Source: Alphaproteobacteria bacterium (lineage in GTDB: Bacteria; Pseudomonadota; Alphaproteobacteria; GCA-2731375). Taken from it: DNA of 64,000 nt. The position numbers and the translations under genes are program-made. Position 1 is the first letter of the stretch. Each line of letters opens with the position of its first letter. Below are positions 1-64,000 of this stretch, one piece after another. The stretch spans positions 1,298,391-1,362,390 of the forward strand of contig CBDEHK010000001.1 in NCBI GenBank assembly GCA_965238305.1, read 5' to 3'. The notes under the pieces are model-generated. The model was not told where the DNA came from. It worked only from the letters and a program-made list of their open reading frames with translations, and searched no databases.

Positions 1-1010
1 ATCTTGCCGCTGCGGACATGTTTCAACTTCATGCCGCGTTTGAAATGCCCGGAACTAAGTCTTACGAAGGCGATGCGGTCGCGATGTTTGGGGTCCATAT
101 TGGCTTGAATTTTAAAGACAAATCCGGCGACATTTTTTTCTCCTGGATCGATTTCCCGACCAGCAGTCGGTTGCGGGCGCGGCGAAGGGGCGAATTGCGA
201 CAGACCCAGCAGCATCTCGCGAACGCCAAAATTGTTGATCGCGCTGCCGAAATAAACTGGCGTCAAATGGCCTTCCTGATAACTTTGAAGATCGAATTCG
301 GGGCACAGCCCACGCACCATCTCCACTTCTTCGCGCAACTGCTTCACCGCATCTTCGGGCAATAACTCGTCTAGTTTGGGATCGTCCAGGCCGTTACATT
401 GCTCGCCCTCCGGCGGCATGTCGCCCTTGCTGCGCGCGATCAGGATCAAACGGTCGCGGATCAAGTCATAACAGCCGAGGAAATTCCGTCCCATGCCAAT
501 CGGCCAACTGGCCGGGGTCACGTCCAACGCCAGGGTCTGCTCAATCTCATCCAGCAGATCGAACGGGTCCTGCGCTTCGCGGTCCATTTTGTTGATGAAA
601 GTAGCGATCGGTACGTCCCGCAGGCGGCAAACTTCGAACAATTTGCGGGTCTGGGTTTCGATGCCGCGGGCGGCGTCCAGGACCATCACGGCGCTATCGA
701 CCGCGGTCAGGGTGCGGTAGGTATCTTCGGAAAAATCTTCGTGCCCTGGCGTGTCCAGCAAATTGAAGGTGCGGTCGTCATAATCGAAGGTCATGACGGA
801 CGACGCGACGGAAATACCGCGCTCTCGCTCCACTTTCATCCAATCGGAATGGGCCCGGCGCTGGGCCCCGCGGGCTTTCACCGCACCGGCCATTTGGATG
901 GCGCCGCCGAACAATAAAAGTTTTTCGGTCAGCGTGGTTTTACCGGCGTCCGGGTGGGAAATAATGGCGAAGGTCCGCCGCCTGGCCACCGCATCTTGTC
1001 CTGCGTTCAT
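1..1010 (-). CDS. prfC: peptide chain release factor 3 (5' portion; the gene runs off the window start)
   Basis: Reverse-strand translation from ATG at 1010..1008 gives MNAGQDAVARRRTFAIISHPDAGKTTLTEKLLLFGGAIQMAGAVK...DTPGHEDFSEDTYRTLTAVD...FINKMDR...GFVFKIQANMDPKHRDRIAF. This is collinear with E. coli RF3, including the G1 P-loop, DTPGH and NKxD motifs. It is absent from the ORF track only because it is truncated at the window edge. Confidence 0.93.
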   Translation of the reverse strand, partial: MNAGQDAVARRRTFAIISHPDAGKTTLTEKLLLFGGAIQMAGAVKARGAQRRAHSDWMKVERERGISVASSVMTFDYDDRTFNLLDTPGHEDFSEDTYRTLTAVDSAVMVLDAARGIETQTRKLFEVCRLRDVPIATFINKMDREAQDPFDLLDEIEQTLALDVTPASWPIGMGRNFLGCYDLIRDRLILIARSKGDMPPEGEQCNGLDDPKLDELLPEDAVKQLREEVEMVRGLCPEFDLQSYQEGHLTPVYFGSAINNFGVREMLLGLSQFAPSPRPQPTAGREIDPGEKNVAGFVFKIQANMDPKHRDRIAFVRLSSGHFKRGMKLKHVRSGK

Positions 1011-1061
1011 CTGCTCATCAGTTTGTAGAAGTTAATTCGGCGCTTTCAATATCACCGACGC

Positions 1062-1400
1062 TTAGCCGGCGCAACCAACGCAATTGGGGGCGGCCGGGTC
1101 GAGTTCCAGGCGTTTGACCGGAATGTCCTCGCCGCAATTGACGCAATAGCCATAATCGTCATCGTCCAGGCGCTGAAATGCCGCTTCGATGCGTTGCAAT
1201 TGCAGGCCGCGGCGGCGCTCGGTCTCCTGCGCCATGGCCTGGCCTTGCAAGGCGTCCATGCGCGATAGCCGGCCGACCTTGCTTTGATCAAGTTCGACCG
1301 CCTGGCGGCTTTCTTTGGCGGCTTCACTGCTGGCGGTCAGGTCCCGCTGCAACACCAAAAGCTGCTGGCGAAAGCCGTCATTGTCGATGTCATCACGCAT
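1062..1400 (-). CDS. DksA/TraR family C4-type zinc-finger protein
   Basis: 112 aa with a coiled-coil N-terminal part and a C-terminal CVNCGEDIPVKRLELDPAAPNCVGC motif (CxxC-x17-CxxC), typical of DksA/TraR. Confidence 0.8.
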   Translation of the reverse strand: MRDDIDNDGFRQQLLVLQRDLTASSEAAKESRQAVELDQSKVGRLSRMDALQGQAMAQETERRRGLQLQRIEAAFQRLDDDDYGYCVNCGEDIPVKRLELDPAAPNCVGCAG

Positions 1401-1436
1401 GGTTATAGTCCGTTAAAATATCCCCCACAGCTTCCT

Positions 1437-2192
1437 ATGGATGATCGTAAAATGTCCAGCCCCTTCCAATTGCTCTATATTTCGCAGCTTGCCGAAGCTG
1501 CCCGCTATGATAGCTCGGTCCATGCCGACGCCGCTGACGGGCGCGACGATGGCGAATGGATGGCGACCAGGCTCAGGGAACTTGGCTTGCAGAAGCGCAT
1601 TGCCCTGACCGTAATCGATGTTTGTCAGGGCGATCCGATCCCGGATCATCGAGCTTTCGATGCCGTCATTATCGGCGGCAGCGCCCATTCGGTCCATGAA
1701 ATGCGGCAATGGCACGATCAATTGCTGACCTGGATGGCCGCTTATCGGCCAACCGGCAAGCCGCTTCTGGGAATTTGTGGTGGCCATCAACTGATGTGTC
1801 TGTGGCAGGGCCAAAAAGTGGAAAAACTAGCCGGCGGCGAATGTGCGGCAACCCTGCCGATTGAGTTGACGCCGGCCGGCCACAGTCATCCTTTATTTGA
1901 CGGCCTGCCTGATGACGTCGAATACAATTTTGGCAATTCAGAATATGTCGTTGGGGTGCCTCCGGGCGCCAGCGTCCTTGCAACTTTGGGTGAGGCCCGC
2001 TCTCTCGCCCTTGATCATGGCGGCAACTGGTATTCGATCCAGTTTCACCCGGAAATCTCCGCTGATATCATGCGCCAATTTTGGCAACATGAAAAACCAG
2101 CCAATATGGAAAACTATCGCCCGACCTTGGAAGCCCCGAAATTGTTGGCGAATTATCTCACACTTGCTGGTTTGCCCGCCTTGCCGGCTTAA
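1437..2192 (+). CDS. class I (type 1) glutamine amidotransferase-like protein
   Basis: LLGICGGHQLM (G-x-C-x-G nucleophile elbow) and IQFHPE (His/Glu of the triad). Start chosen at ATG 1437 because the ORF-track start at 1284 overlaps the convergent DksA gene. Confidence 0.75.
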   Translation: MDDRKMSSPFQLLYISQLAEAARYDSSVHADAADGRDDGEWMATRLRELGLQKRIALTVIDVCQGDPIPDHRAFDAVIIGGSAHSVHEMRQWHDQLLTWMAAYRPTGKPLLGICGGHQLMCLWQGQKVEKLAGGECAATLPIELTPAGHSHPLFDGLPDDVEYNFGNSEYVVGVPPGASVLATLGEARSLALDHGGNWYSIQFHPEISADIMRQFWQHEKPANMENYRPTLEAPKLLANYLTLAGLPALPA

Positions 2193-2342
2193 TTTTGTTT
2201 CATGTGATCGACCGTTTTTGATCGCATGGCTGATCTACTACATCCACTAAAAGAATATAAAACAAAATATAATTGCAATTTAATACAATCAATGATTTAC
2301 TGGAATTGAAGTCAAAATATACTAATACTTGGGGGGTCCGTA

Positions 2343-2978
2343 TTGCGTGTATTTTATTTATCTCGTGCAATGGCGGCGGCGCTAAGCGTTTGGACCATCC
2401 TACCCGGCTGCACGTTTGTCTACACTGACCCGATAGGAAATGATCGCATCGTTGGCTTGGCCGATGTTGAGATCACTGCCATGGACAATCCGCGCGGCAG
2501 TTTGGCCGGTCATTTAATAATTGTAAATTCGCTTGGGATGATAGTGGACACAAGTCGTGATAAATCTGGCTTTACCATTGGCTATACCAAGATAGCGATG
2601 GCCGGTTTGCAAAATTGTGCCTTATTCAACTTCGAGAGCGCACCGTCTGAATCCTCGAAGTCACAGTCGATTGAGTATGATGCCGGACTTTCGGTCGCAC
2701 GAAATCTCCCCGACAACGGCACCGGTTATTTTGGGTTGGTCAATATTACAATTCCTGGACCGGGACATGGCGGCAGTGTCGCCGGCAACCTTCTGGCGCA
2801 TGAAATAATTGGCCTTAGCATCGCTGAGCGGCCGCAAGGAACTGAGATTGTTATTGGATATTCCAGTTCAACGCTGGCGGCGATGAATAACAATGTTCTA
2901 GTCAGTCCCAATTTTGAAAACGTCGATTGCAACACGCTTGAGCCGTTAATCAGACAAGTAAAGCAGGATAAAATTTAG
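2343..2978 (+). CDS. hypothetical secreted protein / putative lipoprotein (island cargo)
   Basis: 211-aa ORF in the lower-GC region. Hydrophobic N-terminus ending ...WTILPGC, a lipobox-like LPGC. No recognisable catalytic motif. Confidence 0.5.
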   Translation: MRVFYLSRAMAAALSVWTILPGCTFVYTDPIGNDRIVGLADVEITAMDNPRGSLAGHLIIVNSLGMIVDTSRDKSGFTIGYTKIAMAGLQNCALFNFESAPSESSKSQSIEYDAGLSVARNLPDNGTGYFGLVNITIPGPGHGGSVAGNLLAHEIIGLSIAERPQGTEIVIGYSSSTLAAMNNNVLVSPNFENVDCNTLEPLIRQVKQDKI

Positions 2979-3016
2979 CGTATTGCTCGGACAACTATGA
3001 GGGTGGGTGAATTATA

Positions 3017-3937
3017 ATGAATTTCAGATATGTTTTTCTGCTGACGGTAGTTGCGGCGGCGTTATCCGCCTGTGCTAATACCGAACGTGTGCTCTTCGTG
3101 ACCTCCACACAGATTGGCATCGATGCGGATTCTAAAACACAAAGTGTAAGTATTGGCTACGACCGTTATGAGGGATATGTAGGCCCGGCCTATGAAAACG
3201 GTGGCTTACCGCCGGTGATTGCGCATTTGGAATCCAATTTGTCAGTATTCGATCCCAAAATCAGTCAGGTTTACGCCACGGGCGACGCCGCGCGATTGGC
3301 TGCCGGGCGCGGGCCAAAATGGTCCGAAAAACCGCTTTCCGGGAAAAAGAACATTACTTTTTTTGGCACCGGAACGAATTTCGGCTTGAAAGCGACATTT
3401 TCCAGTGAAGCGCCCGCCTTCAATCTAGGCTATAAACGACAAGAGTTTTCTTTAATTCCGATCGGCTCCGAAACCGAAAAAACAGAACCTGCGGTAAAAA
3501 ATACAACCGGCAAGCTCGAGGTCCCGGATCCCAAAGACCCAGACGGCAGCGAAGATATTTATCCGTCGGTCTTGGCGGCATTCGACCTGAACGTCGCGAA
3601 CAAAAGCTACGCCGGGACCGGCGCCGGCGTCAGCCAGTTTTTTGCCACCGGCGATGCCGCCGATTCTTTAGCGGTTCATCCCGATATCCGGGCGGCTTTC
3701 CAAAAGGAAGCGCGAGAGGCGATGAATATCCGTGATATCGATTGCGTCACCGGAACCGATGATGCTTCCAGCAAGATTCTGGCCTGGGTAAAATTGGATG
3801 CCAAGAACAAAAACACGTTGAAATCAATCGTTGAATCCGAATTTGGTAGCAATATCACGAATTGGGAGTTGATTAACTGCAAGGACTATGCCGACAAGCG
3901 TGCTTTGGTTCTAAAACGCCATAATTTAGCCCCATAA
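3017..3937 (+). CDS. hypothetical lipoprotein (island cargo)
   Basis: 306 aa. N-terminus MNFRYVFLLTVVAAALSAC has a canonical LSAC lipobox. Good RBS (GAGGGTGGGTGAATTATAATG). Lower GC than the surrounding genes. Confidence 0.6.
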   Translation: MNFRYVFLLTVVAAALSACANTERVLFVTSTQIGIDADSKTQSVSIGYDRYEGYVGPAYENGGLPPVIAHLESNLSVFDPKISQVYATGDAARLAAGRGPKWSEKPLSGKKNITFFGTGTNFGLKATFSSEAPAFNLGYKRQEFSLIPIGSETEKTEPAVKNTTGKLEVPDPKDPDGSEDIYPSVLAAFDLNVANKSYAGTGAGVSQFFATGDAADSLAVHPDIRAAFQKEAREAMNIRDIDCVTGTDDASSKILAWVKLDAKNKNTLKSIVESEFGSNITNWELINCKDYADKRALVLKRHNLAP

Positions 3938-3975
3938 TCTCGAAATCAAGCCAACGACCGAAATGGAGGATTATT

Positions 3976-4119
3976 ATGCCGACCGTGTCCCGTACTTTTG
4001 ATACCAGGCCGGAAGCAACGGCCTGGGTGAATGAAATCAAAGTCACAGATAATGTTGTTTCTGACAAAATCGAGCAAACACCTGATGAAAAATGGAAAGC
4101 AATCGTCGAGATAGAATGA
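3976..4119 (+). CDS. small hypothetical protein (47 aa), not in the ORF track
   Basis: ATG at 3976 preceded by AATGGAGGATTATT (a GGAGG RBS). Translation MPTVSRTFDTRPEATAWVNEIKVTDNVVSDKIEQTPDEKWKAIVEIE*. Lies between the lipoprotein gene and the hydrolase gene. Confidence 0.35.
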   Translation: MPTVSRTFDTRPEATAWVNEIKVTDNVVSDKIEQTPDEKWKAIVEIE

Positions 4120-4165
4120 TTGGTGATGGGCCTTCCTGCAAGAACTGGAATAATGGAGAAAACTG

Positions 4166-5101
4166 ATGGTAACCGACCTGCAAAAAAGTACCGCTCAGGC
4201 CATTGTCAACATTTTTGAAACCGGCAAGGCGTTGGGTGACTATGGCACGGTGACACTGCTCGCCGGCGACAGCGGTCATTTGACCTATGGCCGATCGCAA
4301 ACGACGTTGGCGAGTGGTAATCTGTTTCTGCTGATCAAAGCCTATTGCGCGGCGCCGGAGGCTGAATTCAGCCAGACGCTGGCGCCTTTCCTGGGGCGGT
4401 TGGAGGATCACGACCTATCGCTCGATCATGATGGGGTTTTTCGTGACCTGCTGCGCCGGGCGGGCGACGATACGGTTATGCATGATGTGCAGGATGGTTT
4501 TTTTGATCGCGTCTATTGGCAGCCGGCGGTTGCTTCGGCACAGCATATCGGCAGCGAAACGGCCCTTGGACAAGCCGTGATCTACGACAGCAAAATTCAT
4601 GGTTCTTGGCATCGTATGCGGGATCGTATCAATGAAAATAACGGCAGTTTAAACGATCTGGGGGAGCAAGATTGGATAGTCAAATATATTCAGACCCGAT
4701 TTGATTGGCTTTCAAATCATTCGAATAAGTTGCTTGGAAAGACTGTCTACCGGATGAAAGCGTTGCAAAAATTGTGTGACGACAATGACTGGACCCTCGA
4801 TTTACCGTTGACTGTGCGGGGCGTTTTGATTGACGAACCGATATTGTCGGGCATAATTGTCCGCGCCTCAGCGGGGGTTGCCGATGAACGCATTTTGCGG
4901 CTTCGAAACCCGATGATGCAGGGCGAAGATGTACGCGAAGTGCAGGAGGCGCTGAAAACAAAGGGTGTCGAAGTTGATGTCGATGGTGTTTTTGGGTCTG
5001 GCACTAAAGCTGCGGTGATCAGTTTCCAGCAAGCCAACAATCTGGAAGCCGACGGGATTGTCGGATCTTCGACAAGGGCCGCGCTTGGAATAGGGCTCTG
5101 A
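4166..5101 (+). CDS. glycoside hydrolase family 46 (chitosanase-fold) enzyme with a C-terminal peptidoglycan-binding domain
   Basis: The N-terminal half aligns with Streptomyces N174 chitosanase. IFETGK...AGDSGHLTYG matches the catalytic Glu/Asp region SAENSS...IGDGRGYTGG. QDGFFDRVYWQPAVASA matches NDERDRVYFDPAVSQA. ALGQAVIYDSKIHGS matches ALGQFAYYDAIVMHG. The C-terminal 60 aa (VREVQEALKTKGVEVDVDGVFGSGTKAAVISFQQANNLEADGIVGSSTRAAL) is a PG_binding_1-type repeat. No signal peptide. Confidence 0.65.
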   Translation: MVTDLQKSTAQAIVNIFETGKALGDYGTVTLLAGDSGHLTYGRSQTTLASGNLFLLIKAYCAAPEAEFSQTLAPFLGRLEDHDLSLDHDGVFRDLLRRAGDDTVMHDVQDGFFDRVYWQPAVASAQHIGSETALGQAVIYDSKIHGSWHRMRDRINENNGSLNDLGEQDWIVKYIQTRFDWLSNHSNKLLGKTVYRMKALQKLCDDNDWTLDLPLTVRGVLIDEPILSGIIVRASAGVADERILRLRNPMMQGEDVREVQEALKTKGVEVDVDGVFGSGTKAAVISFQQANNLEADGIVGSSTRAALGIGL

Positions 5102-5147
5102 TCCCCGGCTCGCGATTGAAAACCGGCCCTTCGAAGCTTTTTTAAAG

Positions 5148-5390
5148 TTGAAAACCGCCGACCGGGCGGGCAATGCTCTTGACTTTGACCTCGCTCCAAT
5201 CTTCCAGTTCGATTTCCATGCCGTCACAGATTCCAACCAGTTTCACCCGGAAATCGATCCCGAAATCATGCGCCAAAATTGGCAGCATGAAAAACCGGCC
5301 AATACGGAAAACTATCACCCGACGCCTGCCGTCCCGAAATTGCTGGCGAATTATCTGTCGTTGGCCGGCGTTAGGACGGTGGCAAGCTGA
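5148..5390 (+). pseudogene. remnant duplicate of the glutamine amidotransferase 3' end
   Basis: The 80-aa ORF ...QFHPEIDPEIMRQNWQHEKPANTENYHPTPAVPKLLANYLSLAG parallels the C-terminus of the 1437..2192 product (IQFHPEISADIMRQFWQHEKPANMENYRPTLEAPKLLANYLTLAG). Nucleotide identity is about 85-90% over roughly 170 nt (2030-2192 versus 5215-5385). Confidence 0.7.
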
Positions 5391-5437
5391 AACAAATTTA
5401 TTTGACCGCTCGTTCCAAACATGCATGATAATAACAC

Positions 5438-6049
5438 GTGCATGTATCATTTCTGCGGAGACCTTCTTTGCCCTGGGAAAAGCGCTATGACGAAACCGAC
5501 GTGCTTGAACGCGCCATGCAGGCGTTTTGGGCGCGCGGTTACGAAGCGACGTCGATGCGCGATCTGGTCGATGCGACCGGTATAAACCGGGGCAGCATTT
5601 ATACCGCCTATACCAGCAAACATGCCCTGTTCATGCAGGCCTTGCGCCATTACGACAAGATTCATCGGGCCGATTATCTGGACCGTATTGCCGATCAATA
5701 TGCACCGAAGGAGGCCATCCTCGCCGCCTTCGACGGGGCGGCTAAACAAACCGGTCGCAAAGGCGCGCCAGCCGGCTGTTTGCTGGTGAATACGGTTCTT
5801 GAACTGTCGCCGCACGACGGCGAAGCGCGGGACTTTGTTGATGGCTGCTTGAAAGCGGTGGAGGATTTTTTCTGCGCCCGGATTATCGCCGCTCAACAAC
5901 AAGGCACTATTGCCAGCCCCGTGCCGCCGCGCAAAACCGCGCAGGCGCTACTGGGTCTATTTTTGGGACTGCGTGTACTGACCCGTGGGAAACCGCACAA
6001 GGCTGCTATCGACGCCATCACATCTCAGGCCAGGATGATGTTGGAATAA
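5438..6049 (+). CDS. TetR/AcrR family transcriptional regulator
   Basis: N-terminal HTH region ...ERAMQAFWARGYEATSMRDLVDATGINRGSIYTAYTSKHALF is the TetR signature. Start codon uncertain (the ORF-track start is GTG at 5438). Confidence 0.85.
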   Translation: MHVSFLRRPSLPWEKRYDETDVLERAMQAFWARGYEATSMRDLVDATGINRGSIYTAYTSKHALFMQALRHYDKIHRADYLDRIADQYAPKEAILAAFDGAAKQTGRKGAPAGCLLVNTVLELSPHDGEARDFVDGCLKAVEDFFCARIIAAQQQGTIASPVPPRKTAQALLGLFLGLRVLTRGKPHKAAIDAITSQARMMLE

Positions 6050-6099
6050 AAAAATTTGGCTATTTTGGAACGAACGTTCAACACAAACAGGAGAGCGAT

Positions 6100-6669
6100 A
6101 TGAGTGTCTCATTAGTGGAAAGAGAACAGGCCGACGACGAAACCATAGCTTTTTACGATAAAGCCGAAGAACGGTTTCAGGCCCTGTTGAATATCTTCAA
6201 GGTGTTCGGTCATCAGCCGGAATACGGTACCGTCTTCACCGATCTGATCATGGCGGTGCTGAAAGACGGGGTGATCGATTGGCAGACCAAGGAGCTGCTG
6301 ATCCTGAAAGCGACCCAGCGCAATCAATGTCAATATTGCGTCGTCCAACACGAACGGGTCTCAAACATGCTAGGGATCACGGACGATAAAATTGCCGACC
6401 TGGATGGCGAGAAATACAAAACCAGTGCGCATTTCAGCGACGGCGAAAAGGCCCTATTGGACCTGACCGTGCAAATCGGCGAAGACGCCAACCGGGTCCC
6501 CAAAGAACTCTGGGATCGCCTGCACGCGCATTGGAATGAAGCGCAGATTGTCGATGCGGTGTTTGTCATCACCATCTACATCGCCGTCTCCAAGTTTGGC
6601 GATGCCTTGGGGGTACAATTGGAATCGATGTTCGACGGCGTCGAGCCGATCCTGCACGTCGCCCACTGA
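6100..6669 (+). CDS. carboxymuconolactone decarboxylase family (AhpD-like) protein
   Basis: 189 aa with a CQYCVVQHE motif (CxxC...H, AhpD-like). Lies downstream of the TetR gene on the same strand. Confidence 0.6.
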   Translation: MSVSLVEREQADDETIAFYDKAEERFQALLNIFKVFGHQPEYGTVFTDLIMAVLKDGVIDWQTKELLILKATQRNQCQYCVVQHERVSNMLGITDDKIADLDGEKYKTSAHFSDGEKALLDLTVQIGEDANRVPKELWDRLHAHWNEAQIVDAVFVITIYIAVSKFGDALGVQLESMFDGVEPILHVAH

Positions 6670-6799
6670 GCGGCTTGAGCAGTGCGGATTGTGCCGGGTC
6701 CGCACTGGCGTCAAGCTGGTTCCAATAGCGGCTTTAGGGGCGAGTATTTAGGCGTTCAATTAGAATAATTGGGCGATATTCCGGCGTCTTATTCCCCAT

Positions 6800-7450
6800 T
6801 CACCGGAGTGGAATTTGTAGGACTGCTTCCAGATCGGTTAGGGCCTGGGCGGCGCCGAGGACTTTGATGGTTTGCATGCCCATGGCTTTGGCCGGCTTTA
6901 AATTGATCCCGAGATCATCCAGGAAGACCACTTCCGCCGGGCTGACATCGGCCATTTCGCAGGCGATTTCATAGAAGCGTTGTTCCGGTTTACGGACCCC
7001 GACTTGGCTCGATTCCACCACATGATGGAACAGCGTCATGATCTCGGCGATCTGCGCGGCTTTCTCCGCCGAGCGGGCCATGCCCGGGCCGGCGCCGCTT
7101 CGAACATTGTTGGTCAGACAGGCAATGGTGAATTGCTGACCGACCCGGCGCAGGGCTTCGACCATTTCCGGGCGCACCTCGCCGGACAGCAATGCCAGCA
7201 CGTCGCGCCCCGGTACCCGATAGCCGAGGGCAGTGGCTTCGGCTTCAAATAGATCGCTGAAGCCGTCCGGATTGATGTCGCTGCGTTCCAGTTTGGCCCA
7301 GGCATTGTCTGCCGGATTATGGCTATTGACGGTACGGATGAAATCCATCGGCAGGCTATTTTGTTCTTCATAACGGTTGAAAGCGTCGAACGGACTGGAC
7401 AGGATGACGCCGCCGAAATCCCAGAAAACGGCCTTTATCTGATGTGTCAT
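6800..7450 (-). CDS. HAD-superfamily hydrolase (subfamily IA-like)
   Basis: N-terminal KAVFWDFGGVIL (HAD motif I, DxD/G) and C-terminal FLDDLGINLKPA (motif IV). 216 aa. Confidence 0.75.
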   Translation of the reverse strand: MTHQIKAVFWDFGGVILSSPFDAFNRYEEQNSLPMDFIRTVNSHNPADNAWAKLERSDINPDGFSDLFEAEATALGYRVPGRDVLALLSGEVRPEMVEALRRVGQQFTIACLTNNVRSGAGPGMARSAEKAAQIAEIMTLFHHVVESSQVGVRKPEQRFYEIACEMADVSPAEVVFLDDLGINLKPAKAMGMQTIKVLGAAQALTDLEAVLQIPLR

Positions 7451-7459
7451 GAAAATGGA

Positions 7460-7864
7460 CTACTCTTTATCGGTGGGTTCAAACGCAAGCGAGGCGGAAT
7501 TCATACAATATCGCAGGCCGCTCGGTTGCGGGCCGTCTTCGAAGACATGACCCAAATGGGCATCGCATTTGCTGCACAAAGCTTCGGTGCGGACCATGAA
7601 GTGGGAGCGATCGGTTTCCGTCTCCACATTGTCGCCATCGATTGGGCCCCAAAAGCTAGGCCAACCGGAACCAGACTCGAATTTTGTCTCGGACGAAAAG
7701 AGCGCCTGGCCGCAGCCGATGCAAGAAAAGACGCCGCTTCGTTTTTCGTCGTTCAGCGGTCCCGTAAAAGCCCGTTCGGTGCCTTTTTGCCGGGTAACGT
7801 AATAGGATTCCTCGCTCAATTGCTGGCGCCATTCGGCGTCCGTTTTTTGCACCTTTTCCGTCAT
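7460..7864 (-). CDS. msrB: peptide-methionine (R)-S-oxide reductase
   Basis: Product MTEKVQKTDAEWRQQLSEESYYVTRQKGTERAFTGPLNDEKRSGVFSCIGCGQALFSSETKFESGSGWPSFW...RTEALCSKCDAHLGHVFEDGP..RYC is a typical zinc-binding MsrB with 2x CxxC. Start set at ATG 7864 with RBS AGGAAG. The longer ORF-track start runs into the upstream gene. Confidence 0.9.
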   Translation of the reverse strand: MTEKVQKTDAEWRQQLSEESYYVTRQKGTERAFTGPLNDEKRSGVFSCIGCGQALFSSETKFESGSGWPSFWGPIDGDNVETETDRSHFMVRTEALCSKCDAHLGHVFEDGPQPSGLRYCMNSASLAFEPTDKE

Positions 7865-8580
7865 GATCTTCCTTTCAAGGCCGTTTGGATATTGGCCATT
7901 TGGATATCGATGTCGATATTCATGATCGACGTTATCTCCAGGTCGCGATCTTCGAAGACATGAGTTTCCAGCTTCTTCTCGCGCCAAGCCGCGATCTTAA
8001 TGTCTCTCTCCCGGATCAGCAATTCGATTTGCGGATAAAAAAACGCGACCATGGCCGTAAGCCAGCGATTGGTCGGCCAGGACGGCCAGGCATGGTCGAT
8101 TTGGAAGTGATCCAACAAGGCGATGGTATTGTCGCCAGTGAACCAATTCTCGTCCGTGACCCAGCGATTGGTGGTGAAAAGCTGTTCGGGGAAACCCTTT
8201 TTGTCCATAGAGATCGCAATTAGGTGGCAGACGATGTCATCGCCGCTTGGCCACTCGGTATCACTGTCGTTTTCGACCGGACCGGTAATATCGAGTAACC
8301 CTTCTTCGCGGATGAAGGTGTGGAAATGGCCATGTTCGCCGCTTTCCGGTCGATGCGCATGATAATAATATTGCCCGTGGGTCTCGCTATCATAGACATC
8401 GCCGTCGGGGTAATGATCCCATTCGTAAAACGTCTCGACCCGATTAATCAGTTCGTCGACCACGTTACCACTGATTTTGTGCAGGACGCGGTTGCATTCA
8501 AACACTTCTTCGCCACCCGCCTGCATTTTCCGCAAGCGCCCGGTGGAGAGGTCGGCAAAATTTATCTCACGTGTGGACAT
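7861..8580 (-). CDS. conserved hypothetical protein, His-rich, translationally coupled to msrB
   Basis: 239-aa ORF. Its stop overlaps the msrB start (ATGA). Contains the His-rich stretch YYYHAHRPESGEHGHFHTF. Family not recognised. Confidence 0.5.
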   Translation of the reverse strand: MSTREINFADLSTGRLRKMQAGGEEVFECNRVLHKISGNVVDELINRVETFYEWDHYPDGDVYDSETHGQYYYHAHRPESGEHGHFHTFIREEGLLDITGPVENDSDTEWPSGDDIVCHLIAISMDKKGFPEQLFTTNRWVTDENWFTGDNTIALLDHFQIDHAWPSWPTNRWLTAMVAFFYPQIELLIRERDIKIAAWREKKLETHVFEDRDLEITSIMNIDIDIQMANIQTALKGRS

Positions 8581-8614
8581 CGTTCATATTCTCAAATTGA
8601 GGTTTCTTGATAAC

Positions 8615-9487
8615 TTATTCCCGGACCAAGCGAAAGCCGATCAGGATATGTTTCAAATGATCTGGTCGGGAATGATGGGCGGCAGGCCGGCAGACGCCGC
8701 AACCTTTGTCGTCCCACGATCCACCCTTGACGATATGGCGGCCTTTGCCCTTTGCCGTTGCCGTCCATTCAAAAACTTGTCCAGCCGGATCGACAAGACC
8801 GTGTTGGCTGTTGCCTTTGGAGTATTGGCCGACCGGTACTGTATCGAAAGGCCCCATATCGTGGCTGTTGAGCCGGCTTGGATCATATTCATTGCCCCAG
8901 GGGAAGATTTTCCCTTCGTCACCGCGCGCGGCGCGTTCCCAGTCATCCTCGCTTGGTAGGCGCCAGTGATGGCCGGTTCGCCTGGACAACCACGCCGCGT
9001 AGGCCTGAACGTCGTCGAAGGACACCAATACAACCGGATGATCTTCCCGCCCTGCAGGCATCTGGCCATCCAACCAGGCATGCCGGCGGGTCCGCGTAAA
9101 TGGGTGGATCAGGCCATAACTTCGCCAAGTTGCCGAATCGACATTCGGTGTCGGATGGCCGGTTTGGTTGATGAATTCAGCATATTGCCGATTGGTGATG
9201 AGGGTTTGGGTAATCGCATAGGCTTTACCTTGGCGTTCAGATAGGGGCGGTTCGTCTTCGTACCATTTCTGTTGCCGGGTCACGCTATGGCCGTAGGCGG
9301 CTTCATCCAGCATATAGGCCAGTTCTTTTTCGGCGCGGTTTGAACCGATGAAATAGGATCCAGCTGGAATGTGAATAACTTCAGGTGCAGCGAGATCGCT
9401 TGCGAAGGTCGGTTGGCCCACAAATATCGCCGCCAGCACCGGCAAAATACCAATTGTTCCGATTTTACATCTGATTTTCTGCATCAC
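8615..9487 (-). CDS. formylglycine-generating enzyme (FGE/SUMF1) family protein, secreted
   Basis: Signal peptide (MMQKIRCKIGTIGILPVLAAIFVGQPTFA). FGE-sulfatase domain hallmarks are RVIRGGSW-like GGSWDD, HPVVLVSFDDVQAYAAWL, WRLPSEDDWERAARG and FPWGNEY. Confidence 0.8.
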   Translation of the reverse strand: MMQKIRCKIGTIGILPVLAAIFVGQPTFASDLAAPEVIHIPAGSYFIGSNRAEKELAYMLDEAAYGHSVTRQQKWYEDEPPLSERQGKAYAITQTLITNRQYAEFINQTGHPTPNVDSATWRSYGLIHPFTRTRRHAWLDGQMPAGREDHPVVLVSFDDVQAYAAWLSRRTGHHWRLPSEDDWERAARGDEGKIFPWGNEYDPSRLNSHDMGPFDTVPVGQYSKGNSQHGLVDPAGQVFEWTATAKGKGRHIVKGGSWDDKGCGVCRPAAHHSRPDHLKHILIGFRLVRE

Positions 9488-9629
9488 CCTCAGGTAAGTC
9501 GAAAATCCCCAAATAGAAAGGCCAATTGCGTCGAATCACATAATGGTGAGCCATTGTTACTAGTCTCCGTGATCAGAGGCGTCCACATTGGGTCCGGGAA
9601 CATCAACAATCAAATTGAGGAGGCACCTC

Positions 9630-10928
9630 ATGTACGCTCAAAAGAGCAAACTATTATCATCGACAGTCATTCCGTTGGTCGCCGTGGCGGCGTTGTCATC
9701 GGCTGGCGTCATTACCATGGCAAATATCAGTTTCGCGGCCAGCAGCGCGATACCCAACAACCCAACCGCGGTATCACGCCCGGCAACGCCAGACGGATCG
9801 TACCAGGTCGCAGCCTGTACCGCCAAGAAAGCGTGTAATCCGTGCGCGACCAAAAAGAAAGGCTGTAATCCTTGCAACCCCTGTGGGGCAAAAAAAGCCT
9901 GCAACCCATGCAATCCTTGCGCGACCAAGAAAGCCTGCAATCCTTGTAACCCTTGCGGTGCGAAAAAAGCTTGTGGCGCCTGCAATCCATGCAATCCGTG
10001 CGGTGGTGCATCTGCTGCGGGGTTATCACAAAAATGCATGGTGCCGCGGTTGATGAAGGCATCGCTTTGCAATCCTTGCAATCCTTGTGCGGCGAAAAAG
10101 GCCTGCAGTCCTTGCGGCGCAAAAAAAGCCTGCAATCCGTGCGCAACCAAGAAAGCTTGCAATCCTTGCGCAACGAAGAAAGCTTGCAACCCTTGTGCAA
10201 CCAAGAAAGCCTGCGGAGCTTGCAATCCCTGTGGCGCCAAGAAAGCCTGCGGAGCTTGTAATCCTTGCGCAACCAAAAAAGCCTGCAATCCATGCAATCC
10301 CTGTGGCGCCAAGAAAGCTTGTGGAACCTGCAATCCTTGCGCAACCAAAAAAGCCTGCAATCCATGCAATCCCTGTGGCGCCAAGAAAGCTTGCGGAGCC
10401 TGCAGTCCTTGTGGCGGCGCGGCGGCACCTGAATTAACCGCGGCAGAAGCCAATTCGGTTTATGACTGCTTGAAAGCCGATATGGTCAAAGGTTATGCAA
10501 AATCAGGACTGAAAGACGCCAAACATTATGCCGATTGGGACGGTTATTCGACGCAGCCTTATGTTTCCGACACCCATGGCGGCCGCTATGTGTTCAATCG
10601 TGGGAATGCGCAGGCCAAATCTTACGGCAAATATGAAGCGGCCGGCCGCATGCCGGTCGGTGCAAAATTGGCGAAAGACAGCTTTGTCGTCAAAACCAAC
10701 GGTAAAGTGGGCTCCGGGCCGCTCTTTATTATGGAAAAAATGGCCAAGGGCTTCAGTAAGGCAAGCGATAATTGGCGGTACACGATGGTGATGCCGAACG
10801 GTCAATTGTTCGGGATGACCAACGGCAAGAATTCTGCCGGAATGAAATTCTGTTATGAATGCCATGCCACTGTTGCGGAAGGCCAAGATAGTCTGATGTT
10901 CCTACCGGACGATTATCGGGTCAATTAG
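9630..10928 (+). CDS. secreted Cys-repeat protein fused to a cytochrome P460-like c-type haem domain
   Basis: ATG 9630 follows a GAGGAGG RBS. Signal peptide, then about 210 aa of tandem KKACNPC(NPC)(G/A)(A/T) repeats with over 60 Cys, mostly as CxPC pairs. The C-terminal roughly 160 aa carry a single CXXCH (FCYECHAT) near the C-terminus and resemble the cytochrome P460 / c'-beta family. Confidence 0.6.
   Translation: MYAQKSKLLSSTVIPLVAVAALSSAGVITMANISFAASSAIPNNPTAVSRPATPDGSYQVAACTAKKACNPCATKKKGCNPCNPCGAKKACNPCNPCATKKACNPCNPCGAKKACGACNPCNPCGGASAAGLSQKCMVPRLMKASLCNPCNPCAAKKACSPCGAKKACNPCATKKACNPCATKKACNPCATKKACGACNPCGAKKACGACNPCATKKACNPCNPCGAKKACGTCNPCATKKACNPCNPCGAKKACGACSPCGGAAAPELTAAEANSVYDCLKADMVKGYAKSGLKDAKHYADWDGYSTQPYVSDTHGGRYVFNRGNAQAKSYGKYEAAGRMPVGAKLAKDSFVVKTNGKVGSGPLFIMEKMAKGFSKASDNWRYTMVMPNGQLFGMTNGKNSAGMKFCYECHATVAEGQDSLMFLPDDYRVN
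9820..10430. repeat. in-frame coding tandem repeats with 27-nt (AAAGCCTGCAATCCTTGCGCAACCAAG-like) and 36-nt units
   Basis: Near-identical units recur roughly 25 times in the sequence. They cause long spurious stop-free antisense ORFs (9638..10453, 9727..10428, 10087..10437, 9953..10261). Confidence 0.85.
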
Positions 10929-10954
10929 CTCGGCAATCGTTCGCCCCCGAACTT

Positions 10955-10991
10955 GGCGGCAGTCCGATGACTGCCGCCATTTTCTTTTGTT
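10955..10991 (+). terminator. rho-independent terminator after the Cys-repeat/P460 gene
   Basis: GGCGGCAGT-CCGATG-ACTGCCGCC, a perfect 9-bp stem, followed by ATTTTCTTTTGTT. Confidence 0.7.
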
Positions 10992-11042
10992 CCGCCCGAC
11001 ATTCACGTATGCTCGCTGCTCCGACAAACGGGAGCGAAAATT

Positions 11043-11654
11043 ATGGCGCGGGTCGAGTTTTTCTTTGATTGTTCCAGTCCATGGACCTATCTGGCGTTCC
11101 ACAATTTCGCCGTGATGGCCGATGAATTGGGCCAGGCAGTGGAATGGAAACCGATCCTCGTCGGCGGGATATTCAATACCATCAATCCTTCCGTCTATGT
11201 TTCACGTGAAACACCGGTGCCGGCGAAGGCGCGATATCAGGCTAAGGACATGCAAGACTGGGCCCGCCAAGCTGGAATAAAGATCACCTGGCCGACCACG
11301 GTCTTTCCGGTCAACAGTGTGAAGGCGATGCGGGCTTGTATTGTCGCCGCGCAAAGCGACCGCTTGATGCCTTATGCCCGGGCCGTATTCGAAACCTATT
11401 GGGGGGACGATCGGGACATTAGTCAGGATGACGTGTTGGCCGATATTGCGACAAAATGCGGTTTCGATGCGCTGGAGATGGCTGAGAAAATCCAAACTGA
11501 CGAGATCAAACTGACGTTGCGAGAAAATACCGAGGCGTTGATGCGGCGCGGCGGCTTCGGTTCGCCGACGATTTTCCTTGATCGGGACGATATGTATTTT
11601 GGCAACGACCGCTTGCCCTTGGTGCGGGCGGCTCTGGCACGGGCGGCGGCTTGA
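11043..11654 (+). CDS. 2-hydroxychromene-2-carboxylate isomerase family / DsbA-like thioredoxin-fold protein
   Basis: N-terminal VEFFFDCSSPWTYLAF and overall length (203 aa) match the HCCA-isomerase (kappa-GST/DsbA-like) family. Confidence 0.7.
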   Translation: MARVEFFFDCSSPWTYLAFHNFAVMADELGQAVEWKPILVGGIFNTINPSVYVSRETPVPAKARYQAKDMQDWARQAGIKITWPTTVFPVNSVKAMRACIVAAQSDRLMPYARAVFETYWGDDRDISQDDVLADIATKCGFDALEMAEKIQTDEIKLTLRENTEALMRRGGFGSPTIFLDRDDMYFGNDRLPLVRAALARAAA

Positions 11655-11724
11655 CAGTACCAAACGCAACTGGCTGAATATGCTACCTGCCGATCTCGAT
11701 ATCCCGCGAAAGGAGGCGACTGAG

Positions 11725-12609
11725 ATGGATTATGTCAGTTATATCGACAAGACCCGCGATTATTATCTCTCGCAAGGTTACGACAAACCCTATCAATGGG
11801 CGCAGCATGATCAGGTGCCATTTCAAGCGCTGGAAAAACCGCTCGCTGGGTGCAAACTGGCGCTCCTGACGACCAGCGAACTCGCGATCAAATATGACGA
11901 GGCGACGGAAGAAAATCCTATCACCGAAGAAGGTTTCCGTAGCGTCTATGCCATTCCCGGCGACACTCGAAGCGAACTTTTTTATAGCCGCACCAACAGT
12001 TTTGATCGTTACGCCACCCATCTGGATGACGTGAACAGCTATTTCCCGGTCGATCGCTTGCGCGAAGCGCTGGCGGCCGGCCGCATCGCTGACATCCCAG
12101 AACGCCTTTATGGTGCCTATAATAATTACAGTGTCAAAAAAGTTCTCATCGACGAAGCGCCAAAAGCCCTGGCGATGTGCCGGGAAGACAACGTTGATGC
12201 AGCAATATTGGTCCCGGTCTGACCAGTTTGCCATCAGACCGTGAGTCTGATTGCCCGCTACCTGGAAGAACATGGCATCCCAACCGTGGTGATCGCGACG
12301 GCCCGGGATATTGTTGAAAGCTGCAATGTCCCGCGATTTTTGTTTGTCGATTTTCCCCTTGGTAATCCGTGTGGGGAACCCTTCAATGTGGCGCAGCAGC
12401 GGGAAATCTTCGAAAGTGCGTTAGGTGTGCTGGAAAACGCGACAGAACCCGGTATCACCATCGAAGCCGGCTATCGCTGGAGCCAGGGCGAAGCCTGGAA
12501 AGATAGCATCTTTACCGAAGCGCAACCGTTCCTATCAGGTGAGGCCAAGCAGGCTTGGCTGGATCGCAAAGACAAATACCGCGAGTTGAAACAGAAAGGC
12601 GAGCTTTGA
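11725..12609 (+). CDS. glycine/sarcosine/betaine/proline reductase protein B (GrdB/PrdB)-family selenoprotein candidate with an in-frame UGA (Sec) at 12220..12222
   Basis: Track ORFs 11578..12222 and 12241..12609 are in the same frame and separated only by TGA. Read-through gives ...AAILVPV-U-PVCHQTVSLIARYLEEHGIPTVVIATARDIV..., a UxxC motif. The UGA sits in the 5' arm of a 7-bp hairpin GGTCTGA-CCAGTTTGCCA-TCAGACC (12216..12240). N-terminal MDYVSYIDKTRDYYLSQGYDKPYQWAQHDQVPF resembles the GRDB family. Start set at ATG 11725 after an AGGAGG RBS. Confidence 0.55.
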
Positions 12610-12848
12610 TGGCGGCGGCGGTGATCGTCTATTCGACGCCATTTTGCATCCCGTGCGAACAGCTGAAGCAGTATCTCACCGATCACAATGTCGTCTTCGA
12701 AAGCCGCGACCTGATGATGGACGAAGGCGCGGCGGAACGCTTGGAAGCCTTCGGCATCCGCTCCACCCCGGCCCTGGAAGTGGCCGGTCAAATCTACGCC
12801 GGCGCCACCCTAACCCCGGAAAAAGTGCAGGAATTGCTGGAGCTGTAG
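12608..12848 (+). CDS. glutaredoxin-like small redox protein
   Basis: 80 aa, MAAAVIVYSTPFCIPCEQLKQYL..., with a CxxC (CIPC) active site in a glutaredoxin/NrdH-like context. Its start overlaps the upstream stop (TGATG). Confidence 0.7.
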
Positions 12849-12896
12849 AATTTTTGATTTTTTGGGTCAGACCTCAAATATTTAGAATTGTCACTG

Positions 12897-14015
12897 CTAT
12901 AACAACAGATCCTGCAGAAGCCGACGCTGATAAGCCGGATCGCCGAACTGGTATTGGTTCCACAAGGCCCGGCGTAGATAGAGTTGGGCATCGCAATCAT
13001 AGGTGAAGCCGAAGGCGCCATGGAATTGGATGGCGCGGTCCCCGGCGAAGGCGAAGGTGTCGTTGGCTTTCGCTTTTGCCATCCGCACGACGGCTTCCTG
13101 ATCTTCAGTTTCGAACATTGTGGCGGCATGGTAAAGCAGCGACCGGCTGGCGTCATAGCCTAACAAAATATCCACGGTCGGATGTTTGAGCGCTTGGTAG
13201 GAGCCGATGAAGCGGTCGAACTGCAATCGGGTGTTGAGATAATCAACAATAGTCTGCAACGCCCCTAAAGTGCCACCGCAGCTTTCCGCCGCATTCAATA
13301 AGCACGCAACCATGTCAATGCGATGCAGGGCAGCTGGTGTCCCCGCCGCATCCAACAAATTGGCGCGCGGCACTTTGATGCCATCGAAACATATACGATA
13401 GCTGCGCCTGGTCTCGTCCATCACCACTTCGCGTTCAAAGGCGGTGTCCGGTAAGGCGGATCTTTCAACCAGCAACAGGGAAGTGGCGCCGTAATATTGC
13501 ACCGACAAGACAAATAGTTCCGCCGCCAGGGCATTGACGACAAGCGTTTTCGTGCCGCTCAGCGTCACTTCGTCTGTTTTGCCATCGGCGAGGCAGGCAA
13601 TATTGCTCAAATCCCAATCGCCGTTGCCCTCCGTCAATGCTAGGGTTGCGGCCATGCCTTCGGCGAGGCGCGGCAACCATTGCCGTTTCTGTTCGGTTGT
13701 GCCGCCGCTGATGATGGCTTGCGCGGCGATGGTCGAGGAAACAAACGGCGTTTCCATCAGGCGCCGGCCCATCGGTTCGACGATGGTGACAACTTCACCC
13801 AGACCCAGGCCGCTGCCGCCGAATTCTTCCGGGATCGCGATGCCGAGCCAGCCGAGTTCTCCCATCTCCTGCCAGACCGAGGCGTCGAAGCCGTTATCAT
13901 CCTCGATCGATGCGCGAACCGTTTCCATCGCCGCTTTGTCGCGACAATAACTTTCGGCGGTTTCCAGCATCATGGCCTGTTCTTCGCTAAATGCGATGGC
14001 TGAATTTCCGGTCAT
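12897..14015 (-). CDS. acyl-CoA dehydrogenase family protein
   Basis: 372-aa ACAD-fold product (…WLGIAIPEEFGGSGLGLGEVVTIVEPMGRRL…). Adjacent to a second ACAD gene. Confidence 0.8.
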   Translation of the reverse strand: MTGNSAIAFSEEQAMMLETAESYCRDKAAMETVRASIEDDNGFDASVWQEMGELGWLGIAIPEEFGGSGLGLGEVVTIVEPMGRRLMETPFVSSTIAAQAIISGGTTEQKRQWLPRLAEGMAATLALTEGNGDWDLSNIACLADGKTDEVTLSGTKTLVVNALAAELFVLSVQYYGATSLLLVERSALPDTAFEREVVMDETRRSYRICFDGIKVPRANLLDAAGTPAALHRIDMVACLLNAAESCGGTLGALQTIVDYLNTRLQFDRFIGSYQALKHPTVDILLGYDASRSLLYHAATMFETEDQEAVVRMAKAKANDTFAFAGDRAIQFHGAFGFTYDCDAQLYLRRALWNQYQFGDPAYQRRLLQDLLL

Positions 14016-14032
14016 TTTATGTCTCCACCACG

Positions 14033-15238
14033 TTAGCTTTTAGGCAGGCGCAAGACGCGCTCGCCAAGAATGTTTTTCTGGATCTGCGTCGTGCCGCCGC
14101 CGATGGTGCTGGAAAACGCTTGGAAATACGCCCGCTGCCATTTCCCGCCGACCGGTGCGGCTTCATCGCCAACATAATAATTGGCGTTTGCTCCTTGCAG
14201 GGAAAGCGAGAATTGTCCGACCCGGCGATTATGTTCGCTGCGCACCAGTTTGTTAGAAAGTGGGATGGAGCCTGGATATTCACCCAACAAGCCAGGGATT
14301 TTGGCGCGTGCGGCGTTCAGTTCCATCGCCTTATCTTCGATCAGCAGTTCGACCAATTGATCGCGAATGAGCGGGTCTTCAATGGCCGGTTTGCCGCTCC
14401 GCTGGGAATTTCGCGCCAGATCCAGCAAATCGCCGATCTTGTTCGGCATCGACGAATGCCCGCCAGCTTGCCCGCCGGTGGCACCACGTTCGAAAGTGAG
14501 CGTTGTCATCGCAACCTGCCAGCCTTCGCCCTCTTCGCCAATCAGGCAGCTTTCATGAATGCGCGCATCGGTGAAGAAAGTTTGTGCAAAACCGGTCTCC
14601 CAGGTCAGTTTTTTGATCGGCTGCACTTCAACGCCGTCGATCTTCATCGGCGAGAGGAAATAACTAAGACCTTCATACTTGGTATTGGTATCGAGATTGG
14701 TTCGCGCCAGCAGGATCATATAACTTGCATAGGTTCCCAAGCTGGTCCAAATCTTGCTGCCATTGATGACATAGTCATCGCCATCCTTGACCGCGCGGGT
14801 TTGCGCATTGCCGAGGTCGGAGCCATTGTCCGGTTCCGAGAAACCCTGACACCAGATATCTTCGGCGCTCAAGATACGTTTGATATAGGCCTGTTTATGT
14901 TCTTCCGAGCCCATTTTCAGGATCAACGGGCCGGCCCAATTAAGACCGATGGTATTGACCATGAAGGGGACATCCTGGCGCAACATTTCCGCCGTGACGA
15001 TGTCTTGTAACGCCTGCGGTCGGCTGCGTCCGCCATATTCTTTCGGCCAAGCCATGCCCAGATAACCGGCATCATAAACCTTGCGTTGCCAATCGCGCAG
15101 AAATTCGAACTGCTGATCGCTGCCAACTTCCATGAAACTTTGCGGTAGCAAAAAATCCGGCTCAGCCGGTTTATTGTCATTCAGCCAATTTGTGAACTCC
15201 GCCTTGAAATCGGCAAGTTCGGGTTCGCTCGGGGCCAT
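14033..15238 (-). CDS. acyl-CoA dehydrogenase family protein
   Basis: 401 aa with ACAD middle-domain motif ...CQGFSEPDNGSDLGNAQTRAVKDGDDYVINGSKIWTSLG and YGG. Confidence 0.85.
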   Translation of the reverse strand: MAPSEPELADFKAEFTNWLNDNKPAEPDFLLPQSFMEVGSDQQFEFLRDWQRKVYDAGYLGMAWPKEYGGRSRPQALQDIVTAEMLRQDVPFMVNTIGLNWAGPLILKMGSEEHKQAYIKRILSAEDIWCQGFSEPDNGSDLGNAQTRAVKDGDDYVINGSKIWTSLGTYASYMILLARTNLDTNTKYEGLSYFLSPMKIDGVEVQPIKKLTWETGFAQTFFTDARIHESCLIGEEGEGWQVAMTTLTFERGATGGQAGGHSSMPNKIGDLLDLARNSQRSGKPAIEDPLIRDQLVELLIEDKAMELNAARAKIPGLLGEYPGSIPLSNKLVRSEHNRRVGQFSLSLQGANANYYVGDEAAPVGGKWQRAYFQAFSSTIGGGTTQIQKNILGERVLRLPKS

Positions 15239-15261
15239 TTATCGTCTCCTTATAAAAATGC

Positions 15262-16251
15262 TTAAGCGGCAATAAGACTTTTGTTCTTATCCAGCCACGC
15301 TATGTAATCGTCAAAGGCTTCATCCAAGCCAAATCGCGGATTGTAACCGATATCGTTGAGCAATCGTTTGTTGTTCAAATGTTGGCGGTCTTTGTCGCCA
15401 TGATAACTGATGTTGTAGGTGTCAGTGTTTTCATCAACGCGGTAGCTAAAGTCCGGGAAATGTTCACTGAGTTTCCGGCACCAATCGGAGACCGGCCAGC
15501 CGGCACCGCCAAAACTAACATTCACCACCGGCGGTTCGGCTTCCTGGCGATCCAGCAAAGCCAGGATTGCCAGGGCCACATCCCGGCTATAGACCCAGTC
15601 AGTGGGGCCGCGTCGCGGCATCACGCCTTCGCCGCCAGAAAGTGCGATCCGGGTGGCTTGATGGGGTCCGCTCAACGTATCGCGAACCCCGGTGGCATAT
15701 TCCCAGGCACCGAAGACAGCGCTTAAGCGCGGCACCACAACGTTCAGACCCAGGTCTCGATACCGCAGCGCCAGTTTTTCGGCGGCAAATTTGGTCACTG
15801 CATAAAGCGTTTCCGGCTGCGCCACGGTGTCCACTTCGTCTAATTTTTCGCTGCCATAGGAGCCGGCGCCATAGACCGAAGCAGAACTAATACAGGCGAA
15901 ACGGGAGATGCCGGTAGCCAATGACGCGTCTAGCATGTGAACGGCGCCCAACGTGTTCACCGAAACCCCGGCCGCCATGCGGCCGGCTTCCAAATTGCCG
16001 GCAATGGTCAGGGCGGCCCCGTGGATAACCTGGCTTGGTTTGACAGCATCGAAGACGGCCTTAACGCTCTCGGGATCACTGACGTCGCCCGGCAGATAGT
16101 TATGCCGACCCGGCAGCGCTGCAAAGGCGGCAATCGCCCCTGCCGGTGGTGGCATAGGGCCAAATGAAGTAATCTGACCGCCGCGCTTCAGCTGTTCTTC
16201 AATGATGTTTAAGCCAACAAAACCGGAGGCGCCGGAGATCAGAATACTCAA
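15262..16251 (-). CDS. NAD-dependent epimerase/dehydratase (extended SDR) family protein
   Basis: ILISGASGFVGLNII Rossmann motif and YAVTK (YxxxK). The likely start is TTG at 16251 after GAGGAAAA. The longer ORF-track N-extension is improbable. Confidence 0.75.
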   Translation of the reverse strand: MSILISGASGFVGLNIIEEQLKRGGQITSFGPMPPPAGAIAAFAALPGRHNYLPGDVSDPESVKAVFDAVKPSQVIHGAALTIAGNLEAGRMAAGVSVNTLGAVHMLDASLATGISRFACISSASVYGAGSYGSEKLDEVDTVAQPETLYAVTKFAAEKLALRYRDLGLNVVVPRLSAVFGAWEYATGVRDTLSGPHQATRIALSGGEGVMPRRGPTDWVYSRDVALAILALLDRQEAEPPVVNVSFGGAGWPVSDWCRKLSEHFPDFSYRVDENTDTYNISYHGDKDRQHLNNKRLLNDIGYNPRFGLDEAFDDYIAWLDKNKSLIAA

Positions 16252-16363
16252 TGAATTTTCCTCACAAGATATTGTGAAATGTTGTACGAAAACCCCTAGA
16301 ATAGAACTTACGAGTATGGGAAAAATTGGTTCTAGAGGGCGAGGCCCATGAAGGAGACCTACC

Positions 16364-17710
16364 ATGACAAATGTCAGCAATCGAAGCAACATGTTCTCCT
16401 GGCCGATCGACGATGTGCCGATGGTGGATCGCGGTGAAGGCATCTATCTCTATGATCAAAGCGGGAAACGCTATATCGATGCCTCGGCTGGGCCACAGAC
16501 CGCAAATATCGGGCATGGCAATAAACGTGTCGTCGAGGCGATGGCAGCGCAAGCTCAACGTGTGGCGTTTGCTTTTCGCAGTCAATTCCTAAACGAGCCG
16601 GCAGAGGAACTGGCCCGGGAAATAGCCGCGGTCGCACCATTCGATTTGGACAAAGTCTTTTTCTGCTCCGGCGGTTCGGAAGCGGTGGAAGCCTCGATCA
16701 AGCTGGCCCGGCAACATGCCGTTGCCACCGGGCAGGCGGGGCGTTACAAAATTATCAGCCGCATGCCGTCTTATCACGGCACGACGCTAGGCGCCTTGTC
16801 GTTGACCGGTGATCCCCAAGGCTTCGGCCCCTACGCACCGATGATGGTGAAACAACCAAAAATCGACGCGCCGTTCTGCCGTTATCGCCCGGGCCACGAA
16901 AGTGAAGATGACGCGGCCTTGCGCTTTGCCAATCAACTAGAAAAAACAATCATTGAGGAAGGCGCCGAAAATGTCCTGGCTTTTATCATGGAGCCGGTCG
17001 GCGGTGCCGCCACCGGTGCTCTGACGGCGCCGGAAGTCTATTATCATCGGGTGCGGGAGATTTGCGACCAATATGGCCTGCTGCTGATTTTCGATGAAGT
17101 GATGTGCGGTTCCGGTCGTTGCGGACGCTTTCTGGCAGCGGAGATTTGGGATGTGCGCCCCGATATTGTCGCCCTGGCGAAAGGGCTTGCGTCGGGCTAC
17201 ACCCCGCTTGGTGCCTGCCTGACTTCGGATCGGATCATTCAGGCCGTGAATGAAGCCGGTGGTTTCCTGCACGGTCACACCTATATGGCCAATCCGGTGT
17301 CGTGTGCGGTTGGCCGTGCCGTCTTGGCGGAGCATCTTGACCATGACCTCTACGGCAATGCGCGCCGGATGGGCGCGGTGCTGAAGGCTAAGTTATGGCA
17401 AATCGCTGAAGACATCCCCTTCATTGGCGAAGTGAAAGGGGAAGGCTTGTTACTCGGTTTTGACGTTGTTGCGGATAAAAAAACCGGCGCGCCATTGCCA
17501 CCGGAATTGAACGCCTATTCGGAAATATCGAAATTGGCGCGTGAACGTGGTTTGATCATTTATTCTCGCCGTATGTTTGGCGGCCTGCGCGGCGACCAGT
17601 TCCTAGTGTCACCCCCACTTATCGTAACGGAAGCCGAAATTGAGGAAATAACCGATCTGCTAAGATCGACGTTGCAAGATTTTGTCCCTTTCGCGGTGGC
17701 AGCTGAATAA
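16364..17710 (+). CDS. class III (omega) aminotransferase, PLP-dependent
   Basis: 448 aa with the aspartate-aminotransferase-family class-III pattern (…FCSGGSEAVEASIKLARQ…, …LIFDEVMCGSGRCG…). Confidence 0.85.
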   Translation: MTNVSNRSNMFSWPIDDVPMVDRGEGIYLYDQSGKRYIDASAGPQTANIGHGNKRVVEAMAAQAQRVAFAFRSQFLNEPAEELAREIAAVAPFDLDKVFFCSGGSEAVEASIKLARQHAVATGQAGRYKIISRMPSYHGTTLGALSLTGDPQGFGPYAPMMVKQPKIDAPFCRYRPGHESEDDAALRFANQLEKTIIEEGAENVLAFIMEPVGGAATGALTAPEVYYHRVREICDQYGLLLIFDEVMCGSGRCGRFLAAEIWDVRPDIVALAKGLASGYTPLGACLTSDRIIQAVNEAGGFLHGHTYMANPVSCAVGRAVLAEHLDHDLYGNARRMGAVLKAKLWQIAEDIPFIGEVKGEGLLLGFDVVADKKTGAPLPPELNAYSEISKLARERGLIIYSRRMFGGLRGDQFLVSPPLIVTEAEIEEITDLLRSTLQDFVPFAVAAE

Positions 17711-17793
17711 GCTTCGGCTAATTCAAGCGCGGAAATATTCCGATGAAAATGAGAACAGACTCGACAGTCAAGAATTTCTGTATAATGATGATT

Positions 17794-17814
17794 TGGTATA
17801 CCACTGGTATACCA
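17794..17814. promoter_or_regulatory. tandem palindromic GntR-type operator (2x TGGTATACCA), downstream of a TATAAT -10-like box at 17781..17786
   Basis: TGGTATACCA-C-TGGTATACCA. Each 10-mer is a perfect palindrome matching the GntR/FadR consensus t.GT..AC.a. It lies immediately upstream of the GntR gene and of the divergent aminotransferase gene. Confidence 0.5.
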
Positions 17815-17855
17815 ATCTAAATAAAACGTCTTTGATTAGTCAGGCGCGAGGGGAT

Positions 17856-18545
17856 ATGTCGGTAGGGGCGAAAATCGCTGATTTAGGGCGCGATCAGATG
17901 AAAAGACCGTCGAATGAAAATTTGGCGGAACTGGCGCATCAACGTTTACATGACATGATTTTGGCCGGCGAGTTGCAGCGCGAAGCCGTGCTGCAAGAAC
18001 GCAGTCTAGCCACGCTGCTCAATATTTCCAGAACCCCTGTCCGCGAAGCGCTGAACCGATTGGAAGCGCAAGGTCTGATCTCGAAACTGCCTGGTCGTGG
18101 CTACCTGGTTCGCCAAATTAGTGCTGAAGAAGTGATCGAGTTATTGGATGTTCGGGTGCTCTTGGAAACAGAAGCAGCGGTGAAGGCCATCGGTCGAATT
18201 GGCACAAAGTCTTTGTCGAATTGGCGCAAAGCGGTGGAGAAACTGTCGTACCAGAAACAGGTCGAAGTTCGCGATCATTGGGCCGTCGACGATATGCTGC
18301 ATGAAGGCATCGCCCTGGCCAGCGGCAACCGGGTGTTGGCGGAGACCATCGCCGGTTTGCGCCGGCGCACTCATATTTTTGACATAGCGCGTTTGCCGGA
18401 TCGATTGCAACCTGGCTGTGTGGAACATCTGGCAATCATCGACGCCCTTAGTGACGGGGACGAGTTTACCGTTCGCCGGGCCATCGCCCTTCACATTGAA
18501 AATGTAAAAAATGGGATCATTAACAATCTTTCAGGAACAACCTAA
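17856..18545 (+). CDS. GntR family (FadR/FCD-type) transcriptional regulator
   Basis: N-terminal winged HTH (LQERSLATLLNISRTPVREALNRLEAQGLI) and C-terminal FCD-like helical domain. Start taken at ATG 17856. Confidence 0.85.
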   Translation: MSVGAKIADLGRDQMKRPSNENLAELAHQRLHDMILAGELQREAVLQERSLATLLNISRTPVREALNRLEAQGLISKLPGRGYLVRQISAEEVIELLDVRVLLETEAAVKAIGRIGTKSLSNWRKAVEKLSYQKQVEVRDHWAVDDMLHEGIALASGNRVLAETIAGLRRRTHIFDIARLPDRLQPGCVEHLAIIDALSDGDEFTVRRAIALHIENVKNGIINNLSGTT

Positions 18546-19511
18546 ATGAGTGAGCCGACTTCTCTCCTTACCGAAGACGCCAAAGGCGTTTATGTGATCT
18601 GTGCCACGCCATTTACCGAAGACGGTGAAATCGATTACGCTAGCACCGAAAGGCTGATCGACTTTTACGTCGACGAAGGTGTGCATGGCATTACCTTCCT
18701 GGGCGTCATGGGTGAAGCACCAAAGTTAAGTGACAGCGAACAGGCCGCATTTGTTCGTCATGCCTTAACACATCTTGCGGGTCGGATTCCTACGCTAGTT
18801 GGGGTTAGCAATCCGGGTATCGATAATCTGGCGGCGCTGGCCCGAACGTCTATGGCAGCCGGTGCCGCGGGCGTCATGATCGCCGGCATGCCCGGGTTGA
18901 AAACCGACGAACAGGTATATGGATATTTTGCCAAAGTTCTGCATAAACTCGGCTCGGATATCCCGGTTTGTGTACAGGACTATCCGCCGTCGACGACGGT
19001 CTATATGTCGGTGCCGGTGATCAATCGTCTGATCGATGATTTCCCGCAAATCAAAATGTTCAAACATGAAGATTGTCCGGGGCATCGCAAACTGAGCCAA
19101 TTACGCCAGGCGCCGGAAACCGATGGCGTCCGCCGGGTCAGCATCTTGACCGGAAATGGCGGTCTTTATGTGCCGCAGGAAATGGCCCGTGGCGCCGATG
19201 GCATCATGACCGGCTTTGCATTTTCAGGGATGTTGGCGGCCGTGTATGAACTTTATGCAGCCGGGCAGGCGGAGCAGGCGGAAGATCTATACGATCTATA
19301 TTTGCCAGTTCTAAGGCATGAGCAGCAAATCGGTTTTGGCTTGGCGCTACGTAAAGAAACCTTGCGTCGCCGGGGCGTATTGTCGTCGGCAAAAACCCGA
19401 GATCCGGGACCGGCGTTGGATGCACGTGATTTTGCCGAGATGGATCACTTGTTTGCCAGGTTAAAGAGAAAATTGACAGCTGCGGCTCAGACCCTGCCAA
19501 GTGGTCTATAG
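18546..19511 (+). CDS. dihydrodipicolinate synthase / N-acetylneuraminate lyase family (DapA-like) aldolase
   Basis: 321 aa, ...VICATPFTEDGEIDYASTERLIDFYVDEGVHGITFLGVMGEAPKLSDSEQ..., typical of the DHDPS/NAL TIM-barrel family. Confidence 0.75.
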   Translation: MSEPTSLLTEDAKGVYVICATPFTEDGEIDYASTERLIDFYVDEGVHGITFLGVMGEAPKLSDSEQAAFVRHALTHLAGRIPTLVGVSNPGIDNLAALARTSMAAGAAGVMIAGMPGLKTDEQVYGYFAKVLHKLGSDIPVCVQDYPPSTTVYMSVPVINRLIDDFPQIKMFKHEDCPGHRKLSQLRQAPETDGVRRVSILTGNGGLYVPQEMARGADGIMTGFAFSGMLAAVYELYAAGQAEQAEDLYDLYLPVLRHEQQIGFGLALRKETLRRRGVLSSAKTRDPGPALDARDFAEMDHLFARLKRKLTAAAQTLPSGL

Positions 19512-19542
19512 TTGCTAGGTTATTTGTTTCGGGAGCGCATTC

Positions 19543-21189
19543 ATGACCTATCAGTCCGAGCCAGACCTTGTCATTTGGAACGGCAACATCATCACCTTGG
19601 ATGAAGACAGCCGACAAGTATCAGCACTCGCTATTCGCGACGGATGCATTGTTGCCTTAGGCGACGATGCGGCGATGAAGGCGCTCGCCGGTCCGGCCAG
19701 TCGCACTCTCGATCTCGAGGGTCAGACCGTTATTCCCGGTATTGTCGATAGTCATTGTCATCCCGACGGTGCCGCCTCACGGGTGATCAATTGGCACGAT
19801 GTCTCGCCGGCACGGATCCAAAGTCGCGAAGCGTTATTGGCGCACATCAATCATGCGACCCGCGAATTGCCCGCCGACGGCTGGTTCATCGGTTACCGTT
19901 TGAATGAACGAAAATCCGGTGGATATCCGACATTGCCGGAGCTGGACGCGGTCAGCAATGGCAAGCCGTTGTTTATTCTGCGTACCGACGGCCATCTTGG
20001 TCTGGCGAATAGTGCCGCCTTCGCGGCGCTTGGTGTTGATAAAAATACCCCCGATCCGGCTTTCGGTGCTTTTGATCATGACCCGGAAAGTGGTGACCTG
20101 ACCGGCCTCGTGCGGGAGACGGCAGCGCAGATGTTTGTCGACCATGCCCAGGCCAGCGATACGCCGGACAGTCAGGTGGAAGGCTTGAAGATCGTTTTTG
20201 ACGATTATCTGAGCCACGGCATTACCAGCGTTTATAACTCTCTGACCTGCTCTAAAGCGATCAGTGCCTATCAAATGATGAAAGCTGACGGCAGCCTTAA
20301 ACTCCGCGTTGGCATCATCGCCAGCGGGCGCGAAGAAGGCTTGGTGGAAAGTTTGATCCAAAGCGGCGTGCGTTCCGGATTTGGTGATGATTGGGTGCGG
20401 GTGATCGCCGTTGAATGGTGCCCCGATTGCTCGACCAGCGGCCGCACCGCCGCTTATTATGAGCCCTATATCGGTGAAAAAACCTTAGGCGAACCGGACC
20501 ACAATACCGGCATGTTGCTTTATGATCTCGACGACCTAAGCGCCCGGGCGATTGCCGCCCACAAGGCCGGCTTGCTGGTCTGCATCGAAGGGGTTGGTGA
20601 CCGCGGTATTGATTTTGCTCTCGACGCCATCGAAGCTGCCTTGACAGCGCACCCGGTTGAGGACCATCGCATGCGGGTCGAACATTGCTGCTACGTGACG
20701 CCACCGATTTTGGCGCGGATCAAAAAGTTGGGTGTCGTCGATAGTTCCGCCACTGGATTTATGTATGATCTGGGTGATGCCTATGTGGCTAATCGTGGGG
20801 CCGTGGCAATGCAGCATATGTGGCCCCATCGTCGTTTGATCGATGCTGGCATTCCGGCGCCGGGACATTCGGATTCCTATGTCTGCACCCCCAATCCTTT
20901 TGTGGCGATCTGGGCTCTGGTCAATCGGCAAAGCGATAGCGGCGGCTCACTGGATACGCCAGGTGCACTTTCACAGGCGATTACAGCGGAAGAGGCTCTC
21001 CGTGCTTACACCACGCTTGGCGCTTTCGCTGGACGCGAGGAAGATATCAAAGGTTCGCTGGAAGTCGGCAAGTTGGCCGATTTTGCGGTCCTGGACCGAG
21101 ACATTTTGACTATTCCCGAATTGGAGTTACGCGACATCGAAGTGACAATGACCATGGTAGGTGGCAAGGTGATGTATGAGCGACACTAA
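19543..21189 (+). CDS. amidohydrolase family (amidohydrolase-3 type) metal-dependent hydrolase
   Basis: 548 aa with the GIVDSHCHPDG metal-binding His motif near the N-terminus and a long inserted domain typical of the Amidohydro_3 family. Confidence 0.8.
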   Translation: MTYQSEPDLVIWNGNIITLDEDSRQVSALAIRDGCIVALGDDAAMKALAGPASRTLDLEGQTVIPGIVDSHCHPDGAASRVINWHDVSPARIQSREALLAHINHATRELPADGWFIGYRLNERKSGGYPTLPELDAVSNGKPLFILRTDGHLGLANSAAFAALGVDKNTPDPAFGAFDHDPESGDLTGLVRETAAQMFVDHAQASDTPDSQVEGLKIVFDDYLSHGITSVYNSLTCSKAISAYQMMKADGSLKLRVGIIASGREEGLVESLIQSGVRSGFGDDWVRVIAVEWCPDCSTSGRTAAYYEPYIGEKTLGEPDHNTGMLLYDLDDLSARAIAAHKAGLLVCIEGVGDRGIDFALDAIEAALTAHPVEDHRMRVEHCCYVTPPILARIKKLGVVDSSATGFMYDLGDAYVANRGAVAMQHMWPHRRLIDAGIPAPGHSDSYVCTPNPFVAIWALVNRQSDSGGSLDTPGALSQAITAEEALRAYTTLGAFAGREEDIKGSLEVGKLADFAVLDRDILTIPELELRDIEVTMTMVGGKVMYERH

Positions 21190-23260
21190 ACTAGCTATCG
21201 ACATCGGTGGGACCTTTACCGACGTCGCCATAGAGCGGGGAGAGGCCCGATGGACCACAAAAGTCCTGACCACGCCGGCACGCCCGGAAGAAGGCGTCGT
21301 TGCCGGGATCAAAGATGTGCTGGAAAAATCCGGCTTACAAAGCCAAATGGTCAGCCTTCTGATCCACGGCACCACATTGGCGACCAACGCGATTATTGAA
21401 CGCAAGGGCGCGTCGACGGCGCTGATTACCACTGAAGGTTTTCGCGACGTGTTGGAGATCGGTTACGAAAGCCGCTACAACCAGTACGACATCATGATTG
21501 AAAAAGCGGTTCCGCTGGTGCCCCGCTATCTGCGCCTGCCGGTGGCGGAGCGGGTCGATGTGCATGGCAAGGCACTGCTCCCGCTGGATGAAATGACCGT
21601 CCGGGCCCATATTCCTATCTTAGAAGAAGCGGGCGTCGAAAGCATAGCCGTTGGCTTCCTGCACGCTTACGCCAATCCGGTCCACGAACAACGGGCCGGC
21701 GAAATATTGCGCGGGGCCTTGCCAAAAGTTTCCATTTCCCTGTCCAGCGACGTTTGCCCGGAAGTGCGTGAATATGAACGACTGACGACGACCACGGCGA
21801 ACGCCTATGTTCGGCCGTTGATTGAAGGGTATTTGACCCGACTGGAATTAGCGCTGAGTGAGCTCGGCTTCACCTGCCCATTATTGTTGATGACCTCAGG
21901 CGGCGGTCTGACGACCTTGGAAACGGCAAAACGATTGCCGATCCGCTTGGTTGAATCTGGTCCAGCCGGCGGCGCCATTTTGGCCCAGCATATTGCCCGC
22001 CAAGCCGGCTTGGACAAGGTGATTTCTTTCGACATGGGTGGGACGACGGCTAAAATCTGCGTGATCGACGATTATAAACCGCAGAAAAACCGGGAATTCG
22101 AAGTCGACCGACAGGCCCGCTTTATGAAGGGGAGCGGCCTGCCGATGCGCATTCCAGTCATCGAAATGGTCGAAATTGGCGCCGGGGGCGGTTCCATCGC
22201 CCGGGTCGATGGCATGAAAAGGATTACCGTCGGCCCGGACAGTGCCGGTGCAGATCCCGGCCCGGCCGCCTATGGTCATGGTGGGGTTGAAGCAACCGTT
22301 ACGGATGCCGATTTGACTTTAGGTAAGATCAATCCTCAGACTTTCGCGGGTGGCAAAGTATTGCTTGAAACCGACAAAGCGGCGGCAGCGATCGCCAGCA
22401 ATGTCGGGCAGGCGTTGGGTCTGGACGATACCATCGCCGCCTATGGGATCTGCGAAATTGTTGACGAGACGATGTCGAATGCAGCTCGTGTCCATGCGGT
22501 GGAACAGGGCAAAATCGCGTCCGACCATACCCTGATCGCGTTTGGCGGTGCGGCCCCCTTGCATGTCGGTCGGATCGCGGAAAAACTCAGCATCGACCGG
22601 ATTATTGTGCCGGTGAACGCAGGCGTCGGCTCCGCCATCGGTTTTCTTCGCGCGCCGGTCGCTTACGAGGTGGTACGCAGCCGCAATATGCGACTAAAAG
22701 CTTTCGATCCCGATATCGCCAATCAAATCATTTCCGCCATGTTGCAGGAAGCCGAAAAGGTTGTTCGCGCCGGCGCGCCGGAAGAACCACTGGAACGGCG
22801 AATTTCTGCTTTCATGCGCTATTTTGGTCAAGGCCATGAGATTGTTGTGGCGCTGCCGGATCGTCCTTTAACCGACGATGACTGGCAAACCCTGCAAAGC
22901 GCCTTTGACGTTGAATATCAACGGCTTTACCAACGCAGTCTACCCAATGCGGAAATAGAGATTTTAACTTGGGCCGTTACGGTGACGACGCCAGAGCAAG
23001 AAGTGCAGTCGCTGGATATGGTAGCAAGCCAGAAAGCAGCGGCACCGATTGAATTGCGTGAGGTTTTCGATTCCGAAAGCCAAAGTAAAAAATCCGTGCC
23101 AGTTTATTGGCGCGACGATCTGTTGCCTGGAGCTGCGGTTGCAGGGCCGGCGGTGATTGCCGAAGATGAAACCGCGACTTTAGTACCGTCGCGATTTCAC
23201 GCGGCCATAGCCGGCAATGGCAATATAATCATAGAGCGACAGGCGGAGGCGGCGGAATGA
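21176..23260 (+). CDS. hydantoinase/oxoprolinase family protein, A subunit
   Basis: 694 aa. N-terminus MSDTKLAIDIGGTFTDVAIE is the HyuA/oxoprolinase-A signature. Overlaps the neighbours by a few codons (operon). Confidence 0.9.
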   Translation: MSDTKLAIDIGGTFTDVAIERGEARWTTKVLTTPARPEEGVVAGIKDVLEKSGLQSQMVSLLIHGTTLATNAIIERKGASTALITTEGFRDVLEIGYESRYNQYDIMIEKAVPLVPRYLRLPVAERVDVHGKALLPLDEMTVRAHIPILEEAGVESIAVGFLHAYANPVHEQRAGEILRGALPKVSISLSSDVCPEVREYERLTTTTANAYVRPLIEGYLTRLELALSELGFTCPLLLMTSGGGLTTLETAKRLPIRLVESGPAGGAILAQHIARQAGLDKVISFDMGGTTAKICVIDDYKPQKNREFEVDRQARFMKGSGLPMRIPVIEMVEIGAGGGSIARVDGMKRITVGPDSAGADPGPAAYGHGGVEATVTDADLTLGKINPQTFAGGKVLLETDKAAAAIASNVGQALGLDDTIAAYGICEIVDETMSNAARVHAVEQGKIASDHTLIAFGGAAPLHVGRIAEKLSIDRIIVPVNAGVGSAIGFLRAPVAYEVVRSRNMRLKAFDPDIANQIISAMLQEAEKVVRAGAPEEPLERRISAFMRYFGQGHEIVVALPDRPLTDDDWQTLQSAFDVEYQRLYQRSLPNAEIEILTWAVTVTTPEQEVQSLDMVASQKAAAPIELREVFDSESQSKKSVPVYWRDDLLPGAAVAGPAVIAEDETATLVPSRFHAAIAGNGNIIIERQAEAAE

Positions 23261-24909
23261 CCCAATCGATTGATACTATTCGGATGCAGGTGATGTGGAA
23301 CCGCTTAGTTTCCGTTGTCGAAGAGCAGGCGCAAACGCTTTTGCGTACCGCCTTCAGTCCGATTGTACGGGAATGCGGCGATCTTTCTGCCGGGGTCTTT
23401 GATCGTCAAGGCCGGATGTTGGCGCAAGCGGTGACCGGGACACCGGGTCATGTCAATTCGATGGCCGAATCCGTTGGTCACTTCATTCGCCATTTCCCCC
23501 TTGATGAGATGGCGGAAGGCGATACCTACATCACCAACGATCCGTGGATGGGAACCGGCCATTTAAACGATTTTGTCCTAACCACACCCTGTTTTTTGGA
23601 TGGCAAGCTGGTGGCGCTGTTTTCCTGCACTTCGCATATTACCGATATCGGCGGTTTGGGCAGCGGTCCGGATGGTACGGATGTGCATATGGAAGGCATC
23701 TATATACCGATGCTGAAACTGGCGGACCGGGGCAAAATGGACGAAACCCTGCTGGCGATGATCCGGCAAAACACCCGTCAGCGGGTGGAAACGGAAGGCG
23801 ATGTTTATTCCCTAGCCGCCTGCAATGACATTGGCTGCAAACGTCTGGTCGAAATGATGCAGGAATTTAGCCTCAAAGATTTAGACGGCATCTCGGAATA
23901 TATCTGCAATAATTCCCAAGCAGCGGTGTTGGCGGAAATTGCCAAACTGCCAAAAGGAACCTATCGAAATAGCATGACCATCGATGGCTATGACCATGCG
24001 GTTGAATTGGTCGCGGCCTTGACGATCAGCGACGATGGCATCGACGTCGATTTCGATGGCAGTTCGGTGATGTCGCGTTACGGGGTCAATGTGCCGGCGG
24101 CATACACCAAGGCCTATAGTTCCTATGGTCTAAGCTGCGTCATCTCGCCGGAAGTTCCAAACAATGCGGGCTCGCTGTTGCCTTACCGGATTTCCGCCCC
24201 GGAAGGGTCAATTTTAAATGCGCCCTATCCAGCTGCCGTCAGCAGTCGCCACGTGATCGGCCAGATGCTGCCGGACGTGGTCTTTGGCTGTTTGCATCAG
24301 GTCATCCCGGACCGGGTCCCGGCGGAAGGTGCGTCTTGTCTCTGGAACCTGACGTTTCGCGGTGAAACCGATCGCGGCTCCAATGACAGTCAGCTATTTA
24401 CCATCACCGCCGTCTGCAATGGCGGCACCGGTGGGCGCCCGATCAAGGATGGGTTGTCAGGTACCGCCTTCCCAAGCGGCGTCCGTGGGACGCCGGTGGA
24501 AATCAATGAATCTGTTGCGCCGTTGATTTTTCATCGTAAAGAGCTGCGAACAGATTCAGGTGGGGCAGGAGAATTTCGTGGCGGCCTGGGTCAAGTGATC
24601 GAAGTCGAAAGCACAATCGGTGCGGATTTTGAACTGCTGGCGGCCTTCGATCGCATTGATTATGGCGCCCGTGGCCGGGCCGGCGGTGGCGGCGGCGAGC
24701 AAGGCTTCGTCGGAATTCGCGATGGCCGAAAACTGCGCAGCAAAGGCACGCAGGATGTGAAGGCCGGCGAACGGGTGATATTTCATACCCCCGGCGGTGC
24801 TGGTTATGGCGATCCGAAAAAACGTGATTCAAAAGCCGTGGCGGGCGATTTGCGCGATGGGTTGGTAAGTGCGGCCGTCGCGAAGGAAATTTATCTTGCT
24901 GACAGTTGA
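23257..24909 (+). CDS. hydantoinase B/oxoprolinase family protein, B subunit
   Basis: 550 aa directly downstream of the A subunit, overlapping by 4 nt. ...ITNDPWMGTGHLNDFVLTTP... matches HyuB. Confidence 0.9.
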   Translation: MTQSIDTIRMQVMWNRLVSVVEEQAQTLLRTAFSPIVRECGDLSAGVFDRQGRMLAQAVTGTPGHVNSMAESVGHFIRHFPLDEMAEGDTYITNDPWMGTGHLNDFVLTTPCFLDGKLVALFSCTSHITDIGGLGSGPDGTDVHMEGIYIPMLKLADRGKMDETLLAMIRQNTRQRVETEGDVYSLAACNDIGCKRLVEMMQEFSLKDLDGISEYICNNSQAAVLAEIAKLPKGTYRNSMTIDGYDHAVELVAALTISDDGIDVDFDGSSVMSRYGVNVPAAYTKAYSSYGLSCVISPEVPNNAGSLLPYRISAPEGSILNAPYPAAVSSRHVIGQMLPDVVFGCLHQVIPDRVPAEGASCLWNLTFRGETDRGSNDSQLFTITAVCNGGTGGRPIKDGLSGTAFPSGVRGTPVEINESVAPLIFHRKELRTDSGGAGEFRGGLGQVIEVESTIGADFELLAAFDRIDYGARGRAGGGGGEQGFVGIRDGRKLRSKGTQDVKAGERVIFHTPGGAGYGDPKKRDSKAVAGDLRDGLVSAAVAKEIYLADS

Positions 24910-25993
24910 ATTTTCGCGCATTGGCGTTGAAGAGGCTGGCTTCGATGCCCTACGTTTGCGCAATGCGGTTGATTTTTTCGAAGCTAACGAAACGCCTTGG
25001 CCTCGTGATTTGGGGGACGCGAAGATCATCCCAGGTCTCAATGAAAGCGAACCGGCGCCATGGAATGAAATCATCGGCCCGTTGAAAAACCGAATGGGAC
25101 CGAGCGGAATAGTATTGCGAAGTGGCAAGCAGGTTGCCTCCTGGGGTGATCTGGAAAGCCCTGAAATGACATTTTCCGTCGCGAAAAGTTACCTTGCTGT
25201 TTTGGCTGGACTGGCCGTCGGTGACGGTCTCATTCCCAGTTTGGACGACCGCGTATGCGCGCAGCTGGATATTGATGAATTTACCTCCGAGCACAATAAA
25301 CAGATCACCTGGCGCCATTTACTGACCCAAAGCAGCGAATGGCAGGGCACGCTGTTCGGCAAACCGGATATCGTTGATCACAACCGCACGGTTGGTGACG
25401 GCGATAGCGAAGCAAAAAAAGGCGAAGAACGCGCCCTGCAAAAACCCGGCAGTTTTTATGAATATAACGATGTGCGCGTGAATGTCCTGTCGCTGGCGTT
25501 GTTACATCTATTCAGTCGACCACTGCCGGAGGTGTTGAAGCAACGCATTATGGATCCAATCGGCGCCAGCGATACCTGGCAATGGCATCCCTACCGAAAT
25601 GCCGAAGTCATCGTGAAGGGGACACCAATGATGTCGGTGCCGGGCGGCACCCATTGGGGCGGCGGAATCTGGATATCAACCTTGGATCACGCCCGCTTCG
25701 CGCGCCTGATCGCACAGGATGGCATCCATGACGGCACCCGGTTGCTGCCGACAGGTTGGGTGCAAGAAATGTGGAGCCCGAGCGCGACGAAGCCAGATTA
25801 TGGTTTGTTTTGGTGGCTGAACACGGCTGGCGTCGGTTTCCCGGGCTTGCCGGAAACCAGCGTCATGGCGGTCGGCGCCGGCAGCAATATTATTTGGATC
25901 GAACCTAGTTTGGATTTGCTGGTGGTGGCGCGTTGGATCGATGCAGATGCCCGTAACGAGGCCTGTCAACTCATCCTAGCCGCCGTGAAATAG
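24869..25993 (+). CDS. serine hydrolase (beta-lactamase / esterase family)
   Basis: SVAKSYLAVLAGLAV contains the S-x-x-K nucleophile motif. Roughly 360 aa. The true start is probably a few codons downstream of the ORF-track start, near 24898. Confidence 0.65.
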   Translation: MRPSRRKFILLTVEFSRIGVEEAGFDALRLRNAVDFFEANETPWPRDLGDAKIIPGLNESEPAPWNEIIGPLKNRMGPSGIVLRSGKQVASWGDLESPEMTFSVAKSYLAVLAGLAVGDGLIPSLDDRVCAQLDIDEFTSEHNKQITWRHLLTQSSEWQGTLFGKPDIVDHNRTVGDGDSEAKKGEERALQKPGSFYEYNDVRVNVLSLALLHLFSRPLPEVLKQRIMDPIGASDTWQWHPYRNAEVIVKGTPMMSVPGGTHWGGGIWISTLDHARFARLIAQDGIHDGTRLLPTGWVQEMWSPSATKPDYGLFWWLNTAGVGFPGLPETSVMAVGAGSNIIWIEPSLDLLVVARWIDADARNEACQLILAAVK

Positions 25994-26043
25994 GCGTTCA
26001 AAATTCACAAAGGGATCCAGGCGAAACGGGCAAGCTGAGGAAA

Positions 26044-26832
26044 CTACTTACACATGGTGATTTTTAGTTTCGAAGGCAGGCGGGTTTTGTCATCGCCGCA
26101 GGCTTCGTCCAGTTGCCGCTGCGCCAAACCGGAGGCGTCAGACAAGTTCGCGCCGCTAAGATCGGTTTGATGGAAAGAGGCATCGTCCAGGTCGGCGTCG
26201 GTGAAATTTGCGTTGCGGAAGTTAGCGCGTCTTAGTTTCGAATTCTCAAGATCTGTCCCAATCAACGAAGCATTTTCCCCGTCCGTTCGATCTAGATCCG
26301 ATTTCCCTAATTTTGCGTTGTCCAACGTCGCATTTTTTAGGATCGTCCGTTCAAGATCACTATCGCGCATGTCGGCGCCGGTCAAATTCGCGCCGGTTAG
26401 ATCGGCCCGGCGCATCACACCTTCACGCAAATCAGCCCCTGATAGGTCGGCATTTACCAAAGATACCTTGTACATATCGACTTCCCGCAAATCCGCCTTT
26501 TTAAGATTGGCGTCCGTCAAGTTCGATTTTTCCATGTCGGTATCTTGCAATTTTGCCCCTTCCAAATTGGTGCCGATCAAAATCGATTTCTCTAGGTCGG
26601 CGTGACGTAAATCGGCGCCGGCCAAATTCGCGCCCGAAAAATTGGCACCCTTCATATCGCTGCCGCGTAATTTAGCGCCAGCCAAATTTTTGCCTTTCAA
26701 ATCAGCGCCCTTTAATTCGCAACGCACACATTTTTTGGTTTTAAGCAGTTGATCGACATCCGCCTGTTCAAACGCCAGTAGGGGGGACGCGAGCAATATT
26801 CCACCCGTCAAAACGACTAAAAAAATATTCAC
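26044..26832 (-). CDS. secreted pentapeptide-repeat protein
   Basis: Signal peptide followed by about 40 consecutive A(D/N)LxG/ANLSG pentapeptide repeats (…ADLKGKNLAGAKLRGSDMKGANFSGANLAGADLRHADLEKS…). Confidence 0.85.
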   Translation of the reverse strand: MNIFLVVLTGGILLASPLLAFEQADVDQLLKTKKCVRCELKGADLKGKNLAGAKLRGSDMKGANFSGANLAGADLRHADLEKSILIGTNLEGAKLQDTDMEKSNLTDANLKKADLREVDMYKVSLVNADLSGADLREGVMRRADLTGANLTGADMRDSDLERTILKNATLDNAKLGKSDLDRTDGENASLIGTDLENSKLRRANFRNANFTDADLDDASFHQTDLSGANLSDASGLAQRQLDEACGDDKTRLPSKLKITMCK

Positions 26833-26932
26833 AGAATCAGCCTCATTTATCCTGTTGATCGCACCAGCTTAACCCATAGATGGGTATTTCACCAACCATA
26901 TCAATGGCTTTGTCGGCAAACCGCCGAATAGC

Positions 26933-27493
26933 TTAATCTGCAATCTCGAAATAAACTGGCAACTCGTCCAATCGTGGTTGCAGGCGATCTTTTTCCGACA
27001 GCTGAGGTTCACCACTGAACGCCCAATCAATCCCGATATCCGGATCGTTCCAACGCAATCCTTTGTCATGCGCAGCGGAAAAAGGAACGGTGACTTTGTA
27101 TAGCACCTCGGTATTTTCTTCGAGCGTGCAAAAGCCATGCGCGAAACCCTTTGGCACCAATATTTGCCGCCAATTCGCTGCATTTATCCGGGCCGAGACC
27201 CAATGACCAAATGATGGAGAACCATGACGAATGTCGACCGCGACGTCCAATATGGAACCGCTGGTGACGCGTACTAGTTTATCCTGCGCAAAGGGCGGGA
27301 TTTGGAAATGTAACCCACGAATAGTACCGATTGCAGCGGATAGGGAATGATTGTCCTGGACAAAATCTAACTCGAATCCAGCCTCGTACCAAACCTGTTG
27401 ATTATAGGTTTCGGAAAAAAAACCTCGGTCATCACCATGCTTTGTCGGCTCAATGACCAGGACATCGGGTATGGCAAGAGGAGTAATCTTCAT
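26933..27493 (-). CDS. rfbC: dTDP-4-dehydrorhamnose 3,5-epimerase
   Basis: 186 aa. ...DDRGFFSETYN...GTIRGLHFQ...KLVRVTSGSILDVAVDIR... is the classic RmlC cupin. Confidence 0.9.
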   Translation of the reverse strand: MKITPLAIPDVLVIEPTKHGDDRGFFSETYNQQVWYEAGFELDFVQDNHSLSAAIGTIRGLHFQIPPFAQDKLVRVTSGSILDVAVDIRHGSPSFGHWVSARINAANWRQILVPKGFAHGFCTLEENTEVLYKVTVPFSAAHDKGLRWNDPDIGIDWAFSGEPQLSEKDRLQPRLDELPVYFEIAD

Positions 27494-27623
27494 ATGTGTT
27501 ATCTTTTGCTGCAGAATGCTTGCCTATTTGGCAGGAATTCTTAATAGTGCGCCCGCGCCTGAACTGCAAGTCAGAGCTGGGCAGCAAGGAGTTTTAACAT
27601 TGGCTGAATTGTCGGACAAATCG

Positions 27624-28631
27624 ATGACAAACAACCAGCATCCGATGATTTGCGTAGTCCTGGTGAACTATAATAGTGGCGCCTGTCTTCGCCATTGCCT
27701 AGAAAAATTGAACGACCAGATATATCGCGATTTTGAGGTAATCGTCGTCGACAATGCGTCCGATGACAATTCAATAGCGTTGGCGAACAGTTTGCTGAAA
27801 GATTTGCGTGTCCTTCAACCCGGCTCAAACACAGGCTTTGCGACGGCGAATAATTTAGCAGTGAAGGAAACCCAAGCCACGTGGATTGCCACCTTAAATG
27901 TCGATGCCTTTGCGGAAGCGGATTGGCTGCAACAACTTATCGAAGCAACGAAACGTTATCCTGAAGTGGTGATGTTTGGCTCCACGCAAATATTTGCCGA
28001 TCGACCGGGCTATCTGGATGGGGCCGGTGACGTTTATCATGCTTCGGGCGTAACCTGGCGCGGCGCCTACAATCAATCCATCGATATGCTACCGGCAGAA
28101 GGTGAAATTTTTGCGCCCTGTGCTGCCGCGGCCCTCTACCGGCGCGATGTGTTCGAAGCGGTAGATGGGTTCGATGAGAAATATTTCTGCTATCATGAAG
28201 ATGTCGATTTAGGGTTCCGTTTGCGCCACGCAGGCTATCACGCCATTCAAGTACCAAAAGCCGTTGTTCACCATAAAGGATCCGCAATTTCCGGGCGACG
28301 CAGCGCCTTCACCGTTTATCACGGTAGTCGCAATCGGTTCTGGACGTTTACAAAAAACATGCCATTGCTGGCCCTGTTCATGTTAATGCCAGTACATATA
28401 CTGATGTCGCTTATCACGCTTTTAGTGGCGGCTAAGCACGGCACATTTGTCGCCACGCTGCGCGGTTATTCCGATGGTTTGATGGGGCTTGGGCAGATTG
28501 TTCTTGATCGGCGAATTTTGGCCAAATCCAAGAACACCTCTTCTTTGGAAATATTGCGGGCGTTGTCCTGGTCGCCGATCGCCCTACTGCGTCGGAACGC
28601 CGATGTTCGACCCTATCGACATGCAAAATAA
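27624..28631 (+). CDS. family 2 glycosyltransferase
   Basis: MICVVLVNYNSGACLRHCLEKLNDQIYRDFEVIVVDNASDDNS has GT-A fold DxD context (rhamnosyltransferase-like). Start taken at ATG 27624. Confidence 0.8.
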   Translation: MTNNQHPMICVVLVNYNSGACLRHCLEKLNDQIYRDFEVIVVDNASDDNSIALANSLLKDLRVLQPGSNTGFATANNLAVKETQATWIATLNVDAFAEADWLQQLIEATKRYPEVVMFGSTQIFADRPGYLDGAGDVYHASGVTWRGAYNQSIDMLPAEGEIFAPCAAAALYRRDVFEAVDGFDEKYFCYHEDVDLGFRLRHAGYHAIQVPKAVVHHKGSAISGRRSAFTVYHGSRNRFWTFTKNMPLLALFMLMPVHILMSLITLLVAAKHGTFVATLRGYSDGLMGLGQIVLDRRILAKSKNTSSLEILRALSWSPIALLRRNADVRPYRHAK

Positions 28632-29514
28632 TCTGATTACCGCCGTCATGGTGACCTACCGCACCGGGCCGGTGTTGTTCGAAGCATTAGCGGCAGTGCT
28701 GAAGCAAGGCGAACTGGGCCAGTTAATCATTGTCGATAACGGCAATCCGGCAGATAAACTGGCGCAACTGCGTGACGTTGCGGAAGCTGACGCGCGTGTC
28801 CTGTTGATCACCGGTCATGGCAATATCGGCTACGCCGCCGCCTGCAATCTGGGGGCCGAAAAAGCTGACCATGATTTGCTTCTGCTGATAAATCCCGATT
28901 GTAAGTTGGCGCCAACGGCGCTTGGGGAAATGGTTCGCGCGGCCGCGCAATTGCCGGTGCCATGGCTGCTGGGTGGGTTTATCACCGATCAGGACGGCCG
29001 CGAGCAGCGGGCCTGCCGGCGCAATTTATTAACGCCCGAAACCTTGCTGGTTGAAGGTCTGCGCCTTGATCTTCTGTCCCCGGAAAAATGGGGTGGCAAG
29101 CGCCTAAATTTGGCCGACGACAATCCGCCGACAGAGCTTGCAGAAATACCGGCGATCAGTGGCGCGCTCATTCTTTTGCCGCGATCGGCTTATCAAGACT
29201 TGGGTGGAATGGATTCCGGATATTTTCTTCATGTCGAAGATTTGGATTTCTTTTGGCGTTTTCAGCGCGGACCGGGGAAGATATTTTTGGCCCCCAAAGT
29301 GCGAGCGACGCATCTGAAAGGCAGTAGTGACGCAACGGCGAATTGGGTCGAGTGGCAGAAATCCAAAGGATTTTTACGCTATTTCCGGCTTCATTTTTCG
29401 AACACGCATTCTTGGTTCGTGCGAACTTTGTTAAGCGGGCTTATCTTGGCGCGGTTTTTTGCCGGTATTCTGCGGCGCGCGTTTAGTCCTCGCCCGGCAC
29501 GCCGTCGACAATAA
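28603..29514 (+). CDS. family 2 glycosyltransferase (second copy)
   Basis: [38 protein letters not shown]...[10 protein letters not shown]. Overlaps the upstream glycosyltransferase end. The start may be ATG 28603 or 28621. Confidence 0.75.
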
Positions 29515-30373
29515 TTCGCTGCAGATATCGCCCGTAGCGGTTTTTTAACAATGGCGCCGCCAGTTCTTCCACCTGTGCGCTATCGATAAATCCCATGCGC
29601 CAGGCGATTTCTTCGATGCAGGCAATTTTTAGGCCCTGACGATTTTCCACCGTGCGGACAAACTCCGCCGCTTCGAGCAGCGAATCATGCGTGCCGGTAT
29701 CGAACCAACAATATCCACGACCTAGGGTGACAACGTCCAAATTGCCCTGCTGCAAATACACCTCGTTGACAGATGTAATTTCCAATTCACCGCGGTCGGA
29801 CGGTTTCACGTTTGGCGCCACCTCGACGACATTATTGTCGTAATAATAAAGGCCGGTAACTGCCCAGTTCGACTTTGGTTCAGTTGGTTTTTCTTCAATA
29901 CTGACGGCTGTGCGATTTTTGTCGAACTCCACAACCCCATAACGTTCGGGATCCTCGACCCAATAGGCGAATACCGTTGCGCCGGACGCAGAAACAGCGG
30001 CTTGCTGCAGATGCCGGCTCAGATTATGGCCATAAAAAATATTATCGCCCAGAACCAGGGCGCAGGGATCGTTGCCGATAAAATCCTTGCCGATAACAAA
30101 GGCTTGGGCCAAACCATCCGGCGACGGCTGCACCGCGAATTGCAAGTTGATCCCCCATTGGCTACCGTCGCCAAGCAGATTTTGAAACTGGCTTTGATCT
30201 TCAGGGGTGGTGATGATTAGGACATCACGAATATCCGACAGCAATAGGATCGACAGTGGATAATAAATCATCGGCTTGTCGTAAATCGGCAGCAATTGTT
30301 TGCTGACCGACGCGGTCACCGGATAAAGCCGGGTGCCCGACCCGCCAGCCAAAATGATCCCTTTACGTGCCAT
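29483..30373 (-). CDS. rfbA: glucose-1-phosphate thymidylyltransferase
   Basis: [41 protein letters not shown] is the RmlA signature. Confidence 0.93.
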
Positions 30374-30376
30374 AGG

Positions 30377-31288
30377 TTATTGACCCTTCATCGTCGCACA
30401 GATTTCATCCATAACCGGTTTCAAACTTTCCCGCCAGTGCGGCGGTAGAATTTTGAAAGTGCTGGCTAGCGCGCTGCAGTCGAGACGAGAATTTTTCGGC
30501 CGCGCCGCCAGCGTTGGATATTCGGCGGTGGTTATCCGCTCCACTTTCGGCGACGGTAAACCTTGTCGGGCGCATTCTTCAAAAATTTCAATGGCAAAAT
30601 CGTACCAACTCGCTTCACCGCTATTGCTCAGGTGATAGGTGCCCCAGGCAATATCCCTTTCGGCGGCAGTCTGGGCCGCCAAGTCGATGATCGCTGTTGC
30701 AATGAAGGCGGCGGCAGTCGGCGTTCCAACCTGATCACCAACAACGGCCAGACATTCACGTTCACCGGCCAAACGCAGCATGGTCTTGACGAAATTTTCG
30801 CCGTGGGCACCATAGACCCAAGCCGTACGTAAGATCAGATGCCTGGCAAGATTATTGCGCACGGCTCGCTCTCCGGCTTCTTTCGATTTTCCGTAGATGC
30901 CCAAAGGAGCAACCGGATCGCCTTCGGTATACGGCCGATCCAATCCGCCATCAAAAACATAGTCCGTAGAAATATGAATTAATGCGGCATCTATTCTGGC
31001 CGCGGCACGGGCTAGATTATCCACACCATGGCAATTGATGGCTTGTGCCTCTTGAGGTTCGTTTTCTGCCCGATCAACAGCCGTATAAGCAGCTGCATTG
31101 ACAAGAATATCATAATCCCCGGTACCGGCAGCAATTTCGACTGCCCTGGCCTCCGTGATATCTAGTTCTACACGCGTCTTAAAGTCGACGGTGAAGCCGG
31201 CGGGCCAGTTGGCGCGGGCCAACTCAAACCCGACCTGTCCGTTGGCGCCGGTGACCAGCACTTTTGTCGCGCCGCCATCGACCATCAA
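30377..31288 (-). CDS. rfbD: dTDP-4-dehydrorhamnose reductase
   Basis: [15 protein letters not shown] with an RmlD-type SDR lacking the canonical length, about 300 aa. Its start overlaps the rfbB end. Confidence 0.85.
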
Positions 31289-32337
31289 GCTTTGCCCAAT
31301 CGTTCGCCGGCATAATTGTTATCAAGGATCGCTTGCCACCAATCCTGGTTGGCCAGATACCACTCAACCGTTGCCCGCAGACCGCTTTCGAAGGTTTCTT
31401 CCGGGAACCAGCCAAGGTCCGTTTTGATTTTGTTTGCGTCAACGGCATAACGCAAGTCATGGCCTGGACGATCGGCAACGTAAGTGATGAGGTCGCGTCT
31501 GTTGCTGGTTTCTTTACCCGGGGCCAGTTCGTCCAATAGATCGCAAATGGCATGAACGACGTCCAAATTGGTTCGTTCGCACCAACCGCCGATATTGTAA
31601 CATTCCCCGATCATGCCGTTTTCCAAGACCGAACAAAGCGCCCGAGCATGATCTTCCACATGCAGCCAATCGCGAATGTTTTCTCCTTTGCCGTAAACCG
31701 GCAGGGCATCGCCATGCAAACCTTTGATTATCATCAATGGGATCAGCTTTTCAGGAAACTGAAAGGGTCCGTAATTGTTGGAACAATTTGTCAATATTGT
31801 CGGCAAACCAAATGTTTCCTGCCAGGCGCGGAGCAAGTGGTCCGACGAAGCTTTACTGGCGGAATAAGGTGAATTGGGTTGATAGGGGCTATCCTCGACG
31901 AACATCCCGGTGTCCCCCAAGCTGCCGTAAACTTCGTCGGTTGAAATATGATGAAAGCGGAAATAGTCCTGGCGCGAACTCGGTAACGACTGCCAATAGC
32001 CAAGCGCTTGTTGCAACAAGGTGAAGGTGCCGACGACATTGGTTTGAATAAACTCTCCCGGGCCATCAATCGAACGATCGACATGGCTTTCCGCCGCCAA
32101 ATTCATCACCGCGTGCGGCTGCTAATCTGCCAAAATGTTGGCCAGCTGGTCGCCGTCGCAGATGTCGGCTTTGACAAAGCGATAGCGCGAATTCTGCTCA
32201 ACCTGCCGCAAGCTGTTCAAATTTGCCGCATAGGTAAGCTTGTCCAAGTTCAGAACTTCATGCTCGGAATTGGCAATCAGATGGCGGATAACAGCAGAGC
32301 CAATGAATCCCGCGCCGCCTGTAACAATAATTTTCAT
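31285..32337 (-). pseudogene. rfbB: dTDP-glucose 4,6-dehydratase interrupted by an in-frame amber codon (TAG at 32122..32124, minus strand)
   Basis: Continuous RmlB homology across ORFs 32122..32373 and 31285..32109: [20 protein letters not shown]...[35 protein letters not shown] versus E. coli ...ICD...[23 protein letters not shown]. The TAG replaces a CAG/CAC-type codon. It is either a nonsense mutation or a sequencing error. Confidence 0.6.
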
Positions 32338-32439
32338 CGCTGAACTCGCTAAGCTTGCAATTGCCCGCCGCATTCATTGCGCGGACGGACAGCGTTATAG
32401 GAGACTTTCTATTACTGTTCAATGACTGCGATCGGACAC

Positions 32440-33912
32440 TTAGGCGTTGGACCGCAAACTTTCCTTCTTGGCGTCATCCGAACCCTCCTGTTCCGCGAAG
32501 CCGACTTGGTTTCGACCGGCCCGTTTAGCGCTGTACATGGCGTTATCGGCTTCCTTCATCAGTTGATCCAGGTTATCTGCATGAATCGGATAAATCGCCG
32601 CGCCAATGCTCGCACTGGTACTGACCCGCTGCTCGCCATCGCCGATCTCGATCTGCAAGGCTTGGTGAAAACGCTCTGCCATGCCACGCAATTCCGACTG
32701 CACCGATCCATTGATACAGGACGTCACCACGGCAAATTCGTCGCCGCCAAGCCGGGCGACAAAATCTTTACTGCGTATAGTGTCAGTTAGCCGCTTGGCA
32801 GCAGTGACCAGCACCATATCACCGGCATTGTGACCCAGGGTATCGTTAACCTGCTTGAAGTTATCCAGGTCGACATAAAGCAAGCAAAAATCTTTCTTGT
32901 CGGTTTCCGCCTCTTCCAGCCGTTCGTTCAAAACGCGCTGAAATTGACGGCGATTTGGCAGTTCCGTTAACTCGTCGTGCAAGGCCAAATATTCACTTCT
33001 TTGGCGATTATGTTCGGCCTCTTCTTTCTGAATGGCCAGTTCATCCGCCAATTTTACGGTCTCGGTCGCTTGTTGCTCCAGCATCGATCGGCTGAACTCC
33101 AGATCCTTAACATGTTTGTTCAATGCATTTTCGTAGGCTTCACGTTCAGTCGAATCGCGCAAAACGACGGTATAACAGGAACCTTCGTGGCCGCTCCGGT
33201 CGCCGCGCCGCCATTCGCTAAAGGTACATTCAAGCGATATAACTGTCTCATCGAGACGCCGGCCTTCGACGAATTTTTCTCGCCGGTTTTTGAGTATTTC
33301 CACCAATATCTCCGGCTCACCGTCGCGACGTTCCTGTCGGACGGGTATAAAATCACCGATATTCCGACCGACCGCTAAATACGCCTGGGTTCGGAAAATC
33401 ACTTCCGCCCCATGATTGAAAGTCAATATGGTGCCATGTTCGTCGAGCGTTAACAGGCCTTCGGAAACGGTATTGATAATTGTCGCCAGATAGCGTTCGC
33501 GGGTGCGTAACATTTCCGCGTTTCTCAACTGTTCGGTGATATCATGGCATTCGATTAGCGTATGTTCCTCGCCGTCATGTTCGAATACGGTGATCCAGAG
33601 TTTTACATCGATGTATCGGCCGTTGGTTGCCCGCAATTTAGAAGGGATTGCATCCATCTCACCGTCGAGATCTTTAACATCAAGGTAAAATATTTCCTGA
33701 TAATCCTCGTGAAGAAATTGGAACATCGGCAGTCCCGCTTCTTCATCGAATTTATCGATCGCCAGCATTTCCCGAGCAGTCTGGTTCAAATAATGGAATC
33801 GACCATTTTTGGAGACGCCCAGGAATATTTTATTTTCATCCACGAGCTTTCGAAGCACCGTGGCGGATGGATCGAACGATTTTTTGTCAGAAATCTTGGG
33901 CATATTGTCCAA
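32440..33912 (-). CDS. PAS-domain sensor diguanylate cyclase (GGDEF)
   Basis: Two N-terminal PAS-like regions, then the GGDEF domain with RxxD I-site context and RLGGDEFAV active-site motif. Confidence 0.85.
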   Translation of the reverse strand: MDNMPKISDKKSFDPSATVLRKLVDENKIFLGVSKNGRFHYLNQTAREMLAIDKFDEEAGLPMFQFLHEDYQEIFYLDVKDLDGEMDAIPSKLRATNGRYIDVKLWITVFEHDGEEHTLIECHDITEQLRNAEMLRTRERYLATIINTVSEGLLTLDEHGTILTFNHGAEVIFRTQAYLAVGRNIGDFIPVRQERRDGEPEILVEILKNRREKFVEGRRLDETVISLECTFSEWRRGDRSGHEGSCYTVVLRDSTEREAYENALNKHVKDLEFSRSMLEQQATETVKLADELAIQKEEAEHNRQRSEYLALHDELTELPNRRQFQRVLNERLEEAETDKKDFCLLYVDLDNFKQVNDTLGHNAGDMVLVTAAKRLTDTIRSKDFVARLGGDEFAVVTSCINGSVQSELRGMAERFHQALQIEIGDGEQRVSTSASIGAAIYPIHADNLDQLMKEADNAMYSAKRAGRNQVGFAEQEGSDDAKKESLRSNA

Positions 33913-34100
33913 TTCATGCTGGCAACAATTTATTTCAACTCAGCAAATTCTTTTAGCGAATCGGTAAAATACTATTCAGTAATAATGTGACTTTACCAGT
34001 TTGTATGTTTGATCTATCCAACTTAATTGTCGATTATTAAGCTTATGTTAACCAGGAATGCAAAATATCTACCATTCCACCATACGGCATTCTCAAATAC

Positions 34101-34174
34101 TGGAGCGGGCGAAGGGAATCGAACCCTCGTCTTAAGCTTGGGAAGCTCCTGCTCTACCATTGAGCTACGCCCGC
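34101..34174 (-). tRNA. tRNA-Gly (anticodon CCC)
   Basis: Reverse complement GCGGGCGTAGCTCAATGGTAGAGCAGGAGCTTCCCAAGCTTAAGACGAGGGTTCGATTCCCTTCGCCCGCTCCA. Cloverleaf with anticodon loop CTTCCCAAG, T-loop GGTTCGATTCC and encoded CCA. Explains spurious ORF 34023..34289. Confidence 0.9.
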
Positions 34175-34384
34175 CTTTCGACGGGCTACATAGCACAATG
34201 TGACCGACTGCTGAAACGAATTGATGACAAAATGGCAATGATAACGAGTGTTCACAGTCTTGCGATGCGTTGACGGCGTCGATTGACAATCAAGCATTAC
34301 CTTCGCAAATTAGCTTATGAATCTTGCTTTATCGATCAACCAGCTAATCGATGCAGTTTGACAATTTATAATTAGAGAGTGTGA

Positions 34385-35347
34385 ATGAATTTCCAATTTA
34401 AAGTCGAACCTTTGCAACGCCTGGATCCGGTAAAATTCAAAAATCCCGAATTCACCGCCAAAGGCGAGGTTCGAGCGTCGGTTCAGTTGCGGAATATCGA
34501 AACTTTGTGGTTCAACACCGGTACGCTTTGCAATCTCAGCTGTGGTCATTGTTATATCGAATCGACGCCGTCAAATGACCGACTGATTTATCTGACAGCA
34601 TCGGAAGTCCGTTGTTTTTTGGATGAATTGGATGCTGATTGGCAGGCCACCGAAATCGGCTTTACCGGCGGTGAACCGTTCATGAACAAGGACATTATCC
34701 TGATGGTGTCGGAAGTTCTGGCGCGCGGATACGAGGTTTTGGTATTGACCAATGCGATGAAACCGATGACCCATCATCGTGCGGCGTTGTTGGCGCTGAA
34801 AGATTGTTATGGCGACAAGTTGAAGGTAAGGGTGTCGCTGGATCACTTTATGGAAGCGGCGCACGATCTTGAACGTGGCGACGGCAGCTGGAAAATAGCC
34901 CTCGACGGGGTCAAATGGTTGTCGGATCAAGGTATCAATTTCAGTATTGCCGGCCGCACTATGTGGCAGGAGAGCGAAGCCGGCCTACGAGCCGGATTTG
35001 CGGAGCTTGCAACAAAAGAAAAGCTACATTTCGATGCCAGCGACCCAAGTGCGCTGGTGCTGTTTCCAGAAATGGATATGGCGGTTGATGTGCCGGAAAT
35101 TACGACGGCGTGTTGGAGCCTTCTTGGGAAAAATCCCAATGATGTTATGTGCGCGAGTTCACGCATGATTGTGCATCGTAAAGGCGAAGATCGAGCGGTC
35201 GTTCTAGCCTGTACGTTGTTACCTTACGACGATCAATTTGAACTTGGCCATCGTCTTGCGGACGCCGCCGGCGCGGTAAAATTGAATCACCCCCATTGTG
35301 CGAAATTTTGTGTCCTTGGCGGCGCCTCTTGCAGTGTGAATAGCTGA
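34385..35347 (+). CDS. radical SAM protein (ArsS-like / uncharacterised subfamily)
   Basis: CNLSCGHC is a CxxxCxxC radical-SAM cluster motif at residues about 45-52, with extra C-terminal Cys (HPHCAKFCVLGGASC). Subfamily assignment is tentative. Confidence 0.6.
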   Translation: MNFQFKVEPLQRLDPVKFKNPEFTAKGEVRASVQLRNIETLWFNTGTLCNLSCGHCYIESTPSNDRLIYLTASEVRCFLDELDADWQATEIGFTGGEPFMNKDIILMVSEVLARGYEVLVLTNAMKPMTHHRAALLALKDCYGDKLKVRVSLDHFMEAAHDLERGDGSWKIALDGVKWLSDQGINFSIAGRTMWQESEAGLRAGFAELATKEKLHFDASDPSALVLFPEMDMAVDVPEITTACWSLLGKNPNDVMCASSRMIVHRKGEDRAVVLACTLLPYDDQFELGHRLADAAGAVKLNHPHCAKFCVLGGASCSVNS

Positions 35348-35438
35348 ATTTCGACACCCAAATCTACCGATAATATCGGCCTTGGTAGTTCGATTGCGAA
35401 CGTGTTAACTTTTGGCCACGACGGCAACTGGACGGAAC

Positions 35439-35945
35439 ATGACCAAGTCAAAAAATTTCGACGAAAATTTTGATCCCGCCGACCATGAGCTGGTGGTTCA
35501 AAAATCGTTTGAAGAACTTGCGATAGGTGATCAATTTCCTATTTCTTCGCGGACCATTGGGGATGCGAATTTTGCCGCCTTTCAGCTTGCGTCAGGTGAT
35601 AATCATCCAATCCACTATGATATCGAATATTGTCAGGCGCGGGGCCATCCGAACCTGCTGGCGCATGGCTTTCACGCGCTTGTTCAGACCGCGCCGGGGG
35701 CTGGCATGTTCCCGCATGTGATCGGTGATTCACTGATCGGCTTCATAGATCAATCAAGCCGATTCTTAGGTCCACTTTATGCCGGCGATACGGTCTATCC
35801 GATGCTGGAAATTGTCGCCCTGGAAACACAGCGTACAACGGGTGTCGTGACTATGAAATCGACTATCCATAATCAGCGGCGGGAATTGATTTTGGATGGC
35901 GAGCAGCGTTATCTGGTCCGTCTTGGCACAACGAAACCGGCTTAG
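35439..35945 (+). CDS. MaoC-like (R)-specific enoyl-CoA hydratase / hot-dog fold dehydratase
   Basis: ...FQLASGDNHPIHYDIEYCQARGHPNLLAHGFHAL... is the MaoC dehydratase motif. Confidence 0.75.
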   Translation: MTKSKNFDENFDPADHELVVQKSFEELAIGDQFPISSRTIGDANFAAFQLASGDNHPIHYDIEYCQARGHPNLLAHGFHALVQTAPGAGMFPHVIGDSLIGFIDQSSRFLGPLYAGDTVYPMLEIVALETQRTTGVVTMKSTIHNQRRELILDGEQRYLVRLGTTKPA

Positions 35946-35967
35946 TTGAAAGCGAAGGGCGGGCGTT

Positions 35968-36360
35968 ATGTATGTTGCTGAAACAAACGATATCCGGATT
36001 ACGGCAACGCCAAATTATTTGGGCGCGCAATCGAACCCGGCGCTCAATCAGTTCTTTTGGACATATACGATTGTTATTGAAAATGTCGGTGCGATAACGG
36101 TTCAATTGCTAAGCCGGCATTGGCGGATTACGGATTGCGAAGGCCGGACAACTGAAGTCCAAGGGGAAGGCGTGGTTGGCAAGACACCAGTTCTTAAACC
36201 GGGGGAGCGGTTTGAATATACCAGCGGTACGCCCTTGGCCTCGGCCTCGGGTATCATGGTCGGAACCTATCGAATGCGGCGTGAGGGCGGCGGCGAATTC
36301 GACGTCGATATTCCGGCATTTTCGCTGGATGGGCCTTCCGCGCCGGCTGTTGTGAACTAA
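35968..36360 (+). CDS. apaG: ApaG domain protein (DUF525)
   Basis: 130 aa, ...ITATPNYLGAQSNPALNQFFWTYTIVIENVGAITVQLLSRHWRITDCEG...GEGVVGKTPVLKPGE, typical ApaG. Confidence 0.85.
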   Translation: MYVAETNDIRITATPNYLGAQSNPALNQFFWTYTIVIENVGAITVQLLSRHWRITDCEGRTTEVQGEGVVGKTPVLKPGERFEYTSGTPLASASGIMVGTYRMRREGGGEFDVDIPAFSLDGPSAPAVVN

Positions 36361-36398
36361 GTTTTGGTTATTGTTGAGCGGTTTGGATTGCGTGGGTA

Positions 36399-37847
36399 AT
36401 GGCACAATATCGCCCTATATTTCTAGCCATTGGTTTGCTGCTGACGCTGTTGGGAATGTTTCAGATCATTCCAGCATTGGTCGATTTTGGCTTTGGGTCG
36501 CCTAATTGGCAGGTATTTGTCGCCTCCGGGGCGATTTGCACATTTTTCGGCGCCAGCTTAGCACTCACCAATCGCGGCCGCGAAGGTGACCTGACGTTAA
36601 AATCCGCCTTTATCCTGACCGCGGCGTCATGGGTTGTGATGCCTGGTTTTGCGGCACTGCCGTTTGCTTTTTCCGATCTTTCGCTCAGTTACACCGACGC
36701 CTATTTCGAAGCGATGTCGGGGCTGACGACAACCGGATCGACAGTTATTCAGGGCTTGGAAGCGGCCCCACCGGGGATATTGATCTGGCGCGCCTTACTG
36801 CAATGGTTGGGCGGCATTGGCATCATCGTCATGGCCGTGGCGATTTTCCCAATGCTGCAGATCGGTGGCATGCAGTTGTTCCGCATGGAAAGTTCAGAAA
36901 CGTCAGAAAAGGCCTTGCCAAGGGCGGCGCAGATCGCCACCGCGATCGGCGGTATTTATTTTTTCTTGAGCGTGACCTGTGCATTCGCCTATTGGCTCGC
37001 CGGCATGAGCATGTTCGATGCGGTCAGCCATGCCATGACAACCATCGCAACCGGCGGATTTTCGACTTATGACCAATCGGTCGGCCATTTTGACAGTGTC
37101 GCTGTCGACTATATTGCCAGTCTGTTTATGATCGTCGGCAGCCTGCCGTTTTTGCTTTACTTCCAAGCGGTCAGGGGACGCCCTCTCGAACTTTGGCGCG
37201 ATACGCAGGTTCGCACTTTTTTCGCCATCGTATTGACCGTAATTTTGGTTCTCGCTTTGTGGCGGGTAAACGCCTCCGGCGAAGGCTTCTGGGCCAGTTT
37301 ACGTTATTGTACTTTCAATGCGGTCTCGATCATGACGGGCACCGGATATTCTACTGCTGACTACAGTAGCTGGGGTCCATTCGCGGTGGGTATCTTCTTT
37401 TTCATCATGATGATCGGCGGCTGTGCCGGGTCAACATCTTGCGGTATCAAAGTCTTCCGCTTTCAGGTCTTGGCGGAAGCATTGCGGGTCCGCATGCATC
37501 GCCAGTTACAGCCCCACGGGGTCTTTTTGCCGCATTTTAATCGACGGCAAATATCGGATTCGGCGATGGATTCGGTGATGAGCTTCTTTTTCCTGTTTGC
37601 GATTTCTTTTGCGGTGTTGGCGTTGCTGTTGTCGGGGTTAGGGTTGGATTTACTCACTAGTTTGTCGGGGGCGGCGACGGCACTGGCCAATGTCGGCCCC
37701 GGTTTAGGCGAAGTGATCGGCCCGAGGGGAACTTTTCAACCGTTGCCCGACGGCGCCAAATGGCTGCTGTCCTTGGGCATGCTGATGGGTCGATTGGAGT
37801 TGTTTACGGTTCTGGTGCTTTTTACGCGGACATTCTGGCGGTCTTGA
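36399..37847 (+). CDS. trkH: TrkH family potassium uptake protein
   Basis: 482-aa polytopic membrane protein with repeated selectivity-filter-like GTGG/ATGG motifs (TTTGSTV, ATGGFST, TGTGYST). Confidence 0.85.
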   Translation: MAQYRPIFLAIGLLLTLLGMFQIIPALVDFGFGSPNWQVFVASGAICTFFGASLALTNRGREGDLTLKSAFILTAASWVVMPGFAALPFAFSDLSLSYTDAYFEAMSGLTTTGSTVIQGLEAAPPGILIWRALLQWLGGIGIIVMAVAIFPMLQIGGMQLFRMESSETSEKALPRAAQIATAIGGIYFFLSVTCAFAYWLAGMSMFDAVSHAMTTIATGGFSTYDQSVGHFDSVAVDYIASLFMIVGSLPFLLYFQAVRGRPLELWRDTQVRTFFAIVLTVILVLALWRVNASGEGFWASLRYCTFNAVSIMTGTGYSTADYSSWGPFAVGIFFFIMMIGGCAGSTSCGIKVFRFQVLAEALRVRMHRQLQPHGVFLPHFNRRQISDSAMDSVMSFFFLFAISFAVLALLLSGLGLDLLTSLSGAATALANVGPGLGEVIGPRGTFQPLPDGAKWLLSLGMLMGRLELFTVLVLFTRTFWRS

Positions 37848-40800
37848 TCCCGAATATCCATTGGTAGAAACGGGTAAAGTCATATTGGATCGCCAGCAGC
37901 GCTGGGATAACAAATAGAATGAGCAATGTTGCGACTGCCAGGCCAAAGACTATGGTGATCGCCATCGGCAACAGGAATTGGGCCTGCATGCTTTTTTCCG
38001 TCAACAACGGTGCCAAACCGCCGATCGTCGTTAACGAAGTTAACAAAACAGCCCGCAAGCGATCCTGTGAACCTTGAATGATGGCCTGGATCACTTCTTC
38101 GCCATCGCGAATGCGTTCATCGACGGTGGTGACGAGAATGATTGAATCGTTGACCAATATCCCCGACACCCCTAACAGGCCAATCATCGACAACACGGTT
38201 AAATCGAAACCCATGACCATATGGCCGAGGATCGCGCCGACCATGCCAAACGGGATTGCTGCCATCACCACAATCGGACGCGTGTAACTGGCAAATACCC
38301 AAGCCAAGATAACATAGATCGAAATTAGGCCAATGATGGCGCCCAATTGCATGTCGGCAAAAGTTTGAGCTTGTTCTTCGGCCTTGCCGGCGAAGCGGTA
38401 GCTGACATTGTATTTCCGCGCGATCTCATTCAAACCCGATGTTTTTAAAGCATCAAACAAGACGTTCTGCGTGGTAATGGATTCATCGATTTCGCCGGTG
38501 ACGGCAACCTCGCTGTGGCCTTCTTCGCGGCGAATTCGGGCAAAACCGGTTTTGCGGTCAATGGTAACGACTTCGCTTAGCGGGACTTCTTCGCCACTTG
38601 GACTCCGCAGATAGAGGTCGTAAAGATCGGCGATGGCGATGGCGTCGCGCGGATATTGCACCCGTATCGTGACTTCGTCATCGCCCCTGGCGAAACGTTT
38701 CGCAATCGCCCCCTCAAAAGCATTGCGAACCTGTCGGGCGACGCTTTCGGTATCAAACCCCATGGCGCGGCCTCTGGGGCTCAAGGACAATATCACTTCC
38801 CGTTTTCCAATCGGCAGATCGTCCTCCATATCGCTAACGCCGGGGAAGCGGGAGACCAGTTTGCGAGTTTCCAGGGCGGCCAATTTTAGCTGTTCGGTGC
38901 TGCCACCGGATAGCCGAATATCGATTTCCTTACCCGGCGGCCCGCCTATCCGTTCAGTCAAGGCAATCCGCTGGACGCCCGGCAGCTCTTGAATTTCCGC
39001 TCGCCAGGCCGCGATAAATTCAGCGGTGCGTACCTGCCGTCGATCACTCGTCTGCAATTCGGCATAGACGCCACCATAGCGATCTCCGCTGAGGCGTTCG
39101 AAGGATCGACCTTGCGATTGTCCGATCGAGCCATAAGTGAGGACCAACAATTCGCCTGCTTGATCAACTAATTTTGCTTCCGCGGCCCGCGCCGCTCGCT
39201 CCAGCTCCATGGTCATGTTTGCGGTTTGCTCTTTCAGCGTCCCGGGGGTCATGACGACATTGGCGATCACAATGTCGCTTTCGGGCGATGGGAAGAAGTG
39301 AAAGCTGATCCGCCCCCCGGCGACCAGGCCGCCACAAACAATCATCAGGGCGATGGTGCAGGCGAGTGTCAGGTAGCGCCAGCGAACGCACAGACCGACA
39401 AAGGCACGATAGGCATGATCACGAAAATAATTGAACTTGCTGTTGAACCACTGGCGGGGCCGCGAATCATGCTCCACGCCCCGGGTCAACGCGCCGCGCA
39501 TGTGACCGGGCAGGACCAGGAAACATTCCGCCAAACTGGCCAGCAGCACCGTCACGACGATAAATGGGATGGCCCGCATGATGGTGCCGATGATGTCGCC
39601 AATTAGGAATAACGGCAGAAAGGTTGCGATCGTCGTAAGCGACGATGCTGCCACAGGAACCAACATTCGCAGCGCCCCTTTTTCTGCTGCGTCGGTTGCG
39701 TTCAGACCGCGCTCGCGCTGTGTCACCGCGTGTTCGGCGACCACGATCGCATCGTCGACGATGATCCCCAAGGTCATGATCAAGGCAAATAAACTGATCA
39801 TATTTATCGATTGTCCGCTCATCAGCATAACAAACATGGTTGCCAGCAAAGCGGCGGGAATCCCCATCGCCACCCAAAATGCGACGCGAATATTCAAAAA
39901 TATGAACAAAGTGATGAGAACTAACACCAGGCCGCTGACGCCGTTTTTGAGCAGGATGTCTATGCGTTCCTGGATCAATCCCGATTGCACATCGAATATT
40001 TCCATACGCAGCTGCGGCGGCAGAGTAGGCCTGATTTTTTCGACAAAAGCATCGACAATTGCCGCCACCTTCAGGGCATCGGCGTTGACCGAGCGTTGGA
40101 CATGTAACACGATTGCCGGTAAGCCATCGCGAATCGCGAGCGGCTCGTCGTCATCGAAGGCTTCGCGTAAGGTTGCGATATCCCGGATCAGCACCCGTTC
40201 GCCGTTATCTAAGGCCCGGACTTCGATGGCGGCGAGTTCGCGGGCCGTACGACGTTGCCCGAGGCTGCGGATTTGCTGTTCCTGACCGCCCTGAATATTG
40301 CCCGATGGCATATCAATACTGTTGCTACCGACAATTCGCGCCACATCCTGCAGGGTCAAATTCATCTGCCGCAGGACTTCCGGCAGGATTTCAATGCGGA
40401 TTTCTTCCGACCGTGCCCCCGTCAACGTGACCCGGTCGGCACCATTTTCCAGTAATTGATCGCGAAGGTCCTGCGCGATCGCTTTCAAGGCGCTTTCCGA
40501 ATAAGGCCCGGAAAGGAGTATCTTCGAGATCGTGTCATAACGCACGGGATGTCGAATGATCGGTTCTTCGGCATCCTCTGGATAGGTCGTTATTCGGGCG
40601 ACGGCGGATTCCACATCCGACAAGGCGGAATCCATATTGGCGCCTTGTTCGAATTCCATCACAATGACCGCGCGCCCTTCCAAGGCATAGGAGATCGTCT
40701 TTGTGACATTGTTCAAGAAGCGGACTTCCGGTTCTGTCGCGGCAATGATATTGGCTTCCACGTCTTCCGCACTGGCCCCCGGCCAGACAATGGTGACGGA

Positions 40801-40944
40801 AATGACGTCGATGCCGAAGTCGGGAAAGAACTGCGTGTTGAGGCGCTGGATGCCGACGATACCGACTGCCATCATCATCACCATCAGAAGGGTGGCGGCA
40901 TTTTTGTGTCGAACAAATATCTGGATGAGGGATGCTGGAAACAT
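37822..40944 (-). CDS. RND-family efflux transporter permease (AcrB/CzcA-type)
   Basis: 1040 aa, 12-TM architecture with two large periplasmic loops. N-terminus MFPASLIQIFVRHKNAATLLMVMMMAVGIVG is typical. Confidence 0.9.
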   Translation of the reverse strand: MFPASLIQIFVRHKNAATLLMVMMMAVGIVGIQRLNTQFFPDFGIDVISVTIVWPGASAEDVEANIIAATEPEVRFLNNVTKTISYALEGRAVIVMEFEQGANMDSALSDVESAVARITTYPEDAEEPIIRHPVRYDTISKILLSGPYSESALKAIAQDLRDQLLENGADRVTLTGARSEEIRIEILPEVLRQMNLTLQDVARIVGSNSIDMPSGNIQGGQEQQIRSLGQRRTARELAAIEVRALDNGERVLIRDIATLREAFDDDEPLAIRDGLPAIVLHVQRSVNADALKVAAIVDAFVEKIRPTLPPQLRMEIFDVQSGLIQERIDILLKNGVSGLVLVLITLFIFLNIRVAFWVAMGIPAALLATMFVMLMSGQSINMISLFALIMTLGIIVDDAIVVAEHAVTQRERGLNATDAAEKGALRMLVPVAASSLTTIATFLPLFLIGDIIGTIMRAIPFIVVTVLLASLAECFLVLPGHMRGALTRGVEHDSRPRQWFNSKFNYFRDHAYRAFVGLCVRWRYLTLACTIALMIVCGGLVAGGRISFHFFPSPESDIVIANVVMTPGTLKEQTANMTMELERAARAAEAKLVDQAGELLVLTYGSIGQSQGRSFERLSGDRYGGVYAELQTSDRRQVRTAEFIAAWRAEIQELPGVQRIALTERIGGPPGKEIDIRLSGGSTEQLKLAALETRKLVSRFPGVSDMEDDLPIGKREVILSLSPRGRAMGFDTESVARQVRNAFEGAIAKRFARGDDEVTIRVQYPRDAIAIADLYDLYLRSPSGEEVPLSEVVTIDRKTGFARIRREEGHSEVAVTGEIDESITTQNVLFDALKTSGLNEIARKYNVSYRFAGKAEEQAQTFADMQLGAIIGLISIYVILAWVFASYTRPIVVMAAIPFGMVGAILGHMVMGFDLTVLSMIGLLGVSGILVNDSIILVTTVDERIRDGEEVIQAIIQGSQDRLRAVLLTSLTTIGGLAPLLTEKSMQAQFLLPMAITIVFGLAVATLLILFVIPALLAIQYDFTRFYQWIFGIKTARMSA

Positions 40945-40950
40945 GGCCGG

Positions 40951-42201
40951 TTACCGCGCGTCGACTTTTACGCCGGGGCCTATTTCGGCAAACAGATGAC
41001 GGACAACTTTTTCGCCATCTTTCAATTCACCTTTGACCAGCACGTCATTGCCTTGCCGCGCGATCAGTTCGATTTGCCGACGCTCCAAACGACCATCTTT
41101 AATGACAAAAACCTGCAGATCGTTGTTTAAGGCGGTTTCCGGCAGACGCGCCACCTGGCGATAAACCTTATCCGGCAACAATATTGTCACAAAAGCGCCT
41201 GGGCGAACGGATCGGGAAATAGCGGCACGATCCAGGACCGCGTAGGCATCGACACCGCCACTGGCGGCGTTAATGGTTGGCGCGACCCGGTCAATCGTTG
41301 CGGCCAGACGGATTTCATCACTGCCAATTTTCCAGCTCACCTGTGCCTTTCGCCCGACCAGGGTTTCTCCGGACGAAATCAACCGGCCGAATTGACTATC
41401 GGAAAGATGCACCGCGACTTCCAGTCGGCTGGCGTCGATCAGGCGGGCTACTCGGTCATTGACGGACAAGCGCTTGCCGACCTCGGCGGTGATATCATAA
41501 AGATAACCATCGAACGGGGCGGCAAGGATGGTGCGCTCCAGGTCTCGTTCCATGCGGGTGATGCCGACCTCGAGGCGGGTGATCAACGCTTGTTGTTGCG
41601 CCAGGCGCGCCGCTTCCGCGACGATTTCATTGCTTCGGTTCGACATAATTTGCTGCTGTCTGGCGATATCCAACTTGGCATTGTCCAAAGCACGGTCGGT
41701 TCCGGCACCCTTCGCTTTTAGTTTCTGCACCCGCGACAGATGGCGCTCTTGCAAAGCCAGTATCTCCTGATCCCGAATTAGCGCTTCCGCATGCGATTTT
41801 TGACGGGCTTTGATTTCATCCAGTCGCGCTTTGGCCTCAACCAATTGGGCGCGGCGTTCGGCCAGGATCGTGCGATAATCGAAATCGTCGATTTTGGCGA
41901 TCATGTCGCCGGTTTTGACCGCGCCGCCGTCGCGAAACCTTTCGCCGACAGCCAGAATTTCACCGGCGACCAAAGCCCTCAATTCAACGGTTCGCCCCGC
42001 GACCACATCGCCAAAGAGCTGTAGTTGCGGTTGCACGTCGGCAAAATTCACGGCATCCGCCTCGACCCGCCAGACGCGTTCTTTTGGCGGCGCCGGCGCA
42101 ACTTTCGGCTTTGAAATATAAAGTTGAAAGGCCCCAAATGAGGCCGCACCGAACACAACGAGCGCGAGTATTGTTTGCACCAAAAAGCGGAAAATACGCA
42201 T
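40951..42201 (-). CDS. RND efflux periplasmic adaptor (membrane fusion protein, HlyD family)
   Basis: N-terminal TM anchor, long coiled-coil (...RRAQLVEAKARLDEIKARQKSHAEALIRDQ...) and beta-barrel/lipoyl segments. Immediately upstream of the RND permease. Confidence 0.85.
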   Translation of the reverse strand: MRIFRFLVQTILALVVFGAASFGAFQLYISKPKVAPAPPKERVWRVEADAVNFADVQPQLQLFGDVVAGRTVELRALVAGEILAVGERFRDGGAVKTGDMIAKIDDFDYRTILAERRAQLVEAKARLDEIKARQKSHAEALIRDQEILALQERHLSRVQKLKAKGAGTDRALDNAKLDIARQQQIMSNRSNEIVAEAARLAQQQALITRLEVGITRMERDLERTILAAPFDGYLYDITAEVGKRLSVNDRVARLIDASRLEVAVHLSDSQFGRLISSGETLVGRKAQVSWKIGSDEIRLAATIDRVAPTINAASGGVDAYAVLDRAAISRSVRPGAFVTILLPDKVYRQVARLPETALNNDLQVFVIKDGRLERRQIELIARQGNDVLVKGELKDGEKVVRHLFAEIGPGVKVDAR

Positions 42202-42366
42202 CCTCTTATCCTAAGTTATTCAATGGTAAAATAGTCCCCTTTATTTTGAACGCAAGTCACAAGATTTCCGTCGAAAATTCGGTTGATATATCTGTTCTGG
42301 ACCTTCGAAGAAGAGACTTCTATGCTGCGCGACTTCCAATCACAGGTCTGCGGAGTATTTAAATTC

Positions 42367-43527
42367 ATGGTGCAAGCCCGCTACAGCACTCGCGAAATGA
42401 TCGACAAGTTGATCAGTTTCGATACCACCAGTCGAGATTCGAATTTGGCGCTGATCAATTTTGTCGCCGACTATCTTGCTGATTTGGGCGTTGAGCCGGT
42501 CATTATTCCGGATGAAACCGGTAAAAAAGCCAACTTATTTGCCACTTTGGGGCCGGCGGTCGATGGCGGTGTCGTGCTTTCGGGTCATACGGACGTGGTG
42601 CCGGTGGACGGGCAGGATTGGGATAGCGATCCATTTCAGGTGAAAGAGGCCGACAATAAGCTTTTTGGGCGCGGTACCTCCGATATGAAAAGTTTTTGTG
42701 CCGTCGCCGCGGCTTTAGCGCCCGACATGTTGGCAGCAAATATGAAAGTGCCTATCCATTTCGCTTTTTCCTATGACGAGGAAGTTGGTTGCCTCGGCGT
42801 TGGCGGCATTGTCGAGCATATTGATGGCCTGACCCACAATCCCCGCGCGGTGATTGTCGGCGAACCGACGGAAATGAAGGTGGTGAATGCGCACAAGGAA
42901 TGCTGCGCCATCCGTACCACGGTGCAGGGGTTAGAGGCTCATTCCAGTGCGACCCACAAAGGTGTTAGCTCGATCATGTACGCCGCCGATCTGATCGGTT
43001 TTCTTGATCGCATGGCGCAGGATTTAAGCGACGGCCCAAAATCGGAGCGCTTCGATCCGCCTTATACCACCATTCAAGTCGGTCTCATCAACGGCGGCAC
43101 CGCACCTAATATCATTCCCAAAGAAACCAGTTTCCGTTGGGAATTCCGCGCTGTCGATGCCGGCCAAGGTGATGAAATCTTGGAACGTTTTGAAAATTAT
43201 GCGGTGCAGAAAGTTTTACCGCGCATGCGTGAGGTATATCCCGAAGCGCAGATCAAAATCGATGTCGGCGGACGCGTACCGCCCTTATTGCCGGAAGATG
43301 GCTCCGACGCGGAAACTCTGGCGCTAGCGCTGGTCAATAGCAATCAAACCTATGCGGTGTCTTACGGCACCGAAGGCGGCATTTTTCAACAGCAAAGTGG
43401 CATTCCGACGGTTATTTGCGGTCCCGGCAGCATCGATCAGGCCCATAAACCAAATGAATTCATCGCCCTCTCGGAAGTCCAGGCCTGCGAAGACTTTGTC
43501 CGCAAACTGATCCAACATCTGGCATAG
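42367..43527 (+). CDS. argE: acetylornithine deacetylase (M20 peptidase family)
   Basis: SGHTDVVPVDGQDWDSDPF...GRGTSDMKSF are ArgE/DapE metal-binding motifs. Start chosen at ATG 42367 (MVQARYSTREMIDKLISFDTT). Confidence 0.8.
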   Translation: MVQARYSTREMIDKLISFDTTSRDSNLALINFVADYLADLGVEPVIIPDETGKKANLFATLGPAVDGGVVLSGHTDVVPVDGQDWDSDPFQVKEADNKLFGRGTSDMKSFCAVAAALAPDMLAANMKVPIHFAFSYDEEVGCLGVGGIVEHIDGLTHNPRAVIVGEPTEMKVVNAHKECCAIRTTVQGLEAHSSATHKGVSSIMYAADLIGFLDRMAQDLSDGPKSERFDPPYTTIQVGLINGGTAPNIIPKETSFRWEFRAVDAGQGDEILERFENYAVQKVLPRMREVYPEAQIKIDVGGRVPPLLPEDGSDAETLALALVNSNQTYAVSYGTEGGIFQQQSGIPTVICGPGSIDQAHKPNEFIALSEVQACEDFVRKLIQHLA

Positions 43528-43584
43528 CAGCGAAAAAAAAATTAAAAAAGTGTCTGACACCTTTATAATTGGCTGTCGCTTCAA

Positions 43585-44163
43585 CTAGCGGAGATAGTTG
43601 GTCAGCTGCTGTTTGATTTTCGCTTCGGCTTCCTGATCCAGAGCGATTATCATATCTTTTGTCAATTGATAGAACGCCCGGTCGCGATCATTTAGCGAGG
43701 CGTTTTCGGCGACGGTTTGACTGCGCACTGTCACCGCCTCGATGCGACCCTGAGAGTTGTTTTTTTGAATTTGCAGTACGATTTTGAGGTGACCGTTATA
43801 CCGCTCACTTTGCTGATTGGTAAAAAACGCTGTCAATCCAGTTTTTTTTGTAAGCTTTTCTTCAATAACGCTGGCATCAAAAATGACCAATGTCGCGGTA
43901 CCATTCACGCCGACCGCCTGCAGTCGATCACGGGCCCAGTTCTTCAGCACCAATACCGGCGGGATCGGAAACTTATGTTCCACGTTTGGGGCACTGAGAG
44001 GGGCGCGATAACGATCGTCGATCTTGATCTGAGCGACATCCAGGCGGATTGCCGCTTGCTCGCTAAAGCGAATGTCTTCGAATTCCGGTTTTGGGGCGGC
44101 TATCTCGCAAGCACTTAATCCAAATAGACACAAAATCAAAAAGAGGCGAAATATTGGCTGCAT
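43585..44163 (-). CDS. hypothetical lipoprotein
   Basis: MQPIFRLFLILCLFGLSAC has an LSAC lipobox. 192 aa, no catalytic motif recognised. Confidence 0.55.
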   Translation of the reverse strand: MQPIFRLFLILCLFGLSACEIAAPKPEFEDIRFSEQAAIRLDVAQIKIDDRYRAPLSAPNVEHKFPIPPVLVLKNWARDRLQAVGVNGTATLVIFDASVIEEKLTKKTGLTAFFTNQQSERYNGHLKIVLQIQKNNSQGRIEAVTVRSQTVAENASLNDRDRAFYQLTKDMIIALDQEAEAKIKQQLTNYLR

Positions 44164-44166
44164 GAA

Positions 44167-45093
44167 TTAGTTTATAAATTGCGCCGCGTCATAGTCAAAG
44201 AAGGAATTGCAAAATTCGCACGTGACCGACAATTTATCATCGACAACCAGGTCCTTTAATTCTTCCGGCGCCAGGCTATTCAGCACATTTACCACCCGAT
44301 CCGAAGAACAGCGGCAACCAAAAGTCAGTGGCGAAGGTTCAAAAACGCGGACTTTCTCTTCGTGGAATAAACGGTAAAGCAACTGATCGGGGGAAAGGTC
44401 AGAAGCGGTCAATTCCTCATCCTTGGCGCTCGCCAACAAGGCGACGGCGCGACGCCAATTGTCCTCTGCTTCGTCGTCGGGTACCGGTTCGCCGCCGCGG
44501 GCCAGAAGACTTGGGTCGCCCGCTGGCAGTCTTTGGATCATAACTGCCCCAGCGCGCCAGGAAGTTTTACCATCTTCCCCTTCGACTGGTTTGGCAGCCA
44601 CCCGAATGGCGCTTTGCAGCTGTTCCGATTCGCGGAAATATTGGTGCGCACAATCGGCCAGATTACTGCCCTGAAGTTCGACGATACCTTGATAGCGTTC
44701 CGTGTCTTCGCCTTGATCGACACTGAAGGCGATGTAGCCGGCGCCCAATAGCTGCGGCACGCTGGCGCCAATTGCATCGCTGCTATCGACAAGCGGGGCT
44801 AATTTTTCCGCATCAAACTGGGCATAACCGCGCAATTTTCCCGGCGAGGCAAAATCCGCGACCAGCATCCCGACAGGACCGTTACCTTTGGTCTGCAAGG
44901 TGAAGACACCATCAAATTTCAACGCGCCAGCTAATGCCGCCGCCAGCGCCGTCGCTTCGCCCAGCAATTCGGAGACCGGATCGGGATAGCCGTGGCGGCT
45001 TAGGATTTCATCGACAGTTGGGCCGAGACGAACCAAACGTCCGCGCAGACCGGCGTCGTCCAGTTGAAAAGGACGGATTAAGTCGTCGTTCAT
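44167..45093 (-). CDS. hslO: Hsp33 redox-regulated chaperone
   Basis: 308 aa. Hsp33 N-domain (RGRLVRLG..., GEATALAAALAG) and C-terminal zinc centre CRCSSDRV...CEFCNSFFDY. Confidence 0.9.
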   Translation of the reverse strand: MNDDLIRPFQLDDAGLRGRLVRLGPTVDEILSRHGYPDPVSELLGEATALAAALAGALKFDGVFTLQTKGNGPVGMLVADFASPGKLRGYAQFDAEKLAPLVDSSDAIGASVPQLLGAGYIAFSVDQGEDTERYQGIVELQGSNLADCAHQYFRESEQLQSAIRVAAKPVEGEDGKTSWRAGAVMIQRLPAGDPSLLARGGEPVPDDEAEDNWRRAVALLASAKDEELTASDLSPDQLLYRLFHEEKVRVFEPSPLTFGCRCSSDRVVNVLNSLAPEELKDLVVDDKLSVTCEFCNSFFDYDAAQFIN

Positions 45094-45121
45094 CGAATGC
45101 TCCGTTTGCCGCCCGATTGAA

Positions 45122-46057
45122 TTAGGTCAGACGATCCATGCACCACAGCAATATTCCCTTTTGCGCGTGCAAGCGATTTTCAGCTTCATCATAAATCACC
45201 GATTGCGGACCATCCATCACTTCATCGGTAACCTCTTCGCCGCGATGGGCCGGCAGGCAATGCATGAAGATGGCATCTTTGTCGGCTTCCGCCATCAGTC
45301 GATCATTGACCTGATAAGGGGCCAGCATATTGTGGCGATCGGAATTCGGGTCGTCATGCATGGAGACCCAGGTATCGGCAACAACGCAATCGGCGCCTGA
45401 AACCATGGCTTCGGGATTGCTCGATACTTTGACCTTGGCACCCTCTGTTTCAGCCCAGCGGATCAGGTCCGGCGATGGTTGCAACGCGTCCGGACAAGCC
45501 AGGCGCATTTCATAGCCAAAACGCGCCGCGCCGTGGATCCACGAGGTCGCAACATTGTTGCCGTCGCCGGACCAGGCAATGACCCGGTCCTTGATCTCTC
45601 CTTTATGTTCTTCAAAGGTCATCACATCGGCCATCAACTGACAGGGATGGGAAAGATCGGTCAGACCATTGATCACCGGCACTTCGGCATATTCTTGCAA
45701 GCCGGTCACCAGCGTATGGTTTTTTGCCCGCACCATGATCGCATCGACATATCGCGACAGCACGCGGGCCGCATCCTTGACACTTTCTCGTTGGCCCAAT
45801 TTTGTCTCATCACCGCTCAACATGATTGCCTCGCCGCCCAATTGGCGCATGCCGATGTCAAAAGACGTACGCGTGCGCAACGACGGTTGTTCAAAAATCA
45901 TCGCGAGAACTTTGCCAGCCAAAGGCTTATCTGGATCTAGCATCCCCTTGCCGCCGGCAGGACGATTGGCTTTCATGGCGACGGAAGCGTCCAAGATACC
46001 GCGAAGTGTATCAGTGTCGAGATCGGCCACATCGACGAAATGCTTTATGTCATTCAT
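45122..46057 (-). CDS. argF: ornithine carbamoyltransferase
   Basis: STRTR carbamoyl-phosphate motif (SLRTRTSF), HPCQ and HCLP motifs. Start at ATG 46057 (MNDIKHF...) overlaps the argD stop (ATGA). Confidence 0.9.
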
Positions 46058-47226
46058 GAGCCTAGTTCCCGACAAACGTTCTCCATAATTTCCATGGCGG
46101 CGTCGATTTCGGCGTCGGTGATATTGAGGGGCGGTAAAATCCGAATGACGTCTTCGGCTGCCGGGACCACCAGCATCCCGGCATTTCGCAAGGCTGTGAC
46201 CACATCGCCGCAAGGGATCCGGCATTTGACGCCCAAATGCAGGCCGCGACCACGCACTTCTTCGAATATATTGTCGTTGCGTTTACGCAGTTCTTCCAGA
46301 CGGGTCTTGAGCTTGTCGCCCATCTCGACCACGTGATCCAGGAAGCCGTCTGCCAACATCACATCAAGGACTGCGTTACCTGCCGCCATCGCCAGTGGAT
46401 TGCCGCCATAGGTCGAACCATGGGTGCCGGCTGTCATCGCGGCGGCGGCTTTTTCCGTGGCGATACAGGCACCAACCGGGAAACCGCCACCAATACCTTT
46501 GCCTAGCGCGGCGATATCGGGCACTGCGTCGGTCCATTCATGACCCAACAAGCGACCGGTCCGGCCCATGCCGGTCTGCACTTCGTCCAAAACGAATAAC
46601 AGGTCGTTTTCGTCGCAAAGCACTCGCAGACCTTCCATATAACCTTCCGGCATGACCTTGATGCCGCCTTCGCCGATAATCGGCTCGACCAAGATCGCCG
46701 CGGTTTCCGGTCCAATCGCCGCCTTGACCGCGTCCAGATCGCCAAATGGCACCTGATCGAAGCCGTCGACTTTGGGTCCGAACCCGTCCAGCAGTTTGGC
46801 GCCACCACCAGCGGCGATCGTCGTCAAGGTGCGGCCATGGAAGGCCCCCTCGATGGTGATAATGCGATAGCGGTTCTCATTGCCCTTGTTGCTTTGATAA
46901 CGCCGCACCATTTTGATCGCGCATTCGTTCGCTTCGGCGCCTGAATTGGTGAAAAAAACCGTATCCGCGAAAGTATTCGCCACCAGGCGCTCCGCCAGCC
47001 GTTCTTGCCCCGGAATATGGAACAGGTTAGAGGTATGCATCAGGGTCGCCACCTGAGCCTGCAACTGTTCAACAATATGCGGATGGCTGTGGCCCAGGCA
47101 CAAAACCGCAATTCCAGTGGAGAAATCCAGGAATCGTCGGCCATCCGTCCCATACAAATAAGCACCTTCGCCCTTTTCAAAGGCAACATCTGCTCTCGCA
47201 TAGGTCGGCAATACCGGATCGATCAT
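46054..47226 (-). CDS. argD: acetylornithine aminotransferase
   Basis: 390 aa class-III aminotransferase. N-terminus [41 protein letters not shown] is typical of ArgD. Sits upstream of argF and hslO on the same strand. Confidence 0.85.
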
Positions 47227-47338
47227 GATTTCTCCTCCTTGAGATTAATCGGTTTTACACATAAGTCGTTAGTATGACAGGAAACCGGGACGAATATAGA
47301 ACTGCTCGCCCGTCGTCAACATATTCCGTCAGCGGGGA

Positions 47339-48136
47339 CTAGATACAATCTTTCAACATCTGCAATTGCTGCCGCGTTTCCTGCAAATGTCGGTCATCTA
47401 GGTCAATAACAGCGATCCCGCTTTGGTTCGCGCCGGCATCGCTCAGACATTGACCATCGGGGCCGTGAATGGCGCTCATGCCGCCATAGGCTAGGCCGTC
47501 ATGCTCCCCAACATAATTTGAAAACGCCAGATAGATGGTATTTTCAAGCGACCGGGCTGGAAAATACACTGTTCGTCGATAGTCCGAGCGACCAAGCGGA
47601 AAGGCACCGGACAGCAGATAGACATCTGTTTCGGCCAGCGCATATTTACGCGCATGTTCTGGAAAACTACTATCATAGCAGATGCCCAAACCCAGTTTCC
47701 AACCGTCGATATTGAGAGATCGCTGCTGGGACCCACGGGCGAACCATCTTTTTTCATCACCGTCCAGATACATCTTGTAGTAAATCGTTTCGACTTCACC
47801 GCCTCTGTTGATCGCGATGGCGGAAAGATGCAGGCCTTGTTCGCCTGCGACCGGCGCCCCAACGACAGCGCCGATGTTGAAACGTGCGCAAGCAGCGCGT
47901 AAGTCGGTCAGGACCCCACCCATCGGATCGATGGCGCAGGCACGCGGATCTTTATCGAGCAGGCTTGAACAATACCCCGTAACGGACAATTCAGGAAAAA
48001 TCACCAGGGCTACGCCTGCGTCGGCGGCTTGCGCCAGCAATTCGATGTGGCGAGCGATATTGTGAGCCAAATTTCCATTGACGGCGTCAAATTGCGCCAC
48101 CGCCAAACGAATGGATGATCGAAGTCCGCTTTCCAT
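47339..48136 (-). CDS. carbon-nitrogen hydrolase (nitrilase superfamily) protein
   Basis: IRLAVAQF...LVIFPELSVTGY carries the E-K-C triad context typical of CN hydrolases. Confidence 0.75.
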   Translation of the reverse strand: MESGLRSSIRLAVAQFDAVNGNLAHNIARHIELLAQAADAGVALVIFPELSVTGYCSSLLDKDPRACAIDPMGGVLTDLRAACARFNIGAVVGAPVAGEQGLHLSAIAINRGGEVETIYYKMYLDGDEKRWFARGSQQRSLNIDGWKLGLGICYDSSFPEHARKYALAETDVYLLSGAFPLGRSDYRRTVYFPARSLENTIYLAFSNYVGEHDGLAYGGMSAIHGPDGQCLSDAGANQSGIAVIDLDDRHLQETRQQLQMLKDCI

Positions 48137-48169
48137 CGGCCTCTTTCCCTCATCTTGCATTAAAACGGT

Positions 48170-49015
48170 TTAGGCCTTCAGTTTCCAGCCGCGTCGGAAC
48201 ATCGTAACAGCAGCTGTCCATAGAACAACATTCAGCGTCACGAAAATGGCGACCCCGATCCACAGATTACCATCAGCCTTGCCGATAAAGGCGTAGCGGA
48301 ACCCATCAATGGCGTAGAAGAACGGATTGAACTGGCTCAAATCGTGCCAGATGCCGGGCAACCGCTCGATCGAATAAAAGGTGCCGGACAAAAATGCCAA
48401 AGGTGTAATGATGAAATTTGTGATCATCGACATCTGATCGAATTTTTCCGCCCAAACGCCGGTCAACATGCCCGCCAGCGCCAATGCCCGCGACGCTGAA
48501 ATGGCAAAGAAAAACAGCGCCCAGAAATTGTGAATGCTGAGGTCGACAAACATGAACATGCCGAAAGCGACCGCCAGGGCGACGCAAATTCCGCGCGATA
48601 TACCGGCCAGGGCAATACAAGTGACCAATTCTCCGGCACTTAAGGGCGGCATCAGGATATCGACTATATTACCTTGAATTTTGGAGATTAGCAGGCTGGA
48701 CGAAGAATTGGCGAAACTGTTCTGGATGATCGCCATCATGATTAAGCCAGGCGCCAAGAATTCGCCATAACTCACTTCACCATTGCCGGTAAAACGGCTG
48801 CCGAAGGCCAAGGTGAAGATCGCTAAAAACAAAAGCGTTGTCGAAACCGGGGCCAGGATGGATTGGGCATAAACTTTTAAAAAACGCTGGCATTCTTTAC
48901 TGTAAAGCACCCAGGCGCCATACCAATTCACGCCCCGCCCCACATAGGGTTGGAAGAGAGGTTGATCGTTGTCTTTGAAAGCGCCTAATTCGAGGTCAAT
49001 TTTATGCTGGTTCAA
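48170..49015 (-). CDS. ABC-2 type transporter permease
   Basis: 281 aa, 6 predicted TM helices, ABC-2 family pattern. No ATPase gene is immediately adjacent in the window. Confidence 0.6.
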   Translation of the reverse strand: MNQHKIDLELGAFKDNDQPLFQPYVGRGVNWYGAWVLYSKECQRFLKVYAQSILAPVSTTLLFLAIFTLAFGSRFTGNGEVSYGEFLAPGLIMMAIIQNSFANSSSSLLISKIQGNIVDILMPPLSAGELVTCIALAGISRGICVALAVAFGMFMFVDLSIHNFWALFFFAISASRALALAGMLTGVWAEKFDQMSMITNFIITPLAFLSGTFYSIERLPGIWHDLSQFNPFFYAIDGFRYAFIGKADGNLWIGVAIFVTLNVVLWTAAVTMFRRGWKLKA

Positions 49016-49656
49016 AATACGCCAAATTTCTTGAATGCGTCGACCGGATCCATGCCGCCCATCAAGGCGGCGCGCATCTCGGTTTCCGTATTCGCTTTTT
49101 CTTCGGTTGCAATGATCGCCTCTTCTGCCATGGATCGGGGGATAATGACAACACCGTCAATGTCGGCCAGGACAAAATCACCGCTTTCGATATCAACGCC
49201 ACCAATATTTATCGGCTCGCCCATGCTTTTGGCGACCCAGCGGCCGACAATATCTTTGGGCGTGTTGTGACGGCAGAAAGTAGGGAATTCGTTCTTCAGC
49301 AGAAAATCGACATCCCGGGAAGCACCGTCAACGACATAGCCGCGCACGCCCTTGTTCTTCAGGACTTCAGAGGATAATTCCCCCATCAAGGCGACTTCAT
49401 AGGTATTTGGCTGGCAGACCAGAACTTTGCCCGCTGGCGCTTTCGATAACAAGGTCGCCCATTGGACCAAGGTTTCGTGATCGTCTTGTCCAGTTTGATA
49501 ATGACCGTCGATTGTATGAATTTCACCGGCCAATTTTTGCGCAGGGATCAAGGCCCGAATGCCGGGCGGTAACACACAATTGTCGTGTCCCATGGCGCGC
49601 AATGCGTCATAAACTGCACTGGCATAAAGGTTTTCCAGTCTTTCCGTCAAAGTCAT
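49012..49656 (-). CDS. RraA family protein (RNase E regulator / 4-hydroxy-4-methyl-2-oxoglutarate aldolase-like)
   Basis: 214 aa. ...VLVCQPNTYEVALMGELSSEVLKNKGVRGYVVDGASRDVD... is the RraA/MenG-like fold. Confidence 0.7.
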   Translation of the reverse strand: MTLTERLENLYASAVYDALRAMGHDNCVLPPGIRALIPAQKLAGEIHTIDGHYQTGQDDHETLVQWATLLSKAPAGKVLVCQPNTYEVALMGELSSEVLKNKGVRGYVVDGASRDVDFLLKNEFPTFCRHNTPKDIVGRWVAKSMGEPINIGGVDIESGDFVLADIDGVVIIPRSMAEEAIIATEEKANTETEMRAALMGGMDPVDAFKKFGVF

Positions 49657-49835
49657 GGAAGCTCGCCCATCGAATTTCGATAATTTGATCGGCGCACTAT
49701 ATGTGAAAATAACCTTCGGTCCTAGGGTACTTTTATTTGCCGAGAAGGCGCGCTATATAGGGGTTATATTCAGTTTTGTATCCTCCTCGTCATTCCGGCG
49801 GAGAGCTTCAGTTTCATCATGCAGGAGAATTTCAT

Positions 49836-51020
49836 ATGAGAGAAGCGGTCATCGTATCAACCGCACGGACGCCGATTGGCAAAGCCTATCGCGGTGCGTT
49901 CAACAATACTCATGGTGCCGATATGGGCGGCCATGTCTTGAAACATGCGGTCGAGCGGGCCGGGGTCGAACCGGGCGAGGTTGAAGACGTCATTCTTGGT
50001 ACCGGTGGTCCGGAAGGCGCGACCGGGACTAATATTGCCCGTCAAGCGGCTATTCGTGCCGGTTTCCCGGTCACAGTCGGCGGTGTTACGGTCAATCGGT
50101 TTTGCTCATCCGGCCTGCAAACCATCGCCATGGCGGCGCAACGGGTCATCGTCGATGATGTCCCAGTGATGGCGGCAGGTGGTCTGGAAAGCATCTCCCT
50201 GGTACAGAACGAACATGCCAACAATTATCGCCGCGCCAATGAATGGATTCTTGAAAACAAGCCCGATCTTTACGTCTCCATGCTACAAACGGCGCAAACC
50301 GTTGCCGATCGTTATGGCGTCAGCCGCGATGCCATGGACGAATATGCTTTGGAAAGTCAAATGCGCACCGCTGCGGCGCAGCAGGCTGGTAAGTTCGATG
50401 ACGAAATCGTGCCAATGGAAACGGTGAAGATCGTTGTCGACAAAGAAACCAAAGAAACCAGCGAACAAGTCGTGACCTTGGAAAAAGACGAAGGCAATCG
50501 TCCGACCACGACGGGCGAGGGCCTGAGTGCTCTGGAGCCGGTAACCGGTCCGGACGGCCATATTACTGCCGGTAACGCCAGCCAATTATCCGACGGTGCG
50601 TCAGCTTGCGTGATCATGGAAGCAAAAGATGCGGAAAAACGCGGCATCAATCCGCTGGGTATTTTCCGTGGTTTTGCCTTGGCCGGTTGTGAGCCGGACG
50701 AAATGGGTATCGGCCCGGTATTCGCCGTGCCGCGTTTGCTGGAACGTAACGGCCTCACCGTCGACGATATCGATCTGTGGGAACTGAACGAAGCTTTCGC
50801 AGTGCAAGTGCTTTATTGTCGCGACAAGCTCGGCATTCCACAGGAAAAATTGAATGTCAGCGGCGGTGCGATCTCGGTCGGCCACCCTTATGGCATGAGT
50901 GGTGCCCGTATGGTCGGCCATTCACTGATTGAAGGTAAGCGCCGTGGCGCCAAATATGTCGTTTCCACCATGTGCATTGGTGGTGGCATGGGCGCGGCAG
51001 GCCTATTCGAAGTCGCCTAA
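49836..51020 (+). CDS. acetyl-CoA C-acyltransferase (thiolase)
   Basis: [22 protein letters not shown]..., NRFCSSGLQ (active Cys) and C-terminal [10 protein letters not shown]. Start at ATG 49836. Confidence 0.9.
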
Positions 51021-51052
51021 GCGTCGCGATTTGGCGTCAAGTCACAGATCAA

Positions 51053-51086
51053 AAGGCGGTTGCTTCCGGGCAGCCGCCTTTTTCGC
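51053..51086. terminator. bidirectional rho-independent terminator between the convergent thiolase and thioredoxin-like genes
   Basis: AAAAGGCGGTTGC-TTCCGGG-CAGCCGCCTTTTTCG, a GC-rich stem flanked by an A-run and a T-run. Confidence 0.55.
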
Positions 51087-51089
51087 GTT

Positions 51090-51524
51090 TTAGCCGGTAC
51101 AGGACGGCGCATCGGAGGCCCGTCCGGGGGCCTTGTCCAGCAGACTTTGTATTTTATTTTGGTTGGTTTCGGCGACCATGCGTGCGGCGACTTCGCCACC
51201 CGTCACCATAATCAATGTCGACTGACGTCTGACCGAAAACTCTATGCTGATCGGCGAACTGCTATGTTGATCCCAATCGACATAGAGGAAAGCGATGTTT
51301 TTGTCATAGTCGGAATTCGCAGCGCGTAATGCCTCGATCACACGGACCTGGCGTCGGCAAGTACTTCACCAGGAAGCGCCGAATTCGAGGAAAACAGCAC
51401 ATCCCTTCGCTTTCGCAGCCTCCATGGCCTGTGGTGAATACGGGATACTGCCCTTGCTGGCCTGCGCGCTAAAGGGCGCGGCAAGGGCCAGCGCAAAAAT
51501 CGACAGCAAAATAAATTTCGGCAA
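51090..51524 (-). CDS. secreted thioredoxin-fold selenoprotein candidate with an in-frame UGA (Sec) at 51368..51366 in a W-U-S-T-C active-site motif
   Basis: TTG start at 51524 after an AAGGAG RBS with 7-nt spacing. Product MPKFILLSIFALALAAPFSAQA|SKGSIPYSPQAMEAAKAKGCAVFLEFGASW-U-STCRRQVRVIEALRAANSDYDKNIAFLYVDWDQ...TLIMVTGGEVAARMVAETNQNKIQSLLD. The UGA lies exactly where the first Cys of the thioredoxin WCxxC motif is expected. The downstream region aligns with thioredoxin PTLLLFKNGEVAA. UGA is at the base of hairpin CCTGG-TGAAGTACTTGCCGACG-CCAGG. Track ORF 51090..51341 is the post-UGA part. Confidence 0.6.
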
Positions 51525-51544
51525 AATTCTACTCCTTTACGAAA

Positions 51545-52270
51545 TTACACCGAGACGGAGAAATCCTGTAACCAGATGGGTAGGATATCCAATAATTGGC
51601 CTTCCAGCCAATAGTTGAAGCCCAATAATATGGCCGTACCGACACACAAAAACGTGATCCCGAGAATGAGTTTGGCCCGATTCGCCAGTTGCTGGAGGGC
51701 AATTTGCCGACGAACAATGACTTCACGCGCACCGAACGCCAGGGCGATCATGACCGTCGAAACGCCTAGGGCGAAGAAACTCATGATCGCGCCGGCCCAG
51801 GCGATGTCTTGCCCTTGCGAGGCAAGCGATATCGCGCCGCCCAAGGTCGGTCCGATGCAGGGAGACCAAACCGCGCCCAACAGCACCCCGCCCAAAAACT
51901 GGCCGCGCAATCCGGTCATGCTATCCCCGGCGTCGAGTTGGCGCATGAGGATGTCCGCTTTGCCGGCCAAGTTGGCTGTTGCCGCGGCAAACTTCTCATT
52001 CATTTGCGGGACTAATAGGACAATGCCAAATCCGATCATCAGCCAGGCGCCAATCGTTGTCATGACTCCTTGATCAAGGCCGATGGAAGCGCCAAGAGTG
52101 ATCACAAATAACCCGACAACAACAAATGAAAAACTAAGGCCAGCGGCAAGTGCAATTGGCCCACGCCGATCGCTCTGCAACGAGGCTGCGAGCACAATTG
52201 GCAGAACCGGCAAAACACATGGGTTCACCAAGGTCAAAATTCCCGCCGCATAGGCCAACAACAATTCCAC
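51545..52270 (-). CDS. ccdA: cytochrome c biogenesis protein CcdA (DsbD-family transmembrane thiol-disulfide transporter)
   Basis: Conserved TM cysteines in LVNPCVLPVLP and WSPCIGP. The probable start is GTG at 52270 (MELLLAYAAG...). Ends 20 nt upstream of the thioredoxin-like gene. Confidence 0.8.
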   Translation of the reverse strand: MELLLAYAAGILTLVNPCVLPVLPIVLAASLQSDRRGPIALAAGLSFSFVVVGLFVITLGASIGLDQGVMTTIGAWLMIGFGIVLLVPQMNEKFAAATANLAGKADILMRQLDAGDSMTGLRGQFLGGVLLGAVWSPCIGPTLGGAISLASQGQDIAWAGAIMSFFALGVSTVMIALAFGAREVIVRRQIALQQLANRAKLILGITFLCVGTAILLGFNYWLEGQLLDILPIWLQDFSVSV

Positions 52271-52484
52271 TAGTAATAACTCCTGTAAGAACCGGTCATT
52301 GCCTCCGACACGATCATCTTCCGGCAGCAAAACAAAACCATACCATACCATAGGTAGCGAAACGCGCTTGCAACGTCACTTCAATTCCCCGCTACTATCG
52401 ATCGCATTAAGCAATCGAACCGCTATTTGTAGGTTTCTAAACAGCCTGCTAATGTTGTGATGAACTGCACAGGGAATAGAGTTA

Positions 52485-52832
52485 GTGAAAGTCTACAAAG
52501 GGACGCGGGATGTAAATGGGATCCGGGTGACCGTTGACGGTCAACCGCTGGACCCGCGCACAGATCTGCGTGACTTTCACGCCGATACATTTGAATGGGG
52601 TTACGACGGGCCTGGCCCCCGGCAGCTCGCTTTTGCAATCTTGGCTGATTTTGAAAGCTCGGAAATAGCTTTTCAGCGCTATCGCGATTTTTCCGAAGAC
52701 GTCATTGCAAAACTGAGTGACAGTGCGTGGGTTTTAACGTCGGAAGACATCGGCCAGAGCCAGGAAGGCGTGGTTTATGTCGACATGGATCTCGACACCT
52801 TGTTGAAGAAAGTGCGCGGTGAAATTGACTGA
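52485..52832 (+). CDS. hypothetical protein
   Basis: 115-aa ORF upstream of the acyl-CoA ligase gene, overlapping it by a few codons. No recognisable motif. Confidence 0.4.
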   Translation: MKVYKGTRDVNGIRVTVDGQPLDPRTDLRDFHADTFEWGYDGPGPRQLAFAILADFESSEIAFQRYRDFSEDVIAKLSDSAWVLTSEDIGQSQEGVVYVDMDLDTLLKKVRGEID

Positions 52833-54429
52833 GCGAACGCTATCGGCGGTGCTGGCCAGACAGGTGCGGGATAACCCCGCCATCCCCGCGATTGTTTACG
52901 ATACCCAAACCGTTAGTTTCGCGGAATTGGACGATCTCAGCCGACGGGTCGCAACTTCGTTGCAAAATTGCGGTATTGGGGTTGGTGATCGGGTCGCGTT
53001 TTGGTTGCCGAATACGATAGCCTATCTGACCCTCTATCTTGCCTGCGCCCGCTTGGGGGCTATCGCGGTGGCCGTGAACACCCGTTTTCGCGGCGTCGAG
53101 GTGGCTGATATCGTGAGCCGGTCGGGCGCCAAGATGCTGATCATGTGGCCGGGCTTCCGTAACATCGATTTTCCAGGAATCTTGGCGGAAATCGATGCAT
53201 CGGCGCTGGCAGGATTAGCAGCGATTGTCATCTATCAGGAAGATGAGCGAGAGTTTTTTCTGCCCAGCAATCTGCAACATTGCGATCTGCACCACTACGG
53301 CGAAATATGTGCCGCGCCGGCAATGACGGAAGATTATTCGGAACCGAATCAGGCTTGCAACATATTCACCACTTCCGGCACCACAAAAGCACCGAAATTT
53401 GTTCTGCATGGGCAAGCTGACTTAACCGACCATGGTCATGACGTTGTGGCCAGCCTGCCAGCGGCGGCGGCCGGTGAAGCGATGCTTCAAACCCTGCCGT
53501 TCTGTGGTGTTTTTGGCTTTACGCAGTTCGTCGCATCATTGGTCGGCGGCCATACGATGATTGTGATGAACGCTTTTGACGCGCAGGAGGCGGTGGCGAA
53601 TATTGATCGCCACAACATCCGGTATTTGAACGCGACCGACGACATGATCGAAGCTCTGTTGGCAGCGGATAGCCGCCCTCAAGCGCTGCCGAGCATCGAG
53701 TTCTGTGGTTATGGATCGTTCAATACCGACCCGGAAGAAATTGTTCGCAAAGCGGAGGACCGGGGACTTAAATTGGTTGGCCTTTATGGCATGAGCGAAG
53801 TGCAAGCTTTCTTCTCTCGTCAACCGGAAGATCTGACGGTAGAAGAGCGGATGCTAGGTGGCGGCAAGCTATTGTCTGCCAAAGCTAAGGTTCGCATTCG
53901 CGATCCAGATAGTGGTGAATTGTTGCCGCACGGCCGACATGGTGAATTGGAATTGACCGGACCAAGCCTGATGCTTGGTTATTTCGAGAATCCGGAAGCT
54001 AATGCCGAAGCATTCACCGATGATGGTTTCATTCGTAGCGGCGATATGGGCTACACCGTCGACGATGATCGTTTCGTCTTTCTGGCCCGCATGGGCGACG
54101 TTTTGCGGTTGGGCGGCTTTCTGGTCTCGCCGGTGGAAATCGAAACTCATATTCAGGAAGCTGCCGGCGTATCGGGATGCCAAGTCGTCAGCAGCAATAT
54201 TGCCGGCAAAGCCCGTGCCGTTGCGTTTGTCACAATGGCCTCTCATGCGGGCTTTGATGAAGCGGCGTTGCGCCAACATTGCCACGCTGGACTGGCAAAG
54301 TTCAAAGCACCGGCAGCGATCTTCCAACTGAAGGAATTTCCAACGACGCCCAGCGCCAACGGGACAAAAATTCAACGCGCCAAACTGCGCCAATGGGCCG
54401 GGGAGTGGACGCGCGAAGCAGGGGATTGA
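52819..54429 (+). CDS. AMP-dependent synthetase/ligase (class I adenylate-forming enzyme)
   Basis: 536 aa with core adenylation motifs (TSGTTKAPK..., GYGMSE, ...RSGDMGY...). Confidence 0.8.
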   Translation: MKLTERTLSAVLARQVRDNPAIPAIVYDTQTVSFAELDDLSRRVATSLQNCGIGVGDRVAFWLPNTIAYLTLYLACARLGAIAVAVNTRFRGVEVADIVSRSGAKMLIMWPGFRNIDFPGILAEIDASALAGLAAIVIYQEDEREFFLPSNLQHCDLHHYGEICAAPAMTEDYSEPNQACNIFTTSGTTKAPKFVLHGQADLTDHGHDVVASLPAAAAGEAMLQTLPFCGVFGFTQFVASLVGGHTMIVMNAFDAQEAVANIDRHNIRYLNATDDMIEALLAADSRPQALPSIEFCGYGSFNTDPEEIVRKAEDRGLKLVGLYGMSEVQAFFSRQPEDLTVEERMLGGGKLLSAKAKVRIRDPDSGELLPHGRHGELELTGPSLMLGYFENPEANAEAFTDDGFIRSGDMGYTVDDDRFVFLARMGDVLRLGGFLVSPVEIETHIQEAAGVSGCQVVSSNIAGKARAVAFVTMASHAGFDEAALRQHCHAGLAKFKAPAAIFQLKEFPTTPSANGTKIQRAKLRQWAGEWTREAGD

Positions 54430-54431
54430 AG

Positions 54432-55334
54432 ATGGGGAAGCCGAATATCGATAAAACAGCGGCGAAGGTCGCGGTGCTTGAATATTGCAAGCGTAAGGGC
54501 GCTTTGGTTGCCGGGATCGCCGACCTAGACGCACTGGAACGCATTGCGCCGGCTGGCCACCGGCCCAGCGACATCATGCCCCGGGTGAAATCTGTCATTT
54601 CCTTGGGTGTTGGCGGCCAAACCCAAGGTGCTTGGACCGTCCCATCAAAGGCCATGGCTTATTTCGGCAGCACGGAAACTCGGGCTTATGGCATCAGTTA
54701 TGGCCTGAGTTTTTTCCTGGAAAGCAGATACCATGCCCGCTCAATTTATTGTCCGCCGGATCTCGATAACGAAGCCGGACCCCGGGTGCCGTTGCAAAGT
54801 CTGAAATTACATGCGGAATTGGCGGGCCTGGGTGCGCGTTCGCTGGCCGGCGATATCCTGCTGCATCCGGAATTCGGCTACATGTATTTCGCTTCCGTCT
54901 TTACTGAGTTGGAGCTGGAGCCGGATCAACCATTGGCGGAAAATCCCTGTCCGGCGCCATCTTGCGTCAACATGTACAAAAGCATTGGCCAGACGCCGTG
55001 TATGAAGTTCTGTCCGGCTGAATGCCTCAGCGGGACAATAGACGACGACGGCGCGCAGGTAGAGATGAATTACGACATGCATGCCTGCGCCGAACTCTCA
55101 CAGCAGTATGAAGCGGTGCCAAAAATGCTTGCCGACGCGATCCGCCAAGAAGATCCGGAAGCACAGGCCACTGCTTTGCTGGATCCCAGCAACAAGATGC
55201 TCTGGTACAAAATGTCGGTTGGTTCGGGCGGGCTGCTGGCGCAATGTTTTGAATGCATGCGGGTCTGTCCGATTGCAACCAAGGCCCCGATGGCTGATCC
55301 AATCCTGCGTTCGCAAGCGGCGGAGACGGATTAA
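54432..55334 (+). CDS. 4Fe-4S cluster-binding protein (QueG / reductive-dehalogenase-like ferredoxin domain)
   Basis: ...LHPEFGYMYFASVFTELEL...CPAPSCVNMYKSIGQTPCMKFCPAEC...CFECMRVCP are two ferredoxin-like Cys clusters. Lies between two ligase genes. Confidence 0.5.
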   Translation: MGKPNIDKTAAKVAVLEYCKRKGALVAGIADLDALERIAPAGHRPSDIMPRVKSVISLGVGGQTQGAWTVPSKAMAYFGSTETRAYGISYGLSFFLESRYHARSIYCPPDLDNEAGPRVPLQSLKLHAELAGLGARSLAGDILLHPEFGYMYFASVFTELELEPDQPLAENPCPAPSCVNMYKSIGQTPCMKFCPAECLSGTIDDDGAQVEMNYDMHACAELSQQYEAVPKMLADAIRQEDPEAQATALLDPSNKMLWYKMSVGSGGLLAQCFECMRVCPIATKAPMADPILRSQAAETD

Positions 55335-57295
55335 TGGTGGCCGGGAAATCGGCCGCGGAGACCGGCGTCACCAAAGCCATGATTGAAAGTTTTGGCGAAA
55401 CAGTGTTTCGCCTCAGCCACAATGTGCAACGTCGGCTTGGCGACCCGATCCGCGAATTGGATTTTGAGGAGATTGAAAAGCAGCGCGCCCAGTTAGGCCT
55501 GGCCGATCATGAAATTGCTGCCAAGGTCGGCCTGACCCGTGCCCAAGTTGTCTATATCCGCAATGTGATGGAATGGCGGCATTTCGAACGCAGCACCTAT
55601 CATCGCCTCAACGAGTTGGGTGGTGGCAAGCGTTATCGCCCCGAGCGCGAGGTGGCGGCGGGCGACTTGCGCTCCCAAAACGCCCGCGCTTTCGCCTTGC
55701 GGGAAGCCATCACTTATCCGTCTGTCTTAGTTCAAAGCTATATCGAACGCGGTTATTGGCAGGGTGATACGATCCGTGCCTGGATCGACAAATGGGCCAC
55801 CGCGACGCCTGACGCGCCGGCCATTCTCCACGGCGAAACCAACATCAGTTATGCTGAATTTGCCGATCAAGTACGCCAACTTGCCAGCGCCTTCTATGAT
55901 CTGGGCTTACGTAAAGGCGCCGTGGTGGCGATCCAGCTGCCAAATATTCCGGAATTCCTGATTGCCTATAGCGCGCTTGCCTATATGGGCGCCGTGATGA
56001 CGACCCTTTATATGCCGCATCGGGCGCAGGAAATGCGCACCCTGATGGGTCATAGCGGCGCCCGGGCGATCATTTGCCTCAGTGATGCAGCCGGGTTCGC
56101 GGCAGCCGCCACGGCGGTGCAGTTAAGTGCTGACCTTGCGGATTTAGACCATGTTGTCACGATCGGTGCGCCAGTGGATGGCGCCTTGTCATTTGCCGAC
56201 CTGGCGCAGCAGGCGGTTCTTGAAACGCCCGGTGAGGTGCCGGTCGCCGGCGATCCGTTGATGTTGCTCTATACCTCCGGCACAACTTCTAGCCCCAAGG
56301 GGGTGCCGCATTCGTCTCATTCGATCCTGTCGAACGCACGCCTAGGTTTGGCGGAACATAATGTCAGCAGCAATGATGTGCTATTGTCGGCGGCGCCGTT
56401 TGGGCATTTGTTTGCGCTGTATAGTTTTCATCTGGCACTTGCCGCGGGGGCGACTAATTTATTGCTGCCGGTCTTTACGCCGCCAGATATGGTCAAGACC
56501 GCGGCGACTGGAAAAGCGACAATGCTCTTTACCGCGCCGGCGCATATCGCGGCTTGTTTGGGACTGGGTCTGTTCGACGCGGCTGATCTTGGCTGCTTAA
56601 AGTTGGCAATTATGTCCGGGGCGGCAGTGCCACCGGATCTGGCGCGTGCTTTCGCGGCGAAACTTGAAAACTGTGAAGTGTCGCAATTATGGGGCATGAC
56701 GGAAACGCAAGCCGGGCTTTACACCCGACCCGGCGATGATCTGGATGTCGCCGCCAGTAGCGCCGGACGGGTCAGCCCAGGCACTGAAGTCAAGATCGTT
56801 GGCGAAGATGGCGCGGCAGTTCCGACCGGTGAGATCGGGGAATTATTGCTGCGCGGGGCCTTGATGTTCCCTGGCTATTTCGACAATCCTGGGGCCAATG
56901 AAAGCGCCTTTTCCGATGATGGTTATTTTCGCTCCGGCGATCTGGCCTGCATCGACGCGGCCGGCAATGTCGCCATTGTTGGGCGGACAAAGGATGTGAT
57001 CAATCGCGGCGGGGTCAAATACAATCCTCGCGATATTGAAGATCTGCTCGATAGTCATCCGAAGATCATGCAGTCCGCAATCGTGCCAATGCCGGATGAG
57101 ATATTGGGTGAGCGAGCTTGTTGTTTTGTCACGCTGGCCGGCGAAGAGGGTATCGATCTGGCGGAAATATGCGATTATCTGGCCGCTCACGCGATCGCCA
57201 AAACCAAGTTACCTGAGCGCTTGGAAATTGTCGCAGAAATGCCGATGACGCCGACACGCAAGGTGATCAAGGCCAAGTTGGCGTTGTTGCTTTAG
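55334..57295 (+). CDS. AMP-dependent synthetase/ligase with an unusual roughly 120-aa N-terminal extension
   Basis: C-terminal 530 aa are a standard adenylate-forming enzyme (LYTSGTTSSPKGV, WGMTE, RSGDLAC, PMTPTRKVIKAKL). The N-terminal extension contains an HTH-like stretch (IAAKVGLTRAQVVYIRNVM). It could also be a separate small gene with a non-ATG ligase start. Confidence 0.7.
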   Translation: MVAGKSAAETGVTKAMIESFGETVFRLSHNVQRRLGDPIRELDFEEIEKQRAQLGLADHEIAAKVGLTRAQVVYIRNVMEWRHFERSTYHRLNELGGGKRYRPEREVAAGDLRSQNARAFALREAITYPSVLVQSYIERGYWQGDTIRAWIDKWATATPDAPAILHGETNISYAEFADQVRQLASAFYDLGLRKGAVVAIQLPNIPEFLIAYSALAYMGAVMTTLYMPHRAQEMRTLMGHSGARAIICLSDAAGFAAAATAVQLSADLADLDHVVTIGAPVDGALSFADLAQQAVLETPGEVPVAGDPLMLLYTSGTTSSPKGVPHSSHSILSNARLGLAEHNVSSNDVLLSAAPFGHLFALYSFHLALAAGATNLLLPVFTPPDMVKTAATGKATMLFTAPAHIAACLGLGLFDAADLGCLKLAIMSGAAVPPDLARAFAAKLENCEVSQLWGMTETQAGLYTRPGDDLDVAASSAGRVSPGTEVKIVGEDGAAVPTGEIGELLLRGALMFPGYFDNPGANESAFSDDGYFRSGDLACIDAAGNVAIVGRTKDVINRGGVKYNPRDIEDLLDSHPKIMQSAIVPMPDEILGERACCFVTLAGEEGIDLAEICDYLAAHAIAKTKLPERLEIVAEMPMTPTRKVIKAKLALLL

Positions 57296-58752
57296 TCCGA
57301 AAAAGGATTTTCGATGCGTGGCCAAAAGGCGTCAGTGAATTTCTGAAATGGGATATTGGCAAAGTCCGGGGTTATCGCCCCGGGCGTTGCCACATATATC
57401 ACTTCGCCGACGATGGGTGCAAAACCGGCATAAAAATGTTGCGTTGATTTGACCACCACCAGATCCTTGTCGCCTGGCTCAAGACCCAAACAAGTAAAGG
57501 CATCCGGGTTGAAGGTTTGGGTACGGACAGTGTTGATCACCAGGTCCAAGTTGTTCGCTGCCCTCAACCATACCGCCGTCCCCATACCCGCCTGATTAGC
57601 GCCGAAGGATTGTCGGGCGTTTTCCAATATTCTCACGACCTCGACATGCAGGTCGATGGGATCGCCCGAGTCCGGACCACATTTGCCGCCGATGCGTAAA
57701 TCCAGGCTTGCCCCTTCGCCCGCTTCTTCGCAAATCCGAACCGCCACCGGATCCCAGTAAATACCGGAGAGAACATTCCCAAGCTGACGATCCAATATCC
57801 GGCGCAACAGAAAGGTGGAATCCGACGGCGCGCCGCCGCCGGCATTGTCCGCAACATCAGCTAAGACAACTGGTTTGTCCGATTGCACGCCGGCGCGATC
57901 CAACGCTTCGTCGATCGTTAGCGTGTTTGTCTGCGCCTCTTCCCGCATCTCCCAGACCTGCTGGCCAAGCGAGGCCGCGGCTTTCGTAGCTGTTGCCATG
58001 TCACCATCCGCAACAACTAATATTTTGGCGCTGGCATGTTCGACATCGCCCCAAGGAAAACCATGGGCAAAGGATACCGACAGGATACCATTCCGGCCTT
58101 CCAAATCTTTCATGTGTTGGACGAAATTTTTAGTCGGCTGATCCGGCGTGCGCCACATATTGATCATGCGGCAATCATGGACGGCAATAATAGGCTTGGT
58201 TTCTTTTTGCGCAGCGGCGCGGCAAATCGTGAAAAGTTCTTCCGCCCGCGCGCCGGCGTCAATGTGAGGATATTCCTTATAAGTAATGATGACGTCGGCA
58301 TTCTCTGTCATTTGCGGCGTGATGCTGCAATGCAGATCCAGCTCCACGCCGATCACCACGTCTGGGCCGACAATTTCGCGCGCATGTTGCAAGATGTCGC
58401 CTTCGCAATCATCATAGCCGTCGGCGACCATAGCGCCGTGCATGTTGATCAGAACGACATCGAACGGCGCCCCAGCTTGTAAATCGGCCAATAACTCATC
58501 GCGCAGGTTTTCATAAACTTTACGCACGGTGATGCCGCCTGGTTGAGCAAAAGCAGCAATGCTTTCGACTACTTCACCCTGATGTTCTTCCGTCCGTCGG
58601 CGCCAGACATGCAACGGTTCCGTCGGCAAACTAGGCGCATGCTGTGTTGCGTCACCGCGATATAACACCGTCTCTTCAAAAGTTTTTAAGCCAGTTGGCA
58701 GCGAGGCAAAGGTGTTGGTTTCCGTACCCAGCGTGGCAATGAATACTTTCAT
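57292..58752 (-). CDS. M81 family metallopeptidase (microcystinase C MlrC-like)
   Basis: 486 aa. The N-terminal DUF1485-like and C-terminal DUF1446-like halves are typical of MlrC. Confidence 0.65.
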   Translation of the reverse strand: MKVFIATLGTETNTFASLPTGLKTFEETVLYRGDATQHAPSLPTEPLHVWRRRTEEHQGEVVESIAAFAQPGGITVRKVYENLRDELLADLQAGAPFDVVLINMHGAMVADGYDDCEGDILQHAREIVGPDVVIGVELDLHCSITPQMTENADVIITYKEYPHIDAGARAEELFTICRAAAQKETKPIIAVHDCRMINMWRTPDQPTKNFVQHMKDLEGRNGILSVSFAHGFPWGDVEHASAKILVVADGDMATATKAAASLGQQVWEMREEAQTNTLTIDEALDRAGVQSDKPVVLADVADNAGGGAPSDSTFLLRRILDRQLGNVLSGIYWDPVAVRICEEAGEGASLDLRIGGKCGPDSGDPIDLHVEVVRILENARQSFGANQAGMGTAVWLRAANNLDLVINTVRTQTFNPDAFTCLGLEPGDKDLVVVKSTQHFYAGFAPIVGEVIYVATPGAITPDFANIPFQKFTDAFWPRIENPFSD

Positions 58753-58784
58753 AAAATGAACCTCGAAATATTATGAACCAAAAA

Positions 58785-59909
58785 TCAAAATCGCGCCGGA
58801 CTAAGCGCTGCGGCCTGGACCCCTAAATCCTGTAGATCCACGGGTACCTCGTGACCAATCGCGAGTTCCGCCGTCAGGCGACCCATACTTGGCGCAGTTT
58901 GGATGCCATAACCACCCTGACCCGCCAACCAGAAAAATCCATCGGCCCGTGGATCGAAACCAACCACTGGCGTTTTGTCGGCAACAAAACTTCGCAAGCC
59001 CGCCCAACGATGGTCTATCTGGCGAACTTGCAGATCGGTCGCCGTTTCGATCCGATCAACAGCAATGGCAATATCAAGTTCTTCGGGCTGAATATCTTGC
59101 GGGGCGACCGGCGTTTCGTCGGCAGGTGAGCCAATCAATTTGCCGGCGTCGGGTTTAAAATAGAACGTTTCATCCACGTCGACACATAATGGCCAGTCAG
59201 CAAAATCAACGTCGCTACCCGGCTGGAATAGAAACGCGGTACGGCGTTTCGGCACCAGACCGACCGCTTTGGCGCCCGCCAATTCAGCGGCCTCATCACA
59301 CCAGGCACCGGCCGCATTGACAACGATGCCGGCATCGTAGCTGTCGGATGTGGTCTCCACCCTCCAGCGCCCGTTCACGGGTTCAAGTGCGGTGACCTCT
59401 GCCTGGACCATAAGAGCGGCGCCATGTTCCCTGGCGCCGCGCAGGAATCCTTGATGCAGGATGTCGACGTCAATATCCATGGCGTCCGGTTCCAACACTG
59501 CACCCGCGACATAGTCGTCGCGAAGGTGGGGGATGATGTTCAACGCGGTGAGGCTATCGACGCGTCTGATACTATCGATCAGGCGGCTCGATTCTTCCGC
59601 CACTTGATCGAGCCGATCGAGTTGATCTTCGCGCCCGATAAACATCGCGCCACGCTCGCTAAGAATGGCGTGTTCGACAAAACCTTTGGGCGGGGCCAGA
59701 AAGAACCCTTTGCCGCCGGTGGTCAGGGCGCGGATCGTGGCATTGCCATAGGCTTCACTATAAAGCGCCGCCGAACGGCCAGTGGAGTGGTAGCCGGGTT
59801 GGCTTTCGCGTTCCAAAATTAGCACGCGTCCGTGCTGAGCGAGAAAATAAGCGGCAGACGCACCGGCGATGCCGGCCCCTATGACCGCAAAATCAAAACT
59901 TTGCTGCAA
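58785..59909 (-). CDS. FAD-dependent oxidoreductase (DAO / glycine oxidase-like family)
   Basis: FDFAVIGAGIAGASAAYFLA is a GxGxxG dinucleotide-binding motif at the N-terminus. About 375 aa with a probable TTG start. Confidence 0.75.
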   Translation of the reverse strand: MQQSFDFAVIGAGIAGASAAYFLAQHGRVLILERESQPGYHSTGRSAALYSEAYGNATIRALTTGGKGFFLAPPKGFVEHAILSERGAMFIGREDQLDRLDQVAEESSRLIDSIRRVDSLTALNIIPHLRDDYVAGAVLEPDAMDIDVDILHQGFLRGAREHGAALMVQAEVTALEPVNGRWRVETTSDSYDAGIVVNAAGAWCDEAAELAGAKAVGLVPKRRTAFLFQPGSDVDFADWPLCVDVDETFYFKPDAGKLIGSPADETPVAPQDIQPEELDIAIAVDRIETATDLQVRQIDHRWAGLRSFVADKTPVVGFDPRADGFFWLAGQGGYGIQTAPSMGRLTAELAIGHEVPVDLQDLGVQAAALSPARF

Positions 59910-60010
59910 AATCTGCCCTCGGACTGAAAATATGATTGCGGCTATACAATCATGCGGCGGGTCGTGCGGATACGCTTTAGAAGTGGAACAGAGGCCGTGA
60001 AAATAATCTC

Positions 60011-60439
60011 CTATTCGCGCACCACCATCACCGAGCAATCGACATGGCGAACCACCCGAGAGGCGTTCGGACCGAGAAGATAATCTTTTAATTCCGGGCG
60101 ATGAGCGGAAATGACGATCACCTCACAATTAAGCTTTGCCGCGGCTTTGATGATTTCTTCGTAAATCGTGCCATGTGCGACATGGGCCTTAACTTCGATA
60201 TCGTCGTCGATATGACTAGATACATATTCCGCAATCGCCGTCTTCATCTTATCCATGGCCTCGACTTCGAAATCCTTGGGAAAAAAACCGCCAACGACCG
60301 GCATGCCGAAATTCGGCAAGACGGAGACAATATGTAAAGCCGCACCCCACAGGCGCGCCATTTCAACCGAAGTTTTCATTGCTTTTAGCGAAGTATCTGC
60401 TTCGCCCAGGTCAACCGGCAACAGGATCGATTTATACAT
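60011..60439 (-). CDS. universal stress protein (UspA family)
   Basis: 142 aa. ...ILLPVDLGEAD..., ...CEVIVISAHRPELKDYLLGPNASRVVRHVDCSVMVV ATP-binding motif. Confidence 0.85.
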   Translation of the reverse strand: MYKSILLPVDLGEADTSLKAMKTSVEMARLWGAALHIVSVLPNFGMPVVGGFFPKDFEVEAMDKMKTAIAEYVSSHIDDDIEVKAHVAHGTIYEEIIKAAAKLNCEVIVISAHRPELKDYLLGPNASRVVRHVDCSVMVVRE

Positions 60440-60450
60440 TTTTTCTCTCC

Positions 60451-63069
60451 TTAAGCGGCGGCTTTTTGTCGACTACGTTGCAGGAACACGACAAGCAATA
60501 ACAACAAAATGGCAGGAATGTAGAAGATTTCCTTAAAGATGCGATCTCTGGGTATTTCGACCGAAGAAATCGTCACCGGCGTATCGCCATAGAAATCCAT
60601 CTTCTCACCCAGCTTTTTTATAGTGTCGGGTGCGGTATTCAAGGGCTCTTCCAATACCGCCTTGTCGCCGTCGATTGTGACCATCAGACCGGCTTGGTTT
60701 AGGCGTGTCAAACCATCACCAGCCTTGCCCAAGGGTATCATCAAGCTGGTGGTGTAGGTCTCTTCAGCGTCGTCAAAATCGGGCCCGCTGATGGTGATGC
60801 GCAAAGCACCATTTTCAGGTTCTTTCCCAGCTAGGGTAACGGCTTCAGTGCCCGGTCGATCTTCAAACGGTTCGGATATTTTATCGAGCCAGAAGCCGGG
60901 CCGGAACAATGTGAAGGCAATGAGAAGTAATATAGCGGATTCCCAGATACGATTACGCACCAGGAACCAACTTTGCGTGGCCGACGCAAACAGCATCATC
61001 GCAATGACCGCAATAACAAAGACAAAAATACCTTTCGCCCAGCCGACATTTATCAGCAACAATTCCGTGTTGAACAGGAACAAGAACGGCAGCAAGGCGG
61101 TGCGGATATCGTAAGCAAAGCCTTGCAAACCGGTCTTGATCGGATCGCCTCCGGATATCGCCGCGGCGGCCAATGCGGCCAAACCAACAGGCGGCGTATC
61201 ATCCGCTAAGATGCCGAAATAGAAGACAAACATATGCACCGCGATCAACGGCACGATCAGGCCGCTTTTTGCCCCCAGTGCGACAATCACCGGCGCCATC
61301 AAGCTAGAGACGACGATATAGTTCGCCGTCGTCGGCAGGCCCATGCCCAAGATCAAACTCATGATGGCGACCAGGATCAACATCACAATCAACGAACCAC
61401 CGGAAAGAAACTCGACAAATTCACCGATAATATTATGCGCGCCGGTGAGGGAAATTGTCCCGACGATGATACCGGCGGCGCCGGTGGCGATGCCGATTGA
61501 GATCATGTTGCGAGAGCCGGCAATCATGCCGTCAATCCATTCACCAACGCCCTTCTTAAAGGCCGCGCCAAAATTACCGGTGCCACGCATCACCGCTTTA
61601 ATCGGATGCTGCGTCAAGGCGACGGTGATCATGGCAATCGACGCCCAGAAAGCAGACAAAGCCGGCGACAGACGTTCCAGAACGATGCACCAGATTAAGA
61701 TCACAATCGGCAGGACGAAATAAAGTCCGGTTATTGCCGTCGCCCCTGCTCTTGGCAGCTCAAGAATTGGCGCGTCCGGCGGATCCACCACCAGGTCGGG
61801 CAGCTTTGAAGCAAACCAAAGCAATATCAAATAAGCCGCGCCGCAAAGAGTTACAACGATTGGAAAAGCGGCTTCTGGCGCGACAACCTTGATCCAACCG
61901 ATGCCGAAATAGACGATCAGTCCCAATACGCCGATGCCGATAAAACCACCTAAAAAGCCGATGATTTTGCTCATGAAGGTCAGGGATGAAGGGGGCTTGG
62001 GCAAGCCTTTCAAGTCCATTTTCATCGCTTCCAAATGCACGATGTAAACCAGCGCAATATAGGAGACAATCGCCGGCACCAGGGCGTGAAGGATTATGTC
62101 GGTATAGGCAACGCCGGTAAATTCCGCGATCAGGAAGGCTGCTGCCCCCATCACCGGCGGCGTCAATTGCCCATTGGTCGACGAAGCAACTTCCACCGCG
62201 CCGGCTTTCTCAGCAGAAAAACCGGTCCGCTTCATCAGCGGGATCGTGAAGGTGCCGGTGGTAACCGTATTGGCAATGGAAGACCCTGAATAAAGTCCAC
62301 TCAATGCAGAGGCGATGACGGCCGCTTTCGCCGGGCCGCCACGGAAATGGCCAAGTAAAGCGAAGGCGATTTTAATGAAGAAATTGCCAGCTCCGGCCTT
62401 CTCCAATATCGAACCGAACATCACAAACAGGAAAATCAAGGTCGCCGAGACCCCCAAGGCGACGCCGAAGACGCCCTCGGTTTGCATCCAGAAGTGCCAC
62501 ATCGCTTTGCCGAAGGAGGCGCCTTTCCATTGCACCACTTCTGGCAACCAGCGCATATCGCCAAAGAAAACATATACCACAAAGACACCGGCGACGATCA
62601 CCAGCGGCAGGCCAAGGGAGCGGTAAACGGAAATGGCTAGGATGACCATGCCAATCGACGACATCACCAGATCGGCAGTGGTGGGCAGGCCGGCGCGCTC
62701 GGCAATATCGACGCGGTTATAAATAATATAAAAACACGTAAGGACCCCAACTATGGCCAACAACCAATCGTACCAAGGGATGCTGTCGCGTGGGCTATTC
62801 TTAGTCAGTGGGAAAGCCAACGCAGCCAAGAAAAGGGCAAAAGCCAAATGAATTAATCGCGCATTCGAGTTTGTGACGATGACGCTAAAGCCGATATGTT
62901 CGGTCAAAAAGAAGGGTAGGTTGGAAGCGATATATAGTTGGAAACAGGCCCAGGTAAAACAAACGATCAGGATGAACTTACCCTGCCAATTTGTCGGGTT
63001 TCGCGCACCGGTATCAACCTGTGCGACTAAATCATCAACTTGATCGGCCGACAGTGCAGACTTCGCCAT
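60451..63069 (-). CDS. TAXI-type TRAP transporter fused permease (DctQ-DctM fusion)
   Basis: 872-aa polytopic membrane protein, the size and architecture of TAXI-TRAP fused permeases. Adjacent to the TAXI binding-protein gene. Confidence 0.85.
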   Translation of the reverse strand: MAKSALSADQVDDLVAQVDTGARNPTNWQGKFILIVCFTWACFQLYIASNLPFFLTEHIGFSVIVTNSNARLIHLAFALFLAALAFPLTKNSPRDSIPWYDWLLAIVGVLTCFYIIYNRVDIAERAGLPTTADLVMSSIGMVILAISVYRSLGLPLVIVAGVFVVYVFFGDMRWLPEVVQWKGASFGKAMWHFWMQTEGVFGVALGVSATLIFLFVMFGSILEKAGAGNFFIKIAFALLGHFRGGPAKAAVIASALSGLYSGSSIANTVTTGTFTIPLMKRTGFSAEKAGAVEVASSTNGQLTPPVMGAAAFLIAEFTGVAYTDIILHALVPAIVSYIALVYIVHLEAMKMDLKGLPKPPSSLTFMSKIIGFLGGFIGIGVLGLIVYFGIGWIKVVAPEAAFPIVVTLCGAAYLILLWFASKLPDLVVDPPDAPILELPRAGATAITGLYFVLPIVILIWCIVLERLSPALSAFWASIAMITVALTQHPIKAVMRGTGNFGAAFKKGVGEWIDGMIAGSRNMISIGIATGAAGIIVGTISLTGAHNIIGEFVEFLSGGSLIVMLILVAIMSLILGMGLPTTANYIVVSSLMAPVIVALGAKSGLIVPLIAVHMFVFYFGILADDTPPVGLAALAAAAISGGDPIKTGLQGFAYDIRTALLPFLFLFNTELLLINVGWAKGIFVFVIAVIAMMLFASATQSWFLVRNRIWESAILLLIAFTLFRPGFWLDKISEPFEDRPGTEAVTLAGKEPENGALRITISGPDFDDAEETYTTSLMIPLGKAGDGLTRLNQAGLMVTIDGDKAVLEEPLNTAPDTIKKLGEKMDFYGDTPVTISSVEIPRDRIFKEIFYIPAILLLLLVVFLQRSRQKAAA

Positions 63070-63162
63070 AGTCTTATCCCCCCCAAGGATTATGTATTTT
63101 TATCGTTATAATATTATGAGGTTACGGGGCGACCGAAGCCGCCCCGTCCCAATTGGACTGGC

Positions 63163-64000
63163 TTACATCCAACCTTTTTCTTTGTAATATTTGACCGCAC
63201 CGTCATGCAGGGGCGCAGACAAACCGTCTGAAATCATCTCTTTCGGTTTCAAGTGGCCAAACGCCGGATGCAGTTTCTTGAACTGGTCGATATTGTCGAA
63301 CACGGCTTTCACAACCACGTAGACAACATCGTTCGACACGGCTGCGCTGCTAACAAATGTCGCACCGACACCGAAAGTCATAACGTCTTTTTTGTTGTTA
63401 TACATACCAGCCGGGATTGTCGCTGTCCGATAGTAGGAATTATCGGCAACCAGTTTGTCAATTGCCGGTCCTGTAACGTTGACTAGATGGGCATCGCAAG
63501 TCGCCAGCGATTCTTGCGTTAAAGCTGACGGATGGCCAACCAACCAGAAATAAGCGTCGATTTTACCGTCGCAAACCGCTTGTCCGGTTTCAGCCGATTT
63601 CATCTCCGCCGCTAATTTCAAATCGGAACGCGACCAACCAAGGGCTTTTTCCAAAACTTCCCAGGTGCCGCGGGTACCGGAACCGGGATTGCCGATATTT
63701 AGACGCTTGCCTTTGACATCGGTCAAATTCATAACGCCGGACGAGTCACTGGCAATTACAGTCACCGGTTCCGGATGGACCGAAAAGACCGCCCGCAAAT
63801 CCTTGTAGGCACCGGCTTTTTCGAACTTTGACGTGCCATTATAGGCATGGTATTGCCAATCTGACTGAGCCACGCCAAATTCCAATTCGCCGGCGCGGAC
63901 GGTGTTGATATTGTAAATTGAACCGCCGGTAGATTCCGCCGAGCAACGAATGCCGTGTTTTTTGCGGCCTTTGTTGACCAGACGGCAAATGGCGCCGCCG
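63163..64000 (-). CDS. TAXI family TRAP transporter solute-binding subunit (3' portion; N-terminus beyond window end)
   Basis: C-terminal ...HLKPKEMISDGLSAPLHDGAVKYYKEKGWM is the TAXI/Imp-like signature. The reading frame stays open upstream to the window edge. Confidence 0.8.
   Translation of the reverse strand, partial: GGAICRLVNKGRKKHGIRCSAESTGGSIYNINTVRAGELEFGVAQSDWQYHAYNGTSKFEKAGAYKDLRAVFSVHPEPVTVIASDSSGVMNLTDVKGKRLNIGNPGSGTRGTWEVLEKALGWSRSDLKLAAEMKSAETGQAVCDGKIDAYFWLVGHPSALTQESLATCDAHLVNVTGPAIDKLVADNSYYRTATIPAGMYNNKKDVMTFGVGATFVSSAAVSNDVVYVVVKAVFDNIDQFKKLHPAFGHLKPKEMISDGLSAPLHDGAVKYYKEKGWM

Follow-up and report, generated by a model that had tools for sequence, protein, structure and literature searches.

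A candidate GH46 cluster E murein glycosidase encoded behind a conserved lipoprotein module in a horizontally acquired island

The DNA analyzed here is a single stretch of 64,000 nucleotides (the window), in which four co-oriented genes occupy positions 2343–5101 on the + strand, separated by gaps of 38, 38 and 46 nt. The first ORF (2343–2978) encodes lipoprotein A; its likely start is the ATG at 2370, which is also the start in public annotation and gives a protein of 202 aa. It is followed by the gene for lipoprotein B (3017–3937, 306 aa), by a 47-aa ORF with a GGAGG ribosome-binding site (orf47, 3976–4119), and by a gene for a 311-aa protein (4166–5101) that comprises a GH46 domain (nt 4205–4810) and a peptidoglycan-binding (PGB) domain (nt 4919–5086). 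All four ORFs had been proposed in an initial annotation and were found on the expected strand at the coordinates it gave; the motifs it had quoted from the enzyme (IFETGK, AGDSGHLTYG, RVYWQPAV and ALGQAVIYDS..HG) are likewise present in the translation.

The region had also been described as an island, a view borne out by its composition and boundaries. G+C is 0.45–0.52 in the island versus 0.54–0.60 in the flanks, and a 127-nt direct repeat (83% identity, spacing 3198) brackets it. Copy 1 (2032–2158) is the 3′ end of an intact gene for a class I glutamine amidotransferase (GATase; 1284–2192, + strand; PF00117, E 5.9e-15; NCBIfam PRK09065, E 8.8e-34, which is below that model's cutoff), the insertion target. 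Copy 2 (5230–5356) is contained in a displaced GATase 3′ fragment at the right end of the island (5230–5390, + strand), the translation of which (...QFHPEIDPEIMRQNWQHEKPANTENYHP...LLANYLSLAG) resembles the C-terminus of the intact GATase. The same 3.2-kb unit sits in another genome, in other surroundings (sister island L099). The common block spans window positions 1969–5158 in three blastn segments of 81–92% identity and includes the last ~224 nt of the GATase gene (1969–2192). Within it, L099 positions 7417–8620 match window positions 1969–3176 at 86% identity, and the displaced GATase fragment matches L099 7479–7553 at 87%. Beyond this block, blastn detected no match between L099 and the rest of the 64-kb window. 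We regard the block 1969–5158 as horizontally acquired, and the enzyme gene, the fourth gene of the acquired block, is part of neither a prophage nor a secretion-system locus.

Neighboring genes to ~15 kb encode a DksA/TraR-type protein, the class I GATase, TetR, CMD, HAD, MsrB, DUF6969, FGE-sulfatase, DsbA and acyl-CoA dehydrogenases. From the window start, which leaves only 2.3 kb to the left of the island, to ~15 kb, there are no phage or T6SS genes, in agreement with the original observation that VgrG, PAAR, holin and phage structural genes are missing nearby. Genes for VgrG, PAAR, Hcp and adaptors are all lacking within these 15 kb of the window, which also contains no holin, no spanin, no small ORF with a transmembrane (TM) segment and no PHROG match except to the PGB domain.

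Both proposed domains of the enzyme scored above their Pfam gathering thresholds. Glyco_hydro_46 (PF01374; E 2e-15, 57.4 bits against a threshold of 27) matches residues 14–215 and covers profile positions 3–210 of 210, while PG_binding_1 (PF01471; E 4e-18, 65.7 bits against 23) matches residues 252–307; the linker between the two is disordered at residues 230–249. Comparison with the Bacillus subtilis chitosanase CsnMY002 (PDB 7c6c) gave an E-value of 1.4e-17 for the enzyme itself and of 3.7e-26 for the family profile. In the AlphaFold2 model (pLDDT 85.6), the enzyme is predicted to adopt the two-lobed, mostly helical, lysozyme-like GH46 fold, and its nine best PDB matches are GH46 chitosanases (Foldseek E ~1e-10, target TM 0.71–0.82, 27–28% identity). 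The enzyme had been noted as leaderless behind two exported lipoproteins, and this applies to its family: neither a signal peptide nor a hydrophobic segment is found in any of 24 aligned members. All 24 begin straight at the GH46 domain (M-x-T-D/E-L-Q-K), the window protein starting three residues before it, and no export route for the enzyme is evident.

We then mapped the residues of the window protein onto Table 1 of Viens, Lacombe-Harvey & Brzezinski (2015, Mar Drugs 13:6566; PMC4663542). Glu18, Asp35 and Thr40, together with Asp141, Arg178 and Arg196, are invariant in the 24 aligned members and correspond to the acid, base, Thr and Arg-Asp-Arg network of GH46. Glu18 (codon 4217–4219) aligns with Glu19 of CsnMY002, the residue mutated in structure 7c6d, and is invariant in both the 24-member and the viral-homolog alignments. 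The assignment of Asp35 (codon 4268–4270) as the base rests on its D-x4-T spacing to Thr40, identical to that of Asp40 and Thr45 in CsnN174, because HMMER places the loop gap one residue off. Two other positions differ. The equivalent of CsnN174 Arg42 is an invariant Gly37 within the family motif G-D-x-G-H-L-T-Y-G, and the equivalent of the −2 subsite Asp57 of CsnN174 is Asn52 within the motif S-G-N-L, again invariant in the 24 members.

According to this GH46 review (PMC4663542), Arg, the base Asp and Thr are strictly conserved in GH46 chitosanases of confirmed activity, with one exception. Strict conservation also applies to the −2 Asp, which binds the free amine of GlcN, in clusters A–D, not in cluster E. 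The review reports that clusters A, B and D consist in their great majority of proteins with a signal peptide, and describes cluster E as unassayed multimodular GH46 'peptidoglycan-binding proteins' with a proposed role in cell-wall metabolism. The window protein fits every trait stated there for cluster E: it has the catalytic set and a PG-binding module and is without the −2 Asp, and on sequence grounds we assign it to this cluster. In the literature searched, we found no characterization of cluster E after 2015.

The secreted chitosanases CsnN174, CsnMY002 (7c6c), OU01 (4olt) and MH-K1 (1qgi) have the same fold, acid, base and Thr residues, and Arg-Asp-Arg network. Unlike them, the window enzyme has three traits of proven chitosanases missing (the Arg two residues past the base Asp, the −2 Asp and a Sec/Tat signal peptide), carries a C-terminal PG_binding_1 domain and is likely to act on murein rather than chitosan. 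We infer that the substrate is probably acetylated peptidoglycan; a de-N-acetylated glycan, as suggested initially, fits poorly with the Asp-to-Asn change at the amine-reading position.

Relatives of the enzyme are also found on viral contigs, where they occupy lysis positions. In the four full-length ones that were aligned (36–48% identity), the −2 Asp is absent without exception, with SGN, SGG or SGS in its place, and two of the four keep the GDxGHL motif. On one viral contig (L084), the order is replication genes, Ant, GH46-PGB, a 2-TM holin, an i-spanin, an overlapping lipoprotein o-spanin and terminase; on another (L085), tail genes, GH46-PGB and a 2-TM holin-like protein are followed by an integrase. 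Moreover, PhaLP lists GH46 in 10 phage lytic proteins, and phage GH46-fold proteins are present in BFVD. To judge from such gene contexts, the more distant family members are phage endolysins.

Modular endolysins of Gram-negative phages, such as phiKZ gp144 (3bkh) and the Burkholderia AP3 endolysin (5nm7), likewise are leaderless and combine a lysozyme-superfamily domain with PG_binding_1. The window PGB domain matches endolysin structures of this type with E-values of 1e-9 to 1e-12, and the resemblance extends to the holin/spanin cassettes in which relatives of the enzyme reside. The enzyme differs from these endolysins in having a GH46 domain for catalysis where they use GH19, GH24, GH108 or a lytic transglycosylase, in the C-terminal position of its PGB domain, and in its chromosomal gene, located behind a lipoprotein operon without holin, spanin or phage gene. 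The link to phage lysis that had been raised thus holds for the viral-contig homologs, L084 providing a full cassette, and does not extend to the window or to the bacterial copies. A lysis cassette at this locus was rejected, holin and spanin being absent in the window and beside bacterial copies, where no enrichment of holins was seen.

Most bacterial copies of the enzyme gene, about 85 loci with 54–70% identity, are solitary, having neither the lipoprotein module nor any other conserved neighbor. VgrG, PAAR, Hcp, DUF4123, DUF1795 and Rhs are all absent from the annotated homolog contexts, and none of them occurs in two or more members among 137 immediate neighbors searched with Pfam. In the survey of homolog neighborhoods proposed at the outset, VgrG and PAAR genes did not appear, and phage genes were seen around viral-contig homologs. 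Neither of the outcomes named beforehand as counting against the initial interpretation, a lack of significant GH46 or PG-binding matches or homologs consistently encoded as secreted chitosanases without linked lipoproteins, was observed. One solitary homolog (L001) adjoins genes for a cI-type repressor, DUF1376 and a DnaA_C-domain protein, and in L003 and L182 a DUF2235 (Tle1-like) domain is encoded close to the enzyme gene. The family is represented in Cyanobacteria, Nitrospirota and Desulfobacterota.

Next, we turned to the three genes upstream. The lipoboxes are ILPGC|T in lipoprotein A and ALSAC|A in lipoprotein B, and the Cys is invariant in both families. Lipoprotein A, for which exhaustive phmmer searches returned 59 relatives, is a tandem duplicate of a ~75-aa domain that is usually single, in lipoproteins of 100–125 aa; many relatives of ~110 aa match one half of it (residues 10–95 or 130–190). 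Lipoprotein B is β-rich in its N-terminal part, where two YATGDAA/FATGDAA motifs occur, and helical in its C-terminal part. Its structure model, of moderate confidence, offered no functional clue, and none of its relatives was found on a viral contig. The orf47 product is hydrophilic, has neither a signal peptide nor a transmembrane segment, and is 60–70% identical to proteins encoded at the equivalent position in L096, L097 and L099. The two lipoproteins and the mini-ORF have no match in Pfam, NCBIfam, PHROG, PADLOC or PDB.

This triad recurs. In 62 of 84 loci, the gene for lipoprotein A precedes that for lipoprotein B, and a small signal-less ORF lies downstream of lipoprotein B in essentially all loci with sufficient sequence; in 53 loci, this ORF belongs to one of four sequence clusters. 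As far as their sequences indicate, the two lipoproteins and the mini-protein are a separate conserved envelope module present at more than 60 loci. The enzyme is present in only two of the 84 module loci fetched, 42 of which had at least 1.2 kb of downstream sequence. In L096, the triad is bracketed by a direct repeat, at least 668 nt long, of the neighboring PALP gene, the first 300 nt being identical.

How, then, are the enzyme and the module related? The lipoprotein pair adjoins the enzyme in the window, L099, L119, L180/L181 and L182, and is absent from the ~85 other enzyme loci. L099 has the same four genes in another genomic setting. In Betaproteobacteria (L119; L180/L181, Variovorax; L182, Noviherbaspirillum), the genes for lipoproteins A and B are followed by a fused gene, in which an N-terminal domain with four cysteines (C4) precedes GH46 and PGB. 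In L180 and L182, 10–11 nt separate the fused gene from the gene before it; in L180, the two lipoprotein genes themselves overlap by 4 nt. This gene order is kept although lipoprotein B is 35–37% and the enzyme 45–51% identical to those of the window. With the 386-aa fused protein as query, a clear majority of the 120 best clusters covered at least 96% of its length.

In the fused N-terminal domain, which has no Pfam match, each of the four cysteines (C11, C14, C31 and C41) shows at least 90% conservation. When 17,936 ORFs were searched with a profile HMM of the C4 mini-protein, one of the small-ORF types of the module, the N-terminus of the L119 enzyme was the next-best hit after the true members, with the four Cys in register and a marginal score (E 0.013, 15 bits). 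In L099, the same HMM detected a degenerate 35-aa C4 remnant (E 1.7e-6) in the interval that separates orf47 from the enzyme gene. In the window, this interval is just 46 nt long and a C4 element is absent, and hhalign gave a probability below 1% for homology between the orf47 and C4 types.

Because the gene order recurs across distant lineages and is accompanied by the C4 fusion in Betaproteobacteria, the enzyme and the module probably work together. These sequence comparisons support the view that the enzyme is functionally connected with the lipoproteins, and the association noted at first for the window reappears in L099 and, in fused form, in Betaproteobacteria. On the other hand, with ~85 enzyme loci lacking the module and only two of 84 modules having the enzyme, the enzyme would be at best an optional component. 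A pairing that recurs in this way, and that has become a gene fusion in one group, points to a cell-envelope system not described before.

On balance, we lean towards a reading in which a cluster E murein glycosidase works with an independently conserved lipoprotein/mini-protein envelope module. Catalysis would rely on the inverting set, with Glu18 as the acid, Asp35 as the base and Thr40 positioning the water, and neither of the two residues by which true chitosanases are suited to glucosamine polymers is retained. The flexible linker ties the catalytic domain to PG_binding_1, which would anchor the enzyme on the sacculus. The enzyme is made without an export signal, like phage endolysins; the exported lipoproteins A and B, on the periplasmic side, could be partners that dock, restrain or neutralize it. 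The mini-protein or C4 domain may couple the cytoplasmically made enzyme to the lipoproteins. A broader proposal, which we put forward as distinctly tentative, is that lipoproteins A and B and the mini-protein represent an undescribed, widespread envelope system that in some lineages recruits a cytoplasmically made murein glycosidase, the two being covalently fused in Betaproteobacteria through a zinc-ribbon-like C4 domain. If true, this would mean either a new holin-independent, endolysin-type route to the cell wall, serving controlled autolysis or vesicle or cargo release, or, alternatively, a new toxin/immunity arrangement that is independent of secretion systems.

Among the other explanations, the one that survives best, although we consider it unlikely, had in outline already been suggested for this locus: an interbacterial effector, delivered by contact-dependent or type VI machinery whose genes lie elsewhere, with lipoproteins A and B protecting the periplasm of the producer, the mini-protein or C4 domain as a loading adaptor and the enzyme-less modules as orphan immunity. 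A leaderless PG hydrolase directly behind exported lipoproteins, in conserved order, in a mobile island of low G+C, fits this idea, as do the DUF2235 genes of L003 and L182, and immunity genes often occur without their effector. There is also a precedent in VgrG3, a Vibrio cholerae T6SS effector described in the literature as chitosanase-like; its C-terminal domain, a PG-degrading chitosanase/lysozyme-like glycosidase, is paired with the periplasmic protective protein TsiV3 (4noo, 4nso). However, the fold match between VgrG3 and the enzyme model is weak (4noo_A, E 0.028, query TM 0.42), and VgrG3 is fused to a T6SS spike in a T6SS cluster, whereas spike, PAAR and adaptor are absent here and, like Hcp and Rhs, from the homolog contexts. 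The N-terminus of the enzyme has no known loading domain, and no gene that might confer immunity accompanies the ~85 enzyme genes without a conserved neighbor. Family members are found in Cyanobacteria, Nitrospirota and Desulfobacterota, phyla in which T6SS is uncommon. Moreover, the module is mostly without the enzyme and always with the small signal-less protein, and therefore fits poorly to a dedicated immunity pair.

A chance juxtaposition, in which the triad and a solitary cluster E gene entered one insertion hotspot and are functionally independent, is disfavored and, in our view, improbable. Each unit is indeed far commoner alone, and both take variable, island-like positions, the repeat-bracketed triad of L096 being an example. 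Yet the order is the same in lineages with strongly diverged proteins, the genes are tightly packed in L180 and L182, and the Betaproteobacterial enzyme carries a C4 domain resembling the module mini-protein of that position.

We hold a decaying prophage remnant, composed of an endolysin and 'moron' lipoprotein genes with no present function, to be quite improbable as well. The family does include phage endolysins, the region has an island signature, and the L001 homolog lies beside the genes for the cI-type repressor, DUF1376 and the DnaA_C-domain protein. Against this, phage genes, holins and spanins are absent from the window, none of the four ORFs is disrupted, and the catalytic residues do not vary in the 24 aligned members or across hundreds of bacterial copies; lipoprotein B relatives are absent from viral contigs, and holins are not enriched beside bacterial copies. 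Finally, although the Pfam GH46 match is significant and public annotation names many family members 'chitosanase', an ordinary nutritional or protective chitosanase is very unlikely, just as the initial annotation had argued, because the family has no signal peptide, in contrast to the great majority of clusters A, B and D, Gly37 stands in place of the Arg beside the base and Asn52 in place of the −2 Asp, and the GH46 domain is joined to one that binds peptidoglycan.

GH46 has been regarded as a pure chitosanase family. Phage-cassette relatives, the loss of glucosamine-reading residues and the PG-binding module together suggest that cluster E is a peptidoglycan-directed, endolysin-type branch, a divergence that would parallel the split of GH19 into chitinases and endolysins. 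Relative to the description of cluster E in the available part of PMC4663542, the phage lysis-cassette context, the solitary bacterial copies, and the coupling and fusion to the lipoprotein/mini-protein module are added here. It is puzzling that hundreds of bacteria retain a holin-less, leaderless wall hydrolase and that a subset couples or fuses it to the module. The lipoprotein operon is a compact target that could bring to light a new way of controlling or exporting autolysins, or a new antibacterial toxin/immunity system, and homologs of the module are present in the cultivable genera Variovorax, Roseateles and Noviherbaspirillum.

The island block comprises four co-oriented forward-strand ORFs (window 2343–5101) separated by gaps of 38, 38 and 46 nt. 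They encode lipoprotein A (2343/2370–2978; 211 or 202 aa, depending on the start chosen), lipoprotein B (3017–3937; 306 aa), the 47-aa mini-protein orf47 (3976–4119) and a 311-aa enzyme (4166–5101). A purine-rich ribosome-binding site precedes the ORFs at 3017, 3976 and 4166, those whose upstream sequence was inspected; promoter and terminator scans gave output at chance level. The initial annotation had read the enzyme as a GH46 domain joined to PG_binding_1, and a Pfam search bore this out, with Glyco_hydro_46 (residues 14–215, E = 2e-15) and PG_binding_1 (residues 252–307, E = 4e-18) both above threshold. The whole catalytic domain aligns with the Bacillus subtilis chitosanase CsnMY002 (7c6c) at E = 1.4e-17, or 3.7e-26 with the family profile. 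Moreover, the closest PDB folds to the AlphaFold2 model (pLDDT 85.6, disordered linker at residues 230–249) are GH46 chitosanases (E ~1e-10, target TM ~0.8).

We placed the key residues from Table 1 of a GH46 review (PMC4663542) on the enzyme alignments. E18 (general acid), D35 (general base), T40 (the Thr that positions the water) and R178, D141 and R196, which form the Arg-Asp-Arg network, are all retained and invariant. Two other positions are replaced, invariantly across 24 diverse family members: Gly37 stands where chitosanases have an Arg two residues past the base, and Asn52 takes the place of the −2 subsite Asp. According to the review's treatment of these positions, the Arg, the base Asp and the Thr are strictly conserved, with one exception, in chitosanases of confirmed activity, and the −2 Asp binds the amino group of glucosamine (PMC4663542). 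Cleavage of de-N-acetylated glycan, as suggested earlier, is at odds with the loss of this amine-reading Asp. For cluster E, the same review describes multimodular 'peptidoglycan-binding proteins' that lack the −2 Asp, gives no reported activity in its account of them, and raises a possible part in cell-wall metabolism (PMC4663542). Because these traits equal those of our enzyme, its sequence assigns it to cluster E, a known but uncharacterised GH46 branch. A role as a nutritional chitosanase is very unlikely.

The enzyme family is large, with more than 1,688 homologs. At 54–70% identity they occur in at least 433 GTDB species genomes, spanning Alpha- and Gammaproteobacteria, Desulfobacterota, Acidobacteriota, Nitrospirota, Myxococcota and Cyanobacteria. 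The 24 aligned members begin directly at the catalytic domain and none has a signal peptide, so that the leaderless state already pointed out for this protein holds family-wide in the alignment. Six longer alpha-, gamma- and cyanobacterial members (355–480 aa) were inspected; all have extra C-terminal sequence, consisting of PG-binding repeats in five, and none has an N-terminal domain. Two to three C-terminal PG_binding_1 repeats, not one, were also seen in P0004, P0006, P0025, P0036, P0039, P0041, P0042 and P0069, homologs of 381–494 aa from cyanobacteria and other groups.

We clustered five genes on each side of the enzyme homolog in ~75 loci and found no conserved neighbour, the biggest non-self cluster having six members in four loci. 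A Pfam scan of 137 immediate neighbours returned 144 different families, the commonest with five members, and there was no T6SS or phage family among those matched by at least two of these neighbours. Annotated homolog contexts consist of ordinary chromosomal genes, plus one prophage-like regulatory region and one mobile-element region. Lipoproteins A and B and the 47-aa ORF of the window were absent from all solitary-enzyme loci examined. These many solitary copies fit poorly with a T6SS effector guarded by lipoprotein immunity proteins, as does a cytoplasmic third component, even though the fold has a precedent in VgrG3 of Vibrio cholerae, whose peptidoglycan-degrading domain (4noo_A) matches the enzyme model weakly (E = 0.028). 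To 15 kb, the neighbours in the window are ordinary genes; they encode a DksA/TraR-type protein, TetR, CMD, HAD, MsrB, DUF6969, FGE-sulfatase, DsbA and acyl-CoA dehydrogenases. None of them is a phage or type VI gene, in agreement with the initial annotation, which had noted no VgrG, PAAR, holin or phage structural gene nearby. Its proposal of a contact-dependent or type VI effector/immunity module gained no positive support from the contexts covered and is the less likely reading, though a delivery system encoded elsewhere in the genome would be compatible with it.

Relatives of the enzyme are present on six IMG/VR viral contigs at 36–48% identity. The −2 Asp is absent from all four aligned full-length viral relatives, and two of the four keep the GDxGHL motif. 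On one contig (L084), the GH46 gene lies between replication/Ant genes and the terminase, and is followed by genes for a 90-aa two-TM protein (holin), a 90-aa N-terminal-TM protein, interpreted as an i-spanin, and, overlapping it, a lipoprotein of 87 aa (o-spanin). On another (L085), tail genes are followed by the GH46 gene, a 73-aa two-TM protein and an integrase. Moreover, PhaLP lists GH46 in 10 phage lytic proteins, and BFVD includes phage proteins of GH46 fold. The phage link rests on these three sources, because a tblastn search of 50,697 GenBank records of cultured phages matched the PG-binding domain only. Judged by sequence and gene context, the phage relatives are predicted endolysins. 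Such a kinship might suggest that the island itself is a lysis cassette or a prophage remnant, and a phage lysis module had been among the early proposals. This explanation fails, since the locus has no holin, spanin or any phage gene, and the island genes are intact and conserved. Beside bacterial homologs, small TM proteins occur at background frequency only (e.g. CcmE, TatA), with no enrichment of holins.

Next to the enzyme stands a module of lipoprotein A, lipoprotein B and a mini-protein. Searches of Pfam, NCBIfam, PHROGs, PADLOC and PDB sequences gave no match for any of the three, and the PADLOC defence models matched none of the four island proteins. Lipoprotein B has 192 homologs, none of them with a Pfam domain, and no relatives were found on viral contigs. 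Its model (pLDDT 74.7) combines a beta-rich N-terminal half-structure with a helical C-terminal one, and no structural neighbour reached significance. We surveyed 84 lipoprotein B loci, four obtained by exact protein look-ups and 80 by a metagenome scan. The lipoprotein A gene is directly upstream of B in 62 of them, usually encoding 100–125 aa. In the window's lipoprotein A, a domain present once in nearly all relatives is internally duplicated in tandem; for instance, a 105-aa Variovorax protein matches both of its halves. Directly downstream of B, essentially all loci with sequence there have a small hydrophilic ORF (47–76 aa), assignable to one of four sequence clusters in 53 loci. The orf47 type recurs in L096, L097 and L099 at 60–70% identity. 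Since hhalign probabilities between the four mini-protein types are below 1%, we do not claim homology between orf47 and the C4-type, a type named for its four cysteines.

The enzyme is an optional part of this module, present in only two of the 84 fetched loci, 42 of which extend for 1.2 kb or more downstream. One informative case is a Roseateles-like contig (L119), whose lipoprotein B and enzyme are 35% and 47% identical to the window proteins. Here a small lipoprotein A is followed by B and then by a 386-aa ORF, in which a ~45-aa four-cysteine segment and an Ala/Pro-rich linker precede GH46–PGB. Among the 120 best database clusters, well over half align to 96% or more of this fused query, with fused genes in Roseateles, Variovorax, Azohydromonas, Thauera and Noviherbaspirillum; conservation at the four Cys is at least 90%. 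Two further contexts were examined, one in Variovorax (L180/L181) and one in Noviherbaspirillum (L182); in both, the genes for lipoproteins A and B come immediately before the fused one. It is separated from them by 10–11 nt (L180, L182), and the A and B genes of L180 overlap by 4 nt. With a profile HMM of C4-type mini-proteins, the L119 N-terminus ranks next below the true members with its four Cys in register, a marginal match (E = 0.013 among 17,936 ORFs). In L099, a related island in another genome, the same HMM picks out a degenerate remnant of 35 aa in the interval from orf47 to the enzyme gene (E = 1.7e-6); this segment is deleted in the window. The order conserved across distant lineages and the fusion of the enzyme to a module-like C4 domain argue, at the sequence level, for functional coupling of enzyme and module, and both contradict chance co-location.

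The best-supported reading is therefore an endolysin-type murein glycosidase working with an uncharacterised lipoprotein/mini-protein module. The enzyme would be an inverting hydrolase anchored via its PG-binding module. Made in the cytoplasm, it would act together with an envelope module, made up of a pair of exported lipoproteins and one small protein of the cytoplasm, which could dock, restrain or neutralise it. The enzyme family itself was flagged in 2015, as cluster E in the review's classification (PMC4663542). The endolysin context of the family, the lipoprotein/mini-protein module, and the enzyme–module coupling and fusion are new here; our literature search found no published description of any of them.

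The island block also differs from its surroundings in composition (G+C 0.45–0.52 vs 0.54–0.60 outside). On its left is an intact class I glutamine amidotransferase (GATase) gene (1284–2192) and on its right a displaced copy of the last ~40 GATase codons (5230–5390). The two 3′ copies form a 127-nt direct repeat of 83% identity (2032–2158, 5230–5356). A triad copy in L096, unrelated to the window island, likewise lies between direct repeats derived from the 3′ portion of its host-gene neighbour, here a PALP-family gene (6465–7132 and 9717–10384; in register over at least 668 nt, of which the first 300 are identical). Such repeats are the footprint either of a circular intermediate integrated via a single crossover or of an integrase aiming at gene 3′ ends. 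No recombinase gene was found within either island. L099 shares the block, GATase 3′ fragment included, at 81–92% nucleotide identity; its surroundings are entirely unlike the window's, and outside the block it has no match in the 64-kb window. In L099, an IS3-family element (rve + HTH_Tnp_1; 8758–9890) interrupts lipoprotein B, and a gene for a Xer-like tyrosine recombinase (5794–6717) precedes the GATase fragment, which marks the left end of the island, by ~0.6 kb. This recombinase falls short of the cutoffs for XerC and XerD and nothing in the window corresponds to it, so it gives no basis for assigning an integration mechanism. Flanking repeats are not general to solitary GH46 genes, since only a few loci had them when the sequences upstream and downstream were compared by blastn (L012, L056 and others); the loci checked had no tRNA genes.

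Several minor observations concern neighbouring genes. A DUF3616 gene recurs downstream of GH46-like genes, at a distance of one to three genes, in Noviherbaspirillum and on megaplasmids of Rhizobium and Microvirga (L182 8243–9298, L183 8597–9562, L184 10547–11683). On the Rhizobium plasmid it is accompanied by L,D-transpeptidase-family and caspase-family genes, and in Microvirga it adjoins PBP1C and alpha-2-macroglobulin. This setting may represent a second wall-related neighbourhood for distant GH46 members. DUF2235 (T6SS_Tle1-like catalytic) genes occur a few genes from the enzyme in two otherwise unrelated loci (L003 6511–8439, alongside an Endonuclease_NS gene, and L182 9678–10877), a weak hint of a toxin-island context or a coincidence. 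In the window, an 18-nt inverted repeat, 89% complementary, lies on both sides of the TetR-family gene at 5438–6049 (5402–5419, TTGACCGCTCGTTCCAAA; 6064–6081, TTTGGAACGAACGTTCAA); its arms may serve as operators in divergent or downstream control. Finally, the longest reverse-strand ORFs of MsrB (SelR) and of the DUF6969 protein (7460–7987 and 7861–8580) overlap by 127 nt, and translation of MsrB probably begins further downstream than the first in-frame start codon.

What the first reader, a model, noticed from the sequence alone, without database searches (positions are those of the whole stretch)
8615..9630. A formylglycine-generating-enzyme-family gene diverges from the Cys-repeat/P460 gene across a shared 140-bp intergenic region
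FGE-family proteins are copper-dependent oxidases acting on Cys-containing peptide motifs. Paralogs include NirV next to copper nitrite reductase and EgtB. Here a secreted FGE-family protein is divergently transcribed from a secreted protein made almost entirely of Cys motifs plus a P460-like haem, which suggests a functional pair. Possible roles are Cys modification or Cu delivery for the repeat protein, or an N-oxide module analogous to nirK-nirV.
Basis: inference. Interest (0 to 1): 0.5.

Follow-up and report, generated by a model that had tools for sequence, protein, structure and literature searches.

The report
FGE-like gene paired with cysteine-repeat haemoprotein
A secreted relative of the copper enzyme that matures sulfatases sits beside a secreted protein made of cysteine repeats plus a haem domain, and the two, with an unstudied third gene (DUF6969), recur together in many marine bacteria, which suggests an undescribed periplasmic cysteine/copper-handling module of untested function.

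Summary
Positions 8615-9484 (-) encode a 289-aa secreted FGE-fold protein. It lies 145 bp from, and divergent to, a 432-aa secreted protein made of CNPC/AKK cysteine repeats plus a C-terminal P460-family haem domain.

- In 80 related genome loci the FGE-like gene is almost always accompanied by a cytoplasmic, His-rich DUF6969 gene (73/80).
- Cysteine-repeat ("NPC-repeat") ORFs occur only within 3 kb of this pair: 49 ORFs in 33 loci, and none in 671 kb of farther flank. They appear in at least five gene orders, in Alpha- and Gammaproteobacteria.
- The repeat, not P460, is the constant. In Gammaproteobacteria it flanks a SoxA/TsdA-type haem domain, and it also occurs as small secreted peptides.
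- The enzyme is not a sulfatase-maturing FGE. Its closest solved relatives are ToxD, CalU17 and pFGE, and its invariant cysteine pair is CGxC, not Cx4C.

Function is untested. I infer a periplasmic copper/thiol module in which the FGE-like protein acts on the repeats. This would be analogous to bufferins/oxazolins but use different enzymes.

The searched literature has nothing on DUF6969 or FGE with P460. Public gene calls truncate the repeat protein to 148 aa. A nirK-nirV-like N-oxide role is not supported.

The parts
8615..9484 (-). FGE-like (FGE-sulfatase fold) gene, 289 aa, secreted. It is the first gene of a likely FGE-like > DUF6969 > msrB operon.
   Evidence: Pfam PF03781 at 6e-42. AF2 model pLDDT 82. 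Foldseek top hits are ToxD 7spq, CalU17 6vqp and pFGE 1y4j, followed by FGEs and PvdO. 2704 homologues; orthologues are 58-69% identical.
9398..9484 (-). Predicted Sec signal peptide of the FGE-like protein (aa 1-29, cleavage about TFA/SD).
   Evidence: Read from the sequence. Orthologues have equivalent N-terminal hydrophobic stretches (alignment A1). No predictor was run.
8687..8725 (-). Invariant loop GGSWDDKGCGVCR (aa 254-266) holding the Cys262/Cys265 pair (CGxC). It sits at the position of the Cu(I)-binding Cys loop of FGE.
   Evidence: Invariant in 34/34 aligned orthologues. Motif GGSWDD[KSR]GCG[VIT]CR in 98/100 loci. Aligns with the Cys-less loop of pFGE. Coordinates.
9485..9629 (.). 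145-bp divergent intergenic region. It holds a conserved motif at 9536-9563 (TCACATAATGGTGAGCCATTGTTACTAG) and the RBS GAGGAGG at 9617-9623.
   Evidence: Sequence. The motif TCACA-N7-TGARSCA-N2-GTKAYTAG is shared with L081, L125, L138, L140, L144 and L066. No inverted repeat, no Rfam family and no sigma-70 consensus match here.
9630..10928 (+). Cys-repeat (NPC-repeat) / P460-family haemoprotein gene, 432 aa, monocistronic.
   Evidence: ORF. Third-codon-position-only variation in 21 CNPC units. 84/85 homologous ORFs keep a Cys-rich N-terminal extension. The full-length protein is absent from a 15-billion-protein collection, which holds only a 148-aa truncation.
9813..10427 (+). Cysteine-repeat region (units such as ACNPCNPC[AG][AT]KK). 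It is split by a single central motif CMVPRL (10035-10052).
   Evidence: Composition Cys 22%, Lys 16%, Ala 20%, Pro 12%, Asn 10%, no aromatics. Tandem periods of 9, 27, 36, 54 and 72 nt. One C-x-[VIL]-P-[RSG]-[LVIM] motif in 74/83 homologues, never more than one.
10428..10925 (+). P460-family haem c domain. CYECH lies at 10851-10865. Invariant Lys (LAKDSF, 10668-10685) and Glu (FIMEKM, 10725-10742) are candidates for the cross-link Lys and the distal carboxylate.
   Evidence: Pfam PF16694 at 30.4 bits vs cutoff 27. Homologues are precomputed as PF16694. Invariant columns. No sequence-level hit to solved P460 structures, even with a profile.
10954..10979 (+). Intrinsic-terminator-like hairpin (11-bp stem, 8 GC, T-run) after the repeat/P460 gene.
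7861..8580 (-). DUF6969 gene, 239 aa, 34 bp downstream of the FGE-like gene, with no signal peptide. It carries an invariant His/Glu cluster (YYYHAHRPESGEHGHFHTF, 8314-8370).
7460..7864 (-). msrB (methionine-R-sulfoxide reductase). Its ATG overlaps the DUF6969 stop codon (ATGA).
   Evidence: Pfam SelR at 3.9e-51. Overlap read. Follows DUF6969 only in the closest relatives (L008, L015, L028, L066, L081, L083, L091, L092).

Best explanation
Shown:
- The gene encodes a Sec-exported FGE-fold protein that is not a sulfatase-maturing FGE.
- It heads a conserved two-gene unit with a cytoplasmic His-rich DUF6969 protein; here msrB is translationally coupled behind it.
- This unit is specifically associated with secreted proteins and peptides built from CxxC-type cysteine repeats ("NPC repeats"). 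These are usually fused to a c-type haem domain, which is P460-like here.

Inferred:
- The module handles cysteine thiolates and a thiophilic metal, most likely Cu(I), in the periplasm.
- The FGE-like protein uses its invariant CGxC loop to hold Cu(I), as FGE does with its Cys pair. It acts as an O2-dependent oxidase or maturase on cysteines of the repeat protein.
- The mature metallothionein-like repeat array then buffers copper or another soft metal, and the attached haem moves electrons to or from it.
- DUF6969 would act on the cytoplasmic side, for example on the precursor before export or in metal/redox sensing.
- The divergent 145-bp promoter region would co-regulate both arms.
For: - Family and fold: Pfam PF03781 and Foldseek hits to the FGE fold.
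- Signal peptides on both proteins.
- Cys pair: GGSWDD.GCG.CR in 98/100 orthologues, in the loop that carries the Cu ligands in FGE. Linear Cu(I) binding by Cys pairs is established for FGE and for CxxC chaperones (background knowledge).
- About 84 invariant positions at roughly 62% mean identity point to an enzyme rather than a scaffold.
- Neighbourhood: DUF6969 in 73/80 loci. Repeat ORFs number 49 within 3 kb and 0 in 671 kb beyond. The reciprocal figure is 19/34. There are at least five gene orders in two proteobacterial classes.
- The repeat is the constant partner, with either a P460 or a SoxA/TsdA haem domain, or alone.
- Repeat composition is metallothionein-like: 22% Cys, 16% Lys, no aromatics.
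- Independent precedent: copper-protective bufferins include Buf1|Cytochrom_C|FGE-sulfatase fusion proteins. That is a Cys-peptide metallophore, a c-type cytochrome and an FGE-like domain in one chain. Oxazolins are secreted EGKCG-repeat proteins that bind copper (PMC12452194).
Against: - There is no experimental datum of any kind.
- The Cys spacing is CxxC, not the Cx4C of FGE. The loop could not be aligned to true FGEs, and its model confidence is only about 70.
- 47/80 FGE loci have no repeat ORF anywhere in the fetched locus (flanks of at most 10 kb, shorter in many), and only 19/50 well-flanked loci have one. 15/34 repeat/P460 loci lack the FGE-like gene. The FGE-like/DUF6969 pair may therefore have another primary substrate.
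- No copper-homeostasis family (copA, cueO, cus, copC/D) was recognised among the neighbour clusters inspected.
- The accessory genes that track the repeat-positive loci are sulfur-flavoured: YeeE/Sulf_transp, DUF302 and a SoxA/TsdA haem domain.
- The repeat units vary (NPC vs CGAC), which fits a physico-chemical role better than sequence-specific enzymatic modification.
- DUF6969 is cytoplasmic whereas the other two are exported.
Confidence: 0.35

Rival explanations
1. Sulfur-carrier module. The repeat cysteines act like SoxY's carrier cysteine. They are oxidatively loaded with thiosulfate or sulfane sulfur by the haem domain fused in cis, and the FGE-like and DUF6969 proteins process or recycle the loaded thiols.
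For: - Gammaproteobacterial versions have the repeats on both sides of a SoxA/TsdA cytochrome c domain (PF21342, 37.5 bits vs cutoff 27). A Cys lies 39 residues after the haem His, close to my recollection of the haem-ligand Cys position in TsdA, which I did not check.
- YeeE/YedE sulfur-transport genes (10/12) and DUF302 (9/10) occur almost only in repeat-positive loci.
- FGE chemistry is thiol oxidation (background knowledge).
Against: - Most repeat proteins, including the one in this window, carry a P460-family domain, which has no known sulfur role.
- The window has no YeeE, DUF302 or U182.
- Rhodanese neighbours are mostly in repeat-negative loci (10/12), so they reflect synteny.
- No sox, dsr or sqr family was recognised among the neighbour clusters inspected.
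Confidence: 0.2
2. Co-regulated neighbours without direct interaction. The FGE-like/DUF6969 pair has a different, still unknown substrate (small molecule or protein). The repeat protein is an accessory of the same stress regulon (thiol, oxidative or metal stress).
For: - More than half of the FGE-like/DUF6969 loci lack a repeat ORF nearby.
- The FGE-like and DUF6969 searches return several thousand hits each (2704 and 3855). The P460 search returns 322, although that search is word-index-limited.
- The window around the genes is rich in thiol-redox genes: AhpD-like CMD, msrB, DsbA-like, a GrdB-like UxxC protein and a glutaredoxin-like ORF.
Against: - Repeat ORFs are found exclusively next to the pair (0 in 671 kb of farther flank).
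- They stay next to it through several rearrangements and a change of haem domain. This is hard to explain by regulation alone.
Confidence: 0.2
3. Literal FGE activity on the repeat protein. Cys is converted to formylglycine at C-x-P sites or at the single central C-x-V-P-R-L motif, giving aldehydes that could cross-link with the abundant lysines.
For: - Many repeat cysteines sit in C-N-P-C (C-x-P-x) context.
- 74/83 P460-type homologues have exactly one central C-x-[VIL]-P-[RSG]-[LVIM] motif. In most of them Arg is at +4 from the Cys, as in the sulfatase motif CxPxR.
- The repeats are Lys-rich.
Against: - Pro is at +3, not +2, in the central motif.
- The motif is absent from the SoxA/TsdA-type and small repeat proteins, which are also linked to the FGE-like gene. 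Its presence does not correlate with FGE adjacency.
- The catalytic loop differs from FGE (CxxC).
- The closest solved relatives are non-FGE paralogues.
Confidence: 0.1
4. This would be a P460 (NH2OH/NO) module with the FGE-like protein as an accessory, analogous to nirK-nirV, for example delivering copper.
For: - The haem domain is in Pfam Cytochrome_P460.
- It has invariant Lys and Glu residues in roughly the order of the P460 cross-link Lys and distal carboxylate (PMC11928373).
Against: - The FGE-like gene is equally linked to repeat proteins with a SoxA/TsdA haem domain and to haem-less repeat peptides.
- P460 needs no copper.
- No nir, nor, hao or amo family was recognised among the neighbour clusters inspected.
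- The domain has no detectable sequence similarity to characterised P460s.
Confidence: 0.05
5. An ordinary member of a known FGE-fold class: a sulfatase-maturing FGE, a PvdO-, EgtB- or OvoA-type enzyme, or a T6SS immunity protein.
For: It has the generic FGE-sulfatase fold. FGE-like T6SS immunity proteins exist (bioRxiv 10.1101/2021.05.21.445229, title and abstract seen).
Against: - NCBIfam scores are far below every equivalog cutoff: PvdO 67 vs 500, EgtB 58 vs 360, SenA 55 vs 420, GldK 54 vs 350.
- It has no DinB-like domain; the protein is only 289 aa.
- No sulfatase or T6SS gene was recognised among the neighbour clusters inspected.
- Its partner DUF6969 is conserved at 50-77% identity, unlike fast-evolving effector/immunity pairs.
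Confidence: 0.03

Closest known systems
Aerobic formylglycine-generating enzyme (human SUMF1, T. curvata and S. coelicolor FGE)
   Same: Same fold (Foldseek E about 1e-15, TM about 0.6). Same Pfam family. A conserved Cys pair lies in the C-terminal loop after the GGS motif.
   Different: - Only 21-24% identity.
- HMMER alignments to FGEs stop before the Cys loop.
- The Cys pair is CxxC, not Cx4C.
- No linked sulfatase.
- It is linked instead to DUF6969 and to Cys-repeat proteins.
Non-FGE paralogues: ToxD (7spq), CalU17 (6vqp) and pFGE/SUMF2 (1y4j)
   Same: These are the best sequence and structure matches (E 7e-38 to 1e-23 with the profile; Foldseek 3e-18 to 4e-16).
   Different: The matches cover mainly the central part of the domain. 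In the one C-terminal loop aligned here (pFGE) there is no Cys at the CGxC positions; the ToxD and CalU17 alignments stop before that loop. The genomic contexts differ (toxoflavin and calicheamicin clusters, eukaryotic ER).
[quoted passage not shown]
   Same: - Secreted, signal-peptide-bearing Cys-rich or Cys-repeat (EGKCG) proteins.
- A dedicated cytoplasmic metalloenzyme partner.
- Occasional fusion or association with c-type cytochrome and FGE-like domains (PMC12452194).
   Different: - No MNIO (DUF692) or DUF2063 gene was recognised among the neighbour clusters inspected.
- The partners here are an FGE-like protein and DUF6969.
- The repeat unit is different (CNPC-AAKK), and haem fusion is the rule rather than the exception.
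- No homology was tested or claimed.
Cytochrome P460 / c'-beta superfamily
   Same: Pfam PF16694 hit above the gathering score. CxxCH lies near the C-terminus. Invariant Lys and Glu lie upstream.
   Different: - No hit to solved P460 or c'-beta sequences, even with a profile.
- It carries a 200-aa (80-490 aa in homologues) Cys-repeat N-terminal extension, which the P460 review I searched does not mention (no matches for 'fusion' or 'N-terminal').
- The source bacteria are not named as nitrifiers or methanotrophs.
NirV (FGE-family gene next to nirK)
   Same: A periplasmic FGE-fold accessory gene placed next to a periplasmic redox metalloprotein gene (background knowledge).
   Different: No nirK here or among the neighbour clusters inspected. 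The partner is a haem/Cys-repeat protein, not a copper enzyme. No sequence comparison with NirV was possible.
Metallothioneins (e.g. bacterial SmtA/BmtA, MymT)
   Same: Composition: about 22% Cys in CxxC spacing, Lys-rich, no aromatic residues, low complexity.
   Different: This protein is exported, much longer, tandemly repetitive and fused to a haem domain. There is no sequence homology, and metal binding is untested.
SoxAX/SoxY and TsdA (haem-catalysed loading of thiosulfate onto a cysteine)
   Same: Gammaproteobacterial relatives of the repeat protein contain a SoxA/TsdA cytochrome c domain next to potential carrier cysteines.
   Different: The window's protein has a P460-family domain instead. 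No sox genes are linked. SoxY's GGCGG arm is a single Cys, not a repeat array.

Membership tests
FGE-sulfatase superfamily (Pfam PF03781 fold) | Full-length match to the domain model and the FGE fold. | tested here: met
   6e-42, profile 2-255/255. Foldseek probability 1.00 to more than 40 FGE-fold structures.
Catalytic aerobic FGE (SUMF1 type) | Two Cu(I)-ligand cysteines spaced Cx4C in the loop after GGS (C336/C341 in human; background knowledge). | tested here: not met
   The loop reads GGSWDDKGCGVCR: two invariant Cys, but spaced CxxC and shifted. The loop is not alignable to FGE chains by HMMER. Whether the CGxC pair occupies the Cu site in three dimensions could not be measured, because no coordinates were available.
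Catalytic aerobic FGE (SUMF1 type) | Works on type I sulfatases carrying CxPxR; often genomically linked to a sulfatase. | tested here: not met
   No sulfatase was recognised among the neighbour clusters inspected in 160 loci. The immediate window neighbours are DUF6969, msrB and the repeat/P460 gene. The whole genome was not searched.
EgtB / OvoA / SenA / OvsA sulfoxide or selenoxide synthases | N-terminal DinB-like iron domain plus FGE-like domain; score above the equivalog cutoff. | tested here: not met
   289 aa with a single domain. TIGR03440 scores 57.7 vs 360, NF041186 55.4 vs 420 and TIGR04344 43.1 vs 400.
PvdO | NCBIfam NF051459 equivalog score; pyoverdine cluster context. | tested here: not met
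   67.4 bits vs cutoff 500. No pvd context.
NirV | FGE-family gene adjacent to nirK (copper nitrite reductase). | tested here: not met
   No nirK next to the gene in the window, and none recognised among the neighbour clusters inspected. Sequence relationship to NirV was not tested, as no NirV sequence or model was available.
FGE-like T6SS immunity proteins | Encoded next to a T6SS effector, within or near T6SS loci. | tested here: not met
   The neighbour is the conserved cytoplasmic DUF6969. No T6SS gene was recognised among the neighbour clusters inspected. PADLOC and T6SS models were not run.
Cytochrome P460 (neighbour gene) | P460-family domain with C-terminal CxxCH. | tested here: met
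   PF16694 at 30.4 bits vs 27 for the isolated domain. CYECH at aa 408-412. Homologues are precomputed as PF16694.
Cytochrome P460 (neighbour gene) | Haem-Lys cross-link (Lys70 in NeP460) and distal carboxylate (Glu96), which define catalytic P460s (PMC11928373). | tested here: inconclusive
   There are an invariant Lys (LAKDSF) 59 residues and an invariant Glu (MEK) 39 residues before the first haem Cys.
Bufferin / oxazolin (MNIO-dependent) systems | MNIO (DUF692) enzyme plus DUF2063-type partner encoded with the precursor. | tested here: not met
   Neither was recognised among the neighbour clusters inspected. The window neighbours were identified by Pfam. The resemblance is functional and architectural only.
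Metallothionein-like metal-binding domain (repeat region) | High Cys content in CxC/CxxC spacing, no aromatics, binds soft metals as thiolate clusters. | not testable with these tools
   The composition criterion is met (22% Cys, 0 aromatics). Metal binding cannot be computed here.
DUF6969 (Pfam PF22308) | Full-length match to the family model. | tested here: met
   6.1e-79, profile 4-201/201. 1235 representative clusters at E <= 1e-3. No function is attached to the family, and there are no papers.

The most novel reading that the evidence does not exclude
The trio is an MNIO-independent counterpart of the bufferin/oxazolin systems. In this reading, a previously unrecognised class of Sec-exported cysteine-repeat ("NPC-repeat") metallophore proteins and peptides, usually wired to a haem domain, is matured by a new enzyme pair. 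One enzyme is the cytoplasmic His-rich DUF6969 protein, whose predicted fold has no solved relative. The other is a periplasmic copper-dependent FGE-fold oxidase with a CGxC active-site loop. The system has been hidden partly because gene callers truncate or mis-call the repeat genes.
Probability: 0.25. Interest if true: 0.8.

Novelty: new variant of a known kind. Interest (0 to 1): 0.6.

Why it matters
FGE is the only FGE-fold protein I know of with a defined copper-dependent catalytic mechanism, and most of its many bacterial paralogues have no known substrate. This paralogue subfamily is large: 2704 index-limited hits, and more than 560 matches in one-genome-per-species contigs. It comes with a concrete, genomically linked candidate substrate, the Cys-repeat proteins, and an obligate unknown partner, DUF6969, with 1235 clusters at 50% identity. 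That makes its function directly testable.

If the module handles copper or another soft metal, it would add a second, enzymatically unrelated route to secreted cysteine-based metal buffers beside the MNIO-dependent bufferins and oxazolins. It would also link such buffers to haem electron transfer.

The finding bears on P460 biology too. A whole branch of the family, in marine Alphaproteobacteria that are not named as nitrifiers, carries a long Cys-repeat arm. Automated annotation removes this arm: the called proteins lack a signal peptide and so could not receive haem.

Finally, the repeat genes show a systematic annotation failure (truncated starts, antisense artefacts) that would bias any protein-database survey.

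Tried and rejected
1. Exact-protein lookup of the FGE-like protein to get the source contig: not on record.
2. Sequence-level link of the P460-like domain to solved P460 or c'-beta structures, by phmmer and by a 30-sequence profile: nothing below E 0.09. The Lys cross-link therefore could not be assigned.
3. Aligning the C-terminal Cys loop to true FGE chains, using the whole protein, the profile and the C-terminal 65 aa alone: only pFGE and PorK align there.
5. Domain fusions of DUF6969 as functional hints: only DUF6969 / coiled coil / TM / SH3 (P0387, P0436) and tandem or mis-called ORFs. These confirm a cytoplasmic location but not a function.
6. The 496-aa FGE homologue P0006 as a possible Rosetta-stone fusion: it is just two FGE-like domains.
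7. U182 accessory protein vs Pfam and PDB: no match.
8. Riboswitch, sRNA or operator in the intergenic region: no Rfam hit, no inverted repeat and no sigma-70 consensus. Only a conserved motif of unknown meaning was found.
9. Literature: DUF6969 gave 0 papers. FGE plus P460 gave 0. P460 plus cysteine-rich plus signal peptide plus Alphaproteobacteria gave 0. "CNPC" gave only unrelated acronyms.
10. The central CxVPRL motif as the universal FGE-like target: rejected as universal. It is absent from the SoxA/TsdA-type and small repeat proteins and is uncorrelated with FGE adjacency.

Full report
1. WHAT IS AT THE COORDINATES

The ORF 8615..9487 (-) exists. Its likely start is ATG 9484, giving 289 aa, with GAGGG just upstream (sequence). 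It matches Pfam FGE-sulfatase over the whole model (6e-42). An AlphaFold2 model built on 34 orthologues (mean pLDDT 82, pTM 0.82) matches FGE-fold structures only. The N-terminus (MQKIRCKIGTIGILPVLAAIFVGQPTFA/SD) reads as a Sec signal peptide, and orthologues have equivalent N-termini. No lipobox is present.

The divergent gene starts at ATG 9630 behind GAGGAGG (9617-9623), so the shared intergenic region is 9485-9629, or 145 bp.

2. THE NEIGHBOUR GENE IS LARGER THAN DATABASES SAY

The + strand ORF encodes 432 aa, made of four parts:
- a hydrophobic N-terminus (MYAQKSKLLSSTVIPLVAVAAL...);
- about 205 aa of units such as ACNPCNPC[AG][AT]KK;
- one central CMVPRL motif;
- a 166-aa C-terminal domain ending in CYECH.

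Scanned alone, the C-terminal domain hits Pfam Cytochrome_P460 just above the gathering score (30.4 vs 27 bits). The full-length protein gives no hit.

The repeat region is protein-coding:
- The 21 CNPC units use 11 different 12-mers that differ only at third codon positions.
- Tandem periods are 9, 27, 36, 54 and 72 nt.
- In 84 of 85 homologous loci with a complete 5' end, the frame stays open from a conserved hydrophobic N-terminus (KLLSSTVIP...) through 80-490 aa of Cys-rich repeats into the haem domain.

Public gene calls nevertheless give a 148-aa protein for this genome (P0121) and 148-167 aa for most homologues. The full-length sequence is absent from a 15-billion-protein collection. 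The truncated forms lack a signal peptide, which periplasmic haem c attachment requires (established knowledge). The full-length reading is therefore the functional one. A strong terminator-like hairpin follows at 10954-10979.

3. WHAT KIND OF FGE-FOLD PROTEIN THIS IS

It is not close to catalytic FGEs.
- The best solved relatives by sequence are ToxD, CalU17, pFGE/SUMF2 and OvsA. True FGEs come later and align only over residues about 140-241.
- By structure the order is the same, with TM about 0.6-0.68.
- NCBIfam gives only sub-threshold hits: PvdO 67 vs 500, EgtB 58 vs 360, SenA 55 vs 420, GldK 54 vs 350.

The subfamily is large and tightly conserved. There are 2704 hits, and the top 120 are 59-69% identical. 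About 84 positions are invariant among 34 sequences.

Two cysteines are invariant in the loop after the family's GGS motif. GGSWDD[KSR]GCG[VIT]CR occurs in 98/100 orthologues. In human FGE this loop reads GGSYMCHRSYCYRYRCAAR, with the Cu(I) ligands C336 and C341 (sequence recalled from established literature, not a tool result).

Here the spacing is CxxC, and the loop is two residues shorter between GGS and the AA(R/H) anchor. One Cys may coincide with C341, but the register cannot be fixed from sequence. HMMER aligns the loop only to the Cys-less loop of pFGE. Model confidence there is about 70, and I had no coordinates to measure.

A CxxC pair can bind Cu(I) linearly, as in Atx1/CopZ-type sites (established knowledge). 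Binding here is an inference.

4. NEIGHBOURHOOD CONSERVATION, STARTING FROM THE FGE-LIKE GENE

A scan of one-genome-per-species contigs with the orthologue alignment found more than 560 matches. I analysed the 80 best loci. They are mostly marine Alphaproteobacteria (Rhodospirillales, Kiloniellales, Minwuiales, Hyphomicrobiales, Pelagibius, Denitrobaculum, Aestuariispira), plus some Gamma- and Betaproteobacteria.

- DUF6969, the gene 34 bp downstream in the window, is present in 61/80 loci by tblastn and 73/80 by ORF clustering.
- It is on the same strand and adjacent in 60 loci, with a median gap of 89 bp.
- Cys-repeat ORFs (at least 4 NPC or at least 8 C[GA]AC) number 49 in 33 loci. All lie within 3 kb of the FGE-like/DUF6969 genes (411 kb searched), and none lies in the remaining 671 kb of flank.
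- The 64-kb window has exactly one such ORF.
- If repeat ORFs were spread evenly, the chance that all 33 loci place them in the near 38% of sequence is about 1e-14. Relatedness of the genomes inflates this figure.

The arrangement changes repeatedly:
- A: repeat/P460 (-) <> FGE (+) DUF6969 (+) [msrB]. This is the window's arrangement, also in L008, L015, L028, L066, L042, L057, L062, L072, L076 and L080.
- B: DUF6969 (-), small repeat peptide (-), repeat/P460 (-) <> FGE (+), then U182, YeeE and DUF302 (L038, L041, L060, L061, L067, L074).
- C: repeat/SoxA-TsdA-haem/repeat (+), FGE (+), DUF6969 (+), U182, small repeat peptide (+) in Gammaproteobacteria (L014, L020, L048, L058).
- D: DUF6969, U182, FGE, repeat/P460, all on one strand (L036, L063; L044).
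- E: repeat/P460 (-), DUF6969 (+), FGE (+) (L004, L035).
- F: FGE/DUF6969 with no repeat ORF anywhere in the fetched locus (flanks of at most 10 kb). This covers 47/80 loci, and only 19/50 loci with at least 3 kb on both sides carry a repeat ORF. Most of these share TAXI ... cytochrome c/rhodanese ... DUF2336 synteny.

5. NEIGHBOURHOOD CONSERVATION, STARTING FROM THE HAEM DOMAIN

A metagenome scan with a 30-sequence alignment of the P460-like domain gave 80 loci.
- Of these, 71 show the Cys-repeat N-terminal region by tblastn.
- Of the 34 loci with at least 2.5 kb upstream, 19 carry both the FGE-like gene and DUF6969, and 15 carry neither.
- A Sel1-repeat gene follows the haem gene in 53/80 loci, but not in the window.

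The link is strong in both directions but not obligatory.

6. THE REPEAT, NOT P460, IS THE COMMON DENOMINATOR

In architecture C the repeats flank a domain that hits Pfam SoxA/TsdA cytochrome c (PF21342, 37.5 vs 27 bits). That domain has CxxCH and a Cys 39 residues downstream. This is reminiscent of my recollection of the His/Cys-ligated haem of TsdA and SoxA, which I did not check.

Many loci also encode 80-140-aa proteins that are just a signal peptide plus repeats. Repeat units vary between lineages (CNPCAAKK, NPCNPC, CGACGAC). The shared features are closely spaced Cys, small residues, Lys, and no aromatics (22% Cys, 16% Lys in the window). That composition is metallothionein-like.

Most P460-type members have exactly one central C-x-[VIL]-P-[RSG]-[LVIM] motif (74/83). 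In most of them Arg is at +4, as in the sulfatase CxPxR motif. However, the motif is missing from the other repeat proteins and is uncorrelated with FGE adjacency. It is a lead, not the explanation.

7. DUF6969

This protein is 239 aa with no signal peptide.
- Invariant residues include H56, H74, H76, E82, H83, H85, H87, H119 and H163, mostly on adjacent beta-strands of a confident model (pLDDT 87, pTM 0.88).
- A profile finds nothing in PDB sequences.
- The family has 1235 clusters at 50% identity.
- Rare fusions are DUF6969 / coiled coil / TM helix / SH3, which fits a cytoplasmic location.
- No paper mentions it.

I read it as a cytoplasmic metalloprotein of unknown activity. This is an inference from the His/Glu cluster.

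8. MECHANISM

These points are shown:
- an exported FGE-fold protein with an invariant CGxC loop;
- an obligate cytoplasmic His-rich partner;
- specific genomic association with exported Cys-repeat proteins that usually carry a haem c domain;
- in the window, a divergent arrangement with a shared 145-bp region, and translational coupling of DUF6969 to msrB through an ATGA overlap.

The rest is inferred. The only known catalytic use of a Cys pair in this fold is Cu(I)-dependent, O2-dependent oxidation of a peptidyl cysteine (established knowledge on FGE). On that basis, the most economical reading is a periplasmic copper/thiolate module. In it, the FGE-like protein binds Cu(I) and acts on cysteines of the repeat proteins. 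The repeat array serves as a soft-metal buffer, with the haem domain as an electron conduit.

There is an independent precedent in the MNIO landscape paper. It reports bufferin fusion proteins of the form Buf1|Cytochrom_C|FGE-sulfatase. It also describes secreted EGKCG-repeat oxazolins that protect against copper (PMC12452194). These are the same three kinds of parts, joined in other bacteria. I give this reading 0.35.

The main rival (0.2) is a sulfur-carrier role. It is suggested by the SoxA/TsdA-type haem domain and by YeeE and DUF302 tracking the repeat-positive loci (10/12 and 9/10).

A second rival (0.2) is co-regulation without direct interaction. It is supported by the many FGE-like/DUF6969 loci that lack a repeat gene.

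The reasons are given in the rival and membership sections.

9. COMPARISON WITH WHAT IS KNOWN, AND NOVELTY

The protein belongs to the FGE-sulfatase superfamily. It fails the defining tests for catalytic FGE, EgtB/OvoA/SenA, PvdO, NirV and T6SS immunity proteins.

The neighbour belongs to the Pfam P460 family, but the features that define catalytic P460s could not be assigned. The P460 review notes that within the family only five residues besides CXXCH are conserved (PMC11928373). This explains the failed sequence searches.

Functionally, the nearest described systems are the bufferins and oxazolins, but the enzymes here are unrelated. I found no publication on DUF6969 or on FGE with P460, and none among open-access papers on cysteine-rich, signal-peptide-bearing P460 proteins in Alphaproteobacteria.

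I rate it a new variant of a known kind: a secreted cysteine-repeat protein with dedicated handling enzymes, and an FGE-fold paralogue with a new active-site loop. There is a 0.25 chance that it is a genuinely new maturation system.

10. LIMITS

- Everything functional is inference.
- The repeat/no-repeat census is limited to at most 10-kb flanks.
- Loci are phylogenetically related.
- Signal peptides were judged by eye.
- The Cu-site geometry and the P460 cross-link could not be tested with the tools and caps available.

Noticed in passing
window 11683-12609 (+), TGA at 12220-12222: A GrdB-like ORF (weak Pfam GRDB hit) is split by one in-frame TGA. Read-through gives ...AILVPV-U-PVCHQ..., a UxxC motif. 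A small hairpin CAGAC-CGTGA-GTCTG lies 12 nt downstream (12234-12248). This is probably a selenoprotein called as two ORFs (11578..12222 and 12241..12609). A glutaredoxin-like ORF follows at 12555-12848.
   Followed up: partly
window 9630-10928 (+) and antisense ORFs 9638-10453 (-), 9727-10428 (-): Public gene calls truncate the repeat/P460 gene to 148 aa (P0121). The full-length 432-aa protein is absent from a 15-billion-protein collection. The repeats also create long antisense ORFs (GLQAPQAF...). One database 'DUF6969' protein (P0377) has an N-terminal extension that looks like such an antisense translation of a neighbouring repeat gene.
   Followed up: yes
window 9536-9563: An intergenic motif TCACATAATGGTGAGCCATTGTTACTAG is conserved as TCACA-N7-TGARSCA-N2-GTKAYTAG in the divergent regions of L081, L125, L138, L140, L144 and L066. 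It could be a shared operator or promoter element. It is not a sigma-70 consensus, an inverted repeat or an Rfam family.
   Followed up: partly
window 10035-10052 (CMVPRL): A single central motif C-x-[VIL]-P-[RSG]-[LVIM] splits the repeat array in 74/83 P460-type homologues and never occurs twice. In most, Cys and Arg have the same spacing as in the sulfatase motif CxPxR. Its role is unknown.
   Followed up: partly
loci L014, L020, L023, L048, L058 (e.g. L014 8992-9897): Gammaproteobacterial relatives encode proteins with the same Cys repeats on both sides of a SoxA/TsdA-type cytochrome c domain (PF21342). The gene lies directly upstream of, and co-directional with, the FGE-like gene.
   Followed up: partly
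loci L037, L038, L041, L055, L060, L067, L070, L074 and others: Three further genes track the repeat-positive loci. They are a secreted ~180-aa protein with no Pfam or PDB match that I read as cupredoxin-like ('U182', 12/13), YeeE/YedE sulfur transport (10/12) and DUF302 (9/10). None of them is in this window.
   Followed up: partly
window 7861-7864: The DUF6969 stop codon and the msrB start codon overlap (ATGA), implying translational coupling. msrB follows DUF6969 only in the closest relatives.
   Followed up: yes
window 5438-12848: The surrounding 7 kb is dense in thiol/redox genes: TetR regulator, CMD/AhpD-like, HAD hydrolase, msrB, DsbA-like (HCCA-isomerase-type) protein, the GrdB-like UxxC protein and a glutaredoxin-like ORF. 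This may be a redox-stress island or a coincidence.
   Followed up: no
loci L081-L160 (e.g. L131 715-1230): A Sel1-repeat protein gene lies immediately downstream of the repeat/P460 gene in 53/80 metagenome loci. In the window that position is taken by a DsbA-like gene.
   Followed up: no
proteins P0387, P0436: Rare DUF6969 fusions have the form DUF6969 / ~250-aa coiled coil / one TM helix / bacterial SH3 domain. This places DUF6969 on the cytoplasmic face of the membrane in those organisms.
   Followed up: partly

What the first reader, a model, noticed from the sequence alone, without database searches (positions are those of the whole stretch)
9630..10928. Secreted protein with about 35 tandem CNPC/CxxC repeats (about 60 cysteines) fused to a cytochrome P460-like haem domain
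After a signal peptide the protein is built from variants of KKAC-NPC-(NPC)-(G/A)(A/T) repeated across about 210 residues. The result is dozens of closely spaced CxPC pairs separated by Lys-rich linkers, with no His (so not multi-haem). The C-terminal 160 residues carry a single CXXCH (FCYECHAT) close to the C-terminus and the general pattern of cytochrome P460 / c'-beta proteins. A high-capacity thiolate array that could bind soft metals or polysulfide, tethered to a P460-type haem, is not a described domain architecture. It may represent a new metal-storage/redox or N-oxide detoxification protein.
Basis: partly seen in the sequence, partly recalled or inferred. Interest (0 to 1): 0.85.

Follow-up and report, generated by a model that had tools for sequence, protein, structure and literature searches.

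The report
Cysteine-array protein fused to cytochrome P460
A secreted bacterial protein joins about 200 residues of repeated Asn-Pro-Cys units (46 cysteines) to a genuine cytochrome P460 haem domain, and it belongs to a widespread, apparently undescribed gene module whose function is still unknown.

Summary
ORF 9630-10928 (+) encodes 432 aa: a signal peptide, a 46-Cys array (23 CxPC, about 16 KKAC-led units), then a 167-aa C-terminal domain. That domain is a true cytochrome P460 by Pfam score, a confident AlphaFold model and fold search. An invariant Lys349 aligns with the haem cross-link Lys, and Glu369 aligns with the distal carboxylate.

The architecture is common in marine Alphaproteobacteria, but I found no description of it in the literature searched.

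The new result is that the N-P-C array is an independent module. It also occurs as small secreted array-only peptides, on both sides of a SoxA/TsdA-like cytochrome c domain, and fused to an unknown domain. Across these forms it is encoded beside the same partners:
- DUF6969, a cytoplasmic protein with eight invariant His and no known fold.
- A periplasmic FGE-fold protein with an invariant GCGxC motif.
- Often a cupredoxin-like protein.

In the window, the FGE-like and DUF6969 genes lie divergently upstream of the gene.

My favoured model, held with low confidence, is a periplasmic poly-thiolate binder of soft metals, serviced by these partners and tethered to a catalytic haem. The rival models are a thiol/disulfide relay, a covalent carrier and an enzymatically modified array. 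I rate it a new variant of a known kind, of high interest.

The parts
9630..10928 (+). Whole gene: 432-aa secreted N-P-C cysteine array fused to cytochrome P460 (stop codon included)
   Evidence: ORF and translation; 908 homologous clusters, most with the same architecture
9617..9623 (+). Shine-Dalgarno-like GAGGAGG, 6 nt upstream of the ATG
   Evidence: read directly from the sequence
9630..9737 (+). Probable Sec signal peptide, residues 1-36 (K5, K7, hydrophobic core, SFA|AS). The N-terminal motif K-x-K-L-L-S-[ST]-T-V-I-P is conserved across the family
   Evidence: sequence and homologue N-termini; no signal-peptide predictor was available, so the cleavage site is inferred
9816..10001 (+). 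Cys array, first block (residues 63-124; KKAC-NPC-(NPC)-[GA][AT] units)
10002..10067 (+). Non-repeat island GGASAAGLSQK-C136-MVPRL-MKASL. The C-x-[VI]-P-R-L motif is conserved once per protein
   Evidence: Present in 101 of 121 family members. Also present directly after the signal peptide in array-less members of the same P460 subfamily. Covaries with the helix Cys
10068..10412 (+). Cys array, second block (residues 147-261)
10425..10925 (+). Cytochrome P460 domain with an extra N-terminal helix (residues 266-432)
   Evidence: PF16694, 30.4 bits, above the cut-off; AF2 pLDDT 90.8; top 15 Foldseek PDB hits are all P460 or c'-beta
10467..10469 (+). Cys280 in the N-terminal helix (YDC), conserved in 117 of 120; probable partner of island Cys136
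   Evidence: co-occurrence table 115/65/30/19; the disulfide is inferred
10674..10676 (+). Lys349, invariant, at the haem cross-link position (N. europaea Lys70; T. thermophilus c'-beta Phe61)
   Evidence: hhalign against 2je2, hmmsearch against 7ead, Table 2 of PMC11928373, 120 of 120 conserved
10734..10736 (+). Glu369, at the position of the distal proton-accepting carboxylate in the 7ead alignment (Gly82 = NeP460 Glu96)
   Evidence: Glu in 101 of 120; the hhalign alignment to NeP460 places this region differently
10851..10865 (+). Haem c attachment motif C408-Y-E-C411-H412
   Evidence: invariant in the family
10954..10989 (+). Intrinsic terminator (11-bp stem, 8 G-C pairs, T-run) 26 nt after the stop; the gene is monocistronic
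9488..9629 (.). Divergent intergenic region between the FGE-like gene and the P460-array gene; no sigma-70-like promoter was detected
8615..9487 (-). Secreted FGE-sulfatase-fold protein (290 aa) with the invariant motif GGSWDD-x-G-C263-G-x-C266-R-x-AARH; conserved partner gene
   Evidence: PF03781, E=6e-42; next to the P460-array gene in 51 of 80 loci, in several gene orders; also in the SoxA-type array operons; motif conservation; alignment to human FGE
7861..8580 (-). DUF6969 protein (239 aa, no signal peptide, invariant His56/74/76/83/85/87/119/163); conserved partner gene, 34 nt downstream of the FGE-like gene on the same strand
   Evidence: PF22308, E=6e-79; adjacent in 53 of 80 loci; next to SoxA-type arrays; arrays adjacent in 3 of 4 reverse look-ups; invariant residues

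Best explanation
SHOWN. The gene encodes an exported protein with three parts.
- A Sec-type signal peptide.
- An array of about 200 residues made almost only of Ala, Cys, Pro, Asn, Lys and Gly. Its conserved core is N-P-C (mostly C-N-P-C), and it has 46 cysteines.
- A C-terminal cytochrome P460 domain with one c-type haem site. The Lys that cross-links the haem in characterised P460s is invariant, and a Glu sits at the distal-carboxylate position.

The array is an autonomous module. The same repeats occur as small secreted peptides, on both sides of a SoxA/TsdA/CCP-like cytochrome c domain, and on an unrelated domain. All these forms are encoded beside the same partners: DUF6969 (cytoplasmic, His-rich), a periplasmic FGE-fold protein with a CxxC motif, and often a cupredoxin-like protein.

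INFERRED (favoured mechanism). The array has no hydrophobic core, so what its thiols bind must organise it. I propose it is kept reduced in the periplasm and acts as a high-capacity, metallothionein-like binder of soft metal ions, most plausibly Cu(I). The partner proteins would load, mature or recycle it. The tethered low-potential, ligand-binding P460 haem would couple NH2OH/NO chemistry or redox state to the thiolate array, for example by reducing or releasing bound metal, or by consuming reactive N species next to it.

What the protein is made of is well supported. What the array binds and does is a hypothesis.
For: Architecture and P460 identity:
- Basic anatomy.
- Lys349 aligns with NeP460 Lys70 and with TtCP-beta Phe61. 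Both are the cross-link position in Table 2 of PMC11928373. Lys349 is invariant in 120 of 120.
- Glu369 aligns with Gly82, the distal-carboxylate position, and is Glu in 101 of 120.

The array is an independent module:
- 28 array-only ORFs in 27 of 80 related loci.
- Arrays flank a PF21342/PF03150-type cytochrome c domain.
- An array is fused to an unknown domain in P0283.
- Only 25 of 105 full-length representatives of this P460 subfamily carry arrays.

Partner genes:
- The FGE-like gene is adjacent in 51 of 80 loci and DUF6969 in 53 of 80, in at least three gene orders.
- An operon of SoxA-like array protein, FGE-like, DUF6969, cupredoxin-like and array-only peptide occurs in L085-L088.
- Starting from DUF6969, arrays are adjacent in 3 of 4 look-ups.

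Metal-thiolate reading:
- Composition is 20.5% Cys with almost no aromatic, acidic or His residues, as in metallothioneins (established knowledge).
- The Lys linkers are replaced by Glu/Asp in some array-only peptides while N-P-C is kept, so the cysteines matter, not the charge.
- The partners are a cupredoxin-fold protein, a member of the copper-dependent FGE fold carrying a CxxC motif, and a poly-His protein.
- Genes for a TlpA-like redoxin and a DsbD_N protein sit next to one array protein, and AhpC/TSA-redoxin fragments next to another. This fits thiols being kept reduced in the periplasm.
Against: - There is no direct evidence that the array binds any metal.
- No copper-resistance, copper-sensing or metal-transport gene is conserved in the neighbourhood.
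- Known periplasmic copper proteins mostly use Met and His, because Cys is oxidised there (established knowledge).
- The strict conservation of Asn-Pro before Cys, the short conserved hydrophobic segment before each array block, and a dedicated cytoplasmic partner (DUF6969) look more like recognition by an enzyme than like plain metal binding.
- Both identified haem partners belong to catalytic haem families, which fits a redox or covalent-carrier role equally well.
- The cupredoxin-like protein lacks the usual type-1 copper ligands and scores below the Pfam cut-off.
- The distal-carboxylate assignment depends on which alignment is used.
Confidence: 0.4

Rival explanations
1. Thiol/disulfide relay or electron store. 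The CxxC pairs cycle between dithiol and disulfide and exchange reducing equivalents with the tethered low-potential catalytic haem. They act either as an internal reductant for peroxide or NO chemistry, or as a sink for electrons from NH2OH oxidation. Periplasmic thioredoxin-like proteins recharge them.
For: - 29 overlapping CxxC motifs; Cys-Cys spacing of 3 dominates family-wide (2542 cases).
- The fused haem domains come from low-potential catalytic families: P460 at about -400 mV (Table 3 of PMC11928373) and a SoxA/TsdA/CCP-like domain.
- TlpA-like Redoxin and DsbD_N genes lie directly upstream of array protein P0283.
- AhpC/TSA-Redoxin fragments lie upstream of P0243.
- A small class-I cytochrome c lies just downstream of the fusion gene in 10 loci.
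Against: - Some arrays are largely AAK-NPC-AAK-NPC, with Cys spacing of 6 and no CxxC (1010 cases of spacing 6), so the CxxC pair is not the conserved unit.
- Direct haem-to-disulfide electron transfer without a flavin or Fe-S cluster is unusual (established knowledge).
- Redoxin or DsbD genes are not conserved partners in the 80 P460-type loci.
- This model gives no role to DUF6969, the FGE-like protein or the cupredoxin-like protein.
Confidence: 0.2
2. Enzymatically matured array (RiPP-like). DUF6969 in the cytoplasm before export, the FGE-fold protein in the periplasm, or both, chemically convert the N-P-C cysteines. The products could be formylglycine, heterocycles or cross-links, and they create the real functional group, such as a metallophore or a cross-linked material.
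For: - N-P-C is conserved while everything else in the array varies.
- Each array block is preceded by a short conserved hydrophobic-x-x-A-A segment, as in multi-core precursors.
- DUF6969 is adjacent even to a lone 77-87-aa array peptide with no haem protein nearby (L093).
- DUF6969 has 8 invariant His and many invariant Asp, Glu and Arg, like a metalloenzyme, and no DNA-binding fold was detected.
- The FGE-like stop codon overlaps the DUF6969 start codon in L085-L088.
- There is precedent: bufferins are Sec-signal Cys peptides modified before export to bind copper (PMC11626156), and an MNIO enzyme modifies Cys motifs on a whole protein (PMC11252979).
Against: - No enzymatic activity is known for DUF6969.
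- The FGE-like protein lacks the equivalent of catalytic Cys336.
- The arrays do not carry the CxPxR motif, and in many arrays Cys is not followed by x-Pro.
- 27 of 80 loci have neither partner gene within 8 kb.
- Sneathiella litorea keeps DUF6969 away from any array.
Confidence: 0.25
3. Covalent carrier or trap. By analogy with SoxAX-SoxY, the array thiols are the nucleophiles onto which the catalytic haem loads its oxidised substrate: NO+ from the P460 {FeNO}6 intermediate, giving S-nitrosothiols, or sulfane sulfur from the SoxA/TsdA-like domain.
For: - Both identified haem partners belong to families whose mechanism is attack of a nucleophile on a haem-bound or Cys-bound electrophile. For P460, {FeNO}6 is attacked by a second NH2OH (PMC11928373). 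For SoxA/TsdA this is established knowledge.
- The array is tethered on flexible Ala/Lys linkers next to an open, surface-exposed distal pocket.
Against: - The SoxA/TsdA assignment is marginal (27.8 bits against a cut-off of 27).
- 46 acceptor sites per haem is far more than a carrier needs.
- Array-only peptides exist with no haem domain in the neighbourhood (L093).
- No sox, nor or nir genes are nearby.
Confidence: 0.1
4. Inert low-complexity spacer or tether. The array merely spaces or anchors the haem domain in the periplasm and has no chemistry of its own.
For: Repeat number is highly variable (8-59 Cys before the domain). Most members of the same P460 subfamily do without an array (80 of 105).
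Against: - N-P-C is conserved across lineages and across three or more different fusion partners.
- Stand-alone secreted array peptides exist.
- Dedicated co-located partner genes exist.
- Exporting 46 unpaired cysteines into an oxidising compartment is costly for a mere spacer.
Confidence: 0.05

Closest known systems
Cytochrome P460 (N. europaea NeP460, M. capsulatus McP460; PF16694)
   Same: The C-terminal 167 aa have the P460 beta-sheet fold (Foldseek probability 1.0 to 6hiu, 2je2 and 8gar). They have a C-terminal CXXCH, an invariant Lys at the cross-link position, and a Glu at the distal-carboxylate position in one alignment.
   Different: Sequence identity to solved P460s is only 13-18%. 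This subfamily adds an N-terminal helix with a conserved Cys and an upstream C-x-V-P-R-L segment. This protein adds a 46-Cys array. The hosts are marine heterotrophic Alphaproteobacteria, with no amo/hao context. Activity is untested.
Cytochrome c'-beta (McCP-beta, TtCP-beta 7ead, NeCP-beta 7s5o)
   Same: Same fold; 7ead is the best TM-score match (0.55/0.66).
   Different: The c'-beta proteins have Phe or Met in place of the cross-link Lys, and Gly or Ala in place of the carboxylate. This family has Lys and Glu, so it falls on the P460 side.
Metallothioneins and bacterial Cys-rich copper storage proteins (SmtA/BmtA, MymT, Csp1/Csp3)
   Same: Very high Cys content. There are no aromatic or His residues and no hydrophobic core, the linkers are Lys/Ala/Asn/Pro/Gly, and CxxC spacing is common. 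An exported Cys-based Cu(I) store has a precedent in Csp1 (my own knowledge).
   Different: No sequence homology to any Pfam or NCBIfam metallothionein model. The array is much longer and strictly periodic around N-P-C. It is exported by a Sec-type signal, fused to haem domains, and has dedicated partner genes. Metal binding is untested.
Bufferins and other MNIO-modified Cys peptides or proteins (PMC11626156, PMC11252979)
   Same: They are Sec-signal-bearing Cys-containing precursors encoded beside proteins that long carried only DUF names, and they end up in the periplasm. In bufferins the modified Cys bind copper.
   Different: No MNIO (DUF692) or DUF2063 gene is present in the clusters. The partners here are DUF6969 and an FGE-fold protein. 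The substrate would be tens of repeats on a full-size haem protein. No modification has been shown.
Formylglycine-generating enzyme and other FGE-fold proteins (NirV, PvdO, EgtB C-domain) - for the neighbour gene
   Same: PF03781 fold. It is periplasmic, like PvdO and NirV. NirV similarly accompanies an N-oxide enzyme, NirK, in many Alphaproteobacteria (PMC4770552). The residue equivalent to FGE Cys341 is kept.
   Different: FGE Cys336 falls in a two-residue deletion, and a new invariant Cys lies 3 residues after the first, giving GCGxC. The protein is far below every NCBIfam equivalog cut-off. The arrays lack the CxPxR motif.
SoxAX-SoxY (haem-catalysed loading of a carrier cysteine)
   Same: A c-type haem domain works beside flexible Cys-bearing segments. 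A second array family is fused to a SoxA/TsdA-like cytochrome c domain.
   Different: SoxY carries one Cys on a folded protein. No sox genes are nearby, and the Pfam match is marginal.

Membership tests
Cytochrome P460 family (PF16694) | P460 / c'-beta beta-sheet fold and profile match | tested here: met
   PF16694, E=5.6e-7, 30.4 bits against a cut-off of 27 for the domain alone; AF2 pLDDT 90.8; top 15 Foldseek PDB hits are all P460 or c'-beta, probability 0.99-1.0
Cytochrome P460 family (PF16694) | Single C-terminal CXXCH haem c attachment motif | tested here: met
   C408-Y-E-C411-H412, invariant in 120 of 120 homologues
Cytochrome P460 proper (as opposed to c'-beta) | Lys at the haem cross-link position (NeP460 Lys70) | tested here: met
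   Lys349 aligns with Lys70 (hhalign) and with TtCP-beta Phe61 (Table 2 of PMC11928373); invariant in 120 of 120
Cytochrome P460 proper (as opposed to c'-beta) | The Lys-haem covalent cross-link and the 440-460 nm Soret band actually form | not testable with these tools
   Needs expression, UV-visible spectroscopy and mass spectrometry
NH2OH-oxidising P460 subclass | Distal proton-accepting carboxylate (NeP460 Glu96, McP460 Asp102) | tested here: inconclusive
   Glu369 aligns with TtCP-beta Gly82, the equivalent position, and is Glu in 101 of 120. The hhalign alignment to NeP460 instead puts Glu96 in a gap
Multi-haem cytochrome c | Several CXXCH motifs | tested here: not met
   One CXXCH; no His anywhere in the array
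Metallothionein (any described family) | Sequence membership in a described metallothionein family | tested here: not met
   No Pfam or NCBIfam model matches the array. The only marginal hits are compositional: Mst87F at E=0.013, and precomputed zf-CXXC and Cornifin hits
Metallothionein (functional class) | Cys-rich, free of aromatic and His residues, no hydrophobic core | tested here: met
   Array composition is A 23%, C 20.5%, P 14%, N 12%, K 11%, G 7%; aromatic residues and His are each at most 0.2%
Metallothionein (functional class) | Stoichiometric binding of soft metal ions through thiolate clusters | not testable with these tools
   Needs ICP-MS and metal titration
Formylglycine-generating enzyme (neighbour gene 8615-9487) | FGE-sulfatase fold | tested here: met
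   PF03781, E=6e-42; PDB relatives are ToxD, CalU17, SUMF2, PvdO and FGE
Formylglycine-generating enzyme (neighbour gene 8615-9487) | Both copper-binding catalytic cysteines (human Cys336 and Cys341) | tested here: not met
   Cys263 aligns with Cys341. Cys336 falls in a two-residue gap. The second invariant Cys266 aligns with Tyr344 (human sequence verified). The alignment is short and of low probability
Formylglycine-generating enzyme (neighbour gene 8615-9487) | Substrate carries C-x-P-x-R | tested here: not met
   The arrays are C-N-P-C-[AGN] with no Arg at +4. In L020-type arrays most Cys are followed by A-A-K. The C-x-V-P-R-L island belongs to the P460 subfamily and shows no association with FGE adjacency
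Bufferin-type RiPP (MNIO-dependent) | MNIO (DUF692) enzyme and its partner in the gene cluster | tested here: not met
   The only strongly recurrent neighbour families in the 80 loci are DUF6969 and the FGE-like protein (the clustering placed them in 59 and 36 of 81 sources). The next families - ABC-transporter ATPase, glutamine-synthetase-like, SNase-like, cupredoxin-like, cytochrome c - each occur in 10-15. No MNIO gene was seen
Bufferin-type RiPP (MNIO-dependent) | Cys-containing precursor with a Sec signal peptide | tested here: met
   Array-only peptides with signal peptides

The most novel reading that the evidence does not exclude
The N-P-C arrays are substrates of a previously unrecognised maturation system. 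DUF6969, a cytoplasmic poly-His metalloenzyme with no known fold, and the periplasmic GCGxC FGE-fold protein would convert or load tens of cysteines per chain. This would create protein-borne metallophore or redox groups on small secreted peptides and on catalytic c-type cytochromes (P460 and SoxA/TsdA-like). That would be a new class of post-translational modification and a new way of coupling haem catalysis to a thiol-derived array, widespread in marine Alphaproteobacteria.
Probability: 0.25. Interest if true: 0.9.

Novelty: new variant of a known kind. Interest (0 to 1): 0.78.

Why it matters
Cytochrome P460 is studied as a source of N2O and NO in nitrifiers and methanotrophs. Here a P460 that has the cross-link Lys (and probably the distal carboxylate) turns up in hundreds of marine heterotrophic Alphaproteobacteria, welded to one of the densest cysteine arrays seen in a bacterial exported protein. 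The same array is reused on other haem domains and as free peptides, always with two uncharacterised protein families.

If the array binds copper or another soft metal, this is a new periplasmic metal-buffering system linked to nitrogen-oxide chemistry. If the array is enzymatically modified, this is a new modification pathway, and it would give DUF6969 and a large FGE-like clade their first function. Either way, the module gives a concrete and testable entry point. Isolates that carry it exist, for example Aestuariispira insulae CECT 8488 and Sneathiella species.

Tried and rejected
1. Whole-protein Pfam and NCBIfam scans gave nothing, because the low-complexity array masks the domain. Scanning the C-terminal 167 aa alone worked.
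2. Plain phmmer of the domain against PDB found no P460. A profile, hhalign and fold search were needed.
3. Idea: the mid-array island C-x-[VI]-P-R-L is a shifted FGE recognition site (CxPxR). Rejected. It shows no significant association with an adjacent FGE-like gene (44/21/7/8). It also occurs right after the signal peptide in array-less members of the same P460 subfamily, and it covaries with the helix Cys280, which suggests a disulfide pair.
4. Idea: the neighbour gene is a canonical FGE that makes formylglycine on C-N-P. Not supported, because Cys336 is absent, Arg at +4 is absent, and many arrays lack C-x-P.
6. Literature: 'cytochrome P460' with 'cysteine-rich' gave 0 papers. DUF6969/PF22308 gave 0 papers. 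CNPC and NPCNPC strings gave only unrelated acronyms. FGE with RiPP gave nothing relevant.
7. Identifying the source genome failed. The exact window proteins are not on record, probably because gene callers chose different start codons. Only DUF6969 is present as P0121, on a 4.9-Mb contig.
8. Multi-haem reading: rejected, because there is one CXXCH and no His in the array.
9. A polycation role (Lys-rich linkers binding an anionic polymer) is unlikely, because array-only variants use Glu/Asp linkers while keeping N-P-C.
10. A search of the rest of the window for a cupredoxin-like gene, an array-only ORF, or amo/hao/nir/nor/cop genes found none.
Full report
**1. The observation**

The ORF runs from the ATG at 9630, six bases after GAGGAGG, to the stop at 10926-10928 and encodes 432 aa.
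- Residues 1-36 look like a Sec signal peptide: Lys5, Lys7, a hydrophobic core, then SFA|AS.
- Residues 63-261 hold 46 of the 49 cysteines. They form about 16 units of the type KKAC-NPC-(NPC)-[GA][AT], with 21 CNPC, 23 CxPC and 29 overlapping CxxC.
- The three His residues (299, 316, 412) all lie outside the array.
- A single CXXCH motif (CYECH, 408-412) sits 21 residues from the C-terminus.
- Tandem Repeats Finder sees periods of 27, 36 and 72 nt across 9837-10416.
- A strong intrinsic terminator follows at 10954-10979, so the gene is monocistronic.

Everything else in the description holds.

**2. The C-terminal domain is a real cytochrome P460**

The whole protein matches no Pfam or NCBIfam model. 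The last 167 aa alone match PF16694 above the curated cut-off (E=5.6e-7, 30.4 bits against 27). An AlphaFold2 model built on 23 homologues is confident (pLDDT 90.8). Its top 15 Foldseek hits in the PDB are all cytochromes P460 or c'-beta (6hiu, 9hrk, 2je2, 7ead, 8gar, 7s5o and the AL212 variants), with probability 0.99-1.0 and TM-scores of 0.41-0.66.

Key residues:
- I recalled the N. europaea P460 sequence from memory and checked it against 2je2. Profile-profile alignment to it pairs the family's Lys349 with the cross-link Lys70.
- An independent profile alignment to T. thermophilus c'-beta (7ead) pairs the same Lys with Phe61, and Glu369 with Gly82.
- Table 2 of the 2025 review lists those two positions as the cross-link and distal-carboxylate positions (PMC11928373).
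- Across 120 homologues, Lys349 is invariant and Glu369 is present in 101. His316, Arg319, Asn323, Lys370, Trp382 and Asp420 are also invariant.

The domain is therefore predicted to be a Lys-cross-linked P460. It probably belongs to the carboxylate-bearing class, which is the class that oxidises NH2OH. The hhalign alignment treats the carboxylate region differently, so I call that feature inconclusive.

**3. How common it is, and where**

- The full-length query finds 908 clusters at 90% identity. Of the best 120, 119 have the same layout (8-59 Cys ahead of the domain and one C-terminal CXXCH; one lacks the CXXCH). Most are unnamed or labelled 'cytochrome P460 family protein'.
- A scan of one genome per species found at least 482 matching stretches. 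The best 80 all come from Alphaproteobacteria or unclassified Proteobacteria, mostly marine MAGs (Rhodospirillales, Kiloniellaceae, Sneathiella, Anderseniella, Hyphomicrobiales, Hoeflea), plus the isolate Aestuariispira insulae CECT 8488.
- An exhaustive profile search with the domain finds 170 representatives at 50% identity with E at or below 1e-30. Of 105 full-length ones, 80 have no N-P-C unit and 25 carry arrays. The array is therefore an add-on within a broader P460 subfamily.

**4. The mid-array island**

A non-repeat segment (S-x-K-C-x-[VI]-P-R-L-x-x-A-A; Cys136 here) occurs once per protein in 101 of 121 family members. I first suspected it was a shifted FGE motif. Three results argue against that:
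- It is not associated with an adjacent FGE-like gene.
- It sits directly after the signal peptide in array-less subfamily members.
- It covaries with the conserved helix Cys280 (co-occurrence table 115/65/30/19).

I infer that the island belongs to the P460 subfamily and probably forms a disulfide with Cys280. In that case the second array block is an insertion between the island and the domain.

**5. The array is an autonomous module**

In 27 of the 80 related loci there are additional ORFs that consist only of a signal peptide and an N-P-C array. A few of these may be fusion genes split by assembly errors. Examples:
- L020 9316-9606.
- An acidic variant in L049 (...ACNPCEACNPCESSLDE...).
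- One in the isolate genome (L079 7433-7903).

In L020 the unit is AAK-NPC-AAK-NPC-NPC, so the invariant core is Asn-Pro-Cys rather than CxxC.

Searching with the array alone finds 960 clusters. Besides the P460 fusions, these include:
- Many 265-345-aa proteins with arrays on both sides of a mono-haem domain. That domain matches the SoxA/TsdA cytochrome c model (27.8 bits against 27) or the CCP/MauG haem-binding region (26.1 bits against 25.6).
- An array fused to an unknown non-haem domain (P0283).
- Array-only proteins.

No Pfam model covers the array.

**6. Conserved partner genes**

In the window, two genes lie divergently upstream of the fusion gene:
- A secreted FGE-sulfatase-fold protein at 8615-9487, minus strand (PF03781, E=6e-42).
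- A DUF6969 protein at 7861-8580, minus strand, 34 nt downstream of it (PF22308, E=6e-79).

Among the 80 loci, the FGE-like gene is adjacent in 51 and DUF6969 in 53. They occur in at least three gene orders: divergent, co-directional, and with DUF6969 downstream. No other neighbour comes close in frequency: by the all-against-all clustering, DUF6969 and the FGE-like protein fall in 59 and 36 of 81 sources, and the next families each in at most 15.

The same partners accompany the SoxA-like array proteins. L085-L088 carry the operon array-cytochrome, FGE-like, DUF6969 (its start codon overlaps the FGE-like stop codon), cupredoxin-like protein, array-only peptide. L084 has the same operon without the FGE-like gene.

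Starting instead from DUF6969 proteins, arrays are adjacent in three of four look-ups. One of these (L093) has only a lone 77-87-aa array peptide. The exception is Sneathiella litorea, where DUF6969 sits beside a cytochrome c.

Other recurrent items:
- A cupredoxin-like secreted protein in 12 of 80 loci and in the five SoxA-type loci that also carry DUF6969 (L084-L088); it is below the Pfam cut-off and lacks type-1 copper ligands.
- A small class-I cytochrome c just downstream of the fusion gene in 10 loci.
- Stand-alone P460 paralogues.
- TlpA-like redoxin and DsbD_N genes next to P0283, and AhpC/TSA-redoxin fragments next to P0243.

**7. What the partners are**

The FGE-like family:
- All members have signal peptides and an invariant C-terminal motif, GGSWDD-x-GCG-x-CR-x-AARH.
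- Aligned to human FGE (C-terminus verified), Cys263 matches catalytic Cys341. Cys336 falls in a two-residue deletion, and Cys266 matches Tyr344.
- The closest solved relatives are ToxD, CalU17, SUMF2, OvsA and PvdO. Every NCBIfam equivalog score is far below its cut-off.
- It is therefore an FGE-fold protein but not a canonical FGE.

DUF6969:
- It has no signal peptide.
- It has eight invariant His plus many invariant acidic and basic residues.
- No paper in the library mentions it.

**8. Mechanism**

Shown: the anatomy, the independence of the array, and the partner set.

Inferred: the array has 20% Cys and essentially no hydrophobic, aromatic, acidic or His residues, so it cannot fold by itself. 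Its thiols must bind something, pair with each other, or be modified.

I favour a reduced poly-thiolate that binds soft metal ions (Cu(I) first), like a metallothionein, with the P460 haem tethered to it (confidence about 0.4). The reasons:
- The composition resembles metallothioneins.
- The cysteines and N-P-C are conserved, but the linker charge is not.
- The partners have a copper or metal flavour.
- Reductant-pathway genes sit next to some array proteins.

The weaknesses are the lack of any direct metal evidence, the lack of conserved metal-homeostasis neighbours, and features that point to enzyme recognition.

Rival models:
- An enzymatically matured, RiPP-like array (0.25). The conceptual precedents are bufferins and MNIO-modified proteins, but no MNIO gene is present here.
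- A thiol/disulfide relay exchanging electrons with the low-potential haem (0.2).
- A SoxY-like covalent carrier or trap for haem-generated electrophiles (0.1).
- An inert spacer (0.05).

**9. Novelty and verdict**

The P460 domain is a new, divergent member of a known family. The fusion, the N-P-C array as a reusable module, and its DUF6969 / FGE-like / cupredoxin-like gene set are not described in any source I could search.

I rate it a new variant of a known kind. There is a substantial chance (about 0.25) that it hides a categorically new modification system. The rest of the window carries ordinary heterotroph genes and no nitrification, denitrification or copper genes. Interest: 0.78.

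Noticed in passing
window 11683-12609 (+), TGA at 12220-12222: An in-frame TGA joins two ORFs into one reading frame: ...AAILVPV-U-PVCHQTVSLIARYLEEHGIPTVVIA... This gives a U-x-x-C motif. A small hairpin (CAGAC-CGTGA-GTCTG) lies a few bases after the TGA. The N-terminal part hits PF07355 (GrdB). This is a probable GrdB/PrdB-like selenoprotein, followed by a glutaredoxin ORF at 12555-12848.
   Followed up: partly
L020 9316-9606; L049 5562-6041; L079 7433-7903; L093 5122-5382; L084 10604-10927; L085 9315-9623: Small secreted peptides that consist only of a signal peptide and N-P-C arrays (Lys-rich or Asp/Glu-rich variants). They lie in the same clusters as DUF6969, the FGE-like gene and the haem-array genes.
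   Followed up: yes
P0242, P0243, P0249, P0258, P0263, P0264, P0330; loci L082-L088: A second family carries N-P-C arrays on both sides of a mono-haem SoxA/TsdA/CCP-like cytochrome c domain (LACxSCH, YPHxVAMPxQMAGV, EMxQFCxxVPMQS). One member is labelled Gammaproteobacteria. It has the same partner genes.
   Followed up: yes
L020 6394-6999; L084 9951-10523; L085 8722-9225 (absent from the window): A conserved secreted protein of about 165 aa with a cupredoxin-like C-terminus (below the Pfam cut-off) and three conserved Cys (TGCQF, DC, SCPLNPTP), but no type-1 copper ligands. It recurs in the array clusters.
   Followed up: partly
L089 4860-6735: An array protein with an unknown non-haem C-terminal domain (P0283) sits directly after genes for a TlpA-like Redoxin and a DsbD_N-domain protein. 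This hints that the arrays are kept reduced in the periplasm.
   Followed up: no
window 9638-10453 (-) and 9727-10428 (-); L092 8403-9170 (-): The repeat DNA creates long spurious ORFs on the opposite strand (271 aa and 233 aa in the window). In L092 the public gene call split the fusion into a 148-aa P460 protein plus a 255-aa opposite-strand protein. Automated annotation therefore under-reports this architecture.
   Followed up: partly
P0002 (70% identical homologue): The precomputed annotation lists PF27959.1 for this one homologue. That Pfam family is newer than the local Pfam copy, so I could not identify it. A few arrays also draw compositional hits to zf-CXXC (PF02008), Cornifin (PF02389) and Mst87F.
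   Followed up: no
L045 4838-5356; L054 5454-5942; L066 8001-8489 and 14192-14674; L019 7286-7846: Stand-alone P460 paralogues of the same subfamily, without arrays, sit next to the array-P460 gene in several genomes.
   Followed up: partly
L088 1869-3067: An ECF sigma factor and a DUF3379 gene lie divergently upstream of one SoxA-type array operon. They may regulate the module.
   Followed up: no
window 11043-11654 (+): A DSBA-like thioredoxin-fold protein without a signal peptide lies just downstream of the P460-array gene. A homologue lies somewhere within the 8-kb flank in only 9 of 80 loci, and only two of these (L004, L005; 62-63% identity, about 150 nt after the fusion gene's stop) look like orthologues; the rest are about 30% identical and farther away. 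Together with the selenoprotein and the glutaredoxin, this makes a local cluster of thiol-redox genes.
   Followed up: partly
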